IMG/VR virus record: IMGVR_UViG_3300028591_000100
Location: 1-64,000 of that record
Length of the DNA: 64,000 nt
DNA from: a virus
Lineage: Duplodnaviria > Caudoviricetes
Strand: one strand, 5' to 3'
Shown here: positions 1 through 64,000 of the stretch, one piece after another
How positions within the stretch are numbered: the stretch's first letter is position 1
How the letters are laid out: every line of letters starts with the position of its first letter
Notes under the pieces: model-generated
What the model was told of the DNA's origin: nothing
What the model saw: the letters and a program-made list of their open reading frames with translations, nothing else
Databases searched by the model: none
Position numbers and translations under genes: made by a program

Positions 1-1228
1 AAGGCCTAGCAACTCCTGCTAAATGACAATACCCAATATCACCGCAACAGTTATCAAAGGTTTTGGTACAGGCGTAGGTGGATTCTCAAATACTGCTACA
101 ATTTTATATTCAATGGCAGCCATCTTCGATAAGCCAGGGCATGAAGACCAATATCAAGAGATTATGACTCGTATCAAACTTCTTCGTGAAATTGTAGGTC
201 AAGAAATCGACCGAATTAAAGGTGCAGACAAACCATCACTTCCTCGTGAATGGAAGAAGTTTGAAAAGATAGAAGAAGATGATACACCAGAAGAAAAAAC
301 ACGTAAAATGCGTGCAAATGCTCTAGTAATATCTAAGAAGCCTTATTTCTTCCGTTATCTTTATCCTGAGCTAAATCAAACATTTAAACAATTTGAAAAT
401 GCATATAATCAAATCTCAAAAGATATGTTTGGTTTAAAATTTAAGAAACTCCTTAAAAAGGAAGTTAAAACAGACGACGAAAAGAATCTTATTCGTAAAT
501 ATCAAAAATACTGTCCGTTAATTACAGCTCCATGTACAATGAATAATCTTTGTCGTGAGTTTGAATCAATAGACTTCGATATTAAATTTGCGAAGGATTC
601 CGAAACAGATACAAAGCTTTCTGTTATGTCTTCTCTACCAACCTTTGAAGAAAAGTATAAAGACATCGAAGAAAAAGAAAAATTCTTAACTGTTAAGAAA
701 ATGTATCAACAATACAATGCAAAAAGACAGATAACTTACCTTACTTCTATGTTCACTAACTTTGACGATTTTGCAGTTGATGGAGATGCAAAGCGTCCAT
801 ATTCAAAGGAGTACAAAGAGCTTCGTTCAATTCTATATGATGGTATAGTTGAAAGCTTACAATTACAGCTTGCGAATGCTAAGATTTCTGGTGAGGAGTT
901 CCTTTACTACTCATACAAACTTTCTAAATCTTACTCATCTTTTAATTGGAGTTTTGTTTGGGAGGTTTTAGCAGACCAAATTATTAAATTCATTCCTTCA
1001 TCTCAAGTGCTTTACCCCGTTCTTGACCCTGAGGGAGAATACGAATATCTTGGTCGTCACTATTCATTAAAGGATATCACAAAAATAACAAATACTGATT
1101 TGTTAGATAACGCAGAAGATATAGATATGCCTGCAACAAAAGAAGAATTAGAACAACCTGATGAAGAGCTATTTAAACAAGTTCTTTCTCAAGTTGACCC
1201 TGAGTTTTTACAAGAAGGAGATGCATAA
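1..1228 (+). CDS. YonO-like (RdRP-fold) single-subunit DNA-dependent RNA polymerase, C-terminal part; gene starts upstream of window; apparent 1-nt frameshift near nt 21-23
   Basis: Motifs GFGxxVGxxSN, KLLREIVGQEIDRIKG, LPREW and KKPYFFRYLYPEL resemble the region downstream of the catalytic DxDGD loop in SPbeta YonO-type phage RNAPs; the catalytic motif itself is outside the window. Confidence 0.75.
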
Positions 1229-1230
1229 CA

Positions 1231-1950
1231 ATGGCGGAACTACAAACAGGGCGCATGGCTGGTAAACAGCGTGCTACTACCATGTGTTTTTTTAAAAACA
1301 AAACTCGCGAGTTTAAAGATTTATATTATCAATATCTTGATCTACGCGCTGCAAAACTTACGGAAAGAGAGATTATCAAATCTCTATCTGAGTCTATGAT
1401 GGTCTCTTTCTCCTTCCCACAAGAAGTGGCAGATAAAACAGCTAAAATTCTATATTCTGAATTTACCTCTCCGTCTTTTGCCACTTCATTCTGTGACCTA
1501 CAACAACAAACAGAAGATTCTGAAGAAACACAGTCTTTCTTTATTTCTCAAGTTGATTATGAGCGATATCACTCTCTTATTGGAGCAGACCCTCATTCTT
1601 CAACAGAAATTAAGCATCTGCTTCTTGCGCTTATGTCGGTCTACCGACGTAATTATCACCATTCAGGATGGATACGTTATGACCGTAAGATTATTCTATA
1701 TCTTGCTGGGTTACAGCATTTACCTACTCGTGATACAGAAGAGCTTCTTAATTATCTTCATCAAGAGTATGGTCTTCAAATGCAAGTCGTCGGATCAAAT
1801 TCTCCAATTCCATGCTTTAAGTTTGACTGGATGTATGACCAACCTGAACCAGGTTCTCATGTGAATCCGTTCTTAAATTTCGGCCCATTCTCTCCTGAGA
1901 CTGTCGTAAACATTTCCTCAGGTACAGCCGAACCAAAAACTATAAACTAA
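1231..1950 (+). CDS. hypothetical protein
   Basis: 239-aa ORF, GGAG RBS, directly follows the RNAP gene. Confidence 0.85.
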   Translation: MAELQTGRMAGKQRATTMCFFKNKTREFKDLYYQYLDLRAAKLTEREIIKSLSESMMVSFSFPQEVADKTAKILYSEFTSPSFATSFCDLQQQTEDSEETQSFFISQVDYERYHSLIGADPHSSTEIKHLLLALMSVYRRNYHHSGWIRYDRKIILYLAGLQHLPTRDTEELLNYLHQEYGLQMQVVGSNSPIPCFKFDWMYDQPEPGSHVNPFLNFGPFSPETVVNISSGTAEPKTIN

Positions 1951-1976
1951 TACCACATAAAAAGGAGATTTTATTT

Positions 1977-2375
1977 ATGAAAATATTAACAGTTAATGAC
2001 CTTTATATGCTTGCGACACAACTCCTTGTCACCAACGACCCAGACACGCCTATCTGCTTTACTAATCGTTTTAGGGAGTATGGCCTTGATGATCAATATG
2101 TTGTAGAAGAAGAGAAGGATTCGTGGGGACAAAGAATTCAAGATTGTCAAGAGCATCAAAAAAACTTGGAACATCGCTCAACCATTATTATTCCTTGTGA
2201 AGAAGTAGGTTCTATTTTAAAAGGATATCATCGTGTTCTTAGTAAAGCACCTAAAAAAGAGTCTCGTCCTCATGAAGATATGGATGATGAAAATGTCGAA
2301 GACCTTGTTGATTCAATGAATTCTATCGAGGATTGGCTTGATGATTACAGCATAGAAGAAGAGGGAGATAATTAA
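1977..2375 (+). CDS. hypothetical protein, acidic C-terminus
   Basis: AAGGAG RBS, 132 aa. Confidence 0.85.
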   Translation: MKILTVNDLYMLATQLLVTNDPDTPICFTNRFREYGLDDQYVVEEEKDSWGQRIQDCQEHQKNLEHRSTIIIPCEEVGSILKGYHRVLSKAPKKESRPHEDMDDENVEDLVDSMNSIEDWLDDYSIEEEGDN

Positions 2376-2391
2376 GAAATAAAATTAACTT

Positions 2392-2422
2392 AAAACCAAC
2401 TAACATGGTTGGTTTTATTTTT
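2392..2422 (+). terminator. intrinsic terminator
   Basis: AAAACCAACT-aacat-GGTTGGTTTT hairpin followed by a T-rich tract. Confidence 0.75.
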
Positions 2423-2458
2423 CTATTCAACCTATTATATAATATATATTAATGGGGA

Positions 2459-2490
2459 TTGACATTTGTTTATATTCTGCTATAATATAA
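2459..2490 (+). promoter_or_regulatory. phage promoter class A (TTGACA-N16-TATAAT, extended -10)
   Basis: TTGACAtttgtttatATTCTGCTATAATATAA; motif recurs 7 times in window. Confidence 0.85.
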
Positions 2491-2514
2491 TTGCAATGAG
2501 AGGAGATTTTAAAA

Positions 2515-3333
2515 ATGAAAGAATACATACTAGAAGCACTAGAAAGATTGGCAATGCCTGACGAACTACATAAAAAAGAGTGCGAAAGGTTAGGTATTAG
2601 TTTAACTGAAGATTACGAAGTAGTTAAACAAGCCTTAACAAAGCTACAAGCAATAGAGGAAGCCAATCCTAGTGAGGCGTTAGAGTGTTTGGATAAAATG
2701 ATTAGAGATTTTAACGAAACAACTACTGGTATGAATGGGCTAGGAGAGGTTGTAGTAGGAAATGAACTTGTGTATTTTCATAAGAAAGAGTTAGAAACTA
2801 TCAAACAAGCTTTATTAAAACAATTAAGTGGCAGTCAATACACAAACATTGCTATTGATGAAGCCAATCCTAGTGAGGCATTGGAATCATTGATTAGAAT
2901 GGACAATTTATATTGTGCTATATGTCCTCATACAAAAGGGGATTGTAATGAGTGTGAATATAATCAAAAATCTAATATTGTTTATCAAGCCTTACAAAAG
3001 GCTCGAGAACAAAATGAACTTATCGAAGAATACGACTTGAAACCTTATGAGTTAAGAGAGGCTTTACTGTTGTATGCTATGTATAAGGGTGAGTACAAGG
3101 GAAACCCTCTACCATCATTAAAACAATACAAAAAGCAAGAAAAGGAAAATGCTGAATATAAAGAAGTGTTAAGAATTATATTTGAAAAGAATATAGATGT
3201 AGAAAAATTGAAATATAGATTAAGAGTCGAAGAAGACGATGATGATGTTTATTTACATTACAAATATGACTTAATTATGACAAGAGAAGAATTTGAGTTG
3301 CTAAAGAGGTGGTGTGAGAAATGGCTAAATTGA
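2515..3333 (+). CDS. hypothetical protein, EAxPSEALE / EKNVD modular family
   Basis: Two EANPSEALE repeats plus C-terminal IFEKNIDV...TREEFELLK module shared with paralogs. Confidence 0.85.
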   Translation: MKEYILEALERLAMPDELHKKECERLGISLTEDYEVVKQALTKLQAIEEANPSEALECLDKMIRDFNETTTGMNGLGEVVVGNELVYFHKKELETIKQALLKQLSGSQYTNIAIDEANPSEALESLIRMDNLYCAICPHTKGDCNECEYNQKSNIVYQALQKAREQNELIEEYDLKPYELREALLLYAMYKGEYKGNPLPSLKQYKKQEKENAEYKEVLRIIFEKNIDVEKLKYRLRVEEDDDDVYLHYKYDLIMTREEFELLKRWCEKWLN

Positions 3334-3462
3334 ATATTGAGAAAATAAAAGAGCATGACGACAGTAATTATCTAGCCAATGACTATAAAACATATTTATG
3401 TAGAATAGGTTGTTCTAATACTGGTTTAGATTTAAGTCAGGAAATCGAGGTAGATAAGCCAC

Positions 3463-3696
3463 ATGAAAATACTTGATTGGCGCGACAAAAACATAACTGT
3501 TGAAAGTCTCAAGGGACTTTCAGACTGCAACATCATCCTTGATGAAAGTCAGTTCGATGCCCCTGAATTTCAACAGTGCATCATCAGGAACGACTACTAC
3601 GTGTCAAAGCTTTATCTCTTATTTGAAGAAGCTGACACGCGAAATATTAAATTTATTACGCCTGAACGGGCGCAGGAGGTAAAAGAGTACGTATGA
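3463..3696 (+). CDS. hypothetical protein
   Basis: GAGG RBS, overlapping stop/start with next gene. Confidence 0.7.
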   Translation: MKILDWRDKNITVESLKGLSDCNIILDESQFDAPEFQQCIIRNDYYVSKLYLLFEEADTRNIKFITPERAQEVKEYV

Positions 3697-3947
3697 GAGA
3701 ATTAATTATATCAAACTATGATTGCGGTTGTGAATTTAAAGCTGTAGTTATTATTGATAATCAACCAGAGATAGTTACTGCGCATCGCGAACGCGATATG
3801 CAAGAGTATGATTTATATGATCTTGACAGCAGCTGGTTTGACACCAGTCGCATCTCTAAAGAAAATCAATCAATACAGCTATTTGATAGAGTTGTTTACT
3901 GCTCCAACGGCGGTATTCAAGTTTTTTGGAAAGGAAAGGACTACTAA
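3693..3947 (+). CDS. hypothetical protein
   Basis: GGAGG RBS, ATGA overlap. Confidence 0.7.
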   Translation: MRELIISNYDCGCEFKAVVIIDNQPEIVTAHRERDMQEYDLYDLDSSWFDTSRISKENQSIQLFDRVVYCSNGGIQVFWKGKDY

Positions 3948-3948
3948 A

Positions 3949-4611
3949 ATGAACGGAACTACTTTAAAAGGCATATTAAGGCACGTTGATACAGAAAAAG
4001 AATTTGACGCATTATATTATGTACAACGGATATACTCAAGTTTTTTACAGACTTCAAATGAATTTTGCCAAATAACTTTAAATAAAAGTCAAGCAAAAAA
4101 GCTCGTTGAAGAAATTGATTATATAGAGCAAGTCCTCGTTGATCTGGAGACGGTTAAAGAAGCCGACCCTAGCGAAGCATTGGAGCACTTGGAAGAGTGT
4201 GCTAACGGAATGAAAGATTTACCAAAATCAAATTGGATTGATTTAGCAAACAGTGAAGCTGAGCTAGATTTGAAAATTATGGATTGGGTTGAAGTTATAA
4301 AGTTTGGGTTATTTAAAGGTGCACAAGCATCATCAAAGACTCAACAAAGACTGAAAGAAGAAAACAATGTCTTACTTGGGCAAAATACTGATTTGTATAA
4401 TGAATTGGAATTAACCAGTAAACAATATAAAGAGTTGATGAAGGGGGCAAAACAGCAAAATGATGCTCTTAAGACTATATTTGAAAAGAGTGTTGATGTA
4501 TTTAGATTAAAAAAATTAGATTTTAATACATTTAATCAATTACAAAGAAGTTGTAAACTACCTGAACTTACCGAAGAAGAATTTAATACTTTAAAGGGGT
4601 ATTCTAAATGA
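3949..4611 (+). CDS. hypothetical protein, EAxPSEALE / EKNVD modular family
   Basis: Start moved to ATG 3949 behind AAGGA RBS; EADPSEALE and FEKSVDV...LTEEEFNTLK. Confidence 0.85.
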   Translation: MNGTTLKGILRHVDTEKEFDALYYVQRIYSSFLQTSNEFCQITLNKSQAKKLVEEIDYIEQVLVDLETVKEADPSEALEHLEECANGMKDLPKSNWIDLANSEAELDLKIMDWVEVIKFGLFKGAQASSKTQQRLKEENNVLLGQNTDLYNELELTSKQYKELMKGAKQQNDALKTIFEKSVDVFRLKKLDFNTFNQLQRSCKLPELTEEEFNTLKGYSK

Positions 4612-5093
4612 CACACAAAGAATTATGTTACGAAACGGCTAAAAGATTTGTTAAAACAATGGCTATATATGAGTCCACTTGTTCATTAAGAGAAAAGCCT
4701 GATGTGTTAAATTTCACTTCTAATGCCTCTACTGAATTATATGAGATAAAAATGACGAGGTCAGATTTTTTGCGCGACAAAGACAAATTTGCAAGAGATT
4801 ATGCTTTGTTTGGTGATAAAAGATATTATGTGTGCTATGGTGATTTCATTAAGGTAGAAGAACTGCCAGAAGGTTGGGGTTTATACTGGTATGTTAATGG
4901 TAAATTTCATTTACAACGAGATTCACGAGACTTCAGGTATTATGAGGATGCTCAACATCTAATAAGACGCCAAAAGTGCAACAGTATTATTTTAATCAAT
5001 GCATTATCATATTGCAAAGATAATATAGTCTACTCTAAAAGAATTTTGGATAATAGAGTAAAATACGGAATTATTAAAGAGGTAGAAAAATGA
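4608..5093 (+). CDS. MmcB-like PD-(D/E)xK nuclease-fold protein
   Basis: EKPDV...YEIKMTRSDFLRD...GDKRYY...ELPEGWGL pattern. Confidence 0.65.
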   Translation: MTHKELCYETAKRFVKTMAIYESTCSLREKPDVLNFTSNASTELYEIKMTRSDFLRDKDKFARDYALFGDKRYYVCYGDFIKVEELPEGWGLYWYVNGKFHLQRDSRDFRYYEDAQHLIRRQKCNSIILINALSYCKDNIVYSKRILDNRVKYGIIKEVEK

Positions 5094-5647
5094 AATTAAA
5101 AGATTTTGAAGATTTAGGATTCACAGTAAAAACAACATATGAAAATACACCTATAAGGGTGGTTGTGTGTAAGGAAGAAGATTCGTATCAACAAGTTCTT
5201 GCCTTTGCGAAACAACATGGTGACTGGGATGAGATTAGTAAATACGCTCGCACCCTTGATTGCTGCCTTGGCCCCGTAAGTTATCAAAATGGAGAGTTGA
5301 TCGGTGTAAGATTGGTTACCTATAAACCTGGCACCAGATACTACACTGTTGTCGGCGACATCTCCTTATTTATTGAGGTTGTAGACGGCGTCGTGGTAAA
5401 CGTGAATGATATGTGCACATATTTCCACTCCGTTTGTAATTTTAATTGTTTATATGAAAAAGATACTTTGGGTGATGATGATGTGACAGCAGCTCAACTA
5501 CTAAAGCAGATGTATGACCACAGACTACGCAATGCACAGGACATCAGAAACTATTACAACAAAGAAATCAAAGATTTAAAACAATCTTACAGAAACTCAT
5601 TAGAACAAGCAAAAGCAGGATTAGATTTTTTAAAACAATTTAGTTGA
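5090..5647 (+). CDS. hypothetical protein
   Basis: 185 aa, GAGG RBS. Confidence 0.8.
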   Translation: MKLKDFEDLGFTVKTTYENTPIRVVVCKEEDSYQQVLAFAKQHGDWDEISKYARTLDCCLGPVSYQNGELIGVRLVTYKPGTRYYTVVGDISLFIEVVDGVVVNVNDMCTYFHSVCNFNCLYEKDTLGDDDVTAAQLLKQMYDHRLRNAQDIRNYYNKEIKDLKQSYRNSLEQAKAGLDFLKQFS

Positions 5648-5675
5648 TTTTTATTTAGATTCTGTTATAATATAA
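5644..5675 (+). promoter_or_regulatory. phage promoter class A (variant)
   Basis: TTGATTtttatttagATTCTGTTATAATATAA, 16-bp spacer. Confidence 0.7.
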
Positions 5676-5702
5676 TTGTATGAAAAGTTGAGGTAAAAAA
5701 TA

Positions 5703-5891
5703 ATGAAAAAAATAGAAATATACAAACAAAACGAAGACAAACAAGATGAATTACAATTATCACTACTTGTGAGTGATTATGAAATTAATTCTTATGTAAA
5801 CTCATTTGAAATTACATGTAAAATTGAAGAAATTGAAGCTACATATAGTATTCCTTTAAATAAGGGATATAAGGTAGTAGCTGAGGTTTAA
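5703..5891 (+). CDS. hypothetical protein
   Basis: GAGGT RBS after promoter. Confidence 0.7.
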   Translation: MKKIEIYKQNEDKQDELQLSLLVSDYEINSYVNSFEITCKIEEIEATYSIPLNKGYKVVAEV

Positions 5892-5923
5892 TAGAAGCAC
5901 AGGAAAAGGAGAGCGAATAGATT

Positions 5924-6130
5924 ATGACACAAGCACAAATGAGAGATAAACTTAATGAATTAGGTTATGCAATGATAGATTGTAGAGAAGCATTATGTTT
6001 AACTAATTTTAATTTTGAAGAATCCAAAGAATTATTATATTTATATACCATATCAAATATGCACATTACTTATGAATTATTGAAACTTATGAAGAGAGTA
6101 GAAAAATTAGAAAAGGATCATAAAGAATGA
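5924..6130 (+). CDS. small protein, possibly UBA/EF-Ts N-terminal-like helical domain
   Basis: GYAMIDCREALCLTNFNFEES resembles the EF-Ts N-terminal GxxMMDCKKAL pattern. Confidence 0.45.
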   Translation: MTQAQMRDKLNELGYAMIDCREALCLTNFNFEESKELLYLYTISNMHITYELLKLMKRVEKLEKDHKE

Positions 6131-6717
6131 AAGTAGTATTATGTGTTAAAAAGACAAAGCCTTATTTGGTAGATGAAAGAAAAGTTAGATACCATAATTT
6201 TGTTTTAGGTGATAATTCAGTTTTAAAATCAAATGAAAAAGATTTAGTATTAAACGGCAAAATCGTAGCTGAATGTGATTTCGAGGTTGAGGAGATAGAA
6301 CATTATATTCACTATGAGCCAGAACTTGATGTTGGAATAGTAGTTTATCCAGAATTTGAATGTGATGCTTATAGAACAAAAACGTTAGGGCATTTTGAAT
6401 TATTAAAAGAAAGTTGTTTAAAAGATTATTCTTTACCTAATATAACAGTTTCTAATGAATTAGATGATTATTTAAAAGGCAAAAATGGTTATGCAATCCA
6501 CATCAAGAACTTGAACGTGTTCGATAAGTCTAGAGAACTAAAACAATATTTTTTAACTAAGATTACAAGAGGTTTAACATATGGCTTTTATAATACCCCT
6601 GAAATTGAAAATGAAAGAACTATTGTTATATCAGTAACATCTCAAGAAGCTTGCAATATCTTAAATCATAAGCAAGATATATTAATTAGAAGAAATGTGT
6701 TAAAGGAGATGAAATAA
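6127..6717 (+). CDS. ASCH/PUA-like domain protein, apparently circularly permuted
   Basis: LNGKIVAEC, ESCL, GYAIHIKNLNVFDK core; the usual N-terminal ISIxPxxxxxIxxGxKxxExRK-like segment sits at the C-terminus. Confidence 0.6.
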   Translation: MKVVLCVKKTKPYLVDERKVRYHNFVLGDNSVLKSNEKDLVLNGKIVAECDFEVEEIEHYIHYEPELDVGIVVYPEFECDAYRTKTLGHFELLKESCLKDYSLPNITVSNELDDYLKGKNGYAIHIKNLNVFDKSRELKQYFLTKITRGLTYGFYNTPEIENERTIVISVTSQEACNILNHKQDILIRRNVLKEMK

Positions 6718-6998
6718 TGAAAAAATTATTAGGTTTATTATTATTTTTATCATTACTACTATCTCTATCTAGTTGTAAAAAGAACTATAAAACAATTATG
6801 TGCGAAGATTTGATAGTAGATAAAGAAATTAGAAGTGAAAGAAATAATTTTGTAACTTGGTTTTTTGACGTGCCTCTAAATGACACTGTTTACTATTTTT
6901 CTTTAAAAGAATATGGGGAAAGAAAAGTTAGTGAAAAAGAATATAACTCCTATAAAATTGGAGATATATACAAGTGGGAAGAAAAGGTAGAAGAATAA
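6717..6998 (+). CDS. lipoprotein
   Basis: MKK + hydrophobic stretch + LSSC lipobox. Confidence 0.8.
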   Translation: MKKLLGLLLFLSLLLSLSSCKKNYKTIMCEDLIVDKEIRSERNNFVTWFFDVPLNDTVYYFSLKEYGERKVSEKEYNSYKIGDIYKWEEKVEE

Positions 6999-7294
6999 TG
7001 AAAAAATTATTAGGCTTATTATTAACTATGTTATTACTAACATCTTTAACAAGTTGTGACGAACATAAAGCCACTGTAGAAAATCCAAGTCGGCAGATAG
7101 ACACTTTGGTTTTTATTGGTAGTCAAAAGAATGCTCAAAATAATAAATTTTACTACTATTATGATAAAGACACTAAGGTTATGTATGTTGTTCATGAGGG
7201 ACTATATAAAAGTGGAATCACACCGCTATACAATGAAGACGGAACATTAAAACTTTATGAAGAGGTCGATGAAGAAAAGAAGGAGCAGAAATAA
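6998..7294 (+). CDS. lipoprotein, DUF6440-like
   Basis: Same MKKLLGLLL leader, LTSC lipobox; YYDKDTKVMY...GITPLYNEDG. Confidence 0.75.
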   Translation: MKKLLGLLLTMLLLTSLTSCDEHKATVENPSRQIDTLVFIGSQKNAQNNKFYYYYDKDTKVMYVVHEGLYKSGITPLYNEDGTLKLYEEVDEEKKEQK

Positions 7295-7833
7295 TGGAAA
7301 AAGAATTTGAAGCATTAGAAAATTTATCAAAACAAGAAATTATCGTTAAAAAAGGTATTGGTGTTTATATGGATGGTAGTGTTCAAACTATGCCTCATAA
7401 AACAACTGTTGGTGTAGAATTTAAGGGGCATATTGAAACTCTTAAACAAGCCTTAACTGAGCTACAAGCAATTAAGGAGGCCAAGCCAAGTGAGGCATTG
7501 GAATGTTTAAAAGATATTAAGGAACTGTTTGATAAAATTGCAAAAGAAAATCCAACAACTTACAAAACTGAAACTTTTGCAGAAGCATGTCTCTTTCAAA
7601 CAAACACTTTTAAAATAGAGCTAGAATTACAAAAGGCTCAAGTGTTAGAATGGGAAAATGAATTATTAAAGCAAATTATAAAATCTTTCTTTGTTAAAGG
7701 TTCTCCTTTACATCAGTATGTAGACAAAGATTTTGGGTTGACAATTGAAGTTGACAGTGATTGTTCAATTATGCATTTGGGTGAATTTAAAGGTGTAGAT
7801 TTAGATAAAAAATTAAAAGAGGTACTAGAGTGA
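7294..7833 (+). CDS. hypothetical protein, EAxPSEALE modular family
   Basis: LKQALTELQAIKEAKPSEALECL. Confidence 0.85.
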   Translation: MEKEFEALENLSKQEIIVKKGIGVYMDGSVQTMPHKTTVGVEFKGHIETLKQALTELQAIKEAKPSEALECLKDIKELFDKIAKENPTTYKTETFAEACLFQTNTFKIELELQKAQVLEWENELLKQIIKSFFVKGSPLHQYVDKDFGLTIEVDSDCSIMHLGEFKGVDLDKKLKEVLE

Positions 7834-8384
7834 GCACAGAATTTGAAGAATTAAAAGCATTTTTAAAGCACCATTGTTTAACTAATTGCGGACACAATGC
7901 TAATGAAAGTTGCATCTGCAAAGCTGCCCTATGTTTTAAAGAAATCGAAAAGGCAGAACGAGCATTAGCCGAATTAAAACTCATTAAGGAGGCCAAGCCT
8001 AGTAAAGCATTGAAGAAGTTAGAAAGAATAGATGATTATGTAGACAAAGATTATGATTATTGTCAGCGTGGAGATTATGCCAAAGATTATGAGCTGATTA
8101 AACAAGTCTTACTACAGGCCCAAGAGGCAGAGGTTTTATGCGAATCACTAAAAAATCATAAATTTACTCCGAACGTTATTACTATATCTTTAGATGACTA
8201 TACTAAATTTATAGACCAACGCAATGTGCTTGAGATTCTTAAGGAAAAGAACGTTGACTTAAAATACTTAAGAGACTGCAAAACTGTAGAGGAGTACAAT
8301 AAATATTGTGACGACCTTACAGACGAGAAACCTCTTACCGAAGAGGGATTCAACACATTAAAGATGTGGCAAAAATATCAGTAG
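7830..8384 (+). CDS. hypothetical protein, EAxPSEALE / EKNVD modular family
   Basis: EAKPSKAL and LKEKNVDL...EEYN...LTEEGFNTLK; GTG start. Confidence 0.85.
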   Translation: MSTEFEELKAFLKHHCLTNCGHNANESCICKAALCFKEIEKAERALAELKLIKEAKPSKALKKLERIDDYVDKDYDYCQRGDYAKDYELIKQVLLQAQEAEVLCESLKNHKFTPNVITISLDDYTKFIDQRNVLEILKEKNVDLKYLRDCKTVEEYNKYCDDLTDEKPLTEEGFNTLKMWQKYQ

Positions 8385-8420
8385 TACACATTTATTAATG
8401 AATATCAAGAGGTAAATAGG

Positions 8421-8717
8421 ATGACAGAAAACGAAATTGAAATAGATGATATCGTCTATGCAGTTAAAAAGTTTGGGACCATTAAAAGTGGGTTCGATAT
8501 CCAAATCATTAAGTACAGAGTCCAATATAAAGGAACCTGCGCATTCATTCCTTACGGCTTTCACAATTTAGACGAGAGATGCCAAGAAATAGAATACGAT
8601 GAGTGCTGCAAGACATTGGACGAGGCAAAAGAAATTGTGAAAATAATACTGGGCGATTCCGTTGATTTTATCGAGCGCTATCATGGTGCCTACTACGACG
8701 TGGAAACGAGGGATTAA
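8421..8717 (+). CDS. hypothetical protein (paralog of 16438..16785)
   Basis: FGTIKSGFDIQIIKYRVQY...FIPYGF. Confidence 0.8.
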   Translation: MTENEIEIDDIVYAVKKFGTIKSGFDIQIIKYRVQYKGTCAFIPYGFHNLDERCQEIEYDECCKTLDEAKEIVKIILGDSVDFIERYHGAYYDVETRD

Positions 8718-8722
8718 ATAAG

Positions 8723-9883
8723 ATGGAAAATATTATAGCAGTAGATGACATTTTTAGAAACACTGATGCAACTGAAGTTAAGATAAGTTTTAATGGTGAT
8801 AACCGAGACTATTTAGAAGCTTATGCAACTAAAGTAGCTAAGGCTTTTGTAAAATATTTAAATGGTTTAGGCTTTGTAAAAAAAGAAGAGCCTAATAACT
8901 GGACTTATGGCTTAATCAATCCTAAAGATAATGTTTATGCTAGAGTCACTTGCTTTTTTAGAGATGTAGAAATCAATTTCTGGATTGAAAAAGAATACGG
9001 TAGAAGTGAACAATATCTAGACAAGCTTAAGTTCTTAAAATACACTAACCATACTTTTAAATGGTGTTTAGATTACAAAGATAAAAACAACTTAAGCTTC
9101 AGTTCAAACGGCAAGGCTAGAGACCTTTATCAAGACGAAAAGTCCAAAGAACATATGACAAGCGAAGAGCTTATCATTAAGCGTTTTAGAGAAAAATGTT
9201 GGCATAAGCCTGAAGCTAAAATACCTAACTTTAGGCTTTCTATGTCAGATGGTTCTTCAGGTGAACCTCAATACAATATCAAAGACAGAGACGGCAAAGA
9301 GATACTAAACGGCCAGACCAAGTTCTTTAGATATAACGGTTACCTATGCAAAGGTAAAGCATACCACAATATCAATAACATGTGGTGGGTTATTGTCAAT
9401 GACAAGTTCTACACAAACGTTGCTTGCTTTGAATTATTTGATCCAACTGCAGAAGATTTAAAACATAAAAAGCTCAGTCGAAACGTTAAGCCTGCCGCTT
9501 ACTTCGATAAATTCAAAAACAAGTATCCTTTTGAATCTAGCGTAAAAACCTTCCTTTATAATAAAACAGATATTGCAAAGTTAGGTCGCGTATTCACTGA
9601 CTATTGTGAAAATTATTTATTCTTAAACAGGGTAAAAAAGAGAGTCCAAAATATGCCTGAAGAATATTATTGGATAGCTAAAGAAGAAAGTTCCAGAATC
9701 TTCTGCGAGTTAAAAATAAATGGTGAGCGCTTAGAAATTGTTTATCGTCGTCAAAACTATATCATAATTATGGTTAACGACGAGCGCATTCTCGAGATAG
9801 ATTCTCGCATCGTACACTGGGACAAAGAAAAGGTTCAGCAGTGCGTCGACAAATACAGAGCGTTATTCAAACTAATATTCTAA
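8723..9883 (+). CDS. hypothetical protein
   Basis: 386-aa ORF, GAGG RBS. Confidence 0.85.
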   Translation: MENIIAVDDIFRNTDATEVKISFNGDNRDYLEAYATKVAKAFVKYLNGLGFVKKEEPNNWTYGLINPKDNVYARVTCFFRDVEINFWIEKEYGRSEQYLDKLKFLKYTNHTFKWCLDYKDKNNLSFSSNGKARDLYQDEKSKEHMTSEELIIKRFREKCWHKPEAKIPNFRLSMSDGSSGEPQYNIKDRDGKEILNGQTKFFRYNGYLCKGKAYHNINNMWWVIVNDKFYTNVACFELFDPTAEDLKHKKLSRNVKPAAYFDKFKNKYPFESSVKTFLYNKTDIAKLGRVFTDYCENYLFLNRVKKRVQNMPEEYYWIAKEESSRIFCELKINGERLEIVYRRQNYIIIMVNDERILEIDSRIVHWDKEKVQQCVDKYRALFKLIF

Positions 9884-9896
9884 CCCATAAATCAAC

Positions 9897-9921
9897 AGAC
9901 CGTTCATTCGGTCTTTTTTTT
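9897..9921 (+). terminator. intrinsic terminator
   Basis: AGACCG-ttcatt-CGGTCT followed by a T run. Confidence 0.8.
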
Positions 9922-10260
9922 ATCCCCTTTTTTGTCGGTTTTTTCCGACTTGGCTCTTTCCGACAAAACGTTTACCTCGCAGGTCAACTTCGGCTCCAAC
10001 GGCTATACCCAGCTTCCTAAACAGTACCGTCTCCTTTTTTACCTGCCCAAGTAAATATTTGGATTTCCAGCTACAGCCGTCTCTGGTATACCTGTGGGTA
10101 AAACAGTACCGTCTTCTTTTTGGCCAGTTTCAGGCGATTTTACGAGGTTTTGCTGGAGGGAGGATAAATTACAGGGGGAGAAGGAACAGAGGGGGAGGAA
10201 GAGGCAGACAGGGAAATGTAGGTCGGGGAGTGACGACTGACACGGAAGCCTTATAGCTAA
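9922..10260. other. non-coding island A: pyrimidine-rich then purine-rich, with direct repeats
   Basis: AAACAGTACCGTCTYCTTTTT twice (about 10019-10040 and 10101-10121); G/A-rich run 10155-10230; no credible ORF. Confidence 0.6.
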
Positions 10261-10304
10261 CGGGGCTTTTCATAAAAGGTGTAAATTAGGTTTTATTACA
10301 CCTT

Positions 10305-11400
10305 TTCCGCTCTCATGAACCCTTCGGGGCAAATGGGGGAGTTAGCTCTCGGTGCTTGTAATAACAGGCATCTATGAAGCCACATTTGAAGGGCAATGCT
10401 GAGAGGAAGCCAAAACTCTCTAACACTGGTAGCAGCGCTCAAGAATGGGAAAGGGATATTACCTTAAGGTTCTACAACAGACTTTCAGCAACATCGAAAG
10501 TCAGAAATTAGAACTTTCTGGACACAATGATATCCTTGGTGAGGTATGTTGCGCTTTGATTCTGGCGCGTGTCAAATTTCTGACAGTTAAAAATAGGAAC
10601 AGGGCTATAAGTAAGATAGAATAAATCCCGATGCATTATTCATCTAATCCAAGATGTAGAAATGCACTTCTCTATCTCATATTTAAGAAATTTTAGGTGT
10701 GAGAGCTATAGAGGGGCGGCCAAACAGGAGCGGTCGTGACCTGGGAAATTGTGCTGGTTATTTTGATCACACAATTCACAATACAAGTAAGTAACATATA
10801 GTCTAGGATTTTAAGACTGTTACCACGATATATTGGAAAGGTGGCTTCGGCAGTGGACGAATATAGGGCCAGTGAGGTATATGAAACAAGAGAGTTCAAC
10901 AAACTTGCTGAGTATAGCCAATAACGTACAGCCCTCTGTGTTAAAAAATCGTTCCGTAACCCTAGTGACGTAACGACTGGGTTGAGTCGACATGACGGAT
11001 GACTCGTTAAAGCAGTTAAAGCTTAGGATGGAGTAATGTCCATCGTAATTAACACTCGGGGAAGGTTGAGAGGAGAACCTTCCGATAGCTATATTGCAAC
11101 ACAACAAGAGAAGTGAAAGTCTAGTCTTAGACAAGTAGCTAATCAGTTAGTGTTGACTGTCCAATGATAGCGGATGGCCTAGAGCAAGGCCTTGAGCCAA
11201 TAAGGTATTCGAGATGGGTGTAATGTGTACATCAGATGCCTTTGAGGAAGAAGATATAGACACAATAATGTGGCGTGGAACCATGAGTATAGCGATTATA
11301 CTCCGTTAGACCATATGGGAGCGCTTGATATATCAGCTTGGTGCTATTGGGAGCTAAGTGAGCCAAAAGAAGAGGGGGTGCGAATCCCCCGCTCCTATTC
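10305..11400 (+). ncRNA. candidate giant structured ncRNA (~1.1 kb; GOLLD/ROOL size class, family not established)
   Basis: No credible ORF; nested long-range helices 10342-10352/11347-11357 and 10428-10440/11319-11348; about 20 local hairpins with G-U pairs favouring the + strand; 3' GGGGG-tgcgaat-CCCCC T-loop-like hairpin. Confidence 0.7.
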
Positions 11401-11582
11401 TTTAACAGTTTGTAAGATAAAACTGATTGAAAGATAATTCGCCGAATCTTAGATAACACTATAAATATATAGCGGTTCTAAAGATGAATGGACGATGAAC
11501 TGCGTAAAATATTAGTTCTTAATATTTTTCAAAGTGAAGTGCCTAGGAAAAGAAGTCATTATAAATTTTATATTATTTAACT

Positions 11583-11612
11583 AAAGGGGGCCTTGCGCTC
11601 CCTTCTTATTTT
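11583..11612 (+). terminator. possible intrinsic terminator
   Basis: AAGGGGGC-cttgc-GCTCCCTT followed by cttatttt. Confidence 0.55.
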
Positions 11613-11687
11613 GTATTTATATAATACAGCTCTAAATAGAGCAAACATTAGAGGAGTAGAGCGTGGTAACATGGCTCTTTCCTAATA

Positions 11688-11730
11688 TGCCTCTAAGGGA
11701 CTAACGCTGGTTCGACTCCAGCAAGGGGCA
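11688..11730 (+). ncRNA. tRNA minihelix-like element (acceptor-like stem plus T-arm only)
   Basis: GCTGG-TTCGACT-CCAGC canonical T-arm; TGCCTCT/AGGGGCA closing stem; only about 10 nt where D and anticodon arms would be. Confidence 0.55.
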
Positions 11731-11752
11731 GAAAGATAAAAGGTGATTTATT

Positions 11753-12496
11753 ATGAAAAACATTTTCACATTAGAAAGTGGAGTAGTAACAACTACTCCT
11801 ACAACATCTGAGTTCTTTAATAAAATTAAAGAATTCTATCTAACTATTGTTGTTGGCAAAGACGGCAACAAATACGCTACTGTTGAATCAGTTGAAGACC
11901 CAACCAAATGTTGGTATTCTTCTGCTATTCAAGAATTCGTTGATAGCCATAATGGCTACATTAAAATCAAAACACACAATACTGTACTACAACTATGGTC
12001 TGACACCTATTGTAATAAAACTTACAATCTTATCAAACCTATATTAAACTGGAGAGAGTATAAGTGGACTTACTTCTTCAATGATAGTTTTGAAGCTATC
12101 ATGGATAGAAGAATAAAACTTAACTATGATCCAATAGTGAAGTATTTTCGTGTGTGGTGCTGCAATGATAAGAGCGAAATATATGATGTCGAATTTGGGG
12201 TAGACACCGCCGAAGAAGCTCATGAAGTTCTTCGCCTTCTTATAATGGCAGACATATTCTGCGATGAATGTGGTTGCAAACTTCAGGCTTGCGACCCCGA
12301 TTCCATGGACGACTATTATTATTGTATTACCTTAAAAAATGAAGAAAAGAATTTTACTTTTTCTTTATTTATTAAACGTGGTAGATTAAATATTACTTTT
12401 AATCAAGGTGCTACGTCTATAACAATTGACAAGAATCAAACAGTTGATGATGTAGTCGAGAGACTGCTTCGTTCAAATTTATTCCCTAAGCAATAA
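11753..12496 (+). CDS. hypothetical protein
   Basis: 247 aa, AAGGTG RBS, CxxC motif. Confidence 0.8.
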   Translation: MKNIFTLESGVVTTTPTTSEFFNKIKEFYLTIVVGKDGNKYATVESVEDPTKCWYSSAIQEFVDSHNGYIKIKTHNTVLQLWSDTYCNKTYNLIKPILNWREYKWTYFFNDSFEAIMDRRIKLNYDPIVKYFRVWCCNDKSEIYDVEFGVDTAEEAHEVLRLLIMADIFCDECGCKLQACDPDSMDDYYYCITLKNEEKNFTFSLFIKRGRLNITFNQGATSITIDKNQTVDDVVERLLRSNLFPKQ

Positions 12497-12510
12497 GGAG
12501 GAAAAATAAA

Positions 12511-13068
12511 ATGATGAATTTAATATTATGGCACGAAAGTGCTGAAAAATTTAGCAGTTTTGATTTTACAAAATTCCAAGGAAAGGTGAAAGACCCTTTC
12601 CATGGGGTTGGTTTTCAATTTTATAATCAGAAACCAACGCACAGTTTCTCTAAATATTTATACAAAGTAGAAGTAAAAGACTTTCATGGTATAGATGATG
12701 CTAAAATTGAATTCGATATATTAAAAAAAATAGACACCTTAACAAGAGAGTGTCTCCTAAAATGTCTAACCCCCGAAGAATATGATAGCTTTACCCTTGA
12801 TGGGTTCTTATTCTTCCTTCCTGCTGAACATGAGTGGGAATATAATACAGCAACACGACCAGAAAAAATGATTCGTTTATGGAACCATTGGTCTTTCTTT
12901 ATTATAACTTATTGTGATAACAATACAATACAAGAGTATTGTGATAAACTTGTTGCAATCACTGGAAAAGACGGATATTATTGTGAAGAGTATGGTTACT
13001 CTGTAATCTTTAATACCCATAAACTCCATATTATTAAAAAACTTCACTTGAAAGGAGGTGAAAGATAA
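12511..13068 (+). CDS. ADP-ribosyltransferase-like (ART-PolyVal-type) protein, divergent
   Basis: N-terminal LWHES..KFSSFDF...HGVGFQF...YLYKVEV and C-terminal GKDGY resemble the YHGT..FxxFD...GxGxYF...GxDG ART pattern. Confidence 0.5.
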   Translation: MMNLILWHESAEKFSSFDFTKFQGKVKDPFHGVGFQFYNQKPTHSFSKYLYKVEVKDFHGIDDAKIEFDILKKIDTLTRECLLKCLTPEEYDSFTLDGFLFFLPAEHEWEYNTATRPEKMIRLWNHWSFFIITYCDNNTIQEYCDKLVAITGKDGYYCEEYGYSVIFNTHKLHIIKKLHLKGGER

Positions 13069-13211
13069 TGAAGAAGGCTTATAATAAAATGTCTTTAATC
13101 GACATCGTTGGTAAAGACAAGGCTAAGGCTCGTTTTGACTCACACAAGTCTAAAGCGAAGGCTAAGGCTAAAGCTTTACAAAAAGAATCAAAATATAAAC
13201 TAACTTACTAG
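13068..13211 (+). CDS. 47-aa Lys/Ala-rich basic micropeptide (not in ORF track)
   Basis: AAAGGAGGTG RBS, TAATG coupling; MKKAYNKMSLIDIVGKDKAKARFDSHKSKAKAKAKALQKESKYKLTY. Confidence 0.7.
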   Translation: MKKAYNKMSLIDIVGKDKAKARFDSHKSKAKAKAKALQKESKYKLTY

Positions 13212-13228
13212 TTAGTTTTAAATAGCAC

Positions 13229-13312
13229 GTGCTTATTGAGCGAAACCCGCTGAGATAGCTTGGTTTGCACGTTGGTTGGTGGTTATCCAATTTAAAACCA
13301 CCTGCTCAGCAC
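13229..13312 (+). ncRNA. candidate structured leader RNA with pseudoknot
   Basis: GTGCT/AGCAC, GAGC/GCTC, AAACC/GGTTT, GGTGGTT/AACCACC stems; loop CCAA can pair with upstream TTGG. Confidence 0.45.
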
Positions 13313-13348
13313 ATATTAAAATTTTATGAACATAAGGAGGATATAAAA

Positions 13349-14323
13349 ATGATGTTCGAAGATATGAGTTTAGTAAATTTAGAAAATCTTGAAAATAAGG
13401 AAGGTAAAAAAACAATGGAAAAAACTATAAAATTAACTACAAAAAAATCAAATTTGGTAAAATTCGCTAAGATTCAATTCTTAGGAATTTTATTGATAGC
13501 TGCTGCTATGATTATAGTAGCTTTAATTATTAATAATAATAAAACAACAAATACTGTTACAATTGAAAAAGAAATAAAGGTTGTAGATCAAGCCGCAACA
13601 GAACAAGAGGCTCAAAAGTTGTTTGATGCTTATGTGGCAAATTATCAACCAGAAGTAATCGAAAAGACTGTTGAAGTCGAGAAGATTGTGGAGGTCGAAA
13701 AACCTGTTACAATTACTGAAACTGTCGAAGTCCCAGTAGAAGTTGAAAAAACAATCTACGTAGACAAACCTGTTGAAGTAGAAAAAGTTATTACCGTTGT
13801 TGACCAACAACAAGTTCAACAACTTGCTACAGAAATGGCTAATGCCATGTATATGGCTTACAAAGAAGCTTATACTGCTCAAGTTAATGAAGCCGCTACT
13901 CAAGCTGCTATTGATACAAAAACAGCAGAATTGCAAGCAGAATATACTCAGCTTATGAGTGAATACATTGCAAAAGCAGACGCCGAAAAGGTTGCTACAT
14001 TAGCAACTGAAATGGCAAATAATATGTTTGAACAATTCAAACAAGATTATGTTGTCGAATATGCAGAAGCACAAGAGGCAGCTAGAGTTGCTAATACTTC
14101 TGTTATAAGAGTATTGGTATATACACCAGAAAGTTATTTCTTCCTAGAGATAACAGGTTCATTACACGATGAACTAACATGGGATATCATTCTTGAAGCT
14201 TTACAAGCTGACGCTCGCTTTGATGGTCTAAAAATCAAGAAGATTGAACACAAAGATGCAGTAGAAACTTTTGTTGGACGCGATTTCGATTCAACAAGAG
14301 TTATCCATACTATATACAAATAA
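13349..14323 (+). CDS. single-pass membrane protein with PVEVEK repeats and internal helical repeats
   Basis: AAGGAGG RBS at about 13334 (alternative start 13415); TM FLGILLIAAAMIIVALII; VEKPV/VPVEVEK repeats; ATEMAN twice. Confidence 0.85.
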   Translation: MMFEDMSLVNLENLENKEGKKTMEKTIKLTTKKSNLVKFAKIQFLGILLIAAAMIIVALIINNNKTTNTVTIEKEIKVVDQAATEQEAQKLFDAYVANYQPEVIEKTVEVEKIVEVEKPVTITETVEVPVEVEKTIYVDKPVEVEKVITVVDQQQVQQLATEMANAMYMAYKEAYTAQVNEAATQAAIDTKTAELQAEYTQLMSEYIAKADAEKVATLATEMANNMFEQFKQDYVVEYAEAQEAARVANTSVIRVLVYTPESYFFLEITGSLHDELTWDIILEALQADARFDGLKIKKIEHKDAVETFVGRDFDSTRVIHTIYK

Positions 14324-14332
14324 GGTGATTAT

Positions 14333-14506
14333 ATGAATAAAATCTTGGGGTATGATATAGCTCTTACCAAAATTTATCCAGATGAAAAAGTGGCAAAAGG
14401 ACAGATAAATATGTTTGACCCCGTTGTGGTGGTTGAACGTGTTTCAGTGCCACAAAAAATAAATTTAGAAAGGCAGCCTATAAAGCCTATGACAGGAAAG
14501 TTGTAG
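14333..14506 (+). CDS. 57-aa small ORF whose stop codon lies inside RNA motif copy 1 (not in ORF track)
   Basis: AAGGTG RBS; MNKILGYDIALTKIYPDEK...PIKPMTGKL. Confidence 0.45.
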   Translation: MNKILGYDIALTKIYPDEKVAKGQINMFDPVVVVERVSVPQKINLERQPIKPMTGKL

Positions 14507-14558
14507 ACTAACAGTAGGAAAGAGAGGTGGCTTCGGTTGCCTCTCGCCTGGACTAAAT
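14463..14558 (+). ncRNA. three-way-junction RNA motif, copy 1
   Basis: GCAGCCTATAAA-stem-TAACAGTAGGAAAGAG-stem(cUUCGg loop)-CTCTCGC. Confidence 0.65.
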
Positions 14559-14565
14559 GTTGAAA

Positions 14566-14661
14566 GAAAGATATAAAGCAGCCTATAAAATCTATGGCGC
14601 ATGTCGTAGGTTAATAGTAGGAAAGAGGGATGGCTTTGTCGTCTCTCGCTTTGTATCTTTC
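14566..14661 (+). ncRNA. three-way-junction RNA motif, copy 2
   Basis: Same junction sequence, different stem sequences that still pair; 14-bp closing helix. Confidence 0.65.
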
Positions 14662-14951
14662 GTTGAGCATTTAGCTCAAGAAAGGAAGTGGTAATATGGC
14701 CACACAAGACGAAACACTCTTAGATGAGGACTCAGAATCTTTTTGTCACGCTGAATTCAATTTTACAGAGACAGCTATATCTTTAACTGGTGCCTGTAAG
14801 AGTTTAATGTTAGCAAGAGGATTTTTGGCATGCCACTACCGCGCGGCGGAGGTGGGTGCGATGAGCTAAAAACCAAAACAATTTCATAAGTAAAACAAAA
14901 ATCAAAAAATATTTAGCGTAGCAAGTGCCTACGCGGAAAGAGAGGAAAAAT

Positions 14952-15392
14952 ATGAAAACTTTAGAAACTATTTTAGAAAACTATGAGGGAATGGAGACAT
15001 TAGACGCACGTCTAGGTAGGCGTCTATGTCAATTTTTAACCATTGAACAAATGGCGAAAATTGGTTTCACTTTCCAAGATAAGGAAAGCGAACAAAATCA
15101 TAAGCCAATCGCTTGGACAGAGGAAAATGTCCTAAAGCAATTAAAAGAAGATTTAGAATTTGGTATTGAAAAGGCTACACATCACCGTGGTTTATCAGCA
15201 GGCATGATGTGGGAAGTCTGTCATGCGTGGTGTGAAGTATTGGAAAATGGTTTAGATAAAGAATTTGATCCACACAGCGATGCGGATTATGGTTATTATG
15301 GTGACAAGCTATTCAAAGCTATAGATAAAAAGTACAACTTTGGCTTAGTTAAACCAAACACTTTCAATAAAGAATTTTATCGAGAGTGGTAA
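14952..15392 (+). CDS. hypothetical phage protein
   Basis: GAGG RBS, start moved to 14952. Confidence 0.85.
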   Translation: MKTLETILENYEGMETLDARLGRRLCQFLTIEQMAKIGFTFQDKESEQNHKPIAWTEENVLKQLKEDLEFGIEKATHHRGLSAGMMWEVCHAWCEVLENGLDKEFDPHSDADYGYYGDKLFKAIDKKYNFGLVKPNTFNKEFYREW

Positions 15393-15436
15393 ATTCGAAA
15401 AGACTTATAAATTTACTGAAAAAATATTAGAGAAAG

Positions 15437-15991
15437 ATGAAGGAGAAGGAAAAAATGTTTAAAATAACAGAAAAAGATCAACAATTAAATCAATTATTAT
15501 TAGACACATTTATCGTCTATCGTGATGATAAACGTGCTGGTGATAATATCGGGGAGGGTGCCGAGGTGCGTCCATATGAAAATGGCGAACCATCTTGGGA
15601 TACCATCCACTCCAAACAATTAAAACATCTCTATTTAGTAATTTGGAATGATGCTCCAAGAGATACTAAATTAGAGGTGTTAGATAAGATAAAGAAAATG
15701 GCAAAGAAACATCCATTAAAATTATCAATCAGTGCTACTGCTGAGTATGTTCACGTTGTCATTGATATTGTGTCTGAAAAATATAATATAGAATCATGTC
15801 AAATTGATATAGAACATGATCATAACTCAAAAATCCTTTTCAAAGCCATCAGTATGATGACCGTAAAGGAGAAAAAAGATTTAAAATTTGTCTTACAATG
15901 TCAACAAAAGACAAATATGAGACAAAAGAAACAAGCAGCAGAGGCGTTGCAATTTATAAATAAATTTTTAAAGAAATTGGAGGAAAAGTAA
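15437..15991 (+). CDS. hypothetical protein
   Basis: ORF in co-oriented array; true start may be slightly downstream. Confidence 0.8.
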   Translation: MKEKEKMFKITEKDQQLNQLLLDTFIVYRDDKRAGDNIGEGAEVRPYENGEPSWDTIHSKQLKHLYLVIWNDAPRDTKLEVLDKIKKMAKKHPLKLSISATAEYVHVVIDIVSEKYNIESCQIDIEHDHNSKILFKAISMMTVKEKKDLKFVLQCQQKTNMRQKKQAAEALQFINKFLKKLEEK

Positions 15992-15992
15992 A

Positions 15993-16433
15993 ATGGAAAA
16001 AAATTTAGAATTTATTGAAAATTATGAGGAGTTAGCTGGTGCAATCATTGAGTCAGCAATCTCTGAATGGGTCGAAGCCCATTGGTGGCTTAAGCATCCG
16101 TTTGAATATAAAAAGACGCCACTAGAAGTAACAGAGCGTCATCACAGAACTAACATAATTCAAGCTGAAACATTCTTAAATTCAACACAATTTGAAGAAT
16201 ACACTAATTGTCATCCAACAGTTAGAGGATATGTCTTTGAACAAATGAATCATATCATCAACATACCAGAAAGGTATGCTATGGTTGAACAACCTGTGTT
16301 GGATAAAGAAACAAAAGAGCCTGTTTTGGATAAACACGGTCAACCAAAAACAAAAATCGTTAAGACCGATATGGTCTATGCAGGTATTAAAAAGCTTTCA
16401 GCTGATGTAATGAAAACAATAAGAAGGGGGTGA
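15993..16433 (+). CDS. hypothetical protein
   Basis: GGAGG RBS. Confidence 0.8.
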   Translation: MEKNLEFIENYEELAGAIIESAISEWVEAHWWLKHPFEYKKTPLEVTERHHRTNIIQAETFLNSTQFEEYTNCHPTVRGYVFEQMNHIINIPERYAMVEQPVLDKETKEPVLDKHGQPKTKIVKTDMVYAGIKKLSADVMKTIRRG

Positions 16434-16437
16434 TATA

Positions 16438-16785
16438 ATGACAGCTTTAGAAAAGAGCTTAGGAGAGGCTGTAAATAAGCTGTTTACAGCCGAACCACAA
16501 AAAGAGCCAAAGTTTGAAGTGGACAAAAATGTCTATAAGATTTGCTACTTTGGTACACCTAAAACAGGATATGACATTCAAATTATTGAGTATCGTATCA
16601 AATATCTAGGTAAAAATAAGTTTCTACCTTATGGGTTTGAACACATGACAAACCCAGAGCTGGACTTTTATAGCTGCTATGGTAGTTTTGAAGCTGCTAT
16701 GGAAGAGGTAAAACGTCGTCATGGTGAAACTGTAGAATTTAATTTTAACATTGCAAAAACTTTTTGCACAGTATACATACATTAA
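16438..16785 (+). CDS. hypothetical protein (paralog of 8421..8717)
   Basis: FGTPKTGYDIQIIEYRIKY...FLPYGF. Confidence 0.8.
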   Translation: MTALEKSLGEAVNKLFTAEPQKEPKFEVDKNVYKICYFGTPKTGYDIQIIEYRIKYLGKNKFLPYGFEHMTNPELDFYSCYGSFEAAMEEVKRRHGETVEFNFNIAKTFCTVYIH

Positions 16786-16800
16786 GGAAAGGAGTTATGT

Positions 16801-17433
16801 ATGGAAAGAGAAGAATTAAAATATTTAGAAGAAGTCGAACCAGACTTTAACATTTCAAAATTCAATAAAAAATTTATAACTTTAAGAGAATTAAAGGGAA
16901 AAACTCAAGAGGTTAAGGAGAAGTTGTATCCTGCTATTGCTTCTTATAACCAAAGAAGGGTTTTAGCTAAATTTATGGAGTTATTAAATGATAAGTTTGG
17001 CGATAAGCTGTTAATCGATGGTAGTGATATGTTAGGTATTAAGTACACCGCTAGACATAGCGATGGTATTTACGAAGATTTAACTTTCACGACCTTCGGA
17101 CACAGTTATGTGTTTAGTTGTTTTTTAACATTTGCCATAGATGGATATATTTATTATATCCAGTTCTGTGAAAATCCATTGCTACCCGATAGCAGTTACA
17201 TCTCTACAAAAAAGGTGTACAAGTCATTAGGTAAGTATTATACGCCAGAATATTATGGAACAAGTGATGATACAAACATCAACGACTTATTTATTGATTT
17301 ATACTCAACCGATTTTGATGTTGATGTTAACGCTGAAATCCTATTGAACTATTTTATGGTTAACAGATATCAAAAAGAGGGTATGTTATATCTAGGACAA
17401 GATAGGCGTACTTTTTATATAGAGGAGGAATAA
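16801..17433 (+). CDS. hypothetical protein
   Basis: AAGGAG RBS, 210 aa. Confidence 0.85.
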   Translation: MEREELKYLEEVEPDFNISKFNKKFITLRELKGKTQEVKEKLYPAIASYNQRRVLAKFMELLNDKFGDKLLIDGSDMLGIKYTARHSDGIYEDLTFTTFGHSYVFSCFLTFAIDGYIYYIQFCENPLLPDSSYISTKKVYKSLGKYYTPEYYGTSDDTNINDLFIDLYSTDFDVDVNAEILLNYFMVNRYQKEGMLYLGQDRRTFYIEEE

Positions 17434-17434
17434 T

Positions 17435-17830
17435 ATGAAAACGTTGCAATCTATTTTTGATTATCAAATAGAAAAATTAGATGGTGTTAACACCATTATA
17501 GACTTAAACACTGTGGTGTTCAGTGCCACAGGGACTCGCGCATTCGTGGGCCAATACGGCAGTATGAATTGCTATGAAGATGAATACGACGAACATGATT
17601 ATGTTTATCGTATTACACTAGATGATTTAATCGAAATGATTGTTTATTATGCAGAGGCATTTACTACTTGGAATGGTTATGAAGAGTATTCTGATTTTAT
17701 CTCTTCTAATCCAAGTAAAGATGACATTAAGAAGTTATTAGATTCTTTTAACTTTAATGAGACTCAAACTTATGAGCTTGCAGAAAAAGTAATGGAGCTT
17801 GCTCAAGCTCAGTATGAATATAATTCTTAG
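17435..17830 (+). CDS. acidic hypothetical protein
   Basis: GAGGAG RBS. Confidence 0.8.
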   Translation: MKTLQSIFDYQIEKLDGVNTIIDLNTVVFSATGTRAFVGQYGSMNCYEDEYDEHDYVYRITLDDLIEMIVYYAEAFTTWNGYEEYSDFISSNPSKDDIKKLLDSFNFNETQTYELAEKVMELAQAQYEYNS

Positions 17831-17868
17831 GGAGGAGTAAGAGGCTTAAAGAAAGAGGTAGAAGAATA

Positions 17869-18108
17869 ATGACATTAGAAGAGTTATTAAATGTAATGGA
17901 AAACGATGAGCAGATCGATATTTGGATAGATGAAACTAAAAATATTGATACTAAAACAGCCAAAGAAATATTTGATGAAGTTGAAGTTTCTGATGTAAAA
18001 AATAGTTCGACATATGAAACAATAAAAAACTCTCAAGTGTGGTTTGTTGGTAGAACGTTCTTTAGTACAATAGAAATTAGAATCTTAGAAAATGAAAAGG
18101 GTGAGTAA
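17869..18108 (+). CDS. hypothetical protein
   Basis: GAGGT RBS. Confidence 0.75.
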   Translation: MTLEELLNVMENDEQIDIWIDETKNIDTKTAKEIFDEVEVSDVKNSSTYETIKNSQVWFVGRTFFSTIEIRILENEKGE

Positions 18109-18110
18109 AG

Positions 18111-18311
18111 ATGAAATACTATGTAGTATATACAGGCAAAGATACAGGATATTATCGAACAACATATTGGGTTGTTTGTGTAACCTGTTCATTAGAGGTA
18201 GCTGAAGACCTCTGCAAAAAATTCGGTTACCGCTATAGTGAGGAGGTTGTTGGAGCACCTAGAAAGACTCCTTATGATGTAAAAAGTTTTATGGAAGGAG
18301 AAGGTGAATAA
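18111..18311 (+). CDS. hypothetical protein
   Basis: tight spacing, RBS. Confidence 0.7.
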   Translation: MKYYVVYTGKDTGYYRTTYWVVCVTCSLEVAEDLCKKFGYRYSEEVVGAPRKTPYDVKSFMEGEGE

Positions 18312-18314
18312 AAT

Positions 18315-18767
18315 ATGGGAAAGATTTATGAAACAGTAGAAGATTTCTTCTACAAAGAGTGGATTCAGAACATCCCTCAAGAATTAGAATACACTGGCTT
18401 AGGTGTAGAAAAAGAAAGAGAAGGCTCTGAGCGCCTTGATGTGGACGACTATCGAGAGTTCACTGAACGCCGAACTTTTGATGAATATACTTTCAATGTC
18501 CCAGAAGAGGACGCTGAAATCATCATCGAGGAGTATCTAAAAAAGCCTTTCAAAGAGATCACAATTGATGACTTAAAGGCCATTGACCTTAAAAATCTTG
18601 AATTGTGGATGCTTGACTTCTACTATGATGATGCAATAGAAGAGGTTGAAGCATTAGACCCAGATGATGATGACTCAGATGACTGGGAAGAGGTAGACCC
18701 AATGGACGGATATGATGACTACTGTTACGAACGTGACAGAGATGAAGCATTAGAAAGGGGTGAGTAG
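18315..18767 (+). CDS. very acidic hypothetical protein
   Basis: D/E-rich throughout, 150 aa. Confidence 0.8.
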   Translation: MGKIYETVEDFFYKEWIQNIPQELEYTGLGVEKEREGSERLDVDDYREFTERRTFDEYTFNVPEEDAEIIIEEYLKKPFKEITIDDLKAIDLKNLELWMLDFYYDDAIEEVEALDPDDDDSDDWEEVDPMDGYDDYCYERDRDEALERGE

Positions 18768-18940
18768 TATGGAAAAAATTGAGCTTCAAATGGCTTTAGA
18801 CACTTTAGCTGGTGCTTATGCAAAGCCACAAAAGCAAGAGGATGGCACAACTAGATATGTGTTAGAAGGCGAATACAAAAAAGCTTATGATACATTAAAA
18901 GAAGCCATCAATCAAATACAATAAGAAAGGAGGGGATGAT

Positions 18941-19483
18941 ATGGTCCCTTTAACAATTTATCAAGTATCAAAAGAGTATGTGACAGTTGCGAAATTAGCG
19001 CATCACAATGGTTTTGACAATGAAAAGATAGCCAAAGCAGTAAAGTGTTATGATGAAGTTGTCAAAAGGGCAGATAACCCAAGCAGCTATCCTCAAGATA
19101 AATATTACAAAGCAGCTAAAGATATTTATGATTTAGTTTGTCTTTGTGATACACAAACTGAGAGAGTAACTAAATACCTATCTCATTTCGGGATAGAGGG
19201 ACACAAACCTTATGAGGTTTTGTATTCAAGAAAAACTGAGTTCACAAGAAATGTCGTCGATGTGGATTTAGTATATGAAGACGACACCACAGAGCACACC
19301 ATGTTCTCAAGAGAGGGCTGTAAAAATCGTGCTCAACTAATAGAATGTTTAAAGCAAACATATGAAGGTAGTAATACACTTATTACATGTGTTAGTGATA
19401 TGTATACACAACGTATTACTACCTATACATATGATAGGTTATATAGTAAAATTGATAATATTTATAATAAGGAGGAATCATAA
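18941..19483 (+). CDS. hypothetical protein
   Basis: AGGAGG RBS. Confidence 0.85.
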   Translation: MVPLTIYQVSKEYVTVAKLAHHNGFDNEKIAKAVKCYDEVVKRADNPSSYPQDKYYKAAKDIYDLVCLCDTQTERVTKYLSHFGIEGHKPYEVLYSRKTEFTRNVVDVDLVYEDDTTEHTMFSREGCKNRAQLIECLKQTYEGSNTLITCVSDMYTQRITTYTYDRLYSKIDNIYNKEES

Positions 19484-19484
19484 A

Positions 19485-20192
19485 ATGAAAAAAAGAAGTA
19501 TTATTAATTTAGAGGTTTTACCTCTAGAAGAAATTAAAAGAAAGGTTAATAGTTTTAAAAAGGGTAGTATGCATACCTTAACCATCATTGATGGAGTCCC
19601 ACTTGATCTTGAAGATGGTAAGGTGTTATATATTACTGAAACATTTAAAGTCAGGTTTAATATAAAATACCATAATATCGCAGCTGTTAGATTCAAAGAC
19701 AAGGTATTAGCTGCAGAAAATGCAGTACAAGTGTTTGAAGCTCGTCGTTTCTATGATGAGTTAAAGCACAAAGAAACGGTGGCTAAAACAGCATTAGAAG
19801 AACTAGAAAGAAAAGAAAAACTAGTTCGGGCAGGCAAGCCTGTTGCCGCTGAAATCATCTCTAAAGAAGATGATGCGGACAGACACGCTGATTGTCCGTC
19901 TGTTGTAAATTCTAAAAACGGTCATATAAATTTAACCTGTTATACAGCATTTACAACCAAAATCAGAAGTATTAAAGGCGGTTTTGAATATGAGGAAATT
20001 GGTCCTCAAATTCGATACTTCGTTAAATATCCTGATGGATATGTAATCGAGGTTGATCCAGAAAAAGATAAAAAAATAAAAGAAGCATTAACAACGGCTC
20101 GAACTACCGCGAGAGCGTTAATGAAAAAGAAATCAGGTGGAGCAACCGTGGTGTTTAAGCCACGAGTAAATGGTATTATAGAATTATACTAG
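19485..20192 (+). CDS. basic hypothetical protein
   Basis: Start moved to 19485 behind AAGGAGG. Confidence 0.85.
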   Translation: MKKRSIINLEVLPLEEIKRKVNSFKKGSMHTLTIIDGVPLDLEDGKVLYITETFKVRFNIKYHNIAAVRFKDKVLAAENAVQVFEARRFYDELKHKETVAKTALEELERKEKLVRAGKPVAAEIISKEDDADRHADCPSVVNSKNGHINLTCYTAFTTKIRSIKGGFEYEEIGPQIRYFVKYPDGYVIEVDPEKDKKIKEALTTARTTARALMKKKSGGATVVFKPRVNGIIELY

Positions 20193-20204
20193 GAGGTGAT
20201 GTGT

Positions 20205-22265
20205 ATGGCATCAATTAAATATGAAAAAATCATAACAGAGCTTTATAGAATCAAATATCGAGAGAAAATTATATCTCTCGTAAATATGGTCGCTACGCCC
20301 CGTGTCATCGGGGTGCAGTTTGACGCTAAATGTCATTCTACATATACAAAAATATGTGGAAGAAAAATAAAGAAAATGAGAATAACCATCGGTGGCGGAA
20401 CAATCAAGCAAATTGCGAATTGTCCAGATAAATTCACAAATCGTGAACAATGTGACGCCGTAGCTAAAGATGTAGATTTAGCTATAAAAGCTTTAGTACA
20501 TCATGAGCTTGGGCATGATCTATTCACTGATATGGTGTCTAGATTAATTATTGATTATAAGGAGCCAAAATATGTTCCTTTTATTCATACTATGTTCAAC
20601 ATACTTGAAGACCAAGTTATAGAATACTGTATGACTTTATATTTTAAAAAGAATTTCCCATACCATGTAAATCCAAAACACTATTTTAATTTCATGGTTG
20701 AAAGAATGTTTAAGGATAAAGCTGCCGAATACAAAGATGATGGGACTCAAAATGGTTTCTTAAATTACATTTTAATGGCTGTCCGTATTGGAGAGGATAA
20801 AATACCTAATAGATGCGAAATCTTTGATAAGTATGCTAAAGATTTAATACCACTTATTCAGGCAGTGCTAAAAGAGCCTGATGCAACAGCCCGCATTGAA
20901 AAAACTATAACCCTATGTGAATGGATTATAGAAAATATTAAAGAATTCAAATGGGAAATCCCAGATATTCCAGCTGACGAAAAGCTATCTGGAAGAATGG
21001 CTGACGCTCCAGGCGGCATGGGAGTTCCTATGGGTGGCTTTGGCATGCCATCTGGTAAAATGCCATTTGGAGGTGGCGGTGGCGCAAAAGGAGAAGACTC
21101 CGAAGTGCACGACGAAGGCGATGGCGATGAAGAAGGTTCTGGAGGTAAGTCTGACGATGAAACTGATGATTCAGGTGGAACTAAAGGAGGGTCTGAAGAA
21201 GGTGGTGAAGATGGAGCCGAAGATGAAGAAGCCGAGGACGAAGAAAAGGAAGACGGCGAAGACGAAGACAGTGGTGAGGCCGACGAAGACGATGGAGAAG
21301 ACGAAGAAGAGGAAGATGAGGAATCTGGAACAGACTACGATGACTATGCTGACAAGGAAATCGATGATGATTTCTATAGTTCAGTTTTTAACGATTACAT
21401 ACATGATGGAGATGACCATGAGTGGTGTATCGCTAAAGAAGATTTCGAAGTCAAAGATGACTCTGTAGTTGATGATGTTAATACGATTGTCAACAATAAT
21501 ATTGATATGATACAGAGTATATCAGATTACTTAACTATCTTCAAAGGCCGTATTCGACCAAAAGACACAGATGGTTTTACATCTGGTAGGTTATCGCCTC
21601 GTAGAGCTGCGAGAGCAGAGTTATCTGGTAATTACACTACAAGAATCTTCCAGAGAAGAGTTCCAAGAGGAAGGGATGCTGATTTAGCGGTTTATATCCT
21701 AGGAGATGGTTCAGGCTCTATGCATGGACTTAGCTCTGAAGTATCAACAGAAGCTATGATAGTTTCTGCGCAAGCGTGTGAATGGTCACATATACCTTGT
21801 GAAGTGGCAACTTTCACAAAAACTTCAGATTCACCTGATGGTATATCATTTACTATCGTTCAAAAAGGATTTGAAGATACTTTTGAAGCTGCAAAACCTT
21901 ATTTAGGTATTAGTTCTACTGCGATGTTATCAAAACTTCGTGCCATAAGACCAGTGCCAACCTTTGCAGGAAACTCTGAAGAGGTTAACTTGTTTTATAT
22001 TTGGCAAAAATTTAAAAAAGTTGACCACAAAACGAAGTTATTGTTCGTTATGTGTGATGGCGAGACTACAGGTTCAAAAAATAACTTGAAAGAAGTCATC
22101 ACTCGGATGGAAGCACAAGATGGCATTATTGTTATCGGAATTGGAATTATGTGTAATGCTTTAAAATATACATATAATCATTATAAAATTTTTAATAGTA
22201 TGGAGGACTTACAAGAAAACTTAGCTCCATATCTAATTGAAACATTATCGCAATATGCGAAATAA
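20205..22265 (+). CDS. CobT-like vWA-domain protein with N-terminal HExxH motif and acidic linker
   Basis: HHELGH and NILED motifs; long G/D/E low-complexity linker; MIDAS DGSGS and downstream CDG. Confidence 0.85.
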   Translation: MASIKYEKIITELYRIKYREKIISLVNMVATPRVIGVQFDAKCHSTYTKICGRKIKKMRITIGGGTIKQIANCPDKFTNREQCDAVAKDVDLAIKALVHHELGHDLFTDMVSRLIIDYKEPKYVPFIHTMFNILEDQVIEYCMTLYFKKNFPYHVNPKHYFNFMVERMFKDKAAEYKDDGTQNGFLNYILMAVRIGEDKIPNRCEIFDKYAKDLIPLIQAVLKEPDATARIEKTITLCEWIIENIKEFKWEIPDIPADEKLSGRMADAPGGMGVPMGGFGMPSGKMPFGGGGGAKGEDSEVHDEGDGDEEGSGGKSDDETDDSGGTKGGSEEGGEDGAEDEEAEDEEKEDGEDEDSGEADEDDGEDEEEEDEESGTDYDDYADKEIDDDFYSSVFNDYIHDGDDHEWCIAKEDFEVKDDSVVDDVNTIVNNNIDMIQSISDYLTIFKGRIRPKDTDGFTSGRLSPRRAARAELSGNYTTRIFQRRVPRGRDADLAVYILGDGSGSMHGLSSEVSTEAMIVSAQACEWSHIPCEVATFTKTSDSPDGISFTIVQKGFEDTFEAAKPYLGISSTAMLSKLRAIRPVPTFAGNSEEVNLFYIWQKFKKVDHKTKLLFVMCDGETTGSKNNLKEVITRMEAQDGIIVIGIGIMCNALKYTYNHYKIFNSMEDLQENLAPYLIETLSQYAK

Positions 22266-22290
22266 ATAGAAGAAAAGAGGAATAATAAAA

Positions 22291-23772
22291 ATGACAAAAG
22301 AAAATCTATTAAAATTATTACAAGGAATCCTAGTAATAGGAGAATTAGAGGAGCCAGAAAGCTACGTATTAGCTTTGGTTTCTAAAAAACAAAACTTAAT
22401 CATCCCAATGTTAAGAAAGAGTGGTGTTGGAACAGCATATATCGATCCAACTTTATTTAATGATGCTCAATTTGAACAGTTAAATACTGTTGTAGACACT
22501 TTAAACAAGGAAAGAATTTTCCCTATTTTTAAATATACACCAAAAGGCAAAGCAGCTCCTGCCTTCAACAAAACTATTACTAAATTTGTAAAGCCATCAG
22601 GAATCAAACAAATTTTACCTGAAGGTTGCAAAGCTATATTTGAAGCTGCAGGATATACAGTTGTAGCCACAGATGCATCTGATTATCCTTACACTGCTAG
22701 AAACTTTGGCACTCAAGTAGAAGATGACGAAGTCTTCAAAGAACAATATGAAACTGAAAAAGCGGATTTGGAAAGAAAACACATTCCTTATGACCACTTT
22801 GATGTTGATCTAGAAATGCAGTACAAAGCTATAATGAGTGGCTCTCGTCCAGGTGTACTATTAGTAGGTCCAGCAGGTGTAGGTAAATCAGAAATGACTA
22901 AGGCTTTCGCTGTTAGGGCAAAAGCTCATAGAATAGATATTCAATTATCACCTACTACACAACCTGAAGACTTAGAAGGACAATTAGTTCCTGATGATAC
23001 TCCAGGTTCACAAAAGAATTGGAAGTTTGAAGAAGGCCCTGTTCTAAAGGCTTGGAGTAAAGGATATTTCCTAACTGCTCAAGAAATAAACTTTGCTCTT
23101 GCAGGAGCAAACTCATGCTTAAATAAATATTTAGATGGTAGTTTATATATTACTATTCATAATAAAACTTATCATAGACATCCAAACTTTGTGTTTATGG
23201 CAACTATGAATGCTGGATATGAGGATACTGAAAAGCTAAACCAAGCTTTAAAGAATAGATATAGTATTGTTCAGCTAGAACCACTAACAGAACAACAATT
23301 CTGTGACAGAGTTATTGCTCACACAGAATTTTTAGGACATAAAATCACAGATACTTTTGCTAAAGAAATTTTCAAATTCAGTAGTTTTATGCAACAACAA
23401 GCAAAGGCTGCTGGATGGCATGAAAATGTCGAATTCGGTTATAGAAATGCTGAAAGATTCCTAGATGATATTTTCTTAGAACCATGTGATTTTGCGCACT
23501 TCAGTTCTGCTGTGCACGCAGCTTATACAAATGCATTGAGCTGTGATAATAATAACACAGAAAAATTAATGGCATTCAAACGTCAAGAAGAAGTTTGTAA
23601 CTTAATTAAGCAGATGTTTGAATACTATGATTACTCAGAGGCAGAAACAACCAAAGTGGTAGATGATTTTGACGAGTTATTCGTTGAACCAACTCCAGAA
23701 GAGGCTGAAGCAACTGAGAGAGAAGATGGCGCTTTTGGTGCAATCTTCGACAGATTTAAAACAAGAGATTAA
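22291..23772 (+). CDS. MoxR/CbbQ-type AAA+ ATPase
   Basis: Walker A GPAGVGKS; EGPV..A..G; HPNFVFMATMN; LNQALKNRY; adjacent to vWA gene. Confidence 0.9.
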   Translation: MTKENLLKLLQGILVIGELEEPESYVLALVSKKQNLIIPMLRKSGVGTAYIDPTLFNDAQFEQLNTVVDTLNKERIFPIFKYTPKGKAAPAFNKTITKFVKPSGIKQILPEGCKAIFEAAGYTVVATDASDYPYTARNFGTQVEDDEVFKEQYETEKADLERKHIPYDHFDVDLEMQYKAIMSGSRPGVLLVGPAGVGKSEMTKAFAVRAKAHRIDIQLSPTTQPEDLEGQLVPDDTPGSQKNWKFEEGPVLKAWSKGYFLTAQEINFALAGANSCLNKYLDGSLYITIHNKTYHRHPNFVFMATMNAGYEDTEKLNQALKNRYSIVQLEPLTEQQFCDRVIAHTEFLGHKITDTFAKEIFKFSSFMQQQAKAAGWHENVEFGYRNAERFLDDIFLEPCDFAHFSSAVHAAYTNALSCDNNNTEKLMAFKRQEEVCNLIKQMFEYYDYSEAETTKVVDDFDELFVEPTPEEAEATEREDGAFGAIFDRFKTRD

Positions 23773-23790
23773 TAAAGGGGGAAAATAAAA

Positions 23791-24339
23791 ATGAAAAAAA
23801 CAAACAAAATAATCAAAATCAATGCTGATTCAATTAACGTTAAGGAAATATTTGAGAAAGGTGATAAAGCAACCTTAGAGGAAAGAGTAGGCGCTGCTGT
23901 TGTTGTTAAGTACACACTTGATAAAATAGCAGCAGAAAAAGCACAAACAGAGGCTATCTATAATATGTTAGCCTCTTCTATTACCTCAGTACCTTTTGGA
24001 GATAATCTTGACAAACTTCTATCATCTGGTGCTATTAGTTATCCAGCTAGTGAAAAACCTGTGTTTGAAGTTAGTGATTCAAAAGGTATTTTAGCTACAG
24101 CATACATTAATGATGGTAAGGATGATCAGTTTAAAATTGACCCAGCTTTATCTGTAAAAGCAACATTAGATAAAATAGTGCCAGAACAATATAAAAAAGT
24201 TAATATAACTTTAAATAAGAGCGCTGTTGAAAAAGATTACAATGCAGGAGTTTTACCAAAGACTCTTGCTGTTTTCTGCTCAAAAGACCCTATTGAAATA
24301 ACTAAATTAATAATTAAAGCAACTAAGGAGGAGGAGTAA
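23791..24339 (+). CDS. hypothetical protein
   Basis: 182 aa, GGGG RBS. Confidence 0.8.
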   Translation: MKKTNKIIKINADSINVKEIFEKGDKATLEERVGAAVVVKYTLDKIAAEKAQTEAIYNMLASSITSVPFGDNLDKLLSSGAISYPASEKPVFEVSDSKGILATAYINDGKDDQFKIDPALSVKATLDKIVPEQYKKVNITLNKSAVEKDYNAGVLPKTLAVFCSKDPIEITKLIIKATKEEE

Positions 24340-24340
24340 T

Positions 24341-24643
24341 ATGCAACTTAAAGAGCTAAAGCAAGACTGGATTCAAGAGATAAACGGGGTTCTCGCACAA
24401 GCTGGAGACTCTATAAAAGAAACATCTATAGCAAAAGTTTACGATGCTTCAGGTGAACGTGGAATGAAACTAAAACTATGGTTGATTGGTGAAAGTAATA
24501 ATAGTGATAAAAAATACTATTATTACATGTATATCACAAAAAAATGTGAAGCGAAAAAATACAACGGCTCTATTTTTGCAAACATGCAAAAAGATTTTGA
24601 GGAAGATACAAAAGATTATAAATATTTAGGACACATATCATAA
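24341..24643 (+). CDS. hypothetical protein
   Basis: GGAGGAG RBS. Confidence 0.8.
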   Translation: MQLKELKQDWIQEINGVLAQAGDSIKETSIAKVYDASGERGMKLKLWLIGESNNSDKKYYYYMYITKKCEAKKYNGSIFANMQKDFEEDTKDYKYLGHIS

Positions 24644-24661
24644 ACAAGGAGGAACAATAAT

Positions 24662-25054
24662 ATGCCAGAAAATATTAATATCGTCACTATGACATTAGAG
24701 GAGTACAAAAAAACTATTTTAGAATTAGATAGACTAAAAACTTTAGTCGCCACTTATAAGAAAAAAGTTGAAAAAGACGTTGAGAACGAAATATATGAGT
24801 CTAATATTAATAATATCCCTACTAGGGGAGAATGTTATGAATGGTTGAATAAACCAAAGTCAGAACTAATCAAAAAGTTCTCAAGCGGCTATTCATGGAG
24901 ATGGGAATCCATCGCTGAACAAAACTATGGCGTACTTACTGCGTCACAAGTTGAGGACATGTGTGTCTTTTTAATTAAAAAGATGATTGGTTATCGTATC
25001 GATGATCTAAAACCAGCAGAAGAAGAGAAAAAAGAGGGCGAGTCTGCTGAATAG
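24662..25054 (+). CDS. hypothetical protein
   Basis: AAGGAGG RBS. Confidence 0.8.
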   Translation: MPENINIVTMTLEEYKKTILELDRLKTLVATYKKKVEKDVENEIYESNINNIPTRGECYEWLNKPKSELIKKFSSGYSWRWESIAEQNYGVLTASQVEDMCVFLIKKMIGYRIDDLKPAEEEKKEGESAE

Positions 25055-25083
25055 CGGGCTCCCTTTTAGAAAGGAGTGATAAT

Positions 25084-25320
25084 ATGGACCAAGTAAAAGT
25101 AGAACAACACTTCAGACTTTTAGATTTAAAGAATGAAATTGAACGTTCAAAACTAATTATCTCAGGCATAAAGTGCGACTTAGGGTTGTGCACAAACAGA
25201 AATAAGCTTGCGAAGCTAAAAAACAAAAAGTTCTATATGGAACGTAAATTAAGGGGCTTGGTTTCACAAAAAAATAAGCTAGAAAAAGAATTTAAAGCAG
25301 AAAGAAAGGAGTGGTTCTAA
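25084..25320 (+). CDS. basic coiled-coil hypothetical protein
   Basis: AAGGAG RBS. Confidence 0.75.
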   Translation: MDQVKVEQHFRLLDLKNEIERSKLIISGIKCDLGLCTNRNKLAKLKNKKFYMERKLRGLVSQKNKLEKEFKAERKEWF

Positions 25321-25785
25321 ATGATTGTAATTACAGTATGTTTTAAAAAAGACGGCAAAAACTATCAGTATTTGCTACACAATCCTGGCAACCACAAGAT
25401 TGATAAGAACAGACCTTTGGTATATACTAAGGGTATTTTATATGGTAAGCCTGATAACGTTTATTTGTACCCCGTTTCGGTTGAGAGAGTGGAGGCGTTG
25501 CCTCCAATTGTAACAGCACAAATCACACTCTTGAGTGCGGACAATGTTATTAGAGTTGAAAAAATAGGTAAAATTACAGAGTTCATCAAAGAAAAAACAG
25601 AGGTCGAAGATGTAGAAGTTGCAGTTACTAAAGTTGCAGTTACACCTACTGTTACTTCATCACCAAAAAAAGAAACAGAGATACCCTCTCTTTCTCGTGT
25701 ATACGCATACAAAGACCCTGTTATTAATAAAACATTAAAAGATATTGATAAGAATATTCAAAAAATTCTAGGTAAAAGGACGTGA
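25321..25785 (+). CDS. hypothetical protein
   Basis: AAGGAG RBS. Confidence 0.8.
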   Translation: MIVITVCFKKDGKNYQYLLHNPGNHKIDKNRPLVYTKGILYGKPDNVYLYPVSVERVEALPPIVTAQITLLSADNVIRVEKIGKITEFIKEKTEVEDVEVAVTKVAVTPTVTSSPKKETEIPSLSRVYAYKDPVINKTLKDIDKNIQKILGKRT

Positions 25786-25789
25786 TAAA

Positions 25790-26539
25790 ATGAGTTGTGA
25801 CATTAAAATCTGCACAAACCATACAGGTAAGATGAAGGGTATTAAGAGTATTTCAACGTCTGTGTTATTAAATGAACACTGTCAAGCTAATCGAGCTATT
25901 GTTGGTAGTATTTGTTCACATTGTTATGCTAATAATCTAGCAAAAATGTATAAGGCTTTGCAACGGAATTTAGAGCATAATACAAAACTATTAACCACTG
26001 AGGTTCTACCCTTATCAGACCTACCAAAATTAGATGGTGAAGAGATATTTAGACTGGAGTCTTTTGGTGACTTAAATAATATGGTACAGTTACAAAACTA
26101 TTATAATATAGTTCGCTGGAATCCATCTGTACAATTTTCATTATATACCAAAAGACTAAGCCTTGTCCGCGAGTTTTTTGAATCAGAGGTTTTTTCCTTG
26201 CCATCAAATTTAACTCTGGTGTTTAGTTCATTGTTTTTAAACAAACCTTTGGACATCACAACTGTTAAATTGCCAACCCCACATTTTACAGGACAGTACA
26301 AGGTTTTTACCGTGTACACCAAAGATTATATTCTTAAGCACCCAGAACTTAAGATTAATTGCGGGGCGCGTTCTTGTGACAAATGCCGACTTTGTTATGT
26401 AAAGAACAATGTTCAATTTATTTCAGAAATCCTTAAGACTGACGTAGAAGGTGTCTCTTTTACGTTGGACATGAGGGATGAGGTAAAGCGAACGAAAATT
26501 TTAGAGAACATGGAGAAGGTTATACATAAATATAGATAG
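25790..26539 (+). CDS. Gp88-like Cys-rich phage protein
   Basis: GKMKG..SIS, C...ICSHCYA, FRLESFGD, FSLYTKR, C-terminal CxxxxCxxCxxCY. Confidence 0.7.
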   Translation: MSCDIKICTNHTGKMKGIKSISTSVLLNEHCQANRAIVGSICSHCYANNLAKMYKALQRNLEHNTKLLTTEVLPLSDLPKLDGEEIFRLESFGDLNNMVQLQNYYNIVRWNPSVQFSLYTKRLSLVREFFESEVFSLPSNLTLVFSSLFLNKPLDITTVKLPTPHFTGQYKVFTVYTKDYILKHPELKINCGARSCDKCRLCYVKNNVQFISEILKTDVEGVSFTLDMRDEVKRTKILENMEKVIHKYR

Positions 26540-26551
26540 GAGTGATAATAA

Positions 26552-27373
26552 ATGACTAAACCAGAACACAGTACATACGGACATTGGTTATATGCAATGC
26601 AAAACAATAGGGAATTTTGGGACGTTGTCACTAACGTTACCCTAAAAGTTGAAGAATCAAAGAAGTTAATTGACAAGCGACTAACAAACATAAATACGTT
26701 TTTCCCTCTTAGACTAGGTACTGGCTTTTTCGACATCTCAGAGCCACAATACCCACAAGAGTGGAGAGAAGAGCCTTGGGCACCGTTGGCGATTGAGTGC
26801 CATGGAAAGGCTGATGACTTTTTAAACAGACCAGGGGACATAAGTGTTATAATTTTTGTAGACAGTGAAACATTTGTAAAAGCACACAAGGAAATGTTCC
26901 ACTCTCTTTTTAAGAAGGCGACCTATTCTGATAAAAGTATTAGAAATTTTAGTGGTAGAGTATGCTATTTTCATAAAAAATCAGATGCTGAACCAGATAA
27001 CTTTGAAGGATTGGTAATGGAGGATTTTTGTTACACAGACCCTGTAATTACTCGACAAGCTCATATGTTTATGAATCGTAAATCCGCGATGAATCTCGCA
27101 GCTCATATTTGTGATGCCTTCCTATGGACGGGATATGATGCAGAGACGGAGGATGTTTATGATGAAGCTACTGATTTTATTTTTAGGATGCCAATTGAAT
27201 CATCACCATACAACACCACTCAAATAGGTTTGGCGATTCCAGGAAACGCTGGATGTTTCAACAATCGTTTGATTAAAAAGGGTTGGCATCTATGTGACTG
27301 TAAAAAAGACATAGAACACACGGTAGAATTTCTTTGGTCAGAGAAAAAGGAGGTATATGGTAATGGTAAATAA
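26552..27373 (+). CDS. hypothetical protein
   Basis: 273 aa, GGAG RBS. Confidence 0.85.
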   Translation: MTKPEHSTYGHWLYAMQNNREFWDVVTNVTLKVEESKKLIDKRLTNINTFFPLRLGTGFFDISEPQYPQEWREEPWAPLAIECHGKADDFLNRPGDISVIIFVDSETFVKAHKEMFHSLFKKATYSDKSIRNFSGRVCYFHKKSDAEPDNFEGLVMEDFCYTDPVITRQAHMFMNRKSAMNLAAHICDAFLWTGYDAETEDVYDEATDFIFRMPIESSPYNTTQIGLAIPGNAGCFNNRLIKKGWHLCDCKKDIEHTVEFLWSEKKEVYGNGK

Positions 27374-28250
27374 TTACAATGAGTATTTAAAAGGCTTGGA
27401 GCAATATCCACCTTTATCATCTGAAGAGGAGCAGCGGATAGGGCAGACACTCTCATCTGCTGCAGACCCTGATGAGAAGCAGGCAGCCAGACAGAAGCTA
27501 ATCAATCATAATCTAAGATGGGTTGTGAAAGTCGCCAATGAATATAAACGCAAATCCAGCTGGAAACAAGCAGATCTGATGGATATTATAGCAGCTGGTA
27601 ATATGGGATTGGTCACAGCAGCAGACAAATATGATTGGCGAATGGGAGGATTCCTATCCTACGCCGATTCTTGGATTCATCTTTTCATCAAGAGACTCCA
27701 TTTGAACACAGGGAACACCATCAGAATCCCAATCAACATCATTGAGATGGTGTGTTACGTATCAGGACTACAGGGTTACCTTGAACAGGTTCTGGGAAGA
27801 ACGCCGTCTACGGCAGAGATCGTAGAGGCGATGGATGGAATGATCGGGCAAAGAAAGGTCGAAGATCTGCTAAGTCACAGGATGGCAAAAGCAGTTTCCA
27901 TCGACAGTTCACCTTCAGGAGATGAGGATGGAGATATGACCTACGCAGAAATCATAGAGAGTGGATGTGAATCCCCAGAGGAATCTGCTCTGAAGAAAGA
28001 GCGAAGTGCTTTGCTGCGTCAGGCATTGGGGGAACTACCGTATGTTAACCGAAGGGTGATTGAATTACAGTTTGGATTAACAGATGAGGGAGAAAAAACT
28101 CTTGACGAAATCAGCTTAATGTTGCATAATGAAGGCTACGATAACAAGGGGAAACCTTATACGAAGCAGAACATCTCGTTAATCAGAATCAAAGGGATTG
28201 AGATGATTCAGCAGAATCAGAATATAATGAATCAATTAAAATATTTATAG
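27357..28250 (+). CDS. sigma-70 family RNA polymerase sigma factor (lacks region 1.1)
   Basis: Region 1.2 YLKGLEQYPPLSSEEE; 2.1 ARQKLINHNLRWVVKVA; 2.2-2.4 DIIAAGNMGL..AADKYD..FLSYA..W; TIRIP; region 4 HTH. Confidence 0.92.
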   Translation: MVMVNNYNEYLKGLEQYPPLSSEEEQRIGQTLSSAADPDEKQAARQKLINHNLRWVVKVANEYKRKSSWKQADLMDIIAAGNMGLVTAADKYDWRMGGFLSYADSWIHLFIKRLHLNTGNTIRIPINIIEMVCYVSGLQGYLEQVLGRTPSTAEIVEAMDGMIGQRKVEDLLSHRMAKAVSIDSSPSGDEDGDMTYAEIIESGCESPEESALKKERSALLRQALGELPYVNRRVIELQFGLTDEGEKTLDEISLMLHNEGYDNKGKPYTKQNISLIRIKGIEMIQQNQNIMNQLKYL

Positions 28251-28262
28251 GAGGTAGAAAAT

Positions 28263-28991
28263 ATGGCAAATTGGTGTTATAATCGTATTGCAATCTATAA
28301 TAAAAGTAATACGCCCGAAGGGGAAAGACAACTACAGCATTTGTTTCTAAATTTAAAAAGAAATATTTCAACAACAGTGGGGAGCGACGAGGAGAACAAA
28401 CGCAACTGGTATGGCCAGTTATTGTTAATCCACGGAATGACAGAAGAAGAAATTGCTGCTCAGGGTCCTTGCCGTGGCGGTTTCCAAGGACTTGAATGGT
28501 ATGACAAGGTTGAGGGGGAATATGACCGTGGCTACATACAGATAGATACAGAAACTGCTTGGGAACCACACGTTTGGGTAGTGACCAAGATGTTGGAATG
28601 GTATCCTGCGCTAGGATTCTGTTACTGTGCAGAGGAACCTGGATGTGGAATCTATATCAATACCGACACAACTGACAGATATTTCACTGAGGTGGGAAAG
28701 ATTGATTACAGTGCGGAAGGATTTGGTCTTGGCGAAGATGAAGAATATTTTGGTGACCGCGATTCTTGGACAGATGCAATCAAACATCACATTGAGCAAA
28801 TCCAATTTGTGATTAAATCACATCCAGAACTTCCACGATTCGAACCTAAGCTTTGTGGTGGCAACCCTGAAAAAATGGCAGGACAAATAAATGATTATTT
28901 TAATTCACTAGAATCATGCGATACAGTTCCAGCTGAGTTCTCTGGATGTTGGTATTACGCACACGAATTTTCAAAAGAAGGAGATGAGTAA
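28263..28991 (+). CDS. YubB/DUF1281-like ferredoxin-fold protein
   Basis: MANWCYNRI N-terminus; TETAWEP; YCAEEPGCGIY. Confidence 0.7.
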   Translation: MANWCYNRIAIYNKSNTPEGERQLQHLFLNLKRNISTTVGSDEENKRNWYGQLLLIHGMTEEEIAAQGPCRGGFQGLEWYDKVEGEYDRGYIQIDTETAWEPHVWVVTKMLEWYPALGFCYCAEEPGCGIYINTDTTDRYFTEVGKIDYSAEGFGLGEDEEYFGDRDSWTDAIKHHIEQIQFVIKSHPELPRFEPKLCGGNPEKMAGQINDYFNSLESCDTVPAEFSGCWYYAHEFSKEGDE

Positions 28992-29553
28992 AATGACAAA
29001 ACTATTACCAGACGGCACTTTTGCACCTATGACAGAGAAGGACATCGTAGATGACTTAGACGCATCAATCAAGCGCTATGCAGGAGTGGATGTTCAGATT
29101 CTGCACCGATTCGCCTTCAATGCGGAAATTGGCTTTCATACGGGCGAGGCAACGGCTTCCATAATAATCAGGGTTTATGATAGATATTTGGATGAAGACT
29201 TAGGCAAAACCTTCTATGATTTTATCGAAGCTCTTGATTATCTAAGAAGCATCTATAAATCTGACTTGGAGGAAGGGGAATACTATGACGTCATCAAAAA
29301 GAAGGCTGAACCTTCCAAGTCACCTGAGCTAGAACCAGAACCAAAACCAGCTAAGACAAAGACAGAAAAGAAATCCCCAATAGCAGTATCAAAGAAGGAT
29401 TTCCACGCCATCAAAGATTACCTTGATATGGATTCTTTGAGTGGCAGTAGCGGAAGTATTATTGCGAAGATGTTTAAGGGTGAATCAATGAAAGAGGCAT
29501 TCGATGATATGCTAGAAGAACTAAAAGAAGATTGGAGGAGGAAAGAAGAATAA
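28984..29553 (+). CDS. hypothetical protein
   Basis: AAGGAG RBS. Confidence 0.8.
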   Translation: MSKMTKLLPDGTFAPMTEKDIVDDLDASIKRYAGVDVQILHRFAFNAEIGFHTGEATASIIIRVYDRYLDEDLGKTFYDFIEALDYLRSIYKSDLEEGEYYDVIKKKAEPSKSPELEPEPKPAKTKTEKKSPIAVSKKDFHAIKDYLDMDSLSGSSGSIIAKMFKGESMKEAFDDMLEELKEDWRRKEE

Positions 29554-30098
29554 TGGAACAACGTTATAAAAGTGCGTGCACATCTGTAAATGCAGGGGGC
29601 AAAACTCCACGGTTAGCCCGAGCTGTTGCGTGGCCAGGGCACCGAAGGGAGAAACCAGAAATGGTTCTAGACTATGGGGGTGGTAAATATGACACTGCCA
29701 CACGGTTCTTGGAAAAATACAACATCATCAATCACATCTACGACCCGTTTAACCGTAGCCCTGAAGAGAACGAAAGGGCGTTAAGTAAAACAGACTATGA
29801 TGTGGTTATGCTTAGTAATGTATTAAATGTAATAATGGAACCAGAAATCAGGAAAGAGGTTCTAACGAACTGCTGGAATCACCTGAGAGACTATGGTGTC
29901 TTATTCATCAAAATTTATGAAGGGGACAAGAGTGGTGTACTGAAGGTGAATGAAAAAAAGAATTCCTGTCAATTAAACAGGGAGTTAGAGGATTACATCC
30001 CAGAAGTCCAAGAAGTCTTCAAAGATGGTGATGTATTCAGGACAAGCAATGATGGTGTTCCATTTATTTGGGCACAAAAAAGAGAAGGAGGAAAATAA
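29553..30098 (+). CDS. class I SAM-dependent methyltransferase
   Basis: VLDYGGGKYD, YDPFN, SNVLNVI motifs. Confidence 0.8.
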   Translation: MEQRYKSACTSVNAGGKTPRLARAVAWPGHRREKPEMVLDYGGGKYDTATRFLEKYNIINHIYDPFNRSPEENERALSKTDYDVVMLSNVLNVIMEPEIRKEVLTNCWNHLRDYGVLFIKIYEGDKSGVLKVNEKKNSCQLNRELEDYIPEVQEVFKDGDVFRTSNDGVPFIWAQKREGGK

Positions 30099-30100
30099 TT

Positions 30101-30424
30101 ATGCCAAAGAAAATTGTAGAAGTAGAAGAAGTAAAGGTAACTTATCAAGTATGGGTGTTAGGTTACGCGGGTGATGAGGACCGCTCAATCACCGATTATG
30201 ATGAGTTTTTAGCAGAGTTTGTAACTGAAGAGGAAGCAGTGGAGTATGCCGAATCGCTTACATTAGCTGGGGTGAAGGAAAGACTAGAAGCACTAGGCTC
30301 TGATATCCCAGAGGATGTTCGTTATCTACATCTTCAAGTGGAAACTGTAGAAGATGACGGTGAATACGAAGAGAACGTGGATACCGTATATGAAACAGAC
30401 TTTGATTTATATGAAGAGGAATAG
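30101..30424 (+). CDS. very acidic hypothetical protein
   Basis: AAGGAGG RBS; D/E-rich. Confidence 0.8.
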   Translation: MPKKIVEVEEVKVTYQVWVLGYAGDEDRSITDYDEFLAEFVTEEEAVEYAESLTLAGVKERLEALGSDIPEDVRYLHLQVETVEDDGEYEENVDTVYETDFDLYEEE

Positions 30425-30439
30425 AAGGAGGCAACTAAT

Positions 30440-31081
30440 ATGAAAATTAAGTTTCGTTACAAAGACAAATTCACGAAGGGGAACTGGAGTTACCAGCAAT
30501 GTGATGTAGGTGGCATCGAGGAGTGCCTACGCATCTACGGCTTGGGGGAAGACACTGAAGCTTATGAAATCTTGGAAGTAGATGGAAAGCTTACAAAAGA
30601 AGGAAAGCTTGAGAAGATCGAGAAGCTTAAAGCAGATCCACATGTGGAAGATCTTTGGTTTGAAGAAGATCTACTTCAATTTGGACGCGACGACAGCGTC
30701 TGGTATGGAGATAAGGTTTTAAGCTTCACCTTCAAGGATGAGAACGGCAACCCAAGATATGATGTTTCAGTTATAGCTAATGGTGATGTTCGCATCTGCA
30801 TCGGGGATGATTGTGTAGCCAATAAGAATAACTACGCAGGTCGTGTTATTGAGTTCTTGGAGGAACATAACATTAAAGATGACGAAGCCCTTAAAAAAGC
30901 TGAAGAAGATGGTGATTTATATTGGGAGAACAATAACTGGTTTGAGGTGGTTGTGTATGACACAGAAACTGAAGAAGACCTAACAGAAGGTTTCGACTAC
31001 TGGATTATTGATAGCCCATTTGACTTAGATGTCAGTGCTGTTCTAGATGTAATCAATGGAGAGGGGGAGGAAGAAGAATGA
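30440..31081 (+). CDS. acidic hypothetical protein
   Basis: AAGGAGG RBS; WENNNWFE motif. Confidence 0.85.
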   Translation: MKIKFRYKDKFTKGNWSYQQCDVGGIEECLRIYGLGEDTEAYEILEVDGKLTKEGKLEKIEKLKADPHVEDLWFEEDLLQFGRDDSVWYGDKVLSFTFKDENGNPRYDVSVIANGDVRICIGDDCVANKNNYAGRVIEFLEEHNIKDDEALKKAEEDGDLYWENNNWFEVVVYDTETEEDLTEGFDYWIIDSPFDLDVSAVLDVINGEGEEEE

Positions 31082-31260
31082 AGAAAGACCAACAACTGCT
31101 AGCCAAGATGTTGGAATTAAAAAGCTTTTCAGATGGATGGTTAGACTACGTAAAGTCCTTCAACCCTTGTGCATATTCGGATAGGATATTAGAACATGTC
31201 ATAGAGGTTGCAGAAGAAATCAAACAGCTACATGAAGAAAATTTTAAGGAGGGTAAATAG
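31078..31260 (+). CDS. hypothetical protein
   Basis: ATGA overlap, GGAGG RBS. Confidence 0.7.
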   Translation: MKKDQQLLAKMLELKSFSDGWLDYVKSFNPCAYSDRILEHVIEVAEEIKQLHEENFKEGK

Positions 31261-31265
31261 CAGAG

Positions 31266-31454
31266 ATGAGGCTAACATTGATGGAAAAGAAAGCCGTCAA
31301 GATGATGACGGAACACACCTTGGAACTCAACAAGCAGGGAAGAGTCCAAGGTAAAAGAAAAGAGGATAAAAAGGAGCTAAACAAGCTCCTTGCCTCTATT
31401 CTTAAAAAAGTAACAAAAGACATTGAAGAAGAAAACAATAAGGAGGAAAAATAA
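31266..31454 (+). CDS. basic hypothetical protein
   Basis: GGAGG RBS. Confidence 0.65.
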   Translation: MRLTLMEKKAVKMMTEHTLELNKQGRVQGKRKEDKKELNKLLASILKKVTKDIEEENNKEEK

Positions 31455-31455
31455 T

Positions 31456-31923
31456 ATGAATATAAATATTAGAATAAAAAGAGAAGAAGCAGTAAAAAGA
31501 TTAGAACTCTTAAAGGAGAAGGGTATGACATACTACCCTCCTCACGAAAGTTTTAAAAAAGGAACAGATATCGGTATTTTTGAAAACCAAGGACCATTAG
31601 CTAAAGCAGTGTATTATGCGTTAAAATTAAATACGGGTGATAATGGCTTTTATGACAAGCTAAATCAAGCCGTTGAGGAGTTTGAAACAAAACATAATGC
31701 GATTGTATATTTGATTCTTGTAACCCATGCAGTATTTGGAACTGTTTGCGACATGTTCTATGTAAGTGATTACAAAGAAGAGTGGAAGCAAGATATCCAA
31801 GACTTAAAAGATGGTTACAGTTGTGTCTATAGCTACAACATGGATGAGCCAATGTTCTCAGAAATTGGGACAATAGGTTTTGGCGTAGCTATAGCTTTTG
31901 GTGGAATATATAGAACAGAATAG
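31456..31923 (+). CDS. hypothetical protein
   Basis: AAGGAGG RBS; start moved to 31456. Confidence 0.85.
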   Translation: MNINIRIKREEAVKRLELLKEKGMTYYPPHESFKKGTDIGIFENQGPLAKAVYYALKLNTGDNGFYDKLNQAVEEFETKHNAIVYLILVTHAVFGTVCDMFYVSDYKEEWKQDIQDLKDGYSCVYSYNMDEPMFSEIGTIGFGVAIAFGGIYRTE

Positions 31924-31933
31924 GAGGAAAAAT

Positions 31934-32275
31934 ATGAAAACATATGATTCAAAGCTAGTAGATTTCTTAGCTAATTATAATGTCGTTCAAATTCAGGGTC
32001 CGTTGGACTATATTAACTTAAGAAACGCATTAAAAGTCGTAGGGCTAGATATGCTGCCAAAGGAAAAATTTATAGACGCTTTAGGTAACGCTGAACGCTA
32101 CGATAAACAACATGGCAGAACTTACGAAACTGACCCTATTCTATATATGGAATATCGAAATGATAAAGGTTTCGGTTTCTGGAGAGGCACAAAGGAAGAA
32201 TTGGTTGATTGGTATGGCGTAGAACCATTAACAGTCAAAGAAATTTTAGAAGAAGTGGGGGTGAAGAAAATATGA
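31934..32275 (+). CDS. hypothetical protein
   Basis: AGGAGG RBS. Confidence 0.8.
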   Translation: MKTYDSKLVDFLANYNVVQIQGPLDYINLRNALKVVGLDMLPKEKFIDALGNAERYDKQHGRTYETDPILYMEYRNDKGFGFWRGTKEELVDWYGVEPLTVKEILEEVGVKKI

Positions 32276-32754
32276 AATCAATTTTCGAAAAATATGTAGA
32301 TGCACTTAACAGTTTGGCGGTGCCTGGAATCCCAGACAACAAGGTTGCCGTGTTCACGGGAAATCAGGTGTTTACAGATGCAAACGAAGCATCCGTGGAA
32401 AACTATATAAATTATCATGTGATGCCATGGGCTTTCATGAACGGCATCTATTGTCGTGGTATGACACACGGTAATTTTGTGGTTGAGAGAGATTACTGCA
32501 AACCTGAAGAGGTGATTAAAAACAAAGAAGAGGATTTCTATTTGAACGTAGATATCCTAAACTATGTTTACGCCGTGATGGCAGCTGCTACTGAAATTCG
32601 TAAAGCACCAGAAGGAACAGTAATTGTGGTTGGTTACTGTGGCGAAGCGGATAACACATATGTGAGCCGTTTTGCAACCGTTGCAGACTTTGTGGAGCAG
32701 GCAGAGCAAGAAATCAAAGATTTAGACTATCATGATGAAGAGGAGGAAAAGTAA
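32272..32754 (+). CDS. hypothetical protein
   Basis: GGGGG RBS, ATGA overlap. Confidence 0.8.
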   Translation: MKSIFEKYVDALNSLAVPGIPDNKVAVFTGNQVFTDANEASVENYINYHVMPWAFMNGIYCRGMTHGNFVVERDYCKPEEVIKNKEEDFYLNVDILNYVYAVMAAATEIRKAPEGTVIVVGYCGEADNTYVSRFATVADFVEQAEQEIKDLDYHDEEEEK

Positions 32755-33177
32755 ATGGAAAAACTAGCATTTAAAGCAGAAATAACACTTGACCGTGAGG
32801 AGGTAATAGACATTCTAACCACAGCGCTTGAAGGTGGAATAGCCTATTGGCGGTGCCTAGACAACACATGCCCAACATGGAAAAAGGCAAGAAAGCAGGT
32901 TGAAGCAGCAAAAGGTGATGATTACTATATCGAAGATGTTATGCTTCAGGTTTTAGAAAATGGTGATGACGTTATCTTTATCGATGCTGAGCAAGACCCT
33001 GATGATGCTAATAGCGATAAATATACGCTTAACATGGATAAGTTTAAACAAGGGCTTGTGTTATTCACACAAAACCGTGGAAATCCCCAGAAGATATTGG
33101 CAGATGGAGCCTTCGATGCTGTGGAAGCAGATTGCCTCATCCAATACGCATGCTTCGGGGATATAATATTTGGATAG
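32755..33177 (+). CDS. hypothetical phage protein
   Basis: TALEGGIAYW...DAVEADCLIQYACFGDIIFG. Confidence 0.85.
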   Translation: MEKLAFKAEITLDREEVIDILTTALEGGIAYWRCLDNTCPTWKKARKQVEAAKGDDYYIEDVMLQVLENGDDVIFIDAEQDPDDANSDKYTLNMDKFKQGLVLFTQNRGNPQKILADGAFDAVEADCLIQYACFGDIIFG

Positions 33178-33194
33178 AAAGGAGGGCGAAAAAG

Positions 33195-33638
33195 ATGACT
33201 GACACAATGAAAAATTATAATGCATTGGTTCCACTGATGAACAATTTGCAAAAAGAAGGATATCCAGTCTATGAAAAATGCGACAGAAACATGGGGTATG
33301 GTTTCTACGCAGAAGGTAAGAACGGATATTATGTTGATGCGCACATCTGGGGAAAGTATATAAATGTTTCTTTAATTAGACACTGCACTTTGCATGGGCA
33401 TGATGTCCTAAATGATGTGCGGCTAAAAAGAACCGTGAACCTTCAGGATGCACGGGAAGTGGAAGAGGTTGTGCGTCGATATCTTCAGGAAACTGAAGGG
33501 TTCAACAGGCAATATCAAGTGTTTTTAGGAGAGGCAGAACTATTAGTGTTAATAGATAAATGTAGCTCCAGAAACAGTGATGCGAGCTTAAAAGAAAAGT
33601 TAGAATATTATTTACAAAAAGGTAAAAAGGAGGTATAA
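33195..33638 (+). CDS. hypothetical protein
   Basis: AAGGAGG RBS. Confidence 0.8.
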   Translation: MTDTMKNYNALVPLMNNLQKEGYPVYEKCDRNMGYGFYAEGKNGYYVDAHIWGKYINVSLIRHCTLHGHDVLNDVRLKRTVNLQDAREVEEVVRRYLQETEGFNRQYQVFLGEAELLVLIDKCSSRNSDASLKEKLEYYLQKGKKEV

Positions 33639-33639
33639 T

Positions 33640-34041
33640 ATGGGTGCATGTTATTCAGTAGTATGTAGATTAAAATTTAATATTTGGAGTGAAGATAAGG
33701 TTCTAGAAAAACTGCAGGAGTGTTATGAAAGGCATCTACGGGAACACGTAGGTTTCTGTATTGAGGAGTATCCTTTTAAAGAGCCACGCACAATTCAGGA
33801 TTTCATGGAACTTTATTTTACAAAGCACCAGAAAATGTTTAGCTTCGCGAAGGAGCGTTTAAAGAACGACAACATGATTTATGAGGCATCATCAGGTTTT
33901 GATGCAAGCTACGGATGGTGGCGAATTATGTATGATTTCTTTGAAAGCATAGCGATGTTCCTGATGCGAGGAAGTCGTTTGGAAATCTGGGAGGACAATG
34001 GTTATGAAGTATATAGGATTAAAGATGGGAAGGTGGTTTAA
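33640..34041 (+). CDS. hypothetical protein
   Basis: AAGGAGG RBS. Confidence 0.8.
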   Translation: MGACYSVVCRLKFNIWSEDKVLEKLQECYERHLREHVGFCIEEYPFKEPRTIQDFMELYFTKHQKMFSFAKERLKNDNMIYEASSGFDASYGWWRIMYDFFESIAMFLMRGSRLEIWEDNGYEVYRIKDGKVV

Positions 34042-34043
34042 GT

Positions 34044-34340
34044 ATGAAATTAAAAAGTTATTTAAGAAAGAATAAAGACTTAATAGACAAATTTAATGAA
34101 CTATATATTCATACCAACAAGCTTCATTATAATGGCACTGAAGAGACTGTAGAAGATTTGCATAGAGTCTTTTCAGATAAAAACATTCATAGAATGGCAA
34201 TATGTTGTTGGGATTTAGTATTGTCAAAAGAAGAATTGGACAGCGAAATAATAGGAGTCCCATTGGCGTGCATAAGTTCTTTGCCATTCCATCATGGCGA
34301 AAAAGTATTAAATATAGTTATTAAAAAAGAGGAGGAATAA
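34044..34340 (+). CDS. hypothetical protein
   Basis: AAGGTGG RBS. Confidence 0.75.
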   Translation: MKLKSYLRKNKDLIDKFNELYIHTNKLHYNGTEETVEDLHRVFSDKNIHRMAICCWDLVLSKEELDSEIIGVPLACISSLPFHHGEKVLNIVIKKEEE

Positions 34341-34344
34341 TATT

Positions 34345-34833
34345 ATGGGATTAGATATGTATTTATATTTAAGAAAGCATGAGAGTTGCTCTCAATGGAG
34401 TACAAAAAACTTTGAGGAAGAGAAGAAAAGGTTCTATCCTGAGGAGTTAAGAGAGCTAGGTGAAAACATAGCCAAAAACAATTATATGTCAAAAAGCACT
34501 GAGTACCAAGTCGCATATTGGAGAAAAGCAAATCAAATTCACAACTACTTTATTAAAAAGTGTGCTGATGGCGTAGATGACTGCAGCCCAGTCTATGTTG
34601 AATTAGAAGACCTGATAGAGTTAGTATCATTGTGTAGAGAGGTAATTGAAAATCCTGACAAGGCTAAAACAAAATTACCAACGCAGGATGGCTTCTTCTT
34701 TGGTAGTACTAAGTACGATGAGTATTACGAACAAGAACTAGAATATACAGTCGAGCAGTTAGAGCCGATTATTAAATTCTTGGAAAGTGAAGAAGGCAGC
34801 GATTATGATGCTATATATAGAGCCAGCTGGTAA
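34345..34833 (+). CDS. hypothetical phage protein (MGLDMYL / YWRKAN type)
   Basis: MGLDMYL, AYWRKANQIHNYF, LPTQDGFFFGS, YRASW. Confidence 0.85.
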   Translation: MGLDMYLYLRKHESCSQWSTKNFEEEKKRFYPEELRELGENIAKNNYMSKSTEYQVAYWRKANQIHNYFIKKCADGVDDCSPVYVELEDLIELVSLCREVIENPDKAKTKLPTQDGFFFGSTKYDEYYEQELEYTVEQLEPIIKFLESEEGSDYDAIYRASW

Positions 34834-34848
34834 TCCAGTTGGCTTTTT
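34821..34848 (+). terminator. intrinsic terminator
   Basis: AGCCAGCTGG-taat-CCAGTTGGCT followed by TTTT. Confidence 0.7.
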
Positions 34849-34874
34849 AAATCAAAATAAGGAGGAAAAATAAT

Positions 34875-35141
34875 ATGATAAAATACGCAATAGTTTTTGC
34901 AAGTTATTTAGAAACAGAGGGGCTTGATGCCTCTGTTGCGTTCTATGACAAAGAAGAAGACGCAGCTAAATACTTAAAACAAGAATATGAGTATGCCATG
35001 GAAGACTTCAAAGGCGGTTCTGTAGATTGGAACGAATACGAAGAGGGACAAAAGTATTCAGTTGGTGGATCTGACAAACACGGATACAACGACAGATACG
35101 AGGCATATATTATGAAAGTAAATTTTGAGGAGGAAAAATAG
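34875..35141 (+). CDS. acidic hypothetical protein
   Basis: AAGGAGG RBS. Confidence 0.8.
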   Translation: MIKYAIVFASYLETEGLDASVAFYDKEEDAAKYLKQEYEYAMEDFKGGSVDWNEYEEGQKYSVGGSDKHGYNDRYEAYIMKVNFEEEK

Positions 35142-35142
35142 T

Positions 35143-35445
35143 ATGAAAAAATATTTATACAATTTTATAGATACTTATGAAGGGGACGATAGCGACCTAA
35201 GTTTTATAATTGAATCAACCGCCGACGAGGAAACAATGAGAAGCATTGAGGTGGTATCTGACCTTATTTGGCGCGAGATAGAAGATGAAGACGAAATGCC
35301 ATCGTTATCACCACAAGAAAAAGATTTGTATGACAAATATTATGAACGTTCTGCTGGGGAATCAAAAGCGCTAATAATAAAGCGAATAGTCGAAGAAGAA
35401 GGCTACACTTGGGAAGAACCAGATATGATAGAAATCGAATGGTAG
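35143..35445 (+). CDS. acidic hypothetical protein
   Basis: GAGGAGG RBS. Confidence 0.8.
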   Translation: MKKYLYNFIDTYEGDDSDLSFIIESTADEETMRSIEVVSDLIWREIEDEDEMPSLSPQEKDLYDKYYERSAGESKALIIKRIVEEEGYTWEEPDMIEIEW

Positions 35446-35456
35446 GAGGAAAGAAT

Positions 35457-35876
35457 ATGACAAATGAAAGATTAAAAGACATTATTGGAGAATTAGCTAA
35501 TGAGCTAAACGATATGTACAGCCGTTATTTAGATTGTGATGACTTCGGTGATTATATCACAGGCTTGTTAACAAGAGAAGAAGCCAAAGAATTAGACCTT
35601 GATGGTTGGTTTGGTGAAGAAGAGGACGAAGAAGAAGAGCTAACTGACGAAGATTATGAATACCAATTTGGCAGTGATATAGCAATTCGAATTTGTCGAG
35701 CAAACAACATCCCATTAAGCGACATCGAAGTATATGGCTCTAATGCGTATTGGATCAACGATGCAATTAACAATCTTCAAGACTTATATGATATTAATGA
35801 GAACTTCGTAATACCTACAGGTGATGAAGAGCTAATAAGAGATTACAGAGAACAAATTTTAGAGGAGGATGAATAA
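35457..35876 (+). CDS. very acidic hypothetical protein
   Basis: AGGAGG RBS; EEEDEEEE tract. Confidence 0.8.
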   Translation: MTNERLKDIIGELANELNDMYSRYLDCDDFGDYITGLLTREEAKELDLDGWFGEEEDEEEELTDEDYEYQFGSDIAIRICRANNIPLSDIEVYGSNAYWINDAINNLQDLYDINENFVIPTGDEELIRDYREQILEEDE

Positions 35877-36342
35877 TATGAATGAGAAAAAATTTATTAT
35901 TTATGAGGACTACTATTTAATGGACTCAGATGCGCAGCAAGAGTTGCGTGAGGCAATTGCAGAAGAACGTGAAATGGATCTAGATAAGGTAACACATTCT
36001 TTTGCATCTGAAGAACATCTACAGGAATTTGATGATGAATTCGACGAATGTTTTGGAAACTGGCAAGACATCGTCGGAGATCGCCCAGTTGTTGTAACTG
36101 GAGAGCTTGGTCTTTGGGACGGCACACATGAGATAGAGCCAAGGGAGTTTGATGACTTATCAGCAGCCGTTTATAAATGTCTTGAAGACTATAACTGCAT
36201 CTGGGAGGATTCAGATGGAAACTTCCATGTAGATGCTCATCATCATGATGGAGTAAATCATTTTACAATCTATCTATTTGACGGCGACTACAAAAATCCT
36301 GAATGCTATAGCCCAATTAATTATTTGAAAGGTGGTGAATAA
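35869..36342 (+). CDS. acidic hypothetical protein
   Basis: GELGLWDG and HHHDGVNHF motifs. Confidence 0.8.
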   Translation: MNNMNEKKFIIYEDYYLMDSDAQQELREAIAEEREMDLDKVTHSFASEEHLQEFDDEFDECFGNWQDIVGDRPVVVTGELGLWDGTHEIEPREFDDLSAAVYKCLEDYNCIWEDSDGNFHVDAHHHDGVNHFTIYLFDGDYKNPECYSPINYLKGGE

Positions 36343-36553
36343 TATGAAATATACAATACGTGAAACAGTATCAATGGTAAGAGAAATCACCGTAGAGGGT
36401 GAAAGCTTGAAAGAAGTGGAAGAGAACTACCAAAACGGTGATTACGATGAAGAATTAAATTCATATTATTTTGACGGCCAATATGATGACGTGAGCTACA
36501 CAATAGAAAGCGAAGATGGTCGCTATTCAGTTCGAGATAAAGAAAGGGAGTGA
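36332..36553 (+). CDS. small acidic hypothetical protein
   Basis: ORF in array; start probably at MKYTIRE. Confidence 0.7.
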   Translation: MVNNMKYTIRETVSMVREITVEGESLKEVEENYQNGDYDEELNSYYFDGQYDDVSYTIESEDGRYSVRDKERE

Positions 36554-36870
36554 GTAATGTGAAGGACTTATTAAAGAACGGACCTTATGAAATTAAGGAA
36601 CTAACAAGGGAGCAGAAACAAACTTTAGTTAGAGAATTATTAGGAGACTGGGAAGGAGTTAGAAAATGGGACTTAAATAAACCTTGGTATGTCTCAAACA
36701 ATCCTATGCTAGATCAGGTTTTTGATAACCGAGATAAAGATTTCTGGCAAAAAGGAGAAGAATACCCTTACCCTTATGTAATTCTATATGGTGGGGACAC
36801 TGTTGAATATCAAATTGAAAGTCTCTCTAAAGAAGATGCAAATGAAATGGGAATATTCTTAAGTAGATAG
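36550..36870 (+). CDS. hypothetical protein
   Basis: overlapping start/stop. Confidence 0.75.
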   Translation: MSNVKDLLKNGPYEIKELTREQKQTLVRELLGDWEGVRKWDLNKPWYVSNNPMLDQVFDNRDKDFWQKGEEYPYPYVILYGGDTVEYQIESLSKEDANEMGIFLSR

Positions 36871-36883
36871 GAGGAGAAATAAT

Positions 36884-37186
36884 ATGGAACAAGAATACTA
36901 TATTGAAGTCGTGGACAAACGAGTGGAATTAGATCCACCGTATGTGTGGCAAAGTGAACCTTTTGCAACAAAAGAAGAAGCTTTGAAATTTGGTAGAAAA
37001 GTCGCTGCAAGCTTTAGACGCAGCGACATATCTATGTTATTAAAAAAGAATCCATGGTCGTATCTGAATCCAGCATGGGAAGTATCAGCTAAGGGAGTAA
37101 AGACAAATCTTGAAACAAGGCTAATGATAATGGACTGGATTGATGAAGAAGAGTATGAAATCGGATTCTTAGAAAAAATAAAATAA
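36884..37186 (+). CDS. hypothetical protein
   Basis: AGGAGG RBS. Confidence 0.8.
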   Translation: MEQEYYIEVVDKRVELDPPYVWQSEPFATKEEALKFGRKVAASFRRSDISMLLKKNPWSYLNPAWEVSAKGVKTNLETRLMIMDWIDEEEYEIGFLEKIK

Positions 37187-37204
37187 TTAAGGAGGAGAAA
37201 TAAT

Positions 37205-37441
37205 ATGGGACCAATAACAGTAAATCAATTATTAAGAAATTTAACAGAATTAAAAGCAAAAGGATACGGTAATGCACCGATCTTCGTAACAGACGATGAG
37301 GAGTGCAACGGTTATCACGCATTGTGGTATATCGGTGAAGCCGCTGGGGAAATGCCAGCCAGCAGAAAAGCCGACTGTGAAGAATTAAACTGCGATCTTT
37401 GTGTACTAAAAGACAGGAAGATGGCAGTTTACATGGGATAA
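37205..37441 (+). CDS. hypothetical protein
   Basis: AAGGAGG RBS; DDEECNGYH motif. Confidence 0.8.
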   Translation: MGPITVNQLLRNLTELKAKGYGNAPIFVTDDEECNGYHALWYIGEAAGEMPASRKADCEELNCDLCVLKDRKMAVYMG

Positions 37442-37471
37442 GAAAAATAGTGTAAATTTAATATTTAAGCA

Positions 37472-37500
37472 TTGACAGCTGCCCAACATAGTAGTATAAT
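37472..37500 (+). promoter_or_regulatory. consensus sigmaA promoter
   Basis: TTGACA-N17-TATAAT upstream of the DNA methyltransferase. Confidence 0.8.
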
Positions 37501-37585
37501 AAAGATGAAAGTTGGGTAGTTGTATAATTATGCAAAAAAAACCAAAAAAACAGTAAAAAAATTAATAGAAAAGAGGAAAAAATGT

Positions 37586-38491
37586 ATGAAAACAATTACA
37601 AATATCATCGAATCTCTATCTCAGTTTACTATGCCTGAAGCATATAAAGCTGTAGAGTCAGCAGGTGTTGCTGCTAAAAAACCATCCATCCGTGCTAGAG
37701 TGTACGAGGCCGTAGATAAAGGAATCCTAAAAAAGATAGCTAAGGGAATCTATCAAAACAATGATTGCTTGCTTATCCAGGGTGATGGACGCGACTTAAG
37801 CTTCATCCCAGACGGTTCTATTGATGCTATCATCACAGACCATCCATATGAAGACCCAAAAGCTAACAATGGAGGAGACCGTCATTTTGCAACCTATGAC
37901 TGCTTCCGTTATAACCAAGAGGACTTCAACGAGAAGGCCAGGGTTCTAAAAGATGGAAGCTTCTTAGTTGAGTTCTTACCTGAAGAATCATCTACAAATT
38001 TTGAGTACGTTTACCAGATTAAGAAGATGGCAGAGGCAGCTGGGTTCAAATATTACGCCAAAGTCCCTTGGAAAAAAGGAACATTCATCTCTAACTGTGG
38101 ACGCAAGTCTAAGAACACAGAGGATGTAATGATTTTCTCTAAAGGTGATGCACGCAGCCTACGTCCCGATGCAAAGAAGGATAAAGCAGAGCCTGGCGTT
38201 AAGCATTACATGAAGGGCGCAGCTGGCATGTTGCCAACAGTGTTTGACTTCCAGAAGCCAGGCAAAAAGGACATCATCCACCAGGCTGAAAAACCAGCAG
38301 AGCTTCTAGAGGCAATCATCAATTATGTAACCCTAGATGGTGAACTAATTCTAGACCAATTTGCAGGTTCTGGTTCGCTAGGAGTAGCGGCCAAAGCTAC
38401 AGGCCGCCGATGCATCCTAATAGAGCTTGCAGAAGAATTCGTAGCTAAAATCAAAACCCGCCTAAGCTTAAACCAGGTTGCTTTGGAGTAA
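37586..38491 (+). CDS. DNA N6-adenine/N4-cytosine methyltransferase (beta-class order) with N-terminal winged-helix-like extension
   Basis: IITDHPY (motif IV variant), HQAEKP, ILDQFAGSGS (motif I), ILIE. Confidence 0.88.
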   Translation: MKTITNIIESLSQFTMPEAYKAVESAGVAAKKPSIRARVYEAVDKGILKKIAKGIYQNNDCLLIQGDGRDLSFIPDGSIDAIITDHPYEDPKANNGGDRHFATYDCFRYNQEDFNEKARVLKDGSFLVEFLPEESSTNFEYVYQIKKMAEAAGFKYYAKVPWKKGTFISNCGRKSKNTEDVMIFSKGDARSLRPDAKKDKAEPGVKHYMKGAAGMLPTVFDFQKPGKKDIIHQAEKPAELLEAIINYVTLDGELILDQFAGSGSLGVAAKATGRRCILIELAEEFVAKIKTRLSLNQVALE

Positions 38492-38498
38492 CAAAATC

Positions 38499-38768
38499 AT
38501 GGAGAAGAAAATCTACAAAATAAGGGTAATGCTCCGAGAAGAGGTAAGACTAAGAATCAGCGGAAACAAGAGAATCATAGACAACGAGAAGGGAGCACTC
38601 TACGAAGTCCTATGGTTCTCGAACGGTGATTATGAATTACACTGTTTAAAGAGCTGCGGGATTAGAGCTACCCACTCCCACATCCCGTTTAATCCAGTGA
38701 CACATGAAGCATTACTAGATACAGGTTGGGGTGATGATAAATATGATTACGATAAGGAGGAAATATAA
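38499..38768 (+). CDS. hypothetical protein
   Basis: GGAG RBS. Confidence 0.75.
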   Translation: MEKKIYKIRVMLREEVRLRISGNKRIIDNEKGALYEVLWFSNGDYELHCLKSCGIRATHSHIPFNPVTHEALLDTGWGDDKYDYDKEEI

Positions 38769-38977
38769 TGGAACCATTGGAAACATTAACAATTGAATAT
38801 AGAAATCAGATAGATGGTTTAAAATACGTTCAGTTCGACGCAGATCTAGACACAGATTCAAAGGTGGTTGAACTATATTGTTGTGACGACCCAACGGGAC
38901 AACATGATAAAATAGTCTCTCGTAAAGAGCTAAAAAAGAATTACATAAAATTAAACGAATACATGGAGGAATCATAA
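38768..38977 (+). CDS. hypothetical protein
   Basis: AAGGAGG RBS, TAATG coupling. Confidence 0.75.
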   Translation: MEPLETLTIEYRNQIDGLKYVQFDADLDTDSKVVELYCCDDPTGQHDKIVSRKELKKNYIKLNEYMEES

Positions 38978-39852
38978 TGGAAAAAACTAACGAATCAGTT
39001 AAAACAGAATCTATCAGAATGGAGGACCAACCTATCTATACTTATACAGTAGATGATGCAAACACAATATCAATCTCATGTGGAAATATAAAGATTGGTA
39101 AGATGCTTAACTGGAGTACACTTCCAGGAAATGCAGACAACCCTTTAATAGCTAAGGGACGCCGAATCACAAATGTGGAAGGCACATGCACGCATAACTG
39201 CAACGGCTGCTTTAAGAACTGCTATGCACGCCGTTCAATCTTGCAGCACCACAACAGTGTAGCAGGACCATGGGCTATCAACACACTCATGATCAGGTAT
39301 AAGTTTGATGAATGCTTCAGGAAAATAGATGAAGTTATTCGTGAAAAGAATAAGAAATTCTACTCTTCTGGTAACATTTCAGACTTACAGTATAGATTCT
39401 TCAGAATCAATGTAGCTGGTGAACTTCAAAGTCTAAAAGAATTTGAAGCCTGGAATCAACTAGCCCAGAATCACCCTGCAATCAAGTTTGGAATCTACAG
39501 TAAGAATTCACCAGTTCTACTAGAGTTCTTTAAAAAGCATGGCCAAACAGCAGCCAACTTATGCGTGAACATTTCTGAATGGCACGATACAATGAAAGAT
39601 ACAATAGCTAATCTTAAAGCCATAGGAGCCGTATTCAACGTGTTTGAATATGATGATTCCAATTTATCTAGCTGTGAGCTGTCAGATGAGACTAAGCAGA
39701 TATTAGCTGCCACACCGCACTGCCCAGCCGTGGGACCAACACAGGTGAATCGACATCCAATCAATCCTGCGACAGGTGAGACTTGGAGGTGCTGTGAGTG
39801 CAAGGCATGTTACACTAAAACAGGCAGCCGTCGCTGCGTATACTCTCACTAG
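38977..39852 (+). CDS. Gp88-like Cys-rich phage protein
   Basis: GNIKIG, TCxxNCxxCxxNCYA, FRINVAGE, FGIYSK, CPA...CCECKACY. Confidence 0.7.
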   Translation: MEKTNESVKTESIRMEDQPIYTYTVDDANTISISCGNIKIGKMLNWSTLPGNADNPLIAKGRRITNVEGTCTHNCNGCFKNCYARRSILQHHNSVAGPWAINTLMIRYKFDECFRKIDEVIREKNKKFYSSGNISDLQYRFFRINVAGELQSLKEFEAWNQLAQNHPAIKFGIYSKNSPVLLEFFKKHGQTAANLCVNISEWHDTMKDTIANLKAIGAVFNVFEYDDSNLSSCELSDETKQILAATPHCPAVGPTQVNRHPINPATGETWRCCECKACYTKTGSRRCVYSH

Positions 39853-39863
39853 GAGGCAGTACC

Positions 39864-40487
39864 ATGAAGAAGAAATCCACTGCCACTACTGCTAATGCTA
39901 CAACACAAAGCATATCACACTACATGGTACTTCAACTAGCTAGATTAAAATGCGTGCTAAGTCCAGGAAAAACTAGCTTCATGGAAAGCCTGGGAATCAT
40001 CGCTGCTCAAGCTTCAACAGCAGCGGGCTTGCAACGGCTGCAAGGATTCTGCCAGGAAACATTGGGTAAGTATTTTGATTCAGAGAAACGAATCGATGGA
40101 ATCTATTCCAGGAATCTGGTAAAGAATCTCATAGGACTCTTAGCACAGAAAGCCAAGATCGCCCCAGATGAAAAGATCAAGGTCAACACAGAGCAAATAG
40201 CTGCAGATCTTAACACCCAGATAGCGGGAGCAGCTCAGCGCCTCATCTCCAGCTCTTCTTGGAGTACGGTGATTCGCTATTCAGCGCTTGAACTCTACAA
40301 TTATTGGGAAGAGGGTCTGATAGCCGCTCTACAGGCTCAGATCTATCCAACAGAAGCCGTGATTAAGATCGACATTCTTAAAGATCGAATCCAGGACTTC
40401 AGATCTAAACGGGTTTACTATGGTAAAAGTTTTGAAATTGTTACTAGTGGTCTTCCAATCGTGAAGGTTACTTGCGTTAGAATCTAA
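39864..40487 (+). CDS. hypothetical protein
   Basis: AGGAGG RBS. Confidence 0.8.
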   Translation: MKKKSTATTANATTQSISHYMVLQLARLKCVLSPGKTSFMESLGIIAAQASTAAGLQRLQGFCQETLGKYFDSEKRIDGIYSRNLVKNLIGLLAQKAKIAPDEKIKVNTEQIAADLNTQIAGAAQRLISSSSWSTVIRYSALELYNYWEEGLIAALQAQIYPTEAVIKIDILKDRIQDFRSKRVYYGKSFEIVTSGLPIVKVTCVRI

Positions 40488-40500
40488 AATATGATATAAT
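40472..40500 (+). promoter_or_regulatory. possible sigmaA promoter
   Basis: TTGCGT-N17-TATAAT with TG extended -10. Confidence 0.55.
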
Positions 40501-40659
40501 ATAGAAAGGGGTGATGCGATGATATGAGATTATTGGTAGTAGGACTAATAGTAGGAGCTGTTGTGTTAACGCTATTCTTTAATTCGGTTAACTCAAAATA
40601 TGAGAAACGAAACAGAAGACGCAAATAAACACAACAAATATTTCAGGAAGGAGGACTAA

Positions 40660-40860
40660 ATGGGATTATATCTCGTAATTTTAATAGTAGCAGCTTTAGC
40701 TATCGGAGTAACAATTAAAGAAGTTATAGACATCTATCGCTGTGCGGGGGCCAACACCCCTGCGGAGGATAGATCAAGCACGGCGCTTGTGATTTTCGCA
40801 ACGCTGATCTTAATAACTGTAATTGGTCTCATCATAGTTATAATTAGCTCTATTAAATAA
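40660..40860 (+). CDS. small two-TM membrane protein
   Basis: AAGGAGG RBS; two hydrophobic segments. Confidence 0.75.
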   Translation: MGLYLVILIVAALAIGVTIKEVIDIYRCAGANTPAEDRSSTALVIFATLILITVIGLIIVIISSIK

Positions 40861-40873
40861 AGCTACTATAAGG

Positions 40874-40901
40874 AAGCCCAGGGCACATGCTCTGGGTTTT
40901 T
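40874..40901 (+). terminator. intrinsic terminator ending the + strand block
   Basis: AAGCCCAGGGCA-ca-TGCTCTGGGTTT followed by T. Confidence 0.75.
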
Positions 40902-40959
40902 CCTGTCCTATATATACTAATAAAAAAGATCCAAAAACTACAATATAATTTAATATGTT

Positions 40960-41600
40960 TCAAACAGTGAACTAGAACTTAGTTCTAGTCCTGTTCTTTG
41001 GTTATCTGGTCTTAAATACTAGGTAGCTGAAGAAGAGGACTAGATAATCTAGTATCAAAAACTAGCTTCTCAAAGCGCCGAAGGCGCGGGGGTGGGTGGT
41101 CGGGGGAGTAGTATTTTATTTTCTGGGGGGTATTTTTTTTAGCGTAGGGGGGGGGAGCTTTTTTCGTAGACGGGGGGCCGTTTTTTCTTCCGCGCGCCGC
41201 AATTTTTTCAGGGGGGACCCCCTTTTTTACCTAAACCGCCGCCGATTTTGCGTACGAAGTCCCCTTTTAGCGTACGTCCACCCCTAAAATCGCCTCCTAA
41301 AGCCTTTTTTATTTAGCGTAGGTATAATTTATCCTGTTTCCCCCAAAATCGTCTCTATCGTCCTAAAACACCCCTAAAACGAGCTGATACGCGTTTCGTC
41401 GACTCTCTTTACGTACGTGCGCACGCCCCTACCTTTTAATATAAGGCCCTTTTTAGCCCCGCCAGGCCTTTTTTTCTTTTCTGCCCACCCCTTTATTTAT
41501 CCTGCCCCTGCCCCGCAGCCCCTAGCAGCCGTATTTAGCGTACGAGGTCATCTAGTATTGAAAACTAGATAGCGTGAGCTTGAAGACTAGGTGCCCTGGT
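40960..41600. other. non-coding island B at the strand-convergence point (candidate origin, packaging site or terminus)
   Basis: G-rich then C-rich; TTTAGCGTA x4; T-tracts about every 21 bp; CTAG-bounded repeats. Confidence 0.6.
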
Positions 41601-41604
41601 AAAT

Positions 41605-41630
41605 AAAAAAAGAGGACCCTCTAGTCCTCT
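41605..41630 (-). terminator. intrinsic terminator ending the - strand block
   Basis: AGAGGAC/GTCCTCT hairpin preceded on + strand by an A run. Confidence 0.75.
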
Positions 41631-42010
41631 TGATTTTCTGTATTCTTTGTGGCTGCTTCCTTTGTAGCTTCCGCCATCTGCTTTAATCTGTCTTGGGCTT
41701 CCTCTTCCCCAAACAATGGTGCCAGCATAATAAACTGTTGTAGGCCCTCTTTGTCCTTAAGGTTTAGAGTTATATGTCCCATAGCTCGAAGCTCATAGGT
41801 ATCCTTGCTAGCTTCCTTAGGAACTAAAGTTACCCAGCCCTTCAGATAGTCTATGATCTTGGCCGCGTAGTCCTTGGCCCCCGTTACTTTGATGAGCTCG
41901 CTTCTAAGCTCGTTCATAACTCTAGCCTTCTCGTCTTGAAGCTGATCAATCTTCGCTTGGGCTGCCTTAAGCTCCCCTAATACATATTCCTCACATGTCT
42001 TTGGTTCCAT
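41621..42010 (-). CDS. coiled-coil hypothetical protein
   Basis: 129 aa, AAGGAG RBS. Confidence 0.8.
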   Translation of the reverse strand: MEPKTCEEYVLGELKAAQAKIDQLQDEKARVMNELRSELIKVTGAKDYAAKIIDYLKGWVTLVPKEASKDTYELRAMGHITLNLKDKEGLQQFIMLAPLFGEEEAQDRLKQMAEATKEAATKNTENQED

Positions 42011-42263
42011 GCTTCTCTATCTCCTTTCTAATGTCATCTATAATACTTACAGGAGGGTCCTGTGGCTCCACCATGTCCACACCGTAATACCTACATAGCT
42101 TTGACAGCAACTTATCGTCGTCAATGTAATACAGTTCATCCTCATGAACAGCATTCAGTATTAGCTGCCCCAGCCTTAAATCTGGATGCGTGCACCAGAT
42201 CAACCAGATGGTCTCCATGACCTTACGATCAAAGTTTTCAAACCAGTGTTCTTTAAATTTCAT
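41991..42263 (-). CDS. hypothetical protein, DUF1040/YihD-like
   Basis: W..HPDLRLGQL..N....LYYIDDD motif. Confidence 0.6.
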   Translation of the reverse strand: MKFKEHWFENFDRKVMETIWLIWCTHPDLRLGQLILNAVHEDELYYIDDDKLLSKLCRYYGVDMVEPQDPPVSIIDDIRKEIEKHGTKDM

Positions 42264-42274
42264 GGCTTCCCTCC

Positions 42275-42694
42275 TTACAGAAACAGACGCTTGAGCATCT
42301 CTATCTCAGGCTCTGTGTATTTTCTTCTCTTTAATTCTTCTTCAATGTCAATTAAATCTACATGGTACCCGTTAACCATTTTTTTGAGAGTGTTCTTACA
42401 GCAAGCCTTGAATTCATTTCTCCGCTTGGTGCTCTGAATGTTATCTGTTGCCCGATAGTATTCCCCCATGAGACTGCACAAGCACTCTACTCCAAACATC
42501 TTTATGATTTCTTCTGGCAGCTGCTTAAAGTTCTCTACGGTGAACGCACGGTCTGGGAACCATCCTTGGTATATCTCTGCGTACTTGGCTAATGGGTCAT
42601 GACCGAGGATACGGGCTGATTCAGCTAGGGACCTCCCGAGGGCGTCTATCCCTTTCATCCGCTCAATGCCTACCTCTACCTCTTTCTTTGTCAT
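42275..42694 (-). CDS. hypothetical protein
   Basis: 139 aa, RBS. Confidence 0.8.
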   Translation of the reverse strand: MTKKEVEVGIERMKGIDALGRSLAESARILGHDPLAKYAEIYQGWFPDRAFTVENFKQLPEEIIKMFGVECLCSLMGEYYRATDNIQSTKRRNEFKACCKNTLKKMVNGYHVDLIDIEEELKRRKYTEPEIEMLKRLFL

Positions 42695-42769
42695 TCCTTG
42701 CTTTCCCCCTTATCTGGTCTTAAATACGCGCACGCGCATTACGTATACGTGAAGACCTAGTATTGAAAA

Positions 42770-43108
42770 CTAGATATCCTCTTCTTGTGAATCCTTTTTC
42801 CAGTCCTCTAGATTTAACGGAACTGATTTAGCTGCAGGCTCCACATATACCTTAATCTGTTCTAGCTCTTCAGGTGTTAACATGTCTCCTCTTGATTTAT
42901 CATGTCCATAGACTCTAGGTAACTTAGATGTATCTGATTCTTTTGGTGTCTGCGATGCTGTAACGATACAAAGGTCTAAATCTTTAGAAACCTGCCGAAG
43001 CTCGAATAAGTCCTTTGCGGTTAGAAGTGACCCCTTATGCTTTAACGTATAAAGCACATTTCCTCTTCTATCAATGACTTGTCCGTTTTTTAAAGTGCAT
43101 ACTCTCAT
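42770..43108 (-). CDS. hypothetical protein
   Basis: AAGGAGG RBS. Confidence 0.8.
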   Translation of the reverse strand: MRVCTLKNGQVIDRRGNVLYTLKHKGSLLTAKDLFELRQVSKDLDLCIVTASQTPKESDTSKLPRVYGHDKSRGDMLTPEELEQIKVYVEPAAKSVPLNLEDWKKDSQEEDI

Positions 43109-43111
43109 AAT

Positions 43112-43405
43112 CTAATCCTCCTTATGAAAACTTTGGGTTTTCTCAAGCTCCTCTAAAATTTCAGAAATCTTAGCCTCGTAATAAGCTTCAACTATTAAAG
43201 GATCAGTTGCTGGCTTTTCGCGATGCTGAAGATATGTAATAGGAGCTGAAAGTTTTCTATCTATAACCTCGCCCTCTTTAATATACTGGTTAAAGAGCAG
43301 CTCTGCGTTTGCAGGAGTTACCTCTTTCCCAGCTAAGTTAATTATCTCAAAGACGTTACCTAAACTGTCACTGCCAAAAATTTTTCCGTTTACTAATTCG
43401 ATCAT
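43112..43405 (-). CDS. hypothetical protein
   Basis: AGGAGG RBS downstream of promoter. Confidence 0.8.
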   Translation of the reverse strand: MIELVNGKIFGSDSLGNVFEIINLAGKEVTPANAELLFNQYIKEGEVIDRKLSAPITYLQHREKPATDPLIVEAYYEAKISEILEELEKTQSFHKED

Positions 43406-43452
43406 GCTTTCCTCCTAAGTTAAAAATTTAAGTTAAACTTTTCCTTATCCAC

Positions 43453-43484
43453 TTATATTATAGCAGAATAAAAGTAAAAGTCAA
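43453..43484 (-). promoter_or_regulatory. phage promoter class A
   Basis: TTGACTtttacttttATTCTGCTATAATATAA. Confidence 0.85.
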
Positions 43485-43785
43485 GGCTAGAATTAAAGTA
43501 AAGAGGATAAAAAGAAAATAAAAGAAAGAAAGAAACAAAGAAAGAAAAAGTATATATATAAATATATATACTAAAAAGAAAAACAGGAGCAAGCCCCTCA
43601 CTACGTTCGGAGAAATCAAAACTTCCTCGGACTTCGTCCCGAGCGTTAGTTGACGGAATGTCGCTTTCGCTTTTTTCGCTAACGCGCGGAGGCTCACGCG
43701 TACCCTTTCCGCTTCAGTCGGTCCCTAACCAAGCTACCGCAGGTCAGTGACCTCCTTACGCGTGGGTAATTTCTGAAAAAATGGA

Positions 43786-44025
43786 TTAGACGCCAAACAC
43801 GTAAAGTGTTAGGAATACGTAGGTCAAGATATGCAGAGATAGGACGATGGCGAGACCGATGCATCCTGTAAGGAAATCACGAACGGATTCAAAACGTCCA
43901 CGAAGAGGTCTGCGGTCTCTGAAGATGTCAGCGAGGGCCTCAATAAGAGCTACGGCTAGAATTAGCGCGGCAATGCCTAATATAAATGTGTAAATGCTCC
44001 AAAGCACCCATCCAAATGTGATCAT
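43786..44025 (-). CDS. two-TM membrane protein
   Basis: GGAGG RBS; two hydrophobic helices. Confidence 0.75.
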   Translation of the reverse strand: MITFGWVLWSIYTFILGIAALILAVALIEALADIFRDRRPLRGRFESVRDFLTGCIGLAIVLSLHILTYVFLTLYVFGV

Positions 44026-44216
44026 TCTTCTTCACCTCCGTCGTCTTCCTCGTCCTCAGTTTCGTGGTCAGAGTAGTCTTCGTCTGACGCATTTTCGTGG
44101 GAACGAATGTCCTGAAGGTAAGCACCGATGCCGTAGCCGCAAATAAATGCGCCAAATCCTGTGCAGACGATGATTTCTATTAGCCACCATACTTCCATAC
44201 TAATAACTGTGTTCAT
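44022..44216 (-). CDS. small membrane protein with acidic tail
   Basis: one TM plus D/E tail. Confidence 0.7.
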   Translation of the reverse strand: MNTVISMEVWWLIEIIVCTGFGAFICGYGIGAYLQDIRSHENASDEDYSDHETEDEEDDGGEEE

Positions 44217-44220
44217 GTTT

Positions 44221-44517
44221 TTATCCCTCGACTTTCTTCTTATAATAATTAATTAGGTAATCTAAATACCAACGTGCTTTCTCTAGGTCTTGAATTGCCT
44301 TGTGGTTTGTGTCAAGATCAGATGATGCTTTCTTACCTGCGCGGGATACATATTTAATAACGTTGCCTTTGCAGAATCCCTCAGCTAAACCTTTGTCTGC
44401 TATGTAGTCCATGACTTCGATAGAGCCATCAGTATAGTGAGATGGATGAGACACAGGGTCTGATGTTTGCTGTGTCTGTGATGTTTGATGATTCTTTAAA
44501 ATATCTTTTGTATTCAT
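44221..44517 (-). CDS. DUF3310 (SaV-like) phage protein
   Basis: DPVSHPSHY, IEVMDYI, GNVIKYVSRAGKK, DLEKARWYL. Confidence 0.9.
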   Translation of the reverse strand: MNTKDILKNHQTSQTQQTSDPVSHPSHYTDGSIEVMDYIADKGLAEGFCKGNVIKYVSRAGKKASSDLDTNHKAIQDLEKARWYLDYLINYYKKKVEG

Positions 44518-44526
44518 GTTTACTCC

Positions 44527-44775
44527 TTATGATAAAAGTGTTAAGCCTCGCAAAACATTTTTAAGACGCTTCTTTAGTTCCTCTTGCATGTCTTCATAAT
44601 ACACGATGACAGGTCCTTTAAAATAGTCTTCGCCCTTACAAACGACTTGCTGTTCCACATATTTATAAACAACCGCCTCGACAATGTTGTCTATAACATC
44701 GTCTACAGGTACGGCTAAATTATACTTGTCCATAGGTTTATTCCTCCTCGTCAAATAGTTCATGTAGTAGGTCAT
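44527..44775 (-). CDS. hypothetical protein
   Basis: probable start at MDKYNL behind GAGGAGG. Confidence 0.7.
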   Translation of the reverse strand: MTYYMNYLTRRNKPMDKYNLAVPVDDVIDNIVEAVVYKYVEQQVVCKGEDYFKGPVIVYYEDMQEELKKRLKNVLRGLTLLS

Positions 44776-45241
44776 AAAAACCTAAAGACACTCTGACACT
44801 CATAAGTACTTGCCCCAAAAGATTTTGTCCAGTGCCTTCTTTACCAATTCCCCAGATATAATCAAATGGAGAATCTTCGAATATATTAGCTTCACCTGTG
44901 CTTTGTAAAATCTTTTTAAGGTCAGGATTTTGGTAAAATTTGTCATACACGATATCCAGCATGATTTCAAATCTTCTTTCTGACCAAACCTTATCATCGT
45001 AGTTTTTAACCTGTCTACCTAGCTTTTTGATTTTATATGGTTCAGTTTCAGCTTTTATTTTTTCCGCTGTCTCGGTGTCTTCAAATTCCATAGCCTTGGC
45101 CCACATGAACGCTTGTTCAGAACAATTAAATATCTGATTTTGCCATACAAACCTACATGGGTAGAAGTTGCTGAAACAACCGTATGGGCCGTCTGTTCCC
45201 CAAAAGCCGATTCCTGAAGGTGATGTGTTTTCTTTTCCCAT
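44738..45241 (-). CDS. NADAR (YbiA-like) family protein
   Basis: FSNFYP, SEQAFMWAKA, KKLGRQV, KFYQNPDL, EDSPFDYIWGIG, GQNLLG. Confidence 0.92.
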   Translation of the reverse strand: MGKENTSPSGIGFWGTDGPYGCFSNFYPCRFVWQNQIFNCSEQAFMWAKAMEFEDTETAEKIKAETEPYKIKKLGRQVKNYDDKVWSERRFEIMLDIVYDKFYQNPDLKKILQSTGEANIFEDSPFDYIWGIGKEGTGQNLLGQVLMSVRVSLGFYDLLHELFDEEE

Positions 45242-45261
45242 TTTTCTACTCCTCCTTCTCC

Positions 45262-45462
45262 TTAAGATTTTAATATCTGGATACTTTCAACTGAAGCGGC
45301 AGTGAAACGGATTTCTCCTCCGAATCTGTTGTCTATTAAAGTATAGGCACCATCTGGTGTCCGTTGTAGAACACCATAAAATGCAGTACGGCCCCACAGA
45401 GGTCGTTTTAGGATTACTTCACATTCTAGTCCAATATAAGATAATAATTTTGTTTCTTCCAT
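45262..45462 (-). CDS. small protein resembling the RimP C-terminal domain
   Basis: YIGLECEVILKRPLWGRTAFYGVL pattern. Confidence 0.5.
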   Translation of the reverse strand: MEETKLLSYIGLECEVILKRPLWGRTAFYGVLQRTPDGAYTLIDNRFGGEIRFTAASVESIQILKS

Positions 45463-45639
45463 ACTTATTCACCACTTTTCTTTGTCCCTATAAATGTTTC
45501 GATAATAAAAATTAACTCATCTCTTGTCTGATTGATATTTACGTTAGGGCCTAAGTTCCATGAGATGTAGGCTTGCAACTCTCTCTTAGGCATTTTTCTT
45601 AATTCTTCTTCTGTGTACATGTGTATTCTCCTTTTTCAA

Positions 45640-45671
45640 TTATATTATAGCAGAATAAAACCAGATGTCAA
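45640..45671 (-). promoter_or_regulatory. phage promoter class A
   Basis: TTGACAtctggttttATTCTGCTATAATATAA. Confidence 0.85.
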
Positions 45672-45687
45672 TCTTGGTTATTGGTTT

Positions 45688-46032
45688 TTAAAATTCTAAA
45701 CTTTTAACCACATCTAATACTTTGATTTTTTCAATCTCCTTTTCGTGAGAAGAAATATGTTTTTTATATTGTTCAATAGTTTCATTTTCTCTTTCTATCA
45801 AAAGATTCCTATAATGTTCTAACTTATCATTTGAAAGCGAAAACATATCTCTGCCATAAAAAAGCGAGTTTATTTGATCTAAGCTATCTTTTCTTACGGT
45901 AACGCTGCAAAGAGCCCCTTGCCCTCTGGCAATTTTATATGTTTTATCTTTCTCTTCTGCTTCTAATTCAAAAATTCCTATTGCTTCCCCTATACCAGTA
46001 AAAAAGGTTCTTCTATATAAATAAATTTTCAT
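45688..46032 (-). CDS. hypothetical protein
   Basis: 114 aa in co-oriented array. Confidence 0.75.
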   Translation of the reverse strand: MKIYLYRRTFFTGIGEAIGIFELEAEEKDKTYKIARGQGALCSVTVRKDSLDQINSLFYGRDMFSLSNDKLEHYRNLLIERENETIEQYKKHISSHEKEIEKIKVLDVVKSLEF

Positions 46033-46328
46033 TTGCTCTTATCTCCCTGTAACTCTGTAAATTCCTTATCATTTATTCTCACAACACTTGGTGTACGTTC
46101 TATAGAAGTCATCAATGCATTGTTAAGACTCATATTTGAAATCTCTAACCTTATATTATATAATTCAGCTCTAAGCGTATTGTTTTTTTCTTTCAAATAA
46201 ACATTTTCAATAGTCAATTCTTTATTTTCTGCTCTTAATCTATCTAATTCTTCTTTTAGTTTATTTTGTCTATACATCCTCTTCCACCTCGATTTCATCA
46301 TCCATATTGGTATCTTTAAAAATATCAA
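46029..46328 (-). CDS. coiled-coil hypothetical protein
   Basis: probable start at MYRQNK. Confidence 0.7.
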   Translation of the reverse strand: MIFLKIPIWMMKSRWKRMYRQNKLKEELDRLRAENKELTIENVYLKEKNNTLRAELYNIRLEISNMSLNNALMTSIERTPSVVRINDKEFTELQGDKSK

Positions 46329-46572
46329 TTATAACTTTATTTACGTCATCTTCACTATAATCCATACAAGGTGGAAATTTTGGTTCTTTTCCACCATAAT
46401 GCCTTACTTCTTTGGGACAATCAAAACTGCTTCCGTCCGCATAATCAGCATGCTCATAAGGACAATATTTACATTTGTTGTCACCAATTATATTTAAAAT
46501 TTCTTCATCAGCTAAATCACCGATTTTCTTTTTCATATTATTCACTTCTATTTTTCCTAAAAACAAGCACAA
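46270..46572 (-). CDS. hypothetical protein with CxxC
   Basis: probable start at MKKKIGDL. Confidence 0.7.
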   Translation of the reverse strand: MCLFLGKIEVNNMKKKIGDLADEEILNIIGDNKCKYCPYEHADYADGSSFDCPKEVRHYGGKEPKFPPCMDYSEDDVNKVIIDIFKDTNMDDEIEVEEDV

Positions 46573-46805
46573 TCAAGTACCCATTTATTGTAAAAGTTGT
46601 CGTATACTTTGAAATAATATCTAATACCTTTTAATATAAAATAATTGCCATTTCTTGATTGTTTATATTTGATTGTATGTTGTGTGCCTTTATAACTAAA
46701 TGCAATTTCTTGATATATTGTAGATATGGCACATTCACTTTTTATTTCTTCACCATATTTATTGATAGCTGTTAATTCTAATTTACCCATATTACTCATT
46801 CTCAT
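46557..46805 (-). CDS. hypothetical protein
   Basis: array position. Confidence 0.65.
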   Translation of the reverse strand: MRMSNMGKLELTAINKYGEEIKSECAISTIYQEIAFSYKGTQHTIKYKQSRNGNYFILKGIRYYFKVYDNFYNKWVLDCACF

Positions 46806-47040
46806 CCTTTAACTCAATAATATTTAAAATTGTAAAATATTTTTGCAAATTTCTGTAATAACTATTGTGACGAGCTTCTTCTTGTTTCTTTTTTGCATAC
46901 TCTTGGAATTTCTCGTAGGCTTCCTTCTTTGAAGAAGCCTCTAACTCATAATTATTTAATCCTGTGTTTGTTACAGTTGAACCACTGTACTCATTATAAA
47001 ATGAAGAATACCCTTCATAAACAATTATATATTTATTCAT
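46792..47040 (-). CDS. hypothetical protein
   Basis: array position. Confidence 0.7.
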   Translation of the reverse strand: MNKYIIVYEGYSSFYNEYSGSTVTNTGLNNYELEASSKKEAYEKFQEYAKKKQEEARHNSYYRNLQKYFTILNIIELKDENE

Positions 47041-47237
47041 AATCTATTCGCTCTCATTCTTTAAATATTTTTCTACTTTATCAACATCCAGTAAATGCAT
47101 TAGGTCCAACCAAGTTATCACATTTGTAATGTCTTTGTCATCTGTATTATTTTCTTTACACCATTTTTCAAATAATTTAGCAACCTTATGTCTTTGACTA
47201 TAAAATAATATTCCCATATCTATTCATTTATCCTCTC

Positions 47238-47528
47238 TTAAATTTCTTCTAAGATGATAGACTCTCTTTCTTCATCTATAGCATCTTTTAATTTTTGTGC
47301 AGCCTCTAAATGAAGAAAACTAAAATAATCATAATTATTATAACCTTTATATGTAACAATTAAGATAGGTACGTCAAAAGGCTTACTCTTAATAATTTTA
47401 GTTTCCGCAACATTGTTTAAATTAAGGGTTAATACTGTATATGGCATCTTAAATATAATATCAATTGTTCTAGGATATTCTTGCATAACTCCATTAGACA
47501 CTTTAAAAAGTCTTAATAATTCAGCCAT
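47238..47528 (-). CDS. hypothetical protein
   Basis: GAGGTG RBS. Confidence 0.7.
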   Translation of the reverse strand: MAELLRLFKVSNGVMQEYPRTIDIIFKMPYTVLTLNLNNVAETKIIKSKPFDVPILIVTYKGYNNYDYFSFLHLEAAQKLKDAIDEERESIILEEI

Positions 47529-47530
47529 CT

Positions 47531-47791
47531 TTATTCACCTCTATTCTCTTGATATCTATAAGGCTCATATTCATTGTTATTAGCCTTTCTCACATAAACA
47601 TTATAGTCAGCTTTTTTATCTAGCTCAAGCTGTCTATTTACTTCAGCATTACAATTAGGACAGTTATGTACACCGCTTGTCATCATCATACTTCCGTATA
47701 CAGCATGGCTACCACAATGAGGGCAAATACAAACACAATCCATTTCATTTTCAGCTTCTTGAATTACTTTAATTCTTCCTATATGTTTCAT
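47531..47791 (-). CDS. zinc-ribbon protein
   Basis: CPHC...CPNC. Confidence 0.7.
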   Translation of the reverse strand: MKHIGRIKVIQEAENEMDCVCICPHCGSHAVYGSMMMTSGVHNCPNCNAEVNRQLELDKKADYNVYVRKANNNEYEPYRYQENRGE

Positions 47792-47797
47792 ACTTAA

Positions 47798-48283
47798 TTA
47801 CCACCTTGTATATCCGTTTGCTGTCGGTACTTGTAGTATATCAGAATCGTCTGGTTCTGTCTGGCCTTTGAATAAAACTCCACATTCCTTATTGATGTAT
47901 GCAAGCAACCCTCGATAGCCCCATTCTGGAAGATTCATTTGCGGCACTTTTTGTTTAACAACTTCTTTTGTTTTTTCACTTAATTGAAAATTTAGTGCAT
48001 ACTCAATAAGCCATTTATCCCATAGGACATTTTCTTCATCTGTCCACTCTTTGTTGTGAGGGTGGCCGCAGCAATTATTATAATATTGTATTACTTCTTT
48101 TGCTTTCGCATGTTTATACTGTTCTTTGTATAGCTTTGTTTGGACTAGTTCCATGATCATATTTGAATAATCTAGCTCTAAACCTTTATCCATAATATAC
48201 ATTTTAACAATATCCTGTTCTTTCATGCCCATGCCAAATGCAGAATACCATTCTAAATATTCTTTTAATGATTGCATTTCCAT
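47798..48283 (-). CDS. hypothetical protein
   Basis: AAGGAGG RBS. Confidence 0.8.
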   Translation of the reverse strand: MEMQSLKEYLEWYSAFGMGMKEQDIVKMYIMDKGLELDYSNMIMELVQTKLYKEQYKHAKAKEVIQYYNNCCGHPHNKEWTDEENVLWDKWLIEYALNFQLSEKTKEVVKQKVPQMNLPEWGYRGLLAYINKECGVLFKGQTEPDDSDILQVPTANGYTRW

Positions 48284-48308
48284 TATCTAAGATACCTCCT
48301 TCAATGCT

Positions 48309-48635
48309 TCAAATAAATAGTTTATTATTTAAGTCCATTATTAGTTCTCGAAGTAAAGACCTCTTAGCAAGTTCTTCAGCTTGACAAGAAACTTCTTTTA
48401 TAAACTCATTTAATACATTATTCTTACATTCCTCTATATTGCAGTTGTTATGCTTTGTATAACACATAAAATAAATAGGTTCATAGGTTGTATCAAAACC
48501 ATCTCTATGAATTACTCCAGACTCAAAACCTATTACAATGTCATTAGCCAATACGTCAATCTGGACCTTAGGTCTAGGTAACTGACCACAATATTGTTCA
48601 GCTAATTCTTCCATACTACAAACCTGATGCTTCAT
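48309..48635 (-). CDS. hypothetical protein
   Basis: AGGTG RBS. Confidence 0.75.
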   Translation of the reverse strand: MKHQVCSMEELAEQYCGQLPRPKVQIDVLANDIVIGFESGVIHRDGFDTTYEPIYFMCYTKHNNCNIEECKNNVLNEFIKEVSCQAEELAKRSLLRELIMDLNNKLFI

Positions 48636-48719
48636 TTTAATTCACCTGCTTTCCATTCTGTTTTTAGTATTTCAAATTCTTCTTGGGATTCAATTCGTAG
48701 CCCATCCTGGAATTTCCAC

Positions 48720-48908
48720 TTATTTTCCCTCCTGAGGCTCATCGAACACATATTTAACAATACTGGCGTCTAGTAGCGCCTGTTTAAATAAGTCCTCATG
48801 ATGATTAATATAACCAATTAGGTAATGTGTCACTTGGTTTTCAGTATCATACACACAGATAGCTTTCTTTTTTCTATCAGGACATTTAACAATTTCAATT
48901 ACATACAT
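48720..48908 (-). CDS. hypothetical protein
   Basis: AAGGAG RBS. Confidence 0.7.
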   Translation of the reverse strand: MYVIEIVKCPDRKKKAICVYDTENQVTHYLIGYINHHEDLFKQALLDASIVKYVFDEPQEGK

Positions 48909-49252
48909 GACTTTTTCTCCTTTTTATAGGTTACCCATTTTCCTGCATCTACTTGTTTAAAATCTAGGGTTGAATTTTTAGATAAAATGTAGCGCTGAGC
49001 ATCCTCTAATGTGTAGAACCATGACTCGCCTAATTCGCTAAAGTCATAATCAGGATAGATTGCCCAATTAGGAAACTCTAGGTTTAGCTGTGTAGTAAAA
49101 GATTTTTCGCCAACCAAGTAAACAGGTTCTTTATAAATTGCATTAAACAAATAGTTTTTATTTTCTGAATAATGCAGAATATAAACAATGTCACCAACGT
49201 GTGGTTTCAAATTATAGCGTTTTTTGTTGTTTTTCAAACGTTTTTTAAGCAT
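48899..49252 (-). CDS. hypothetical protein
   Basis: GGGAGG RBS. Confidence 0.75.
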   Translation of the reverse strand: MLKKRLKNNKKRYNLKPHVGDIVYILHYSENKNYLFNAIYKEPVYLVGEKSFTTQLNLEFPNWAIYPDYDFSELGESWFYTLEDAQRYILSKNSTLDFKQVDAGKWVTYKKEKKSCM

Positions 49253-49284
49253 TTTTCTGTTCCTCCCTACTTTCAGATTTTATT

Positions 49285-49710
49285 TTATTTGCCGCTCTTA
49301 AGTTCTTCTGTTAGTATTTGTTCAGCCTCAGCAGTTTGTGCATCAGCTACCACTTGCATGATTTGGCCAAGAATATAAGCGTTTGCCCGCGCTTGTTGTG
49401 AGCCCATAAGACCACGAGGGTATTCTTGCACGATACGCTCTATTCTTTGAAAATTCTTTATAATTGATTGAAGACGCACATAATGTGGTGCTAGAATTTC
49501 ATTGTACCCCATCTCATCCACTTCGGCATCAATAAGTTCATTCCAAGACTCTGGATCTAATCTTGCAATGTCTTCTAGTGACATGCCCAATGCCGCATAT
49601 GTAGTCCATTTAGACTTAGATGGGCCTGCCTTTATCTTGGCGTTATTGTATAACATCTCTAGTGACTCCAATGGAGTGTATTTACTTATACTATATTTGT
49701 TCTTGCTCAT
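49285..49710 (-). CDS. hypothetical protein
   Basis: GAGG RBS. Confidence 0.8.
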   Translation of the reverse strand: MSKNKYSISKYTPLESLEMLYNNAKIKAGPSKSKWTTYAALGMSLEDIARLDPESWNELIDAEVDEMGYNEILAPHYVRLQSIIKNFQRIERIVQEYPRGLMGSQQARANAYILGQIMQVVADAQTAEAEQILTEELKSGK

Positions 49711-49711
49711 A

Positions 49712-50038
49712 TTAAAACCTCATTCCTATGCAAGTTGCAAAAGTAATTTCAATAATTTCATGGTAGTATTTAGGAGTACCTGTTTGAAACCACTCTTGTG
49801 CATATTTTTTATCATATATTACTTGAAGCTCATCGTAATTATCAGAAACTTCCCCTGTCAAACACACAAACTCAAATAAATCAAACACAGCGATGGCATA
49901 AATACTACCATGTCTGTCTCTATGACCATACAAAAGTTTAAAAAGATTATTGGCAAACCTCATATAATCAGGTGTGTAGATTTCATTAAGATTCAGTGTG
50001 CTCACATGACGTTGTGCTTCTGGTGCAAACTTACTCAT
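49712..50038 (-). CDS. hypothetical protein
   Basis: GGAGG RBS. Confidence 0.8.
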   Translation of the reverse strand: MSKFAPEAQRHVSTLNLNEIYTPDYMRFANNLFKLLYGHRDRHGSIYAIAVFDLFEFVCLTGEVSDNYDELQVIYDKKYAQEWFQTGTPKYYHEIIEITFATCIGMRF

Positions 50039-50203
50039 GTTTTTTTACCTCCGCCTTAATAGGGGTATTTGTAGTAGACATATCTATTTTACGATAATCT
50101 TCAAAATTAATCCCTTTGATCGCATTGTAAAATTCAGTTAATAGTTTTGCTTTTCTTAATTCTTCTTTTATCTTATTTTTCATAAATATTACCAACCTTT
50201 CAA

Positions 50204-50235
50204 TTATATTATAGCAGAATAAAATAGAAAGTCAA
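50204..50235 (-). promoter_or_regulatory. phage promoter class A
   Basis: TTGACTttctattttATTCTGCTATAATATAA. Confidence 0.85.
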
Positions 50236-50249
50236 TAAAAAAAGGAGGA

Positions 50250-51104
50250 TTACTCCTCCTCTTTTGTTGGGAAATGTTCTTCATAAACTGGCCAACTATC
50301 ATCGACTGGTTCAAGCACCTTTACAAGCAGACACTTAAAAGGATATTTTACTTCATCAGTGCTCTTGTCTTCATGATGGAAAACTTGGTAGTATTCATAA
50401 GTAATAGCTTTTGAATCTTTATCGGTAATTCTTACTTCAACCACACCATTGCAAATAACAACATCATAAATTTTTGAGTAGACGTCTGTAAAATGAAAAC
50501 TACCATTATTTAGCTCATAATCCTTTTCAACAAGAGCTTTTAAGAAGTCCATTAGCTCCTCATAGAAAAGCGCAGCCTCACACCATCTAATAGAATCATG
50601 AATACATAAGAAAGCATCTTCAACTTCTGCCTCATCATCTAACTCAGTTGGACGATAGTCATTATACACCTTCCAAGAACAACCATCCCATAAAGGAAAT
50701 TTTTCCATAGCTATACGTTGGAAAATTTTTTCAGTTTGGACACTGTTAAATTCGCCAGAAGCACACCTATGAAAATCTGCTTCTCGAAGCATGTAAAAAA
50801 TTTCATTGGATTCCCCTGAAGAAAATTTTGACATTAAGGCTTCTATATCCCTTTTAATAATAGGGAAAGAACTTACTTCAAGAGTATGAGCAAAACCTGC
50901 TCTTGGTTCTTTTTTGTCATAAAATATAACAGGACGAGTCTCTGATAGTCTAACTTGTTCGTCTGGATAAGGTAGATATCGAACCGCCATTCCCTCGTAA
51001 GCACCCTTTTCGTGGTATTTAATACTTCCATCCTTATTTAATTTATACTTGTATGGGCTTAATTCAAAACCAATACTTCCACTTACATAAGTCCAGTTAC
51101 TCAT
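50250..51104 (-). CDS. hypothetical protein
   Basis: start moved to MSNWTYV behind GAGGAG. Confidence 0.85.
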   Translation of the reverse strand: MSNWTYVSGSIGFELSPYKYKLNKDGSIKYHEKGAYEGMAVRYLPYPDEQVRLSETRPVIFYDKKEPRAGFAHTLEVSSFPIIKRDIEALMSKFSSGESNEIFYMLREADFHRCASGEFNSVQTEKIFQRIAMEKFPLWDGCSWKVYNDYRPTELDDEAEVEDAFLCIHDSIRWCEAALFYEELMDFLKALVEKDYELNNGSFHFTDVYSKIYDVVICNGVVEVRITDKDSKAITYEYYQVFHHEDKSTDEVKYPFKCLLVKVLEPVDDSWPVYEEHFPTKEEE

Positions 51105-51174
51105 GTTTTTCTCCTCTTTTCCTTCAATTTTTGCCAAATAAAATGACACTTTTATTTAGTGGTATTTTTAGGGG

Positions 51175-51495
51175 TTAGAAAGGCAGTTCTATGTCTGCCT
51201 CTCGTTCGTCTAAAATTGTAGTGATTACACCGATCAACATTAACGCCCCATGTCTATTAGTGTTGGCGATTTCCATAACAGTTTCTCTGATGGTATACAA
51301 CTGAGAGCTACTCATTGTTATAAAAGGGCGTGGCTTTTTATCCCCTGGGAAAAGCCAAGTTTTATTTGTTGCACAAAACTCCCACCAAGCGTCTAAGAAA
51401 CAGTCCTTTGAAATTTGATTAGCAGCTACGCTGATATAATCTAATCGTGTTTTTTGAATACGCTCTTTTTTTGCTTCTAGTTCAAGTCCTGTCAT
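51175..51495 (-). CDS. hypothetical protein
   Basis: 106 aa. Confidence 0.7.
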   Translation of the reverse strand: MTGLELEAKKERIQKTRLDYISVAANQISKDCFLDAWWEFCATNKTWLFPGDKKPRPFITMSSSQLYTIRETVMEIANTNRHGALMLIGVITTILDEREADIELPF

Positions 51496-51513
51496 ACCAT
51501 CATCTTCTTTCTG

Positions 51514-52188
51514 TTATAATTCGTCGACAGACTCTAAAATCTTATCAACGACTCCATTTTCAATTTGCTCATCAGCATACATATACCATTCGATATTATT
51601 TTTCTTAGAAAATTTTTGAGAACTGATTCTAGTCTTAGCTAAAACATGCTCTCTCATAACCTTAACGCAATGTTCATAGTCTGCCATTTGCGCCTTAGTT
51701 TGCTCATAAGTTCCTTGAGTTCCTCCTGAACCTGAATGAACTAGAGCTGTTGAATTTTTAGTTGCGAATCTCTTATGCCCTGAGATAAGGATTAAGAAAG
51801 CTGCACTCATGGCTACGCCCATATTATAAGTATAGACAGGGGTCTTACTCATGGCAATAGTGTCGATTACATTGAAACAAGCTGAAGCTTCTCCACCATA
51901 ACTATAAATATAGATTTTAATAGGTTTTCTTTCTTCTACGGGTAAGCCAGCATCCACTTTATTGAAATGCATAATTAGCTTACTAATTTCTAGTGTAGAA
52001 ACGTCAATAGAATCATCTAACCAAATTTCTCTATTAGCTAGATTCTTATAATACATTAACAACTCTGGATCGGGTAAACAAGCATCTTGTCCTTCCCCTC
52101 CTAGTTGTAGACCTGCAGCCGCTAAAATTTCGTCTAGGTCATCTAAATTTCCTTTACCAGCAATCTTTTTTACATTATTTGTTCTCAT
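51514..52188 (-). CDS. clpP: ATP-dependent Clp protease proteolytic subunit (phage ClpP-like)
   Basis: KPIKIYIYSYGG, GVAMSAAFLI (catalytic Ser), LVH, WYMYADE. Confidence 0.88.
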   Translation of the reverse strand: MRTNNVKKIAGKGNLDDLDEILAAAGLQLGGEGQDACLPDPELLMYYKNLANREIWLDDSIDVSTLEISKLIMHFNKVDAGLPVEERKPIKIYIYSYGGEASACFNVIDTIAMSKTPVYTYNMGVAMSAAFLILISGHKRFATKNSTALVHSGSGGTQGTYEQTKAQMADYEHCVKVMREHVLAKTRISSQKFSKKNNIEWYMYADEQIENGVVDKILESVDEL

Positions 52189-52240
52189 TTAAAATCCTCT
52201 TCATATATTAAAAATTTTTGTAGGAATGACTCCTAATCAC

Positions 52241-52272
52241 TTATATTATAGCAGAATTATTTTTAAAGTCAA
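52241..52272 (-). promoter_or_regulatory. phage promoter class A
   Basis: TTGACTttaaaaataATTCTGCTATAATATAA. Confidence 0.85.
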
Positions 52273-53157
52273 TTAGTTTTGTGTGTTACCATCAAAATCT
52301 ATAACTAAAACATTAGTTTGATTACTTAAGGCTGTTGTTGCGTCTATGGCAATAAGATTATGGCCAAAATAAATATTGTGATTATCTTCTTCTGAAAGAT
52401 AGTGCTTGTTAAACTCTGAGCATCTGTAATGTCCACATACTAATACTTTATCTTTCTTGATTTCCTGATCAAATAATCCTGCATCAAAAAACTTATATGG
52501 ACAACCCCAAGAGGCTTTTGCCCATTCTTCATCAGTTGCATTTCTCCAGTCTTCCTTTTCCAAGAAAGCTTCGGTAACTCCTTCATAAATATATCGTGCT
52601 TCTAGTTTACCATAGTATTTATCATTCCAAGTTAACGGGATGAAAGAATGAACAAAAATATATTTATCTAACTCATAGAAATTGAGCCATTGTGAGCCTT
52701 GCAGCCATTTGGTGATTTCTGAGTTTTTTACCTGTGTTTGGATTTTTTCCCACAAGTCAACACTGTAGGCAGTCATTCCTTTATCAACGAACCCAAACTG
52801 TCTTGCAAGTACAAGTCTATATCCTTGTCTAAGGTCGTATAATGTTTCAAGACCTTCTTCTACAATTTGGCAAAAAGTCCAAACTGTTCCATTTGAGAAA
52901 TCATGTTCCTCAGGATAACTCTTATCTAATAAATCTAAATATAATGATTCGTGGTTACCTCTAATTAAAACGATTCTCTTTTTAGGAATTGATTTTAGAA
53001 ATTTATACACTTTTAAAGTTTCATCTCCACGATCAAAAACATCTCCACACACAATTAAAGTATGTTCAGGATTCTTTTTATCAAATCCTGCAGCCTTTAA
53101 AGACTTTAATAGAGGTTTATAATAACTATGTATATCAGACACTATAAAATATTTCAC
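52273..53157 (-). CDS. calcineurin-like metallophosphoesterase
   Basis: SDIHS, GDVFDRG, RGNHE, FVHS, VCGHY; probable GTG start. Confidence 0.92.
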   Translation of the reverse strand: MKYFIVSDIHSYYKPLLKSLKAAGFDKKNPEHTLIVCGDVFDRGDETLKVYKFLKSIPKKRIVLIRGNHESLYLDLLDKSYPEEHDFSNGTVWTFCQIVEEGLETLYDLRQGYRLVLARQFGFVDKGMTAYSVDLWEKIQTQVKNSEITKWLQGSQWLNFYELDKYIFVHSFIPLTWNDKYYGKLEARYIYEGVTEAFLEKEDWRNATDEEWAKASWGCPYKFFDAGLFDQEIKKDKVLVCGHYRCSEFNKHYLSEEDNHNIYFGHNLIAIDATTALSNQTNVLVIDFDGNTQN

Positions 53158-53732
53158 TAGTCTAGCCCCCATAATTTTTTAAAGTCTACATCTTTTATCT
53201 CATTTTCGACCTTTATAATTTCCCCATTTTCACCAGGAGTATAAGTACAGCGGACAGGAATGTCATCTTCAGTTAGTCTACTAAGGAAGTCAGCTGAAAC
53301 CTCTTTGTGGGACAATATTTTATTCTTACAATCCTCACAATAATAGTTTACCCATCCATTGCTTACATATCTAGCTGGGTTACCACATTGAACACAATAA
53401 CACATTGACAAGAAATCATATTTGGTAATTATGTCACCAACTTCTTTTGGATGTCCATTGTCATACCATCTTAAAGTGCCATATTTTTCTTTGATTTGAG
53501 TTATGCGATAATCATCTAAATAATTTGCCTTAATTAAGGCATTTTTAATTTCTTGGCACATTTGTATACCAAAAGCCTTTCTCCAACCAGGTGGCATCGC
53601 GTCTAGTTCAGTGTATGAATAATCATAGTCTTTTGAAACCTCGTCTGTCCATCTATTTCTTGGTAAAAGAAATGGGAATTCTTCTATTAACTTTTTATTT
53701 TCTTCAATTTTCATTTCTTTATTTTCTTCCAT
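53157..53732 (-). CDS. hypothetical phage protein
   Basis: MPPGW, QIKEKYGTLRWY, CVQCG motifs. Confidence 0.85.
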   Translation of the reverse strand: MEENKEMKIEENKKLIEEFPFLLPRNRWTDEVSKDYDYSYTELDAMPPGWRKAFGIQMCQEIKNALIKANYLDDYRITQIKEKYGTLRWYDNGHPKEVGDIITKYDFLSMCYCVQCGNPARYVSNGWVNYYCEDCKNKILSHKEVSADFLSRLTEDDIPVRCTYTPGENGEIIKVENEIKDVDFKKLWGLD

Positions 53733-53734
53733 AT

Positions 53735-54496
53735 TTAATCTCCCCACCCATCATAATGTTTTGCAATTAATTTAAAATAGTTATTAATATCAGTTTGTCT
53801 TTCTTTTGCTGCTTTCTTTAATAAATAAAAGAAATAATCATGATTTTCCTTATCTGGTTTTCCATTTGACCATTCAGAAGTGTAGGCTGTGTTTACATCG
53901 TTCTTGGTTAGATTGTTTTCTTTTAACCAATCTTTTAGTTTGGTTATGTTTTTATCTTTTAAGAAATGTGCCTTATCAGAAACATCTTCATTAAAGTTTT
54001 CTTTTCCACCATATTCAAGGAATAGTTCGTCAAACATGCCTGTGTTATATAACTTAACTAATAGATCGCCTTTATTGTAATTAATGGCTCTATTATCAAT
54101 TTTCTTATAAACCAGTGTGACTTGAACACTATTTGCAGCATTCCAAGCGTGTGCATAGTTATCGTAATCATCTTTCAATATTTTCTTACCTAATTCAATG
54201 ACTTCTGTCATTTCTTTTATTTGTTTCTCAGTTTCCTCTTCTACAATATGAGAATAATTTTGCATATAATCACGCATTTCAATAATTTTGAATTGTATCA
54301 ACTCAATTAGCCCACACCAAGGATATTGCCTTTTGATAAAATATTTCCAAGATTTGAACCAAGCAGGGTTAACAGTTTGATCATAGCCAATTAATTCTTT
54401 AGCTTCTTCTTTTAATATTTTTCTAGATTTTTTATTTGGTTGCCACCAGGCAGTTCTAAAAAGACATCGAAAAAATCTTTTTATTAGCCTTCTCAT
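53735..54496 (-). CDS. hypothetical protein
   Basis: 253 aa, GGAG RBS. Confidence 0.85.
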   Translation of the reverse strand: MRRLIKRFFRCLFRTAWWQPNKKSRKILKEEAKELIGYDQTVNPAWFKSWKYFIKRQYPWCGLIELIQFKIIEMRDYMQNYSHIVEEETEKQIKEMTEVIELGKKILKDDYDNYAHAWNAANSVQVTLVYKKIDNRAINYNKGDLLVKLYNTGMFDELFLEYGGKENFNEDVSDKAHFLKDKNITKLKDWLKENNLTKNDVNTAYTSEWSNGKPDKENHDYFFYLLKKAAKERQTDINNYFKLIAKHYDGWGD

Positions 54497-54507
54497 GTTA
54501 TCATCTC

Positions 54508-55053
54508 CTATTTATTAAATGTTTTTGCTTTTTCGCAAGGGAACATTTCAGTACATTTACCATTTCTATATTCACATTGTGGAACTAGTAATCCCTCAAA
54601 TTCAGGATATTTATCAAGAACTAATCTACATATCTCTCTTACAACCTTTCTGGTTTCTAAGCTTGCTTGGTTGCACAAACGTTTATGTGCAACAGTCATT
54701 AGCTCTTCAGCATTCATATCCCAAATCATATCAACGGGTGCGTCTTGAGGCGCCTTATTTCTGTCATAATTATCTTGTCTATCATTTCTTTGTGACTTTA
54801 CATATGGTTGTGCATGAATGTGTCTGCACAGATGGGTTGCTACCCAAGATGGAATATTCTCTATATAAAAGCTAAAGAATAATCTTCTAATAGGGCTGTG
54901 CTCTGCTTGTAAGATTCTTTTCTTCCAGCTAAAATCAGGACCATTCTTAGGATTTAAACCCATTGTCACTAAGGCTCTTCTTTTTACTTCTAGCCAATCT
55001 TTTTCAGTTGGGCTTTCAATCATAGTAATTTTTAATTCTTGCTTATTCTCCAT
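54508..55053 (-). CDS. thyX: FAD-dependent thymidylate synthase ThyX-like (short phage type)
   Basis: EHSPIR, HLCRH......SQR, KRLCNQAS.ETR, VPQC motifs. Confidence 0.8.
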   Translation of the reverse strand: MENKQELKITMIESPTEKDWLEVKRRALVTMGLNPKNGPDFSWKKRILQAEHSPIRRLFFSFYIENIPSWVATHLCRHIHAQPYVKSQRNDRQDNYDRNKAPQDAPVDMIWDMNAEELMTVAHKRLCNQASLETRKVVREICRLVLDKYPEFEGLLVPQCEYRNGKCTEMFPCEKAKTFNK

Positions 55054-55357
55054 AAATATCTTCTATAAACTCCTTATTGTGCATGATGATAGGCTTCTGC
55101 CCAAAATTCCCATAACTTAGTGCACGAATTGTATTATATTCAATCCACTCTATTGCGTCTTCTTCTGAGCAATGGTTCTCCGCCATATATTCCTCAACCA
55201 TTTTATCATAATCATAAACAAGTCGATTGTCATCAGTAATACCAACAATGGATTGATCATATGACTCATTGTCAAACAACAAAGGTTGTTCTTCTTCCTC
55301 TAATTGTTGTTCCTCACAGTAGGCCTCTAAGGCTTTTCTAAATTTTTTATCTATCAT
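55043..55357 (-). CDS. hypothetical phage protein
   Basis: YDQSIVG...VYDYDKM...EDAIEWIEYN. Confidence 0.8.
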   Translation of the reverse strand: MIDKKFRKALEAYCEEQQLEEEEQPLLFDNESYDQSIVGITDDNRLVYDYDKMVEEYMAENHCSEEDAIEWIEYNTIRALSYGNFGQKPIIMHNKEFIEDIYGE

Positions 55358-55359
55358 AA

Positions 55360-56295
55360 CTACTTCCCTTTCTCCTCCTCAAATAAATCAGCCAATCTAG
55401 CTGTTTCTGAACGTTCATCAATAGGCATGTCAACATAGCCAAATAAACGCTTGCCGCGTAGATGTTTAATTGCAGCTTTCATGCCCTGAGATTTATCAAA
55501 CCGAACTCTATCAGTTTGTTTAAAATCTCCCTCCATTAATAAATAGGAATCCTTGCCGATTCTACCTATAATAAGTTTCATAAGGTCTTCATCTAGGTTT
55601 TGAGCTTCAGTACATACAACTACACTATTGTCGAAATTACGGCCTCTTAAATGCTCTAAAGCCACTATTTCAAGCTGGTTATTTTTAATCATATGCAATA
55701 CTGCAGCCTCAGATTTTAAATTATCTATTAAAGGTGCTATCCAAGGTCTCATTTTCTCTAACAGGTCTCCAGGTAAGAATCCTAGTCCCCCTGTGTTTTT
55801 TACCCCAATTGTATTACGTAGCCATACAATCTTTTCGACTGTATGTGTTAGTAGCATCTCAACCGCTTTAACACTCGTTAATAAAGTTTTCCCACTGCCA
55901 AAATTACCTGATAACATTTTAAATGTGATATCATCATTGTTTAGTAAATCGATAGCAGCGACTTGTTCATCATTAATAGGTGTTATAATTCTAGTTTGTT
56001 TTTTACTAGCTTTATTTTCTTTTATGTTTCCTTCGTCATCGACTTTAAAATCAGAAAAACTGATCGAAATTTTTCCTCTACCAAACTTCTTTAATTCTCC
56101 TTTTACATACTGGTATTGATTAACTAACTTTTTTCTGCCGTCTTCCTCCATATACACTAATAAATATTCGTTCTCATACATGTCACATGGGGGAAAAGGT
56201 TTAACTGAAAAGTTAGCCCATTCCTCAACGGTTGGGGTCCATTTAACCCAACCTGTGTATTCTTCAATTTTTCTACTGTTTTCAAAGCTGCTCAA
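55360..56295 (-). CDS. phoH: PhoH-family ATPase
   Basis: GNFGSGKT, LGFLPGDL.EKM.PW, LRGRNF, TEAQN, GD..Q.D. Confidence 0.93.
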   Translation of the reverse strand: MSSFENSRKIEEYTGWVKWTPTVEEWANFSVKPFPPCDMYENEYLLVYMEEDGRKKLVNQYQYVKGELKKFGRGKISISFSDFKVDDEGNIKENKASKKQTRIITPINDEQVAAIDLLNNDDITFKMLSGNFGSGKTLLTSVKAVEMLLTHTVEKIVWLRNTIGVKNTGGLGFLPGDLLEKMRPWIAPLIDNLKSEAAVLHMIKNNQLEIVALEHLRGRNFDNSVVVCTEAQNLDEDLMKLIIGRIGKDSYLLMEGDFKQTDRVRFDKSQGMKAAIKHLRGKRLFGYVDMPIDERSETARLADLFEEEKGK

Positions 56296-56444
56296 TGTTG
56301 TTACTCCTTACTTCTTATTGATATTTTTTGTTATTTGATCTTCTGTATAATAGCATTGGTCCATCTCTTTGCGTTTCATTTTTTTAAAAGGGGCCAAATG
56401 GTTTAACCTATTATATATAAACGGTGCCACAATTAGCAATATAA

Positions 56445-57047
56445 CTAATAATGTAACCACAATTCCGAATAATAGTTTTTCCATAGTTCATCATCCTTGA
56501 AAATTTTTTTAGCCTTTTGATACGCTTTTTCATCAAGCCCTAAATCGTCAAAATCAGTTTGCACAAAACATTTCCCTAAACATCGATATTTTCTAGCGCC
56601 CTCGGTAACAAGGTCATCATCATCCAAGATTATAAATCTATCTTCGTCTTTAAAATTGTTTTGTATATATCTTGCTATTTGCCCACTTCTATCCCACTTA
56701 ATATGATCTAATAAATGAGTTTCGGTATCTGTAATTCCGACCAATTCTATTTCGTTTTCCTTTAGCGTCCTTAATAATTTCTCCGTGTTCGTTTCATAAT
56801 CAGGACCAAATATTTTCATGTCCTGATCCTTTAGCTTCACTAAATGCATTTTTAACGTTAAATCAGGATTCAAATTCCTTCTCCAGCTACTGGATAACAC
56901 TACTTTCGCGTCAAACTCTTTACAAATCCTTTTTAGAATTTGAACACTACGGTCGTCTATCTTTCCTCCAAATTCTCTTTTGCTTTTTAACAGAAAATCT
57001 TTATTATTAAGAACCCCGTCAATGTCTAAAAAGATATAATTAGACAC
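56445..57047 (-). CDS. HAD-superfamily phosphatase (Swiss Army Knife RNA repair-like HAD domain)
   Basis: IFLDIDGVLN, VLSSSWR, FIILDDD; probable GTG start. Confidence 0.85.
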   Translation of the reverse strand: MSNYIFLDIDGVLNNKDFLLKSKREFGGKIDDRSVQILKRICKEFDAKVVLSSSWRRNLNPDLTLKMHLVKLKDQDMKIFGPDYETNTEKLLRTLKENEIELVGITDTETHLLDHIKWDRSGQIARYIQNNFKDEDRFIILDDDDLVTEGARKYRCLGKCFVQTDFDDLGLDEKAYQKAKKIFKDDELWKNYYSELWLHY

Positions 57048-57154
57048 GCTGATATCACCTCTTTCTCTGTGTAAATAGCAAAAAAGAATGAGTGAGCGCC
57101 AATAATACAACTAATATTAATGTAACTATACTCATATCTTTCCCCCTTTTATTT

Positions 57155-57245
57155 TGGCGTCGAGAGGGGGCTTTGAACCCCCGCACCAGTTACCCGATCT
57201 AACAGTTTAGCAAACTGTCCTCTTCAACCGCTTGAGTATCTCGAC
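57155..57245 (-). tRNA. tRNA-Ser(GCT), CCA encoded
   Basis: Minus strand GTCGAGA...ACAGT-TTGCTAA-ACTGT anticodon arm, long variable arm, GGGGG-TTCAAAG-CCCCC T-arm, TCTCGAC-G-CCA. Confidence 0.92.
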
Positions 57246-57317
57246 AAGTGATGTGTTTGTGAAAGGTTTTGTCCTATTGAACGGGTACTATCGCACACAT
57301 CAGGTTTACCCACTGAA

Positions 57318-57845
57318 CTACTTTGTGTTAATTGAACTCCAGAAAGCAAATTCAGTGTTGTAAACAGAATCTCTTTCTCGAACATTCTGGTTAAACCAAA
57401 TCACCCTGAAAGTATTATTCTTACTCTTAAAGTTAAATTTGATTCCATATGTTTCTTTGTTATTATATGTGTTTTGAATTTTTTCGATGCTTTTAACACC
57501 ATCAAAATCAATTTGCACATTTTTAATTGTATGAACATTCACACCTGAACGTTGTTGAGGTTTTTGCTCTGCAGGTTTTGGTTGATATTTTGGCTTATCA
57601 ACAGGCTTAGCTGCTTTTTCAGGAGCAGATTTTTTAACCTCTTGGAACATAGTTTTTGCAAAATCCTCATCGTCCTCTTCTGAGTATTCATCCCACAGTT
57701 CCTGCTTAGGAACATGACGGACTTTTTTATTTTTCTTCTTATTGTCCTCACGTCCTGATTTCATTTTAGTTACTTTACGGCCTTGTGGTTGGTCGTACAT
57801 GTATTCATACTCGTCTTCGTATGTTTCCCAATCTATAGTTGTCAT
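57318..57845 (-). CDS. hypothetical protein
   Basis: AAGGAG RBS; charged low-complexity N-half. Confidence 0.85.
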   Translation of the reverse strand: MTTIDWETYEDEYEYMYDQPQGRKVTKMKSGREDNKKKNKKVRHVPKQELWDEYSEEDDEDFAKTMFQEVKKSAPEKAAKPVDKPKYQPKPAEQKPQQRSGVNVHTIKNVQIDFDGVKSIEKIQNTYNNKETYGIKFNFKSKNNTFRVIWFNQNVRERDSVYNTEFAFWSSINTK

Positions 57846-57854
57846 AAAAACTCC

Positions 57855-58472
57855 TTATGAAAAAATGCATCCTGTCTCAGGGTCATTTCCTGATTTAATA
57901 TAATCATATGTGGCTGTTTTATCTGGATTATCAATGTGAAATTTATCAGCCTGATGCTTTAGAAGGCCATTATTTCCCCTTTGAGCATGATTATTAATTA
58001 AATATTCATCATAGGATTTATAAGGCCTTAGAGAGCCCATATGCTGTCTCATTTGATTTGCTACCTCCAGAACATGTGCCTCATAATCTTCAGGAACAGG
58101 ATGTTTATCCCAATCTGGAGCTGCCCTATCGGTAATTATATCTATCATTTCTTCAGGGCTTATAATTTCTCCATATTCATCCTCAATAGTCGTATTGGTA
58201 TCGAAGAAAAGCCACTTCCAATCCTCAAAATTGTGAATACCATACTCTGGATAAACACATAAGCTAAAATGCCAACCAAATGAAGATTTGCCAATGTGAA
58301 TCTCTTGTTCAAAATCTTCAGATAAGGCGTCCAATGTTGGATAATATGTATTACGGCACACATACCCGTTCGTTAGTTGAGTAACATTAGTGTCATATGT
58401 GTCACACCCCAAAGTTGTTGGTATCCCTGGTTCATATTTCATTTTTCTAATAAGATAATAATTAGTTCCCAT
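57855..58472 (-). CDS. hypothetical phage protein
   Basis: MGTNYY, HIGKSSFGWHF, IEDEYG. Confidence 0.85.
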   Translation of the reverse strand: MGTNYYLIRKMKYEPGIPTTLGCDTYDTNVTQLTNGYVCRNTYYPTLDALSEDFEQEIHIGKSSFGWHFSLCVYPEYGIHNFEDWKWLFFDTNTTIEDEYGEIISPEEMIDIITDRAAPDWDKHPVPEDYEAHVLEVANQMRQHMGSLRPYKSYDEYLINNHAQRGNNGLLKHQADKFHIDNPDKTATYDYIKSGNDPETGCIFS

Positions 58473-58884
58473 AAAGGTTTTCAACCTCCCTAAGTTTAAA
58501 ATCTAAGTTTACCTCTAAAACATCATCAGGTAGGTCATCATTACAACTTGGCCCGTCTCCTAAGTAGAAAGTCCATTCGATGGTTCTTAATTCATTATAA
58601 CTTAAGCTATGTGGTGTAGCATATTTGATTAACTTACCACGTTTAGGTAAACCAGTGCGACGATCATAATTGTAATTACGCCAATTATATTGCCATTGCT
58701 TAATAATACGTTGTTGTGTCCCACGGTTGCATCTGATGGCTTCAGGAGGGAATTTAATATGTGGACCAAGCTCACGTCTTTGCGCTTCCTCATGAAGAAC
58801 TTCCATAATACCTAGGTTTTGATATAGTTGAGTTATGCTACCAAAAGGTTGTGATAAATCTAAATTAAATCTTTTAGTTCTCAT
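58462..58884 (-). CDS. hypothetical protein
   Basis: 140 aa. Confidence 0.75.
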   Translation of the reverse strand: MRTKRFNLDLSQPFGSITQLYQNLGIMEVLHEEAQRRELGPHIKFPPEAIRCNRGTQQRIIKQWQYNWRNYNYDRRTGLPKRGKLIKYATPHSLSYNELRTIEWTFYLGDGPSCNDDLPDDVLEVNLDFKLREVENLYGN

Positions 58885-59239
58885 TCTTCTTAAGAGCCTC
58901 CCTTATAATTCTTCTAGCTTTATTCTTAAACTTTTCATATAATTCCTTATTTGCATCAGAGCGGCTTCTGTAATCTTTAACCCTATTGCCAACAGGTTTT
59001 ACATGGGTTTTACCTGTTTCATCAGGCTGAACAAAGCTGATCACGATATAATTCTTACCATTGTAACACCATTCAATGCCTACACCATATTCAACAGGCA
59101 TAGTCACGATTGTTAAATTTTCATCTGTTATATTTACAACCTTAGATATAAGATGTATTCTTAGGTTATCTTTAATATGCAAAGTTTTATCTTCGTCAGT
59201 TAAATTTTGATTAAATATTTTTAATTCTTTAATATTCAT
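58874..59239 (-). CDS. hypothetical protein
   Basis: AGGAG RBS. Confidence 0.8.
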   Translation of the reverse strand: MNIKELKIFNQNLTDEDKTLHIKDNLRIHLISKVVNITDENLTIVTMPVEYGVGIEWCYNGKNYIVISFVQPDETGKTHVKPVGNRVKDYRSRSDANKELYEKFKNKARRIIREALKKNEN

Positions 59240-59248
59240 AATGCGCTC

Positions 59249-60088
59249 CTAATCCAAATATAGTGGATATTCTTCATATCTAACATAATATACTTTAACA
59301 TCTTGGCCTAAATAAGATTCATAATCCTCTTTAGAAATTTCAATGGTGCGTTCACCAATCACTTTCGGAGAAGTCCAATGAGTTTTTACCTCTCCATCGA
59401 AGTGCCATGCTACCCTAAAATTCTTATCTATAGGGAAACAAACATCAGCTTGACGGTTAGAATCAAAATGTAATGTTTCTATACATTCACGTCCTGTTGG
59501 ATTAAAATATCTTAAAACAACTTCTCTGTAGTGGTCTTGTAATTGTTCCTTATAATATATATAGGAAAAATTTTCCCAGCCATGCTGTAAATGTGCGTTA
59601 TATTCTTCCTCTGTATAACTTTGGTCAGATATGTAAATTGTGTCTTTTCCGTCATTACAACAAGCGATAGATATTATATAAGGATAATATGGAATTAAGT
59701 CTAATAAATTACGAATTGGAATATCTACAGTAATAATTACGCCATGCTTATGAAGATATTTTAATGTTCTCTTTTCACCAAAATACTCATAGGTATAATA
59801 TTCTTTTTCTTTGCGACTAAACAAAGATTTTTTTACATGTTTAGTTATTACTAATGCAGGACACTTTGATGCCACAAAATCTTGATTGTGCACGTCAAGA
59901 TATATACGCTTGTGTTGATGGATAATACCACCTGTGCGTTCCATAAAGATTTTAAAGCATTCCATTTCATCAGAATATAAAACACGAACTTTTTCTAAAT
60001 CTTCTTTTTTATCAGAACCTTCTTTAGTCCTGTGTTTGTATGACATGATGTGATCAAATAAATCACACTTTCCACTAAATCTACTCAT
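59249..60088 (-). CDS. hypothetical protein
   Basis: 279 aa, AAGGAG RBS. Confidence 0.85.
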   Translation of the reverse strand: MSRFSGKCDLFDHIMSYKHRTKEGSDKKEDLEKVRVLYSDEMECFKIFMERTGGIIHQHKRIYLDVHNQDFVASKCPALVITKHVKKSLFSRKEKEYYTYEYFGEKRTLKYLHKHGVIITVDIPIRNLLDLIPYYPYIISIACCNDGKDTIYISDQSYTEEEYNAHLQHGWENFSYIYYKEQLQDHYREVVLRYFNPTGRECIETLHFDSNRQADVCFPIDKNFRVAWHFDGEVKTHWTSPKVIGERTIEISKEDYESYLGQDVKVYYVRYEEYPLYLD

Positions 60089-60486
60089 TCTTTCATCTCC
60101 TTAAATAAATTAAAATATTCCCAAAACGAATCTCGCCGCGCGTTTCTATAAAAAGGTTTTTTCTCTTTTGGTCTGTTTTTTAAAGAGTCATACAACTCCT
60201 CAGAAGTTTTATATGGACAATCATTGTCAGTATCATATAAGAACCACTCAATCACACTTGCTTCGCCAGGTTGGTCGTTCATTAACTTCTGCATCTTTTC
60301 TACAAGTTGTGCCTCATAATTAATATATAACCAACAATCACAATAATTACCTTTGCATAAATTTTCCAGTGACTTTACGAACTGGTCTTGTAAAATACGA
60401 TGCTCTGCAATAAACTTTAAAGTTTGTTTAAACTCCTCTTTTGTCATTGAAATAGGTGTCCTATTTTTTATTCTACAATAATCCAT
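60085..60486 (-). CDS. hypothetical protein
   Basis: GGAG RBS. Confidence 0.75.
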   Translation of the reverse strand: MDYCRIKNRTPISMTKEEFKQTLKFIAEHRILQDQFVKSLENLCKGNYCDCWLYINYEAQLVEKMQKLMNDQPGEASVIEWFLYDTDNDCPYKTSEELYDSLKNRPKEKKPFYRNARRDSFWEYFNLFKEMKE

Positions 60487-60829
60487 CTAGCGTCTCCACC
60501 ACCCTCTTTAAAAACTCATACTCTTCGATTGAAAGGCGATATTCTTCAAACTCTATAAACTTATCATACTCTTGTGCAGAGTTTGTTGTTTTTAGTCTAT
60601 AGACATCTACACATTTGTCCTTAAGAAGAATAAGTGCTTTTTTGAACATTCTTTGCTCGAACAAACCCTCTCTTACAATAATAAGGGAATTAACTAGCTC
60701 TGGTAAATCAACACAGTCTGTATAGTCTGTTGTGTCTAACCCAAATTTTAAGTTCCCCTCCCAGTTGTTTAAAAAACACGTTTGATCAATTTTATTATAG
60801 GCATCAAATATTTTACTCATTTTTACCAC
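60473..60829 (-). CDS. hypothetical protein with EKNVD-type C-terminal module
   Basis: LKDKCVDVYRLK...EY...LSIEEYEFLK. Confidence 0.8.
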   Translation of the reverse strand: MVKMSKIFDAYNKIDQTCFLNNWEGNLKFGLDTTDYTDCVDLPELVNSLIIVREGLFEQRMFKKALILLKDKCVDVYRLKTTNSAQEYDKFIEFEEYRLSIEEYEFLKRVVETLDGLL

Positions 60830-60864
60830 CTCTTTTCAAATAAAAATAGAATTTTATTTATTAC

Positions 60865-61257
60865 CTAATTAAATTTAACGGTCGAATCTAGAACTTCCCC
60901 GTTAAAAAATCCATTTTTTTCTTCATATGACACTATTCTTACATTGACATCGTAAGTAAGCGTACCAACTTCATTGACCCTGAGAGCATAATCTTCTTTG
61001 TTTTTATAAATGGGGCTAGCAACTGTAAATCGAACAATCAAAGGCAATGCTTGCTTAATTTTTTGTATCAAATCCAAAGGCAGATTCTCAGGGATAAAAG
61101 AAACGTCTGTGAATGAATCATCAAAAGTCTTATCGACTTTAATTCCTGTTTCTGTATCATATACATATCGTTCTAAGCCGACTTTCATATATCCTTTTAT
61201 CTTTGAAGCCTCTGAAACAAAACAATTACCTGAATAATTAGTAAAATAATGTTCCAT
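60865..61257 (-). CDS. hypothetical protein
   Basis: AAAGGA RBS. Confidence 0.75.
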   Translation of the reverse strand: MEHYFTNYSGNCFVSEASKIKGYMKVGLERYVYDTETGIKVDKTFDDSFTDVSFIPENLPLDLIQKIKQALPLIVRFTVASPIYKNKEDYALRVNEVGTLTYDVNVRIVSYEEKNGFFNGEVLDSTVKFN

Positions 61258-61288
61258 ATTAATTTCCTTTCTAAATAAAATATCTCTT

Positions 61289-61624
61289 TTATTGATAATA
61301 TTCGTCTAATAACCTAACAGCTATCTCTTCATTGGTAAGACCTTCTTCTGCGAATTTTTCTTTTTCTTCCTCATCAATAAACTCTTCAAGAAAAGCCTCC
61401 ATAAACTCATCAAAATCTTGGTCTTCAATCATTTTATCAACTAATTCAGTATCGTCAGTGTCGACATCATTTCCAATATAATCACCATATCTATCTGTGT
61501 ATACATAATAACTACATGTTCTGTAGTCAACTAAATCATTATCTCTGAAAAATCTAGGTGAATCTTCACCCTCTTTTTCTAAAAGCTGTTTCATGGTATT
61601 GTCTTTTTCTGTTCTAGTCATCAT
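61289..61624 (-). CDS. very acidic hypothetical protein
   Basis: D/E-rich. Confidence 0.8.
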   Translation of the reverse strand: MMTRTEKDNTMKQLLEKEGEDSPRFFRDNDLVDYRTCSYYVYTDRYGDYIGNDVDTDDTELVDKMIEDQDFDEFMEAFLEEFIDEEEKEKFAEEGLTNEEIAVRLLDEYYQ

Positions 61625-62117
61625 ATTTCTCTTTCCCCTTTTCTAACATTTCTTTGATTGCATGATAACCATAGCCCTCTGCTATCCAATTACTGATTTG
61701 AGCGCCAAGATCGTAGCCAATTTTACGAGCCTTACTCAAATAAAACTCTGTATCTTCGCCCACTTCTTCTTTATAGCATCTAACAATTTTATAACTTATA
61801 TTGTTATATTGTGGTTCACTAAAACGAGTATTTGATGGAATACCATTCCCTGCTTCAACATAATATGCCTTTTCTGCATTAAATAACACATGGCATCTAT
61901 TAGCAGCGTCTGTGCGATGTTCAAACTCCACCTCTACCTGAATCTCGCCTGGAGATATTATATAACCATCATCGCTAGTGTCGTATTCTTCAACACGACA
62001 GCTATCGTAATAACCAGAATTATATTTTGCATAATGCTCAGCTTTCTCTTTTGATAGGAACACAGCTACAATGTGGTAGTCTGAATATTGCCCATCAGTT
62101 ACAATAAATATTTTCAT
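61614..62117 (-). CDS. hypothetical phage protein
   Basis: IFIVTDGQYSDYHIVAVF.SKEKAE motif. Confidence 0.85.
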   Translation of the reverse strand: MKIFIVTDGQYSDYHIVAVFLSKEKAEHYAKYNSGYYDSCRVEEYDTSDDGYIISPGEIQVEVEFEHRTDAANRCHVLFNAEKAYYVEAGNGIPSNTRFSEPQYNNISYKIVRCYKEEVGEDTEFYLSKARKIGYDLGAQISNWIAEGYGYHAIKEMLEKGKEKYDD

Positions 62118-62119
62118 AA

Positions 62120-62548
62120 CTATTTCCTCTTTCTACGAACGCCACCAGCTATTTGTTTAATATCAAGCTCAATATATTGATCAAAAATCGCTTCAACTCT
62201 ATCTTCTTCGATATTCATATCTTTAGCAGTATCAAGAATAGAGCTGACAAGCAATTGCTCATACGCTTTTAATAAAATCATAGCAAGATAGCTGTTTATT
62301 TCAATGTTTATCATATTAGGATACACATAATGAGCCAAAGCACCAACACGAGTGCCATACTCCTCTGTTTGATGACATTCTAAATGCGCTTTACCAATAA
62401 AACATCTTGCGTCCTCTAACCCCTCTTTGATTAAGGTTTGGACATTATTAAGTTCTTGCAATCTGTCTTTGACACGCTCTTGATATTTTTCAAAATTTTG
62501 AATTTCTTGTGATTTTTCATATAAACCGCTTGCCTTTAGTTTTTCCAT
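62120..62548 (-). CDS. hypothetical protein
   Basis: downstream of promoter, AAGGTAGG RBS. Confidence 0.8.
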   Translation of the reverse strand: MEKLKASGLYEKSQEIQNFEKYQERVKDRLQELNNVQTLIKEGLEDARCFIGKAHLECHQTEEYGTRVGALAHYVYPNMINIEINSYLAMILLKAYEQLLVSSILDTAKDMNIEEDRVEAIFDQYIELDIKQIAGGVRRKRK

Positions 62549-62567
62549 AAAACCTACCTTCTTTCAT

Positions 62568-62599
62568 TTATATTATAGCAGAATAAAAACAAATGTCAA
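62568..62599 (-). promoter_or_regulatory. phage promoter class A
   Basis: TTGACAtttgtttttATTCTGCTATAATATAA. Confidence 0.85.
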
Positions 62600-62657
62600 T
62601 AAAAAGGAGGAATTAATTTTTAATTCCCCTTCTTATTTAATATAATCAGCTCTAAGA

Positions 62658-63002
62658 TTAACTTAAATCTTCTAAACCATCTTCAAGCCAAGACACTCTT
62701 GTGTTTTGAATCATGAAATCAGGTGCCTGAACCGTAGGTTTCTTTGGTTTAGTATGGTATTGCCAACACTCCTTGCCGTCATATACATGTCTGGTGAGCC
62801 ACCAGAACTTACCAACAATCTTGATAGTTGGGTCAACTTCAGTTACTCCATAACCATTATCATAATCAAACTTCTCTGCAGCTGTGACAAAATCCGCAAT
62901 AGGGATAAACCCCTCAGCGTTGCGGATAAATCTTATATGTTTTAATTTATAGCCATGCTTCTTTAATACATCTTCTGTTTCTTTTAAAAGATTAACTATC
63001 AT
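62658..63002 (-). CDS. hypothetical phage protein
   Basis: NLLKET, YDNGYG, WWLTR..YDG.E.W motifs. Confidence 0.85.
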   Translation of the reverse strand: MIVNLLKETEDVLKKHGYKLKHIRFIRNAEGFIPIADFVTAAEKFDYDNGYGVTEVDPTIKIVGKFWWLTRHVYDGKECWQYHTKPKKPTVQAPDFMIQNTRVSWLEDGLEDLS

Positions 63003-63004
63003 AA

Positions 63005-63511
63005 CTATGCTCCTGTACTACCTAAACCGCCTGTTCTTTCTCCCTCAGTATCATCATCGTCTGTGACGTAATACTTTTGGAAAATACCTTGAACAAAACG
63101 ATCACCTGCTGCAACATCTAATCTGCCATAGTTTGGACAAAGTCTAACCATGATGTGTCCTTCATTATTACCGTCAGCATAATCAGCGTCTATAATACCA
63201 ACAGTGTTAGCTAAATACGCCCCTGTTTTAAAGCCCACACCACTTCTAGGTACAACCATTAAATACATATCATCTGGCATAATAGCTCTGATTCCTGTTG
63301 GAATTGTTATCTGTACTATACCATAATCTTCAGGAAGTAATTCAAAAGGTACAGGTGAATAAAAATCATAACCCGCAGACTTTTTAGAGCCACGCTTTGG
63401 TAGTTTAATACCATCATAATATTGTTGGATATCTACCTCTCTAGCATAAGGCATTATCTTTCTTAAGTCCTTTGCAAATTGTTCATAACTTACTTTTTCA
63501 AATTTAATCAT
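63005..63511 (-). CDS. dut: trimeric dUTPase
   Basis: SAGYDF, PRSG, GIIDADY, QGIF, RTGGLGSTG. Confidence 0.95.
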   Translation of the reverse strand: MIKFEKVSYEQFAKDLRKIMPYAREVDIQQYYDGIKLPKRGSKKSAGYDFYSPVPFELLPEDYGIVQITIPTGIRAIMPDDMYLMVVPRSGVGFKTGAYLANTVGIIDADYADGNNEGHIMVRLCPNYGRLDVAAGDRFVQGIFQKYYVTDDDDTEGERTGGLGSTGA

Positions 63512-64000
63512 TGTTATCTCCTCTGTATTTTTGTATAAATAATATAAATTCACTTAATTTTTCAACAAAAAAATCAATATCTCTTGTTGTTGTGTGTTTA
63601 CTAAAAGACACTCTAATTGTAGTACGAATTTCAAACTCACTAAGACCAAGAGCTACCAACACATGAGATGGGTTAAAATCTCCCTGTGTCTCGTCATGTT
63701 CTGAGTCACAAGCAGAACCTGCGCTTACTGCGATTCCATAGGCAGCCAACATACTAGCCAAAGAATCCACATCCCCTGGATAAAACTCTCCTGAACAATT
63801 TAAAGAGACAATATTCTTATGGTCTGGAACTGTATTGATCACAACCGCATTTTCAAATCTACGAACAAGTTTAATACGTAGATATTTATAAAGTTCTTCA
63901 TAATATTTAGCCAATGTGTCACCTTGCTGATGAATCAATTCCACAGCAGTTGCTAAGCCAACAATTCCCGCTGTGTTAGAAGTTCCACCTCTAAGACCAA
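63504..64000 (-). CDS. cysteine desulfurase (IscS/NifS family), C-terminal part; gene starts beyond the window
   Basis: GLRGGTSN..GIVGL, AVSAGSAC (catalytic Cys), SHVL.ALG, IRVSFS. Confidence 0.92.
   Translation of the reverse strand, partial: GLRGGTSNTAGIVGLATAVELIHQQGDTLAKYYEELYKYLRIKLVRRFENAVVINTVPDHKNIVSLNCSGEFYPGDVDSLASMLAAYGIAVSAGSACDSEHDETQGDFNPSHVLVALGLSEFEIRTTIRVSFSKHTTTRDIDFFVEKLSEFILFIQKYRGDNND

What the first reader, a model, noticed from the sequence alone, without database searches (positions are those of the whole stretch)
10260..14930. An RNA-dense island that may be one ribonucleoprotein system
Seen: within about 4.7 kb, all on the + strand, lie the giant RNA, a tRNA minihelix-like element, a 247-aa unknown, an ART-like gene, a Lys/Ala-rich micropeptide, a pseudoknotted leader, a single-pass membrane protein and two tandem three-way-junction RNAs. 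Comparable RNA structure is nearly absent from the rest of the window. The 12-mer AGGTGGCTTCGG occurs both inside the giant RNA (about 10839-10850) and in motif copy 1 (about 14525-14536), each shortly after GGAAAG. Established: OLE RNA acts together with a membrane protein (OapA) and small RNA-binding proteins. Inference: the island could encode a membrane-tethered RNP or a set of decoy RNAs expressed at the start of the 10-41 kb block.
Basis: inference. Interest (0 to 1): 0.8.

Follow-up and report, generated by a model that had tools for sequence, protein, structure and literature searches.

The report
Swappable large phage RNA locus
A 155-kb phage that already carries a ROOL RNA also has a separate gene for a large structured non-coding RNA; related phages replace its middle with unrelated sequence but keep its ends, a T-loop module and a tRNA-like minihelix, while the neighbouring proteins change, so it does not look like one fixed RNA-protein machine.

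Summary
Window 9884-11752 is non-coding and GC-enriched. The tRNA-like minihelix, the two tandem three-way-junction (3WJ) RNAs, the 47-aa basic peptide, the single-pass membrane protein and the shared 12-mer are all real. The "pseudoknotted leader" is not supported, the ART call is only a lead, and folding energy does not single out the island.

Fifteen related metagenomic loci, three on 132-159-kb contigs, share one architecture:
- a promoter-like box;
- a polypurine tract full of Shine-Dalgarno-like GGAGG motifs;
- two leader hairpins;
- a 1.2-1.6-kb non-coding core;
- a T-loop module;
- the minihelix, followed by an RBS and a gene.

The core occurs in at least six forms with no mutual sequence similarity. 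The T-loop module, the leader hairpins, the minihelix and a shared 3' module all show compensatory base changes. No Rfam family matches, yet a genuine ROOL RNA lies at 118 kb in the same genome.

The flanking genes are shuffled. The first gene after the minihelix belongs to five different families, the ART-like gene is unique to this phage, and the 3WJ pair occurs only in one close relative.

Best reading: a self-contained large-RNA gene, a tRNA-like punctuation element and an independent 3WJ element, not one RNP. Function is unknown. The scan has not seen this on other DNA.

The parts
9897..9922 (+). Intrinsic terminator of the upstream gene block (hairpin plus T8). It marks the start of the RNA locus.
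   Evidence: The same hairpin type sits at the same place in L083.
10019..10140 (+). Conserved promoter-like box (..TTTTTACCTG..AGTAAATATTTGGA) with an 82-nt direct repeat of AAACAGTACCGTCTyCTTTTT. Candidate start region of the RNA transcript.
   Evidence: Repeat D6. The box is conserved in L082, L084, L083, L080, L106, L107 and L109 and unique in the 155-kb genome. Promoter activity is inferred.
10155..10230 (+). Polypurine tract (88% purine per 60 nt) with about a dozen overlapping GGAG/GAGG/AGGA motifs. Candidate SD-like 5' stabiliser or 30S-binding tract.
   Evidence: Composition, not sequence, is conserved in L083, L084, L085 and L080. It is one of only two such tracts on the + strand of the genome.
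10252..10306 (+). Two leader hairpins. Hairpin 1 is 10252-10272. Hairpin 2 is 10274-10306 and carries the invariant AAAAGGTGTAAATTA.
   Evidence: Hairpin 1 keeps pairing with different sequences in L083, L085 and L084. Hairpin 2 keeps its 5' strand and pairs with different 3' strands.
10307..11348 (+). Variable core of the large RNA (form A, so far seen only in this phage), including a hairpin followed by the TTGAGCCAATA box at 11176-11202.
   Evidence: No ORF, GC 0.41. No similarity to cores B, C, D, E (Smith-Waterman z about 0). The box also occurs in forms B, C, D, E.
11349..11396 (+). T-loop module: outer helix GGGAGC/GCUCC, an A-rich internal loop, and a 5-bp stem with loop UGCGAAU.
   Evidence: The same module lies 283-331 nt upstream of the minihelix T-arm in five core forms. 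The outer helix differs in each but stays complementary.
11584..11613 (+). Terminator-like hairpin with a T-rich tail. Probable 3' end of the large RNA in this phage.
   Evidence: Conserved with compensatory changes in L079. Absent from the L005/L080/L085 variants.
11652..11683 (+). Hairpin directly upstream of the minihelix.
   Evidence: Present in all loci with covarying stems.
11688..11730 (+). tRNA-like minihelix: 7-bp acceptor-like stem, invariant 11-nt linker AAGGGACUAAC (possible D-loop mimic), T-arm, discriminator G, no CCA. It lies about 20 nt upstream of the RBS of ORF 11753.
   Evidence: Across the 12 copies aligned, 99.3% of cells are paired and one pair swaps U-A to C-G. It is the most conserved sequence of the locus.
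11753..12496 (+). 247-aa protein of unknown function (called F0 here). It is the first gene after the minihelix in the window and in L003, L005, L079 and L084; a distant 19%-identical relative sits there in L080.
   Evidence: No Pfam or PHROG family.
12511..13068 (+). 185-aa protein, a possible ADP-ribosyltransferase-like accessory gene unique to this phage.
   Evidence: Atlas neighbours. No sequence support. Absent from all relatives.
13068..13211 (+). 47-aa basic Lys/Ala-rich protein (called F9 here), always directly upstream of the membrane protein where both are present.
13349..14323 (+). 324-aa single-pass membrane protein (called F1 here).
   Evidence: Homologues at 43-73% identity lie in L106-L109 at the same relative position.
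14333..14506 (+). 57-aa ORF with a strong RBS. Its last 44 nt overlap 3WJ copy 1.
   Evidence: A 57-aa gene is called at the same place in L108.
14463..14558 (+). Three-way-junction RNA motif, copy 1.
14566..14661 (+). Three-way-junction RNA motif, copy 2. Its P3 hairpin with the U-rich 3' strand of P1 looks like a terminator.

Best explanation
Window ~10.05-11.75 kb is a self-contained gene for a large (about 1.4-1.5 kb) structured non-coding RNA of a family that is not in Rfam.

Its parts, in order:
1. a promoter-like box;
2. a polypurine tract full of Shine-Dalgarno-like motifs. By analogy with STAB-SD and the SP82 polypurine stabiliser of Bacillus, this would hold a 30S subunit near the 5' end and protect the RNA from 5' exonuclease (inferred);
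3. two conserved leader hairpins;
4. a core of about 1 kb that related phages replace with unrelated sequence of similar length and GC content;
5. a conserved T-loop module;
6. in this phage, a terminator.

A hairpin and a tRNA-like minihelix follow, about 20 nt before the RBS of the first downstream gene. The most likely role of the minihelix is as an RNase P (and possibly RNase Z) processing site. That would separate the RNA from the early mRNA, or give that mRNA a structured 5' end. It also serves as the homologous joint at which downstream genes are swapped (inferred).

The tandem 3WJ pair at 14.46-14.66 kb is a separate, lineage-restricted RNA element. It is probably a cis-acting leader or attenuator, or a pair of small stable RNAs.

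The proteins in between are interchangeable early accessory genes, not fixed partners of the RNAs. What the large RNA does is unknown. My best guess is a stable trans-acting RNA of the early host-takeover or counter-defence phase, with a core under diversifying selection.
For: SHOWN
- Non-coding. In core form B there is no codon periodicity (p = 0.28), and 1-2-nt indels separate relatives.
- GC content: 0.40-0.45 in every form, against 0.33-0.35 for the genomes.
- Architecture: the same layout is seen wherever the contig reaches that far, across the 15 related loci, three of them on 132-159-kb phage contigs.
- Cores: forms A, B, C and D/E share no sequence (z about 0). L109 adds a further form.
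- Compensatory changes:
  - T-loop module, with five different but complementary outer helices;
  - 3' module, 13 of 110 pairs changed on both sides among 3 sequences;
  - form B, about 22 one-sided pair-preserving changes and 1 double change against about 6 breaks;
  - leader hairpins;
  - minihelix.
- Position: the T-loop hairpin sits at a fixed 283-331 nt before the minihelix T-arm.
- Processing: core form E starts with a twister-sister ribozyme above Rfam's threshold (41.5 against 34 bits). So at least one form is a processed RNA.
- Gene swapping: the first gene after the minihelix varies, and the minihelix occurs twice in L005 and L080.
- 3WJ pair: conserved in tandem in L108, with 4 of 30 pairs changed on both sides.

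ESTABLISHED KNOWLEDGE
- STAB-SD and polypurine 5' stabilisers, and RNase J1 (Agaisse & Lereclus 1996; Hue et al. 1995, as listed in PMC3997798).
- An acceptor/T-arm minihelix as a minimal RNase P substrate (own knowledge).
Against: - There are no expression data.
- Folding energy does not distinguish the stretch from coding DNA.
- Form A is known from this genome alone, so its own core has no comparative support.
- The promoter-like box fits no sigma-70 consensus.
- The family is small: 15 metagenomic loci, several nearly identical. The covariation statistics are therefore modest, and RNAalifold structures lean towards kept pairs.
- The minihelix has one extra nucleotide between the T-stem and the acceptor strand, and its cleavage is untested.
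- The host is unknown, so the Firmicute-type RNA-decay logic is an assumption based on low GC and strong GGAGG/AAGGTGA ribosome-binding sites.
Confidence: 0.6

Rival explanations
1. One reading: the large RNA, the minihelix, the 3WJ RNAs and the proteins encoded at 11753, 12511, 13068 and 13349 form one membrane-tethered ribonucleoprotein, in the manner of OLE RNA with OapA.
For: All features lie on one strand within 4.7 kb. The 47-aa basic peptide plus membrane protein pair lies downstream of the RNA locus in the window and in L085, L106, L107 and L109. A 12-mer is shared by the large RNA and 3WJ copy 1.
Against: - The gene sets between and around the RNAs are shuffled.
- The ART-like gene is unique to this phage.
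- The 3WJ pair is missing from L106, L107 and L109, which keep the RNA locus and the peptide/membrane-protein pair.
- The 50%-identical homologue of the 247-aa protein in L004 has protein genes upstream and neither RNA nor minihelix.
- There is no OLE RNA and no recognisable RNA-binding or Oap-like domain.
- The 12-mer is not in the same structural context in its two places.
Confidence: 0.07
2. The large RNA is a counter-defence or host-takeover decoy or sponge, for example for an RNA-binding or tRNA-directed host factor or for ribosomal subunits. Its core diversifies in an arms race.
For: - It sits among small early accessory genes, one with AcrIF11/ART-PolyVal-like neighbours.
- The core is replaced outright between otherwise similar phages while the ends are kept.
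- It carries tRNA-like and T-loop elements and a tract of SD-like motifs.
Against: No target is known and no defence system can be tied to it. Core replacement could also reflect relaxed constraint. Nothing here tests binding.
Confidence: 0.25
3. The stretch is not one giant RNA. It is a string of independent RNA modules (leader, ribozyme-like or other domains, T-loop module) that are processed into several smaller RNAs and exchanged separately by recombination.
For: - Mosaic joints lie inside the region. L003 joins the B core to another 3' module that it shares with L086 and L109, whereas L005, L080 and L085 carry a short 3' end instead.
- A self-cleaving ribozyme is the first module in form E.
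- L109 has three T-loop hairpins.
- Predicted folds are mostly local domains.
Against: No internal promoter or terminator stands out on the + strand between 10.3 and 11.58 kb. Total length is kept at 1.2-1.6 kb in all forms.
Confidence: 0.2
4. The RNA works like ROOL or GOLLD: an RNA-only multimeric assembly encoded by phages next to tRNA or tRNA-like genes.
For: It is large, ornate-looking, phage-borne and next to a tRNA-like element. Like GOLLD, it has a conserved 3' part and a variable 5' part (PMC12286853). The same phage encodes a true ROOL.
Against: No ROOL hit to this stretch at E up to 10, and no large-RNA family among the four chance-level hits when all 4227 Rfam families were scanned at that threshold. 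Wholesale core replacement is hard to reconcile with conserved quaternary contacts. No symmetry-related kissing loops were identified.
Confidence: 0.1
5. The stretch is a non-functional or purely cis-acting spacer: a long regulated leader or a recombination hotspot whose sequence is free to drift. Only the flanks (promoter, minihelix, RBS) would matter.
For: The cores are unalignable between forms, the MFE z-scores are ordinary, and the conserved minihelix/RBS joint clearly takes part in gene shuffling.
Against: - Length and raised GC are kept in every form.
- Compensatory changes occur within form B, the 3' module and the T-loop module.
- One form carries a ribozyme.
- Drift in a 35% GC phage would be expected to erode GC content and length.
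Confidence: 0.12

Closest known systems
ROOL and GOLLD RNAs (large ornate RNAs of phages and prophages, often next to tRNA islands)
   Same: Phage-encoded, several hundred to over a thousand nucleotides, GC-enriched, many helices and T-loop or tetraloop modules, and adjacent to a tRNA-like gene. As in GOLLD, the 3' part is more conserved than the 5' part. The same genome holds a true ROOL at 118.4-119.0 kb.
   Different: - No match to the ROOL model, nor any match above chance to an Rfam family.
- About twice the size of ROOL.
- The core is replaced by unrelated sequence between relatives.
- It lies in the early accessory-gene region rather than in the tRNA island.
- It has its own SD-like polypurine leader.
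OLE RNA with OapA, OapB and OapC
   Same: A large non-coding RNA with a membrane protein and a small basic protein encoded within a few kilobases.
   Different: No OLE match and no Oap-like domains. The membrane protein has one predicted span and is separated from the RNA by variable genes. Co-occurrence is no tighter than ordinary phage gene order.
tRNA-like processing signals (MALAT1 mascRNA, tRNA punctuation of mitochondrial transcripts, the tmRNA tRNA-like domain, bacterial Y RNA tRNA-like domain)
   Same: An acceptor-like stem stacked on a canonical T-arm without an anticodon arm. It is placed exactly at the border between a long non-coding RNA and the next transcript, and is repeated between genes in L005 and L080.
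   Different: It is contiguous (not split as in tmRNA), about 43 nt long, without CCA, with one extra base at the T-stem/acceptor joint. It sits 20 nt before an RBS. Cleavage is untested.
STAB-SD and the SP82 polypurine 5' stabiliser of Bacillus
   Same: SD-like purine-rich sequence near the 5' end of a transcript with no start codon behind it (references in PMC3997798).
   Different: The tract here is 70-200 nt with many SD-like motifs instead of one. The host and the 5' end are unknown.
PeSL-type mobile regulatory cassettes of T4-like phages (own knowledge)
   Same: A short conserved structured element with translation signals, repeated in front of different early genes and coinciding with recombination joints (L082 against L084).
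   Different: The element here is a tRNA mimic, not a promoter plus stem-loop.
AcrIF11 / ART-PolyVal ADP-ribosyltransferases (for ORF 12511)
   Same: Nearest neighbours by language-model features and by predicted structure in the ESM Atlas. It is a small phage early protein.
   Different: No Pfam hit even at E = 10, no PDB sequence hit, and the catalytic motif was not identified.

Membership tests
ROOL RNA (RF03087) | Match to the covariance model at or above 99.1 bits | tested here: not met
   No hit in 9700-15100 at E up to 10. The only hit in the whole genome is 118417-119040 on the minus strand at 273.7 bits.
GOLLD, OLE, HEARO, raiA and all other Rfam 15 large RNAs | Match to any of the 4227 covariance models | tested here: not met
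   Window at gathering threshold: 0 hits. Region at E up to 10: only four chance-level hits. Relatives' cores: none apart from the twister-sister in L083.
OLE ribonucleoprotein | OapA-, OapB- or OapC-type protein next to the RNA | tested here: not met
   Pfam and PHROG scans of all ten neighbouring proteins give no significant family.
Canonical tRNA | Cloverleaf with D and anticodon arms | tested here: not met
   ARAGORN and the Rfam tRNA model call nothing at 11688-11730. Only 11 nt lie between the acceptor strand and the T-stem.
tRNA-like minihelix (RNase P minimal substrate) | Acceptor-like stem coaxial with a T-stem that carries a T-loop of consensus sequence | tested here: met
   7 + 5 bp with loop UUCGACU. 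99.3% of cells are paired across the 12 copies aligned, with a U-A to C-G swap.
tRNA-like minihelix (RNase P minimal substrate) | Cleavage by RNase P at the 5' end of the acceptor stem | not testable with these tools
   Needs an enzyme assay or 5'-end mapping.
Twister-sister ribozyme (RF02681) | Match at or above 34 bits | tested here: not met
   Met in the relative L083 (41.5 bits, at the start of its core) but not in the window.
ADP-ribosyltransferase (PF18760 ART-PolyVal, PF26151 AcrIF11) for ORF 12511 | Profile match and catalytic motif | tested here: inconclusive
   No Pfam hit at E up to 10. Atlas feature score 0.94 and structural TM 0.55-0.67 to ART clusters. My own model was unusable.
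Intrinsic terminator or attenuator (for the 3WJ copies) | GC-rich hairpin followed by a U-tract | tested here: inconclusive
   P3 of copy 2 with its U-rich tail passes the scan. However, that tail is the 3' strand of P1 in the conserved three-way fold.
STAB-SD-type 5' stabiliser | SD-like sequence near the 5' end that binds 30S and lengthens RNA half-life | not testable with these tools
   Sequence feature present. The 5' end and the half-life are unknown.

The most novel reading that the evidence does not exclude
This is a new class of large (about 1.3-1.6 kb) phage non-coding RNA. It has constant ends: an SD-like polypurine leader at the 5' end and a T-loop module plus tRNA-elbow-like minihelix at the 3' end. 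Between them lies a cassette-like core that phages exchange for unrelated structured sequence, in effect an RNA counterpart of a hypervariable accessory-gene slot. The cores would act as decoys or sponges against host factors. The invariant T-loop module and minihelix would provide processing, stability or docking.
Probability: 0.3. Interest if true: 0.85.

Novelty: new variant of a known kind. Interest (0 to 1): 0.66.

Why it matters
Large structured RNAs of phages (ROOL, GOLLD) are among the least understood RNAs in biology, and only a handful of classes are known. This phage carries ROOL, a skipping-rope RNA inside a further 3-kb non-coding stretch, and the locus described here. That makes it a natural system for asking what such RNAs do.

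The locus has three features that make it experimentally tractable:
- constant ends around a core that nature has already swapped at least six times;
- a tRNA-like element sitting exactly at the RNA/mRNA border;
- a self-cleaving ribozyme at the start of one variant.

If the cores prove functional, this would show that phages diversify RNAs in the same way they diversify anti-defence proteins. If not, the locus still documents a tRNA-mimic element that serves as a joint for shuffling early genes.

Tried and rejected
- Coding under another genetic code: rejected.
- Small proteins inside the core: no codon periodicity, and frame-breaking indels between relatives.
- Known RNA families: none.
- BLAST of the RNA against 50,697 phage records: nothing. 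The large neighbouring protein also gave nothing.
- IMG/VR scans:
  - with the 247-aa and 155-aa proteins: no relatives;
  - with the 386-aa upstream protein: 66 loci that share only a widespread domain, not followed up;
  - with the minihelix pattern and the leader 17-mer: only unrelated tRNAs or chance hits.
- GTDB genomes with the minihelix pattern: none.
- Alignment of core forms: MAFFT and k-mer sharing at chance level; Smith-Waterman z about 0.
- MFE z-score scan: it does not single out the RNA.
- Structure of ORF 12511: unusable model. Structure of the 247-aa protein: job not accepted.
- Exhaustive profile search with the 247-aa protein: only phage-like unknowns, plus one spurious hit to a 2511-aa protein that carries a Mesothelin (Pfam) domain.
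- Search for the 3WJ motif elsewhere in the genome and in distant relatives: only the close relative L108 has it. The weaker hits are P3-like UUCG hairpins.
- Shared structure in the spacer between the 47-aa peptide gene and the membrane-protein gene: none.
- No literature describing this locus was found.

Full report
**Context.** The window is the first 64 kb of a 154.7-kb viral record that CheckV rates as complete. Its GC content is 34.9%. Genes between 0 and 41 kb are on the + strand.

**The observation.**
- Non-coding stretch: between the stop of ORF 8723-9883 and the start of ORF 11753 lie 1869 nt without a + strand ORF over 65 aa. No single stop-codon reassignment opens a frame. GC rises to 0.40-0.47 against about 0.33 on either side.
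- Known families: no Rfam 15 family matches the window at gathering threshold. Scanning 9700-15100 at E up to 10 gives only four chance-level hits.
- The 12-mer AGGTGGCTTCGG occurs exactly twice in the window, where 0.04 are expected.
- The two units of about 100 nt at 14463-14558 and 14566-14661 fold into the same three-way junction (z = -3.9 and -8.9 on the + strand). Eight of 33 pairs are changed on both sides between the copies.
- The stretch at 11688-11730 forms a 7-bp stem enclosing a 5-bp stem with a consensus T-loop. No tRNA is called there.
- In contrast, the "pseudoknotted leader" at 13212-13348 has z = -0.8.
- A sliding MFE scan gives the large-RNA stretch the same mean z (-1.5) as the first 22.8 kb overall (-1.47), so thermodynamics does not single it out.
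- The window has other GC-rich non-coding gaps, at 40.5-41.6 kb and 43.4-44.2 kb.

**Relatives.**
- Phage GenBank records and IMG/VR hold nothing similar.
- The 247-aa protein encoded at 11753 has five homologues in metagenomes. Their contigs (L003, L005/L006, L078, L079) all carry the minihelix wherever upstream sequence is present. The 50%-identical homologue in L004 has protein genes there instead.
- A metagenome scan with the minihelix sequence added L080-L086.
- A search with the membrane protein encoded at 13349 added L106 and L107 (159-kb and 151-kb contigs), L109 (132 kb) and the close relative L108.

**Architecture.** All these loci share one layout:
1. terminator of the upstream gene;
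2. a conserved box (..TTTTTACCTG..AGTAAAyATTTGGA);
3. a 70-200-nt polypurine tract rich in GGAGG;
4. a hairpin whose sequence differs between lineages but always pairs;
5. a second hairpin built on the invariant AAAAGGTGTAAATTA;
6. a core of 1.2-1.6 kb without ORFs, GC 0.40-0.45;
7. a 3' part, then a hairpin, the minihelix, an RBS and a gene.

**The core is swapped, not merely diverged.**
- By BLAST the cores fall into form A (window only), B (L003, L005, L080, L085), C (L079), D (L082, L084, L106, L107), E (L083) and a further form in L109.
- Best local alignment scores between A, B, C and D/E are no better than for shuffled sequence (z between -1.0 and 1.7). Shared k-mers are at chance level.
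- Joints also lie inside the region. L003 combines the B core with a 3' module that it shares with L086 and L109, whereas L005, L080 and L085 end differently.

**Evidence that the region works as RNA.**
- Within form B (four sequences, 90-97% identical), substitutions show no codon periodicity (15/19/25, p = 0.28), and 1-2-nt indels are common.
- In the RNAalifold consensus of form B, about 22 one-sided changes keep pairing and one pair is changed on both sides, against about six breaks. This count leans towards the predicted structure.
- The shared 3' module of L003, L109 and L086 (78-93% identical) has 13 of 110 predicted pairs changed on both sides.
- A hairpin with the loop UGCRAKU (T-loop-like) lies 283-331 nt upstream of the minihelix T-arm in forms A, C, D and E and in the L003 module.
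- That hairpin is nested in an outer helix that differs in every lineage yet stays complementary: GGGAGC/GCUCC in the window (11349-11396), GACGG/CCGUC, GGUGG/CCAUC, UCUAG/CUAGA and AUAUAG/CUAUAU. An A-rich internal loop lies between the two helices.
- A hairpin followed by TTGAGCCAAUA lies upstream of it in most forms.
- Form E begins with a twister-sister ribozyme above Rfam's threshold, on the same strand, about 55 nt after the leader.
- Together these results show a transcribed, structured RNA with a conserved frame and a replaceable middle. Form A itself has no second sequence, so its own core is supported only by analogy.

**The minihelix.**
- It is the most conserved sequence of the locus (86% mean column identity over 12 copies).
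- 99.3% of cells pair. One pair swaps U-A to C-G, and another shows U-G, C-G and U-A.
- The 11-nt linker AAGGGACUAAC is nearly invariant. Its GGG could mimic the D-loop contact with the T-loop (inference).
- It always lies about 20 nt before an RBS, but the gene behind it differs. For reference I label the gene families F0, F4, F7, F9 (the 47-aa peptide), F1 (the membrane protein) and F20.
  - F0 (the 247-aa family): window, L003, L005, L079, L084, and a distant relative in L080.
  - F7 (a 69-aa family): L082, L086, L106, L107, L109, and after the second copy in L005.
  - F4: L081.
  - F20: L085.
  - A different gene again: L083.
- L082 and L084 are 99% identical through the RNA yet differ from the RBS onwards. 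The element therefore marks a recombination joint.
- L005 and L080 carry it twice, between genes.
- An acceptor/T-arm minihelix is the classical minimal RNase P substrate (own knowledge), so processing at this point is the simplest role.
- In the window and in L079, a terminator-like hairpin (11584-11613) lies between the RNA and the minihelix. In L005, L080 and L085 it does not. Co-transcription may therefore differ between variants. This is unresolved.

**The polypurine leader.** It resembles the SD-like 5' stabilisers of Bacillus: STAB-SD and the SP82 polypurine stabiliser, which block 5' exonuclease by holding a 30S subunit (references listed in PMC3997798). This is an inference that assumes a Firmicute-like host.

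**The 3WJ pair.**
- It is unique in the genome.
- It is absent from L106, L107 and L109, and from the contigs fetched earlier (L003-L005, L078-L086). There only P3-like UUCG hairpins score.
- It is present in tandem in L108 (97 bits each). With four sequences, 4 of 30 pairs are changed on both sides and only two cells are unpaired.
- Copy 1 overlaps the end of a 57-aa ORF; a 57-aa gene is called at the same place in L108. ORF 14696-14869 is not called there.
- Its function is open. P3 plus the U-rich 3' strand of P1 looks like a terminator, so a cis-acting attenuator or riboswitch-like role is as plausible as a pair of small RNAs.

**The proteins.**
- None has a Pfam family. Only the two genes flanking the island match PHROG families, both of unknown function.
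- ORF 12511 has AcrIF11 / ART-PolyVal neighbours in the ESM Atlas but no sequence-level support. It has no usable model and no homologue in any relative.
- The 47-aa peptide is conserved in six loci and always precedes the membrane protein when both are present.
- The spacer between those two genes keeps its length (about 125-140 nt in four of the five loci compared; 186 nt in L085) but not a common structure.
- The peptide/membrane-protein pair lies 1.3 kb after the minihelix here and 3.1-3.4 kb after it in L106 and L109, with different genes in between.

**Verdict on the interpretation.** The RNAs are real, and the stretch is genuinely RNA-rich. The comparative data, however, show three separable things:
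- a self-contained large-RNA locus with a tRNA-like border element;
- an exchangeable set of early accessory genes;
- a lineage-restricted 3WJ element.

The OLE analogy fails every membership test that could be run. Protein binding remains untested.

**Wider setting.**
- The same genome encodes a true ROOL RNA (273.7 bits) next to tRNA-Val.
- It also encodes a skipping-rope RNA inside a further 3-kb non-coding gap next to tRNA-Trp.
- ROOL and GOLLD are phage RNAs of unknown function that lie near tRNA islands and form cages (PMC12286853).
- The present RNA is the same kind of object but not a member of either family.
- I found no paper that describes it.

Noticed in passing
Same genome, outside the window: G000 118417-119040 (- strand); locus L094 / L105:918-1541: A genuine ROOL RNA (RF03087, 273.7 bits against a 99.1-bit cut-off) next to tRNA-Val. 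tRNA-Thr, -Gly and -Trp lie within 3 kb.
   Followed up: yes
Same genome, outside the window: G000 about 122225-122307 (- strand); L105:4726-4808: A skipping-rope RNA (RF02924, 66.8 bits) inside a 2.96-kb stretch without ORFs (121362-124321, GC 0.39) that ends at tRNA-Trp. The rest of that stretch matches no Rfam family.
   Followed up: partly
L083:7029-7112 (- strand as stored): A twister-sister ribozyme (41.5 bits, cut-off 34) is the first module of the variable RNA core in this relative, about 55 nt after the conserved leader.
   Followed up: partly
L079:1863-1918: A weak twister-P1-like match (30.6 bits, below the 67-bit cut-off, E = 8e-4) in the spacer after the homologue of the 247-aa gene.
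   Followed up: no
L082 against L084 (and L106, L107): The RNA regions are 99% identical, but the first gene after the minihelix differs: a 69-aa family in one, the 247-aa family in the other. The recombination joint therefore lies at the minihelix/RBS.
   Followed up: partly
window 43488-43556, with non-coding gaps at 40488-41620 and 43406-44220: This is the second polypurine tract of the genome (at least 87% purine per 60 nt). The two gaps are further GC-rich (0.43) stretches without ORFs of 90 aa or more.
   Followed up: no
L083 (stored 2345-2430 and 3826-3914, -), L004:2622-2682, L106:11861-11950: Recurrent intergenic hairpins of the type GGAGrUGACUUCGGUCGyCUC resemble P3 of the 3WJ motif and the shared 12-mer. 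They are probably a common terminator or stabiliser hairpin of this phage group.
   Followed up: partly
window 11753-12010 (residues 1-85 of the 247-aa protein): The N-terminal 85 residues or so also occur in shorter proteins of 90-194 aa (P0009, P0010, P0012, P0013), which suggests a mobile domain.
   Followed up: no
L109:7118-7270: Three T-loop-type hairpins (GGUGAAAGCC, then GGUGCAAGUCC twice) lie within 150 nt in this relative's RNA, so the module can be multiplied.
   Followed up: no

Follow-up and report, generated by a model that had tools for sequence, protein, structure and literature searches.

A candidate large structured non-coding RNA, outside the families of Rfam, in an exchangeable module of rumen phages

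The window analysed here, 64,000 nucleotides long, opens a virus record of IMG/VR that is rated complete and comprises 154,703 bp. Two genes of the + strand, coding for proteins of 386 and 247 amino acids, enclose a gene-free stretch of 1869 nt (9884-11752). No ORF of more than about 120 codons was found in this stretch under translation table 11, table 4, TAG read as Q or TAA read as Q, with two exceptions: under TAA=Q the upstream gene is read through, and a 208-codon frame on the minus strand requires the read-through of four TAA codons. After the scans under the three non-standard readings, an alternative genetic code was rejected. The longest open frames had no match in Pfam. The claim of the sequence-only reading that about 1.1 kb lack an RBS-backed ORF was thus borne out under all four codes. 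Its picture of a genome otherwise filled wall to wall with genes was overstated, as about ten gaps of at least 350 nt without ORFs of at least about 80 codons are present in the genome. A second G+C-rich gap (42.5%), 1133 nt without ORFs of at least about 80 codons, lies at 40488-41620 of the window, at the border between gene blocks on the + strand and gene blocks on the - strand; it had no Rfam match at gathering score.

The composition of the stretch differs from that of its surroundings. Measured in windows of 300 nt, its G+C content amounts to 39-49%, while most flanking windows have 29-38% and the genome as a whole 34.9%, and its + strand holds more G than C and more A than T. Raised G+C (about 41%) was also seen at 14463-14661 of the window. 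In a relative of the stretch from the bovine gut (run X3), single-base insertions at positions 10687 and 10848 argue against a coding frame, which would not tolerate them. The insertion at 10687 makes a predicted hairpin loop larger, and that at 10848 would interrupt a stem in the minimum free energy (MFE) fold or lie in the UUCG loop of an alternative fold; two positions are too few to inform the fold. The features of the locus are collected in Table 1.

Table 1. Genes and candidate RNA elements in and around the gene-free stretch (positions in the window).
Feature	Position	Strand	Details
Upstream gene, 386 aa	8723-9883	+	
Terminator-like hairpin and T-run	9897-9914	+	directly 3' of the 386-aa gene; would end the preceding transcription unit
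Upstream leader	10019-10121	+	two direct repeats and motif GTAAATATTTGGATTT
Polypurine tract	10150-10215	+	GGAGG/GGA-rich
Conserved leader	10216-10294	+	hairpin, then near-invariant motif AAAGGTGTAAATTA
ORF-less body, 'type E'	10295-11359	+	hairpin-rich, 39-44% G+C
Motif GCCTTTGAGGAAGAAGAT	11239-11256	+	counterparts in types B and C
First tRNA-like minihelix	11360-11394	+	GAGC/GCTC stacked on T-loop-like hairpin
Intrinsic-terminator-like hairpin and T-run	11584-11614	+	
Second tRNA-like minihelix	11688-11730	+	acceptor-like stem and T arm, then RBS/ATG of the 247-aa gene
Downstream gene, 247 aa	11753-12496	+	RBS AAAGGTG before ATG

The leader combines several elements. Its direct repeats, AAACAGTACCGTCT(C/T)CTTTTT at 10019-10039 and 10101-10121, are 82 nt apart, with a T-run behind either copy; they and GTAAATATTTGGATTT (10051-10066) are kept in two related contigs, L095 and L097. 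The polypurine tract is purine-rich in all related leaders, but its sequence is not kept; it could serve as an anti-Shine-Dalgarno or protein-binding sponge, or as an element acting at the DNA level. The leader, which carries the sequence AAAAGGTGTAAATTASGYTTT, then forms a hairpin from AAGCC (10246-10250) and GGCTT (10264-10268) around the conserved loop TATAGCTA. In relatives this stem is rewritten and still pairs (AAGGC/GCCTT, AAGTAC/GTATTT), a covariation that was judged by eye, and RNAalifold run on the leader did not recover the hairpin. A stem starting with AAAAGGTG, which came from RNAalifold on the leader and the shared 3' part, was not trusted. The motif AAAGGTGTAAATTA at 10275-10288 is near-invariant in relatives and occurs once in the phage genome; a role as a general phage promoter was rejected on account of this single occurrence.

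Towards the 3' side, the first minihelix is built from GAGC (11360-11363) pairing with GCTC (11391-11394) and from the hairpin GGGGG-TGCGAAT-CCCCC at 11374-11390. The second one has a 7-bp acceptor-like stem (11688-11694 with 11724-11730) and a perfect T arm, GCTGG-TTCGACT-CCAGC, at 11706-11722. It was reported as a tRNA neither by ARAGORN nor by the Rfam tRNA model; it comprises only the acceptor/T-arm half and no cloverleaf. In the window phage, the RNA unit is likely to end at the terminator-like hairpin between the two minihelices; a hairpin of this kind is retained in the related contig L087 with a different stem (GGAGG/CCTCC). Neither internal terminators nor known small RNA families were found inside 10295-11359, and internal repeat modules were rejected for the stretch.

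Searches with cmscan covered all 4227 families of Rfam 15, and in the window none of them reached its gathering score. When the limit was relaxed to E<=10, two noise matches only were obtained between 9700 and 12000. Group I and group II introns, RNase P RNA, tmRNA, OLE, HEARO and 6S RNA were accordingly without a match in the window, the group II D1D4-1 model (RF01998) had none in the genome, and ARAGORN reported neither a tRNA nor a tmRNA in the stretch. The Rfam check that had been proposed along with the sequence-only reading (GOLLD, ROOL, OLE, HEARO, introns, RNase P, tmRNA) therefore assigned the stretch to no family. The GOLLD profile, which according to Kretsch et al. is available in Rfam, matched neither the stretch nor the syntenic cassettes of other types described below, and the ROOL model (RF03087, gathering score 99.1 bits) had no match in the window, nor at E<=10 in 9700-12000. 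The search was sensitive in this genome, as a true full-length ROOL and a skipping-rope RNA were detected. The ROOL lies on the minus strand at genome positions 118417-119040 (L070:14417-15040), among four to five tRNAs, and scores 273.7 bits. With such a score for the true ROOL and no match at gathering score for the stretch, the proposal of an enlarged member of GOLLD or ROOL found no support. The phage lineage does use large RNAs, given that its genome carries a true ROOL. The skipping-rope RNA (RF02924, 66.8 bits, genome 122225-122307, minus strand) lies in a 2.96-kb ORF-free gap of 38.8% G+C at genome positions 121362-124321 (L070:17362-20000 and beyond).

The stretch is represented in public sequencing runs of sheep and bovine gut metagenomes, several of which, X3 and X5-X7 among them, contain 23-42% of its words. 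Contigs of four runs (X2-X5) were placed on positions 8000-14000 of the window; the many runs with small shares were left aside. In a sheep-gut metatranscriptome (X2), one contig of 1363 nt is identical to 10193-11555 at a word depth of 14.6; the flanking genes are represented only by contigs of 151-329 nt with depths of 2.3-5.9. Another RNA run made from this sample (X4) yielded only three contigs, all of them inside 10256-11369. Being contigs of one sample, they reveal neither the strand nor the true ends and do not prove that the transcript is a single one, and the over-representation is to be read with the possibility that RNA libraries contain DNA. In the bovine-gut DNA run X3, 17 differences were counted over 10351-11217 (about 2%), in comparison to 12/102, 12/157, 62/904 and 27/212 in the flanking genes (7-13%). 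Together, the presence in X2 and X4 and the conservation in X3 are good but not decisive evidence of an abundant transcript under constraint; a recent lateral transfer of the cassette could also have caused the high conservation.

Alignable homologues of the body itself were found neither in INPHARED (blastn) nor in IMG/VR or GTDB genomes, and scans of IMG/VR that started from the proteins on either side, from the DNA polymerase, from the minihelix or from a 25-mer of the body returned only remote relatives sharing a domain, or short fragments in which the region is missing. Spurious ORFs of the stretch, looked up as proteins in search of variants of the body, returned no record. Relatives of the locus were reached by proteins homologous to the downstream gene product (50-89% identity) or by the conserved element before the start codon, and these two routes gave twelve related contigs. 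Wherever a contig extends far enough upstream, the layout is a leader (10020-10294 in the window), an ORF-less body and a conserved element of 60 nt before the RBS/ATG. In L085, L087, L088 and L093-L099, the same leader and minihelix flank ORF-less bodies of 43-44% G+C, 1408-1690 nt separating the leader motif from the minihelix where both ends are present. The module belongs to a small set of rumen phages that are distant kin of SPbeta; the DNA polymerase of the window phage shares 38% identity with YorL, a protein of SPbeta-like Bacillus phages.

Among the bodies, at least five types can be told apart (A-E, with type E in the window), which cannot be aligned with each other by blastn or nhmmer, apart from a 230-nt match between B and C in the 3' part and a weak nhmmer match between D and E in the terminator region. 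Their G+C content is 42-44% across types, and none of the body types had a match elsewhere in the phage genome. Type A bodies lie upstream of three unrelated genes (245, 280 and 186 aa), and near-identical type B bodies precede a gene of either 69 or 245 aa. Moreover, type A bodies are 89-99% identical between contigs, compared with 76% for a downstream gene that they share. Judged from these sequences, the body is a separate module. Unrelated bodies in close relatives suggest frequent exchange of modules or diversifying pressure, as would be in keeping with a part played in a conflict with the host. The slot is occupied by ordinary small genes in L089, the most distant relative, and in L090, which carries the closest relative of the upstream gene. 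A small gene of the related block in L090 (L090:5262-5696) matches Pfam PF25188 (Tad6), a hint that this block holds accessory genes, perhaps with anti-defence functions.

Whether the cassettes are structured RNAs could be approached best for type A. In the RNAalifold consensus of its four sequences, 47 of the 57 variable pairs are paired in all sequences and 13 of these 47 are compensatory, in comparison to 0-6 when the 3' partners were slid, figures that derive from four similar sequences and from a structure drawn in part from the same alignment. Entire hairpins are rewritten, one example being CTCCTC...GAGGAG in place of CCTCTG...CAGAGG. Measured against the independent MFE structure of a single sequence, 35 of the 64 changed pairs are kept (11 compensatory, 1-3 in the slid controls) and 29 are broken. 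We therefore regard the cassettes at this locus as structured RNAs with moderate confidence, which is drawn from type A and has no direct bearing on type E.

Elements shared across types add to this. Types B, C and E, and likewise L088, have a T-loop-like hairpin of the form N5-TGC(A/G)A(A/G)T-N5' at a distance of 270-318 nt upstream of the 3' element, and its stems covary among types B, C, E, L088 and L099: they differ and pair all the same (AGG/CCT, GAGAGG/CCTCTC, GGGGG/CCCCT), with a change from GC to AU in two of five pairs. About 125-135 nt upstream of this hairpin, GCCTTTGAGGAAGAAGAT of the window has the counterparts CCTTGAGGAAGAG and CCTTGACCAATA in types B and C, so that a CCTTGAGGAAGA-like motif is common to types B, C and E. 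RNAalifold on the common 3' part gave no shared helices besides the T-loop hairpin. The 3' minihelix is present in 13 copies before different genes of the related contigs, with 99.4% of the cells paired, exchanges among G-U, G-C and A-U and one compensatory pair. Together with an RBS it also precedes successive genes (L085:1437-1480 and 2293-2336; L093:1746 and 4075), and it may be a punctuation mark of transcripts or a processing signal in this phage group. The type C body opens with a twister-sister ribozyme on the strand of the cassette, 63 nt after the leader motif (L096:7029-7112, minus strand of the contig, 41.5 bits at a gathering score of 34). A twister-P1-like match below cut-off (30.6 bits) was seen at L087:1863-1918, after a 246-aa gene. 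The orientation of the terminator, of the T-arm minihelices and of the type C ribozyme points to an RNA of the + strand with processed or terminated ends.

For the body of the window itself, all paired segments named in the sequence-only reading and the GGGGG-TGCGAAT-CCCCC hairpin are present where it had placed them. The three helices by which the ends were thought to close the molecule have pair probabilities of only about 0.34, 0.02 and 0.13 when 10193-11614 is folded. The local nested hairpins held up better, as those at 10453-10536, 10938-11055, 11060-11083 and 11285-11303 recur in every MFE and centroid fold. The global architecture as originally drawn is therefore hypothetical, and only the local multi-tier hairpins are stable. 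In folds of 1000 nt compared with dinucleotide shuffles, the MFE z-score of the candidate was -3.6 for its + strand and -4.0 for its - strand; a kilobase of coding sequence nearby reached -6.5 and the true ROOL of the genome -4.4. The candidate thus folds no better than coding sequence by this measure, and the energy test does not discriminate, the true ROOL itself falling short of the coding control. The lower energy of the + strand is compositional, because the shuffles of the two strands differ to the same extent as the native sequences.

Taken together, these observations are best explained by a structured non-coding RNA of about 1.1-1.4 kb on the + strand, of a class that is not in Rfam and that would represent type E of an exchangeable module, a reading to which we assign a probability of about 0.6. 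The suggestion of an undescribed class of large structured RNA gains indirect support from the over-representation in RNA, the conservation, the syntenic cassettes with some covariation and the elements of RNA-processing type, and a new class of large phage RNA is probable. That the five body types have nearly no sequence in common counts against their forming one class.

Other explanations of the same observations have to be weighed. The stretch might not give rise to one giant RNA but to several adjacent smaller RNAs or processing products, such as sRNAs, tRNA-like pieces or ribozymes. Its elements are indeed separable (leader hairpin, T-loop minihelix, terminator and second minihelix), the long-range helices are improbable and contigs cannot show one molecule; however, an uninterrupted contig of 1363 nt from an RNA library spans the stretch and the body lacks internal terminators and known small families, which makes this alternative unlikely. 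Alternatively, the stretch might be a long structured 5' leader, part of the mRNA of the 247-aa gene and regulating it in cis. It lies directly upstream of this gene on the same strand, the second minihelix and the RBS are contiguous with the ATG, and L085, L093 and L098 have no terminator between body and gene. In the window phage, however, the terminator at 11584-11614 intervenes, the X2 contig ends at 11555 and the downstream gene is thinly covered. Furthermore, one body type precedes unrelated genes, one gene follows unrelated bodies, and an ORF-less leader of 1.1-1.4 kb would be extraordinary; we therefore consider regulation in cis to be distinctly unlikely.

Unrelated bodies between conserved junctions in close relatives are also what recombination hot spots leave behind, and L090, which carries the closest relative of the upstream gene, has ordinary small genes at the same place. 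The stretch might therefore be a hypervariable spacer without function, made of decayed genes or recombination debris and transcribed by read-through only. A G+C content of 42-44% in independent types would not be expected of junk in a phage with 35% G+C. Nor do the low divergence of the stretch in X3 relative to its flanks, the conservation of type A across contexts with compensatory changes and the over-representation in RNA fit debris, and we regard a spacer as very unlikely. A site acting in DNA, namely a replication origin, a packaging site or a locus of site-specific recombination, would account for the many inverted repeats, which would then act in DNA, for the direct repeats and the polypurine tract of the leader, and for a - strand that folds about equally well relative to shuffles. 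Such a site appears highly improbable, given the over-representation in RNA libraries and the oriented + strand elements (terminator, T-arm minihelices and, in type C, the twister-sister ribozyme); an origin, moreover, would not be replaced by unrelated sequence in close relatives.

If the stretch is a large trans-acting RNA as preferred here, the module would consist of the leader, a type-specific body, a semi-conserved 3' part with the T-loop, a terminator (in the window phage) and a minihelix before the following gene. The RNA would be made in an accessory, probably early, gene block. The terminator would release or delimit it, host RNase P or RNase Z would possibly act on the minihelices, and in the type C relative the twister-sister ribozyme would free the 5' side. 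By analogy with the roles suggested for ROOL and GOLLD, the RNA might then act in trans as a folded particle, possibly as an RNA scaffold or cage, or as a sink for host factors related to tRNAs or ribosomes. More tentatively, rumen SPbeta-like phages could keep at this locus a slot in which ornate RNAs longer than 1 kb replace one another, each with a body of its own type between a common leader and a T-loop module with a tRNA-like minihelix. These RNAs would be a new family that is processed by ribozymes and by the tRNA machinery of the host and diversified in an arms race; we consider this possible, but less than probable. If true, the slot RNAs of more than 1 kb would be the largest phage non-coding RNAs known outside rRNA, and the arms race would make them, for example, decoys for defence or translation factors of the host, or cages like ROOL and GOLLD.

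The stretch lies outside every described family, and its likeness to the large ornate phage RNAs is one of context only. ROOL has been reported to be abundant and to form an RNA-only octameric cage, with its function unknown. Like ROOL, the candidate is large, without ORFs, of rumen origin and carried by a phage. Unlike ROOL, which has a mean length of 581 nt, it is about twice as long, it does not lie beside true tRNAs and its body is not conserved between related phages. The expectation of a location near tRNAs is at most loosely borne out: the nearest true tRNA of the window lies 45 kb away (57155), but two acceptor/T-arm minihelices are present on the 3' side. GOLLD is phage-borne, very large and abundant, forms an RNA-only cage and has been reported to bind ribosomes; its function is unknown as well, and tRNAs are sometimes covalently linked to it. 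The variable body and semi-conserved 3' T-loop module of the candidate may parallel GOLLD, whose 5' part is less and whose 3' part is more conserved, and the tRNA-like minihelices attached to the candidate recall the linked tRNAs of GOLLD. The shared 3' part of the candidate, however, is a motif and one hairpin and not a large conserved domain, and the attached elements are minihelices and not whole tRNAs.

The acceptor stem stacked on the T arm is the part of a tRNA that is recognised by RNase P and RNase Z. In this respect, the acceptor/T-arm elements at 11360-11394 and 11688-11730, which border the RNA and the next gene, are similar to tRNA punctuation and to the mascRNA of MALAT1. They differ from such tRNA-like processing signals by a one-base spacer that sets the T stem apart from the acceptor strand, and processing is here a prediction from sequence.

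To our knowledge, only a handful of bacterial or phage RNAs exceed 500 nt, and GOLLD, ROOL and OLE are all without a known function. If confirmed, the candidate would be longer than GOLLD, with natural variants of its body and recognisable borders. Its residence in one genome with a true ROOL, the 'allelic' variants at one locus and the borders of RNA-processing type offer handles for experiments. The use of leader and minihelix as search anchors, instead of the variable body, could reveal more RNAs of this kind. A minihelix scan of GTDB genomes found none; in the phage genome, the minihelix covariance model gave a weaker copy beside the skipping-rope RNA (23.6 bits, E 0.002) and, at 17814-17869 of the window (+), a match of 17.1 bits (E 0.15) that is probably noise.

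Follow-up and report, generated by a model that had tools for sequence, protein, structure and literature searches.

Two similar stretches of DNA stand in tandem in the genome of a phage, and they raise the question of whether they encode a structured RNA and what such an RNA would do between the genes of one operon. The genome is IMG/VR record IMGVR_UViG_3300028591_000100 (154.7 kb, estimated complete), and its first 64 kb constitute the window analysed here. The 1,296-aa DNA polymerase of the phage shares 38% identity over 99% of its length with YorL of the Bacillus SPbeta phages and, as judged by this YorL-type polymerase, the source phage is distantly SPbeta-like. Since the polymerase is YorL-like and the ribosome sites of the phage are of the strong AGGAGG type, a Bacillota-type host is likely. 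In Bacillota, control of genes by termination is common.

A preliminary description of the locus had taken the two stretches for copies of an unrecognised three-way-junction RNA, and offered a new small ribozyme, a processing signal and a protein sponge or antitoxin mimic as its possible roles. Catalogues cover the structured RNAs of phages far less well than bacterial ones, and the element described below is a small, strongly supported fold that lies outside the family libraries.

Anatomy and folding of the two units

The coordinates of the two units and of the adjoining open frames are collected in Table 1; both RNA copies and all surrounding genes lie on the + strand. Reading and alignment bore out the anatomy first proposed for them. 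The copies have in common the junction strings GCAGCCTATAAA, TAAYAGTAGGAAAGAG and CTCTCGC, whereas their stems differ and still pair: the inner stem is GCCTATGAC/GTTGTAGAC in copy 1 versus ATCTATGGC/GTCGTAGGT in copy 2, the third stem is GAGAGGTGGC-ttcg-GTTGCCTCTC versus GAGGGATGGC-ttt-GTCGTCTCTC, and the closing stem is AGGC/GCCT versus the 14-bp GAAAGATATAAAGC/GCTTTGTATCTTTC. The 57-aa frame that was said to stop within copy 1 does so, with its TAG inside the inner stem. The unit measures about 90-96 nt, and the two copies are 80-88% identical in the alignments, with the differences in the stems.

Table 1. Features of the tandem RNA element and the adjoining open frames (window coordinates)
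Feature	Position	Strand	Remarks
ORF-A, 57-aa clade-specific small gene	14333-14506	+	Shine-Dalgarno AAGGTGA; 7 orthologues aligned
RNA copy 1, three-way junction	14463-14558	+	MFE fold; covariance model match 103.9 bits
Copy 1 P1	14471-14474 / 14546-14549; outer extension 14463-14468 / 14553-14558	+	
Copy 1 J1/2	14475-14476	+	AG
Copy 1 P2	14477-14481 / 14514-14518	+	followed by internal loop AA / AACA
Copy 1 P2a	14484-14493 / 14500-14509; loop 14494-14499	+	holds ORF-A stop codon 14504-14506
Copy 1 J2/3	14519-14521	+	AAA
Copy 1 P3	14522-14531 / 14536-14545	+	UUCG loop
RNA copy 2, three-way junction like copy 1	14566-14661	+	MFE fold; covariance model match 96.6 bits
Copy 2 P1, 14 bp	14566-14579 / 14648-14661	+	U-rich 3' strand GCUUUGUAUCUUUCGUU
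Copy 2 J1/2	14580-14581	+	
Copy 2 P2	14582-14586 / 14617-14621	+	
Copy 2 P2a	14589-14598 / 14603-14612	+	loop GCAU
Copy 2 J2/3	14622-14624	+	
Copy 2 P3	14625-14634 / 14638-14647	+	loop UUU
45-aa open frame through copy 2	14557-14694	+	no Shine-Dalgarno
3' flank of copy 2	14663-14692	+	hairpin UUGAGC-AUUUA-GCUCAA, then ORF-B Shine-Dalgarno AGAAAGGAAGUGG
ORF-B, 57-aa acidic small protein	14696-14869	+	three tandem-form phages only

In copy 1 the closing helix, P1, has 4 bp and is extended outward by another 5-6 bp, and in copy 2 it has 14 bp; across all known copies it ranges from 4 to 14 bp, and it reaches 12-14 bp, with an A-rich strand against a U-rich one, once the flanks are included. Two unpaired bases, A and then G or A, form J1/2 ahead of the 5-bp P2, which is separated from the 10-bp P2a by an asymmetric, purine-rich internal loop (AA opposite A-R-Y-A). 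The loop of P2a is variable (AGGAAA, UGGUAA, GCAU and one 15-nt loop), and one copy carries a 9-nt loop insertion. Three purines (R-A-A) in J2/3 precede P3, a GC-rich hairpin of 10 bp whose loop is UUCG in units of the copy-1 type and UUU or UCU in those of the copy-2 type. The conserved unpaired bases amount to 11 purines in total, in runs of 2, 2, 3 and 4 nt.

P3 abuts the 3' strand of P1 with zero linker in all copies, so that P1 and P3 could stack on each other in a near-continuous helix of 17-24 bp (24 bp in copy 2 and about 22 bp in forms like that of the related contig L086). Such a helix keeps alive the earlier proposal of a processing signal, in which an RNase III-type enzyme would cut the P1-P3 helix, separate the ORF-A message and leave a protective hairpin on it. 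The linker-free joint, the length of the helix in copy 2 and the L086-type forms, the location between genes of one operon and the sequence kept around the branched internal region are all consistent with a processing or stability site of this kind. Copy 1 of the window, however, offers a P1 of just 4+5 bp, and the P2/P2a arm has no role in the model; we consider it quite unlikely.

The proposed three-way junction is both the minimum free energy (MFE) and the centroid structure of each copy folded alone. Copy 1 folds at -34.1 kcal/mol (z -4.07) and copy 2 at -49.4 kcal/mol (z -9.14), and for neither copy did any of 200 shuffles fold as well; the 256-nt stretch that holds both units has a z of -7.6. 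The reverse complements fold weakly (z -2.3 and -2.4) because several of the pairs are G-U. A two-segment sequence pattern of the element occurs twice in the window versus 0.00 times expected by chance. The feature is real, and it is an RNA-level feature of the + strand. A promoter or another DNA-level signal was rejected, since the TATAAA of P2 becomes TGTAAG in kin and the fold relies on G-U pairs, which are C.A mismatches on the other strand.

Distribution among related phages

A covariance model built from the two window copies (R1) finds only these two copies over the 154.7-kb genome. Relatives were reached by way of the 352-aa membrane protein encoded beside the element, which served as the anchor for collecting kin contigs from Logan, ENA and JGI assemblies, to which R1 was then applied. 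A model of the two copies had been suggested from the start as the route to further homologues, and six more phage contigs with the element came to light. The element is now represented by ten distinct copies in seven distinct phage contigs, in tandem in three phages and singly in four. Beside the window phage, L092 and L088 carry the tandem form; L086 (with an identical copy in L087) and L107 carry a single copy, and a degenerate pattern scan of metagenomes added the single copies of L095 (identical in L100) and L098. That scan returned nine stretches, three of which are true copies (L095, L098 and L100). A second model, R2, was made from all ten copies.

Searches elsewhere were negative within their scope. 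BLASTN of the element and the 5 kb around it gave no match in 50,697 records of isolate phages. In IMG/VR, pattern scans of four designs gave either nothing or chance matches that the covariance model rejected, so the element was seen there only in the window's own record, and no usable kin came from a protein search there with the 352-aa and 689-aa proteins. Among 185,579 species genomes of bacteria and archaea, a pattern scan found three chance matches, all rejected by the model, and R2 retrieved nothing further from the phage genome, Bacillus phage SPBc2, one IMG/VR relative and other loci. More distant kin (L089-L091, L093, L094 and L108), in which the membrane protein is 43-51% identical, have neither ORF-A nor the RNA and carry other small genes at the corresponding position. 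Weak model matches in these kin (E about 0.002-0.01) were discarded as a different repeated UUCG hairpin. A dispersed genomic repeat was rejected too, as there are only two copies in the 154.7-kb genome and a P3-like hairpin lies nowhere else. As far as these data reach, the element seems to be confined to one small clade of uncultured, distantly SPbeta-like phages.

Covariation and conservation

On the model-guided alignment of the ten copies (A3), standard pairs fill 99.3% of the 290 pair cells; when the 3' partners are slid by 1-3 columns as a control, 32-56% are paired. Seven of the 29 pairs have changed on both sides, with at least one such pair in each of the four helices, although the close kinship of the copies means that counts of independent events of this kind are overstated. 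The covariation score of 0.356 is not reached by any of 500 shuffles (0.231 +/- 0.018). Since A3 is fitted to the covariance model, the test was repeated with RNAalifold on an independent, plain MAFFT alignment with flanks, which returned the same three helices together with P1 and seven doubly changed pairs. The split between copy 1 and copy 2 is old and by itself gives three double changes, one each in P1, P2a and P3 and each from G-C to A-U; one C.A mismatch has in addition become U-G.

The pairs next to the junction and the linker purines are nearly invariant, an invariance that is in part shared ancestry, while variation accumulates in the distal stems and the terminal loops. Nucleotide identity profiles place the RNA stretch (14465-14704) above all other DNA of its neighbourhood, with an identity of 0.78-0.90 to L088, compared with 0.4-0.7 for the flanking genes, and of 0.97-0.98 to L092. 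The claim that the element is selected for its structure at the RNA level was thereby upheld, on the strength of covariation over ten copies, a strand-specific fold and conservation above that of the flanking genes.

Tests against known RNA classes

The preliminary description had set the motif apart from the hammerhead, twister, pistol and HDV cores, and the search agrees: none of the Rfam 15 families, these four included, matches at gathering thresholds over the whole window. Twister-sister, hatchet, hairpin, glycine, purine, TPP, glnA and xrRNA models of Rfam 15 were likewise without a match. A permissive scan (E<=10) of 14300-14800 gave four noise matches of 9-17 bits, compared with gathering scores of 39-87. 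ARAGORN found a single tRNA in the 64-kb window, a tRNA-Ser at 57155-57245, and the element is not a tRNA, tmRNA or tRNA-like; similarity to a host RNA family, a CRISPR repeat or a tRNA was not found. The motif is a genuine, hitherto uncatalogued three-way-junction RNA that is well supported by comparison of its copies.

A self-cleaving ribozyme, the lead idea of the preliminary description, did not gain any positive pointer. It would have to be a new class, as no known one matches, and it could draw on the three-way junction, the invariant core, the intergenic position and the tandem arrangement, which is known for some ribozymes. However, the conserved unpaired bases are short purine runs (2, 2, 3 and 4 nt) without a known catalytic core, loop-loop or pseudoknot contacts are not conserved and the loops vary, and a GAAA-like linker is not kept, being GGAA in L086 and L088. 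Ribosomes, moreover, must read half of the first unit. With nothing that argues positively for catalysis, we regard a small ribozyme as very improbable.

Overlap with ORF-A and the neighbouring genes

The genes around the element give few pointers to its function. Among the ten neighbouring proteins, searched with Pfam, PHROGs and PADLOC, all are small ORFans without a toxin-like or defence-like match, and the sole assigned one is a phrog_5706 protein whose function is not annotated. This downstream 155-aa phrog_5706-like gene has many relatives, in which the RNA is not linked to it. Downstream of the element lie unrelated ORFans, and the tandem-form and single-copy phages have different ones there. 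The gene of the 352-aa membrane protein is directly upstream of ORF-A in all seven contigs. The proposed antitoxin mimic finds no counterpart in these neighbours, nor in the array itself, which consists of just one or two diverged units rather than of short, near-identical repeats.

ORF-A is the constant companion of the RNA: the two always occur together, and neither was found elsewhere. It encodes 57-65 aa over the seven contigs behind a good ribosome site, and the alignment of its seven orthologues retains the invariant motifs GQINMF and LERQP..MTG. Its family amounts to only five clusters in 5.8 billion proteins, with the tail present in all five, and protein look-alikes of ORF-A and ORF-B were not found in Atlas.

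The last 13 codons of ORF-A (ERQPIKPMTGKL + UAG) are the 5' half of RNA copy 1, and this tail runs from the 5' strand of P1 through those of P2 and P2a and the loop into the 3' strand of P2a. In all seven contigs the first RNA copy overlaps the ORF-A stop. The overlap, which the preliminary description took up little, is conserved across these relatives and is not incidental. Between the window and the L086 type, the ORF-A tail has changed from I to V, K to R and P to V by A11G, A15G and C17G, and these are matched by the non-coding partner changes U46C, U40C and A38C. Since each change in the tail is compensated in the non-coding strand, it is RNA pairing rather than the peptide that is preserved. 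The first half of the element is hence the end of a protein-coding gene, and one stretch is, unusually, read both as protein and as RNA shape. A stop-codon read-through or frameshift signal for ORF-A was rejected, given two in-frame UAGs in L088 and no slippery heptamer.

Copy 2, in turn, is traversed by a 45-aa frame that is open in the three tandem phages and shows about 7 non-synonymous and 3 synonymous changes relative to L088, with the P3 pairs intact. We treat this frame as non-coding because it has no ribosome site and its changes are mostly non-synonymous while P3 is kept. A protein-coding repeat was rejected on similar grounds: the frame in copy 2 is not under purifying selection, and copies 1 and 2 are in different frames.

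The single-copy loci L086, L095 and L098 have no ORF-B, and copy 2 and ORF-B thus appear to have been gained or lost together. The 3' flank between them (14663-14692) is 87-98% identical to kin, an identity that leaves no informative variation for covariation; its hairpin presumably belongs to the element. The segment 14655-14700 folds with a z of -3.19, and in it an alternative helix pairs CUUUC at the end of copy-2 P1 (14657-14661) with GAAAG in part of the ORF-B Shine-Dalgarno (14681-14685), enclosing the conserved small hairpin.

This competing helix is one reason to consider a sensor, i.e. a riboswitch-like aptamer or a protein operator, whose invariant junction would bind a small ligand or a phage or host protein and thereby stabilise P1. 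A stabilised P1 would complete a terminator in the single-copy phages or free the ORF-B ribosome site in the tandem ones, as the helix over part of the Shine-Dalgarno would form at the expense of the outer 5 bp of copy-2 P1, and two tandem units would make the response sharper or give it two inputs. Invariant junction-proximal pairs and linker purines amid drifting distal stems and loops, with a P1 of 4 to 14 bp that is variable as in many aptamers, fit such a sensor. Both arrangements have precedents: the HMP-PP riboswitch has its aptamer embedded in a terminator (PMC6478431), and aptamers also occur in tandem (PMC9481103). Nevertheless, the riboswitch families of Rfam 15 do not match, the downstream phage ORFans give no metabolic hint, and the distribution is tiny. 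Aptamers, moreover, seldom lie within a coding region as the first unit does, and among kin the alternative helix either does not vary or, in L088, is weakened. We keep the sensor as a tentative alternative.

Terminator-like tails and the function of the element

A consensus terminator scan marks a terminator-like site in copy 2 of the window (14625-14647), and P3 of L086 with its tail likewise. The second unit of the three tandem phages ends in the U-rich strand listed in Table 1, and the single units of L086, L107 and L095 are followed by UUUUUAUAUAU, their ends being given as GCCUUUUUAUAUAU. A U-tract is missing from copy 1 in the tandem forms, and likewise from the one unit of L098 (GCCUUAAUGCUAAAU). 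Variants of the P0125 type have the tail LKKQPIKPMTGKF. The tail of copy 2, though U-rich, is interrupted (UUUGUAUCUUUC), and the U-run starts three bases after P3, beyond the GC(C) of P1. Because of this offset, only the complete junction, with the G-C pairs of P1 formed, brings the helix up to the U-run.

The fixed position at ORF-A, the co-inheritance with it, the lack of a promoter of its own and the terminator-like tails together give a cis role on the ORF-A transcript the best support. From sequence comparison, the most likely function of the element is therefore a cis-acting one at the end of the ORF-A message, in control or protection, and with the conserved overlap and the tail of the last copy in view we favour an mRNA 3'-end or attenuator role. 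In its specific form, to which we assign a probability of roughly one in three, the element would be a clade-specific cis-acting 3'-end module that serves as a translation-gated branched terminator or attenuator, or as a stabiliser. Each unit would be Y-shaped, with the GC-rich P3 stacked directly on P1 and the P2/P2a arm branching off through the invariant purine linkers. In the last unit of an array, the U-rich 3' strand of P1 would turn the whole junction into one branched intrinsic terminator and 3'-end protector. A ribosome completing ORF-A would have to melt P1, P2 and P2a of the first unit, so that translation of ORF-A may gate the folding, and with it the choice between termination and read-through downstream as well as the stability of the upstream message. 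We infer both the function, termination or stabilisation, and its gating by translation.

Some features sit less easily with this cis 3'-end module. Termination is not a universal function of the fold, as copy 1 and L098 have no U-tract, and a plain hairpin would suffice for termination or protection, which counts against the module. The strictness of the junction and the extra arm of copy 2 are not accounted for by a terminator or stabiliser. The invariant junction, its 11 unpaired purines and the retention of P2/P2a in the non-coding copy 2 suggest a specific ligand or protein partner. The junction might also be a new sensor or nuclease-blocking fold that is switched by the ribosome terminating in the first unit, which we consider unlikely. 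One possibility within this combination is a terminator-embedded aptamer for a ligand or a phage protein; another, by analogy, is a phage counterpart of the tandem flavivirus xrRNAs, which would halt a 5'-to-3' nuclease such as RNase J1.

A function in trans was considered too. In the single-copy form a gene ends with a structured body and then a terminator hairpin, a layout that resembles small RNAs derived from 3' UTRs. A stable noncoding RNA could be cut from the ORF-A transcript and serve as a decoy or sponge for a host or phage protein such as a nuclease or a defence protein; the compact, highly stable fold, with its UUCG-capped P3 and long P1, would suit this, and two units would increase the dose. 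Phage RNA that mimics cellular RNA against defence has a precedent in pseudo-ToxI (PMC3475682). We nonetheless find a trans-acting RNA doubtful, as a sequence scan found no promoter of its own, there is almost no single-stranded seed, neither a resemblance to host RNA families, CRISPR repeats or tRNAs nor a partner gene (Pfam, PHROGs, PADLOC) was recognised, and the RNA overlaps coding sequence in every case.

A fold that senses the terminating ribosome and so gates termination, or one that recognises a ligand or protein, would give phages of Gram-positive gut bacteria a new regulatory device and synthetic biology a portable part of 80 nt. Should the element be no more than an elaborate terminator or stabiliser, it would add little to the list of phage cis elements. 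Its general importance is limited by the very narrow distribution.

Parallels and differences to described RNAs

The put RNAs of phage HK022 are multi-stem RNAs of about 70 nt that occur twice per genome, have covarying stems and act in cis on the transcribing polymerase without a dedicated gene product. The present element resembles them in being a phage-encoded, covarying multi-stem RNA, twice per genome, that would act in cis, but put consists of two stacked hairpins, whereas the element is a junction closed by P1; the put sites lie in different operons rather than in tandem, and upstream of terminators, whereas the element contains a terminator-like hairpin itself. The RNase III sites of phages T7 and SP82 are intergenic stems with an irregular middle, and the cut leaves a stabilising 3' hairpin on the upstream message. 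A conserved intergenic stem with an irregular middle is shared with the element; those sites, however, are single interrupted hairpins, while here an extra covarying P2/P2a arm is present and the length of the helix is not constant.

Type III antitoxin RNAs (ToxI, CptI and TenpI) and pseudo-ToxI (PMC3475682) resemble the element as tandem structured units in a small operon of a phage. Their units are 34-45 nt long and near-identical, occur in at least 2-5.5 copies, and lie upstream of a gene for an endoribonuclease toxin of about 170 aa, behind a terminator. Here, in contrast, the units are of about 90-96 nt, 80% identical, single in four of the seven phages and downstream of a 57-65-aa ORF that is not toxin-like, and the ten neighbouring proteins include no ToxN/AbiQ/CptN/TenpN-type product (Pfam, PHROG, PADLOC). 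An antitoxin array of this type was rejected on unit size, repeat identity and toxin neighbour.

The flavivirus xrRNA1 and xrRNA2 are compact three-way junctions of about 70-90 nt that follow a stop codon, often in tandem, and act in cis on decay (PMC5760640, PMC8374639); flaviviral xrRNAs also stop the bacterial RNase J1, a nuclease typical of Bacillota (PMC5760640). A junction at a stop codon, often in tandem, is found here too, but the stop codon lies inside the first unit, which overlaps the coding sequence instead of coming after it. The xrRNAs further depend on a pseudoknot that forms a ring around the 5' end, and on a loop whose pairing with downstream sequence is conserved. Pseudoknots of that type are not detectable here, where the apical loops vary and P3 and P1 have no unpaired linker between them.

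Of the general marks of a riboswitch, the element has a conserved core and, in the tandem forms, one candidate competing helix, and its downstream genes are unrelated ORFans. The closest parallel is with intrinsic terminators and the HMP-PP (thiS) riboswitch (PMC6478431): a GC-rich P3, a short closing helix and a U-rich tract are present, an upstream A-rich strand pairs with the U-rich strand, and the regulatory fold and the terminator share nucleotides. The element differs in that its hairpin belongs, as one of three arms, to a conserved junction, that the GC(C) of P1 intervenes between P3 and the U-tract, that L098 and all first tandem copies have no U-tract, and that neither thiS nor any other riboswitch gives a sequence or model match. 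By analogy, its mode of action would come nearest to that of a terminator in which a regulatory fold is embedded, for which the HMP-PP riboswitch (PMC6478431) provides the precedent.

Neighbourhood of the RNA element

Among the genes around the three-way-junction RNA element, only that of the 352-aa protein, upstream of both the element and ORF-A (the 57-aa small gene with its 3' end inside copy 1), has relatives across the wider phage group. The protein, which is without family assignment, crosses the membrane once; it also contains a long acidic region made up of VEVEK repeats, and its C-terminal part is globular and conserved.

An open 45-aa frame spans copy 2 and terminates at the initiation codon of ORF-B, a 57-aa small protein; it is also open in L092 and L088, the kin contigs with tandem copies. 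The frame is devoid of a ribosome site and its substitutions appear neutral for the protein, so it probably arises only as a side effect of RNA sequence conservation in copy 2. The GC-rich island CCGCGCGGCGGAGGTG lies in otherwise AT-rich surroundings at the 3' end of ORF-B, encodes its conserved RAAEV tail, and is nucleotide-identical in the three phages; no significant local fold is obtained for it (z -0.97).

Positions of features in the phage and in other contigs
Feature	Window or genome	Other contigs	Strand
352-aa protein gene	window 13265-14323		
45-aa frame	window 14557-14694		
GC-rich island	window 14836-14856	L092 about 3418-3433; L088 about 5594-5610	
Conserved string	window 14908-14940	L092 3485-3515; L088 5665-5695; L098 about 1095-1120	- (L098)
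DNA polymerase gene	genome 68030-71920	L111 5031-8921 (same gene)	-
AcrVA2-like (PF26125) gene		L009 6419-7480; L010 3972-5033	
Inter-genic hairpin		L093 2688-2713, 3103-3130, 6628-6653; L089 5912-5937	

Immediately 5' of the downstream phrog_5706-like gene, the conserved string AATA(A/T)TTTAGCGTAGCAAGTGCCTACGCGGAAAGAG is accompanied by a small hairpin, GCGTAG...CTACGC, and together they could constitute a promoter, operator or leader hairpin. No further occurrence of the string was found elsewhere in the genome; in the single-copy contig L098, it stands directly 3' of the RNA unit. L009 and L010, unrelated phages, have the phrog_5706-like gene in common and encode an AcrVA2-like protein a few kb downstream of it, and therefore the gene travels there in an accessory or anti-defence neighbourhood.

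Relation to other phages

The phage DNA polymerase is of the YorL type (SPbeta-like), with 38% identity over 99% of its length, which makes this uncultured phage a remote member of the SPbeta group's wider kin. In L093 and L089, more distant kin contigs, an inter-genic hairpin, ATGGAGATGAC-TTCG-GTCGTCTCTAT followed by GAATG.TATTA and preceded by TTTAATAT, recurs at several sites; it may serve those phages as a terminator or promoter-proximal signal specific to their clade. Although this hairpin is similar to P3 of the RNA element, it lacks the junction.
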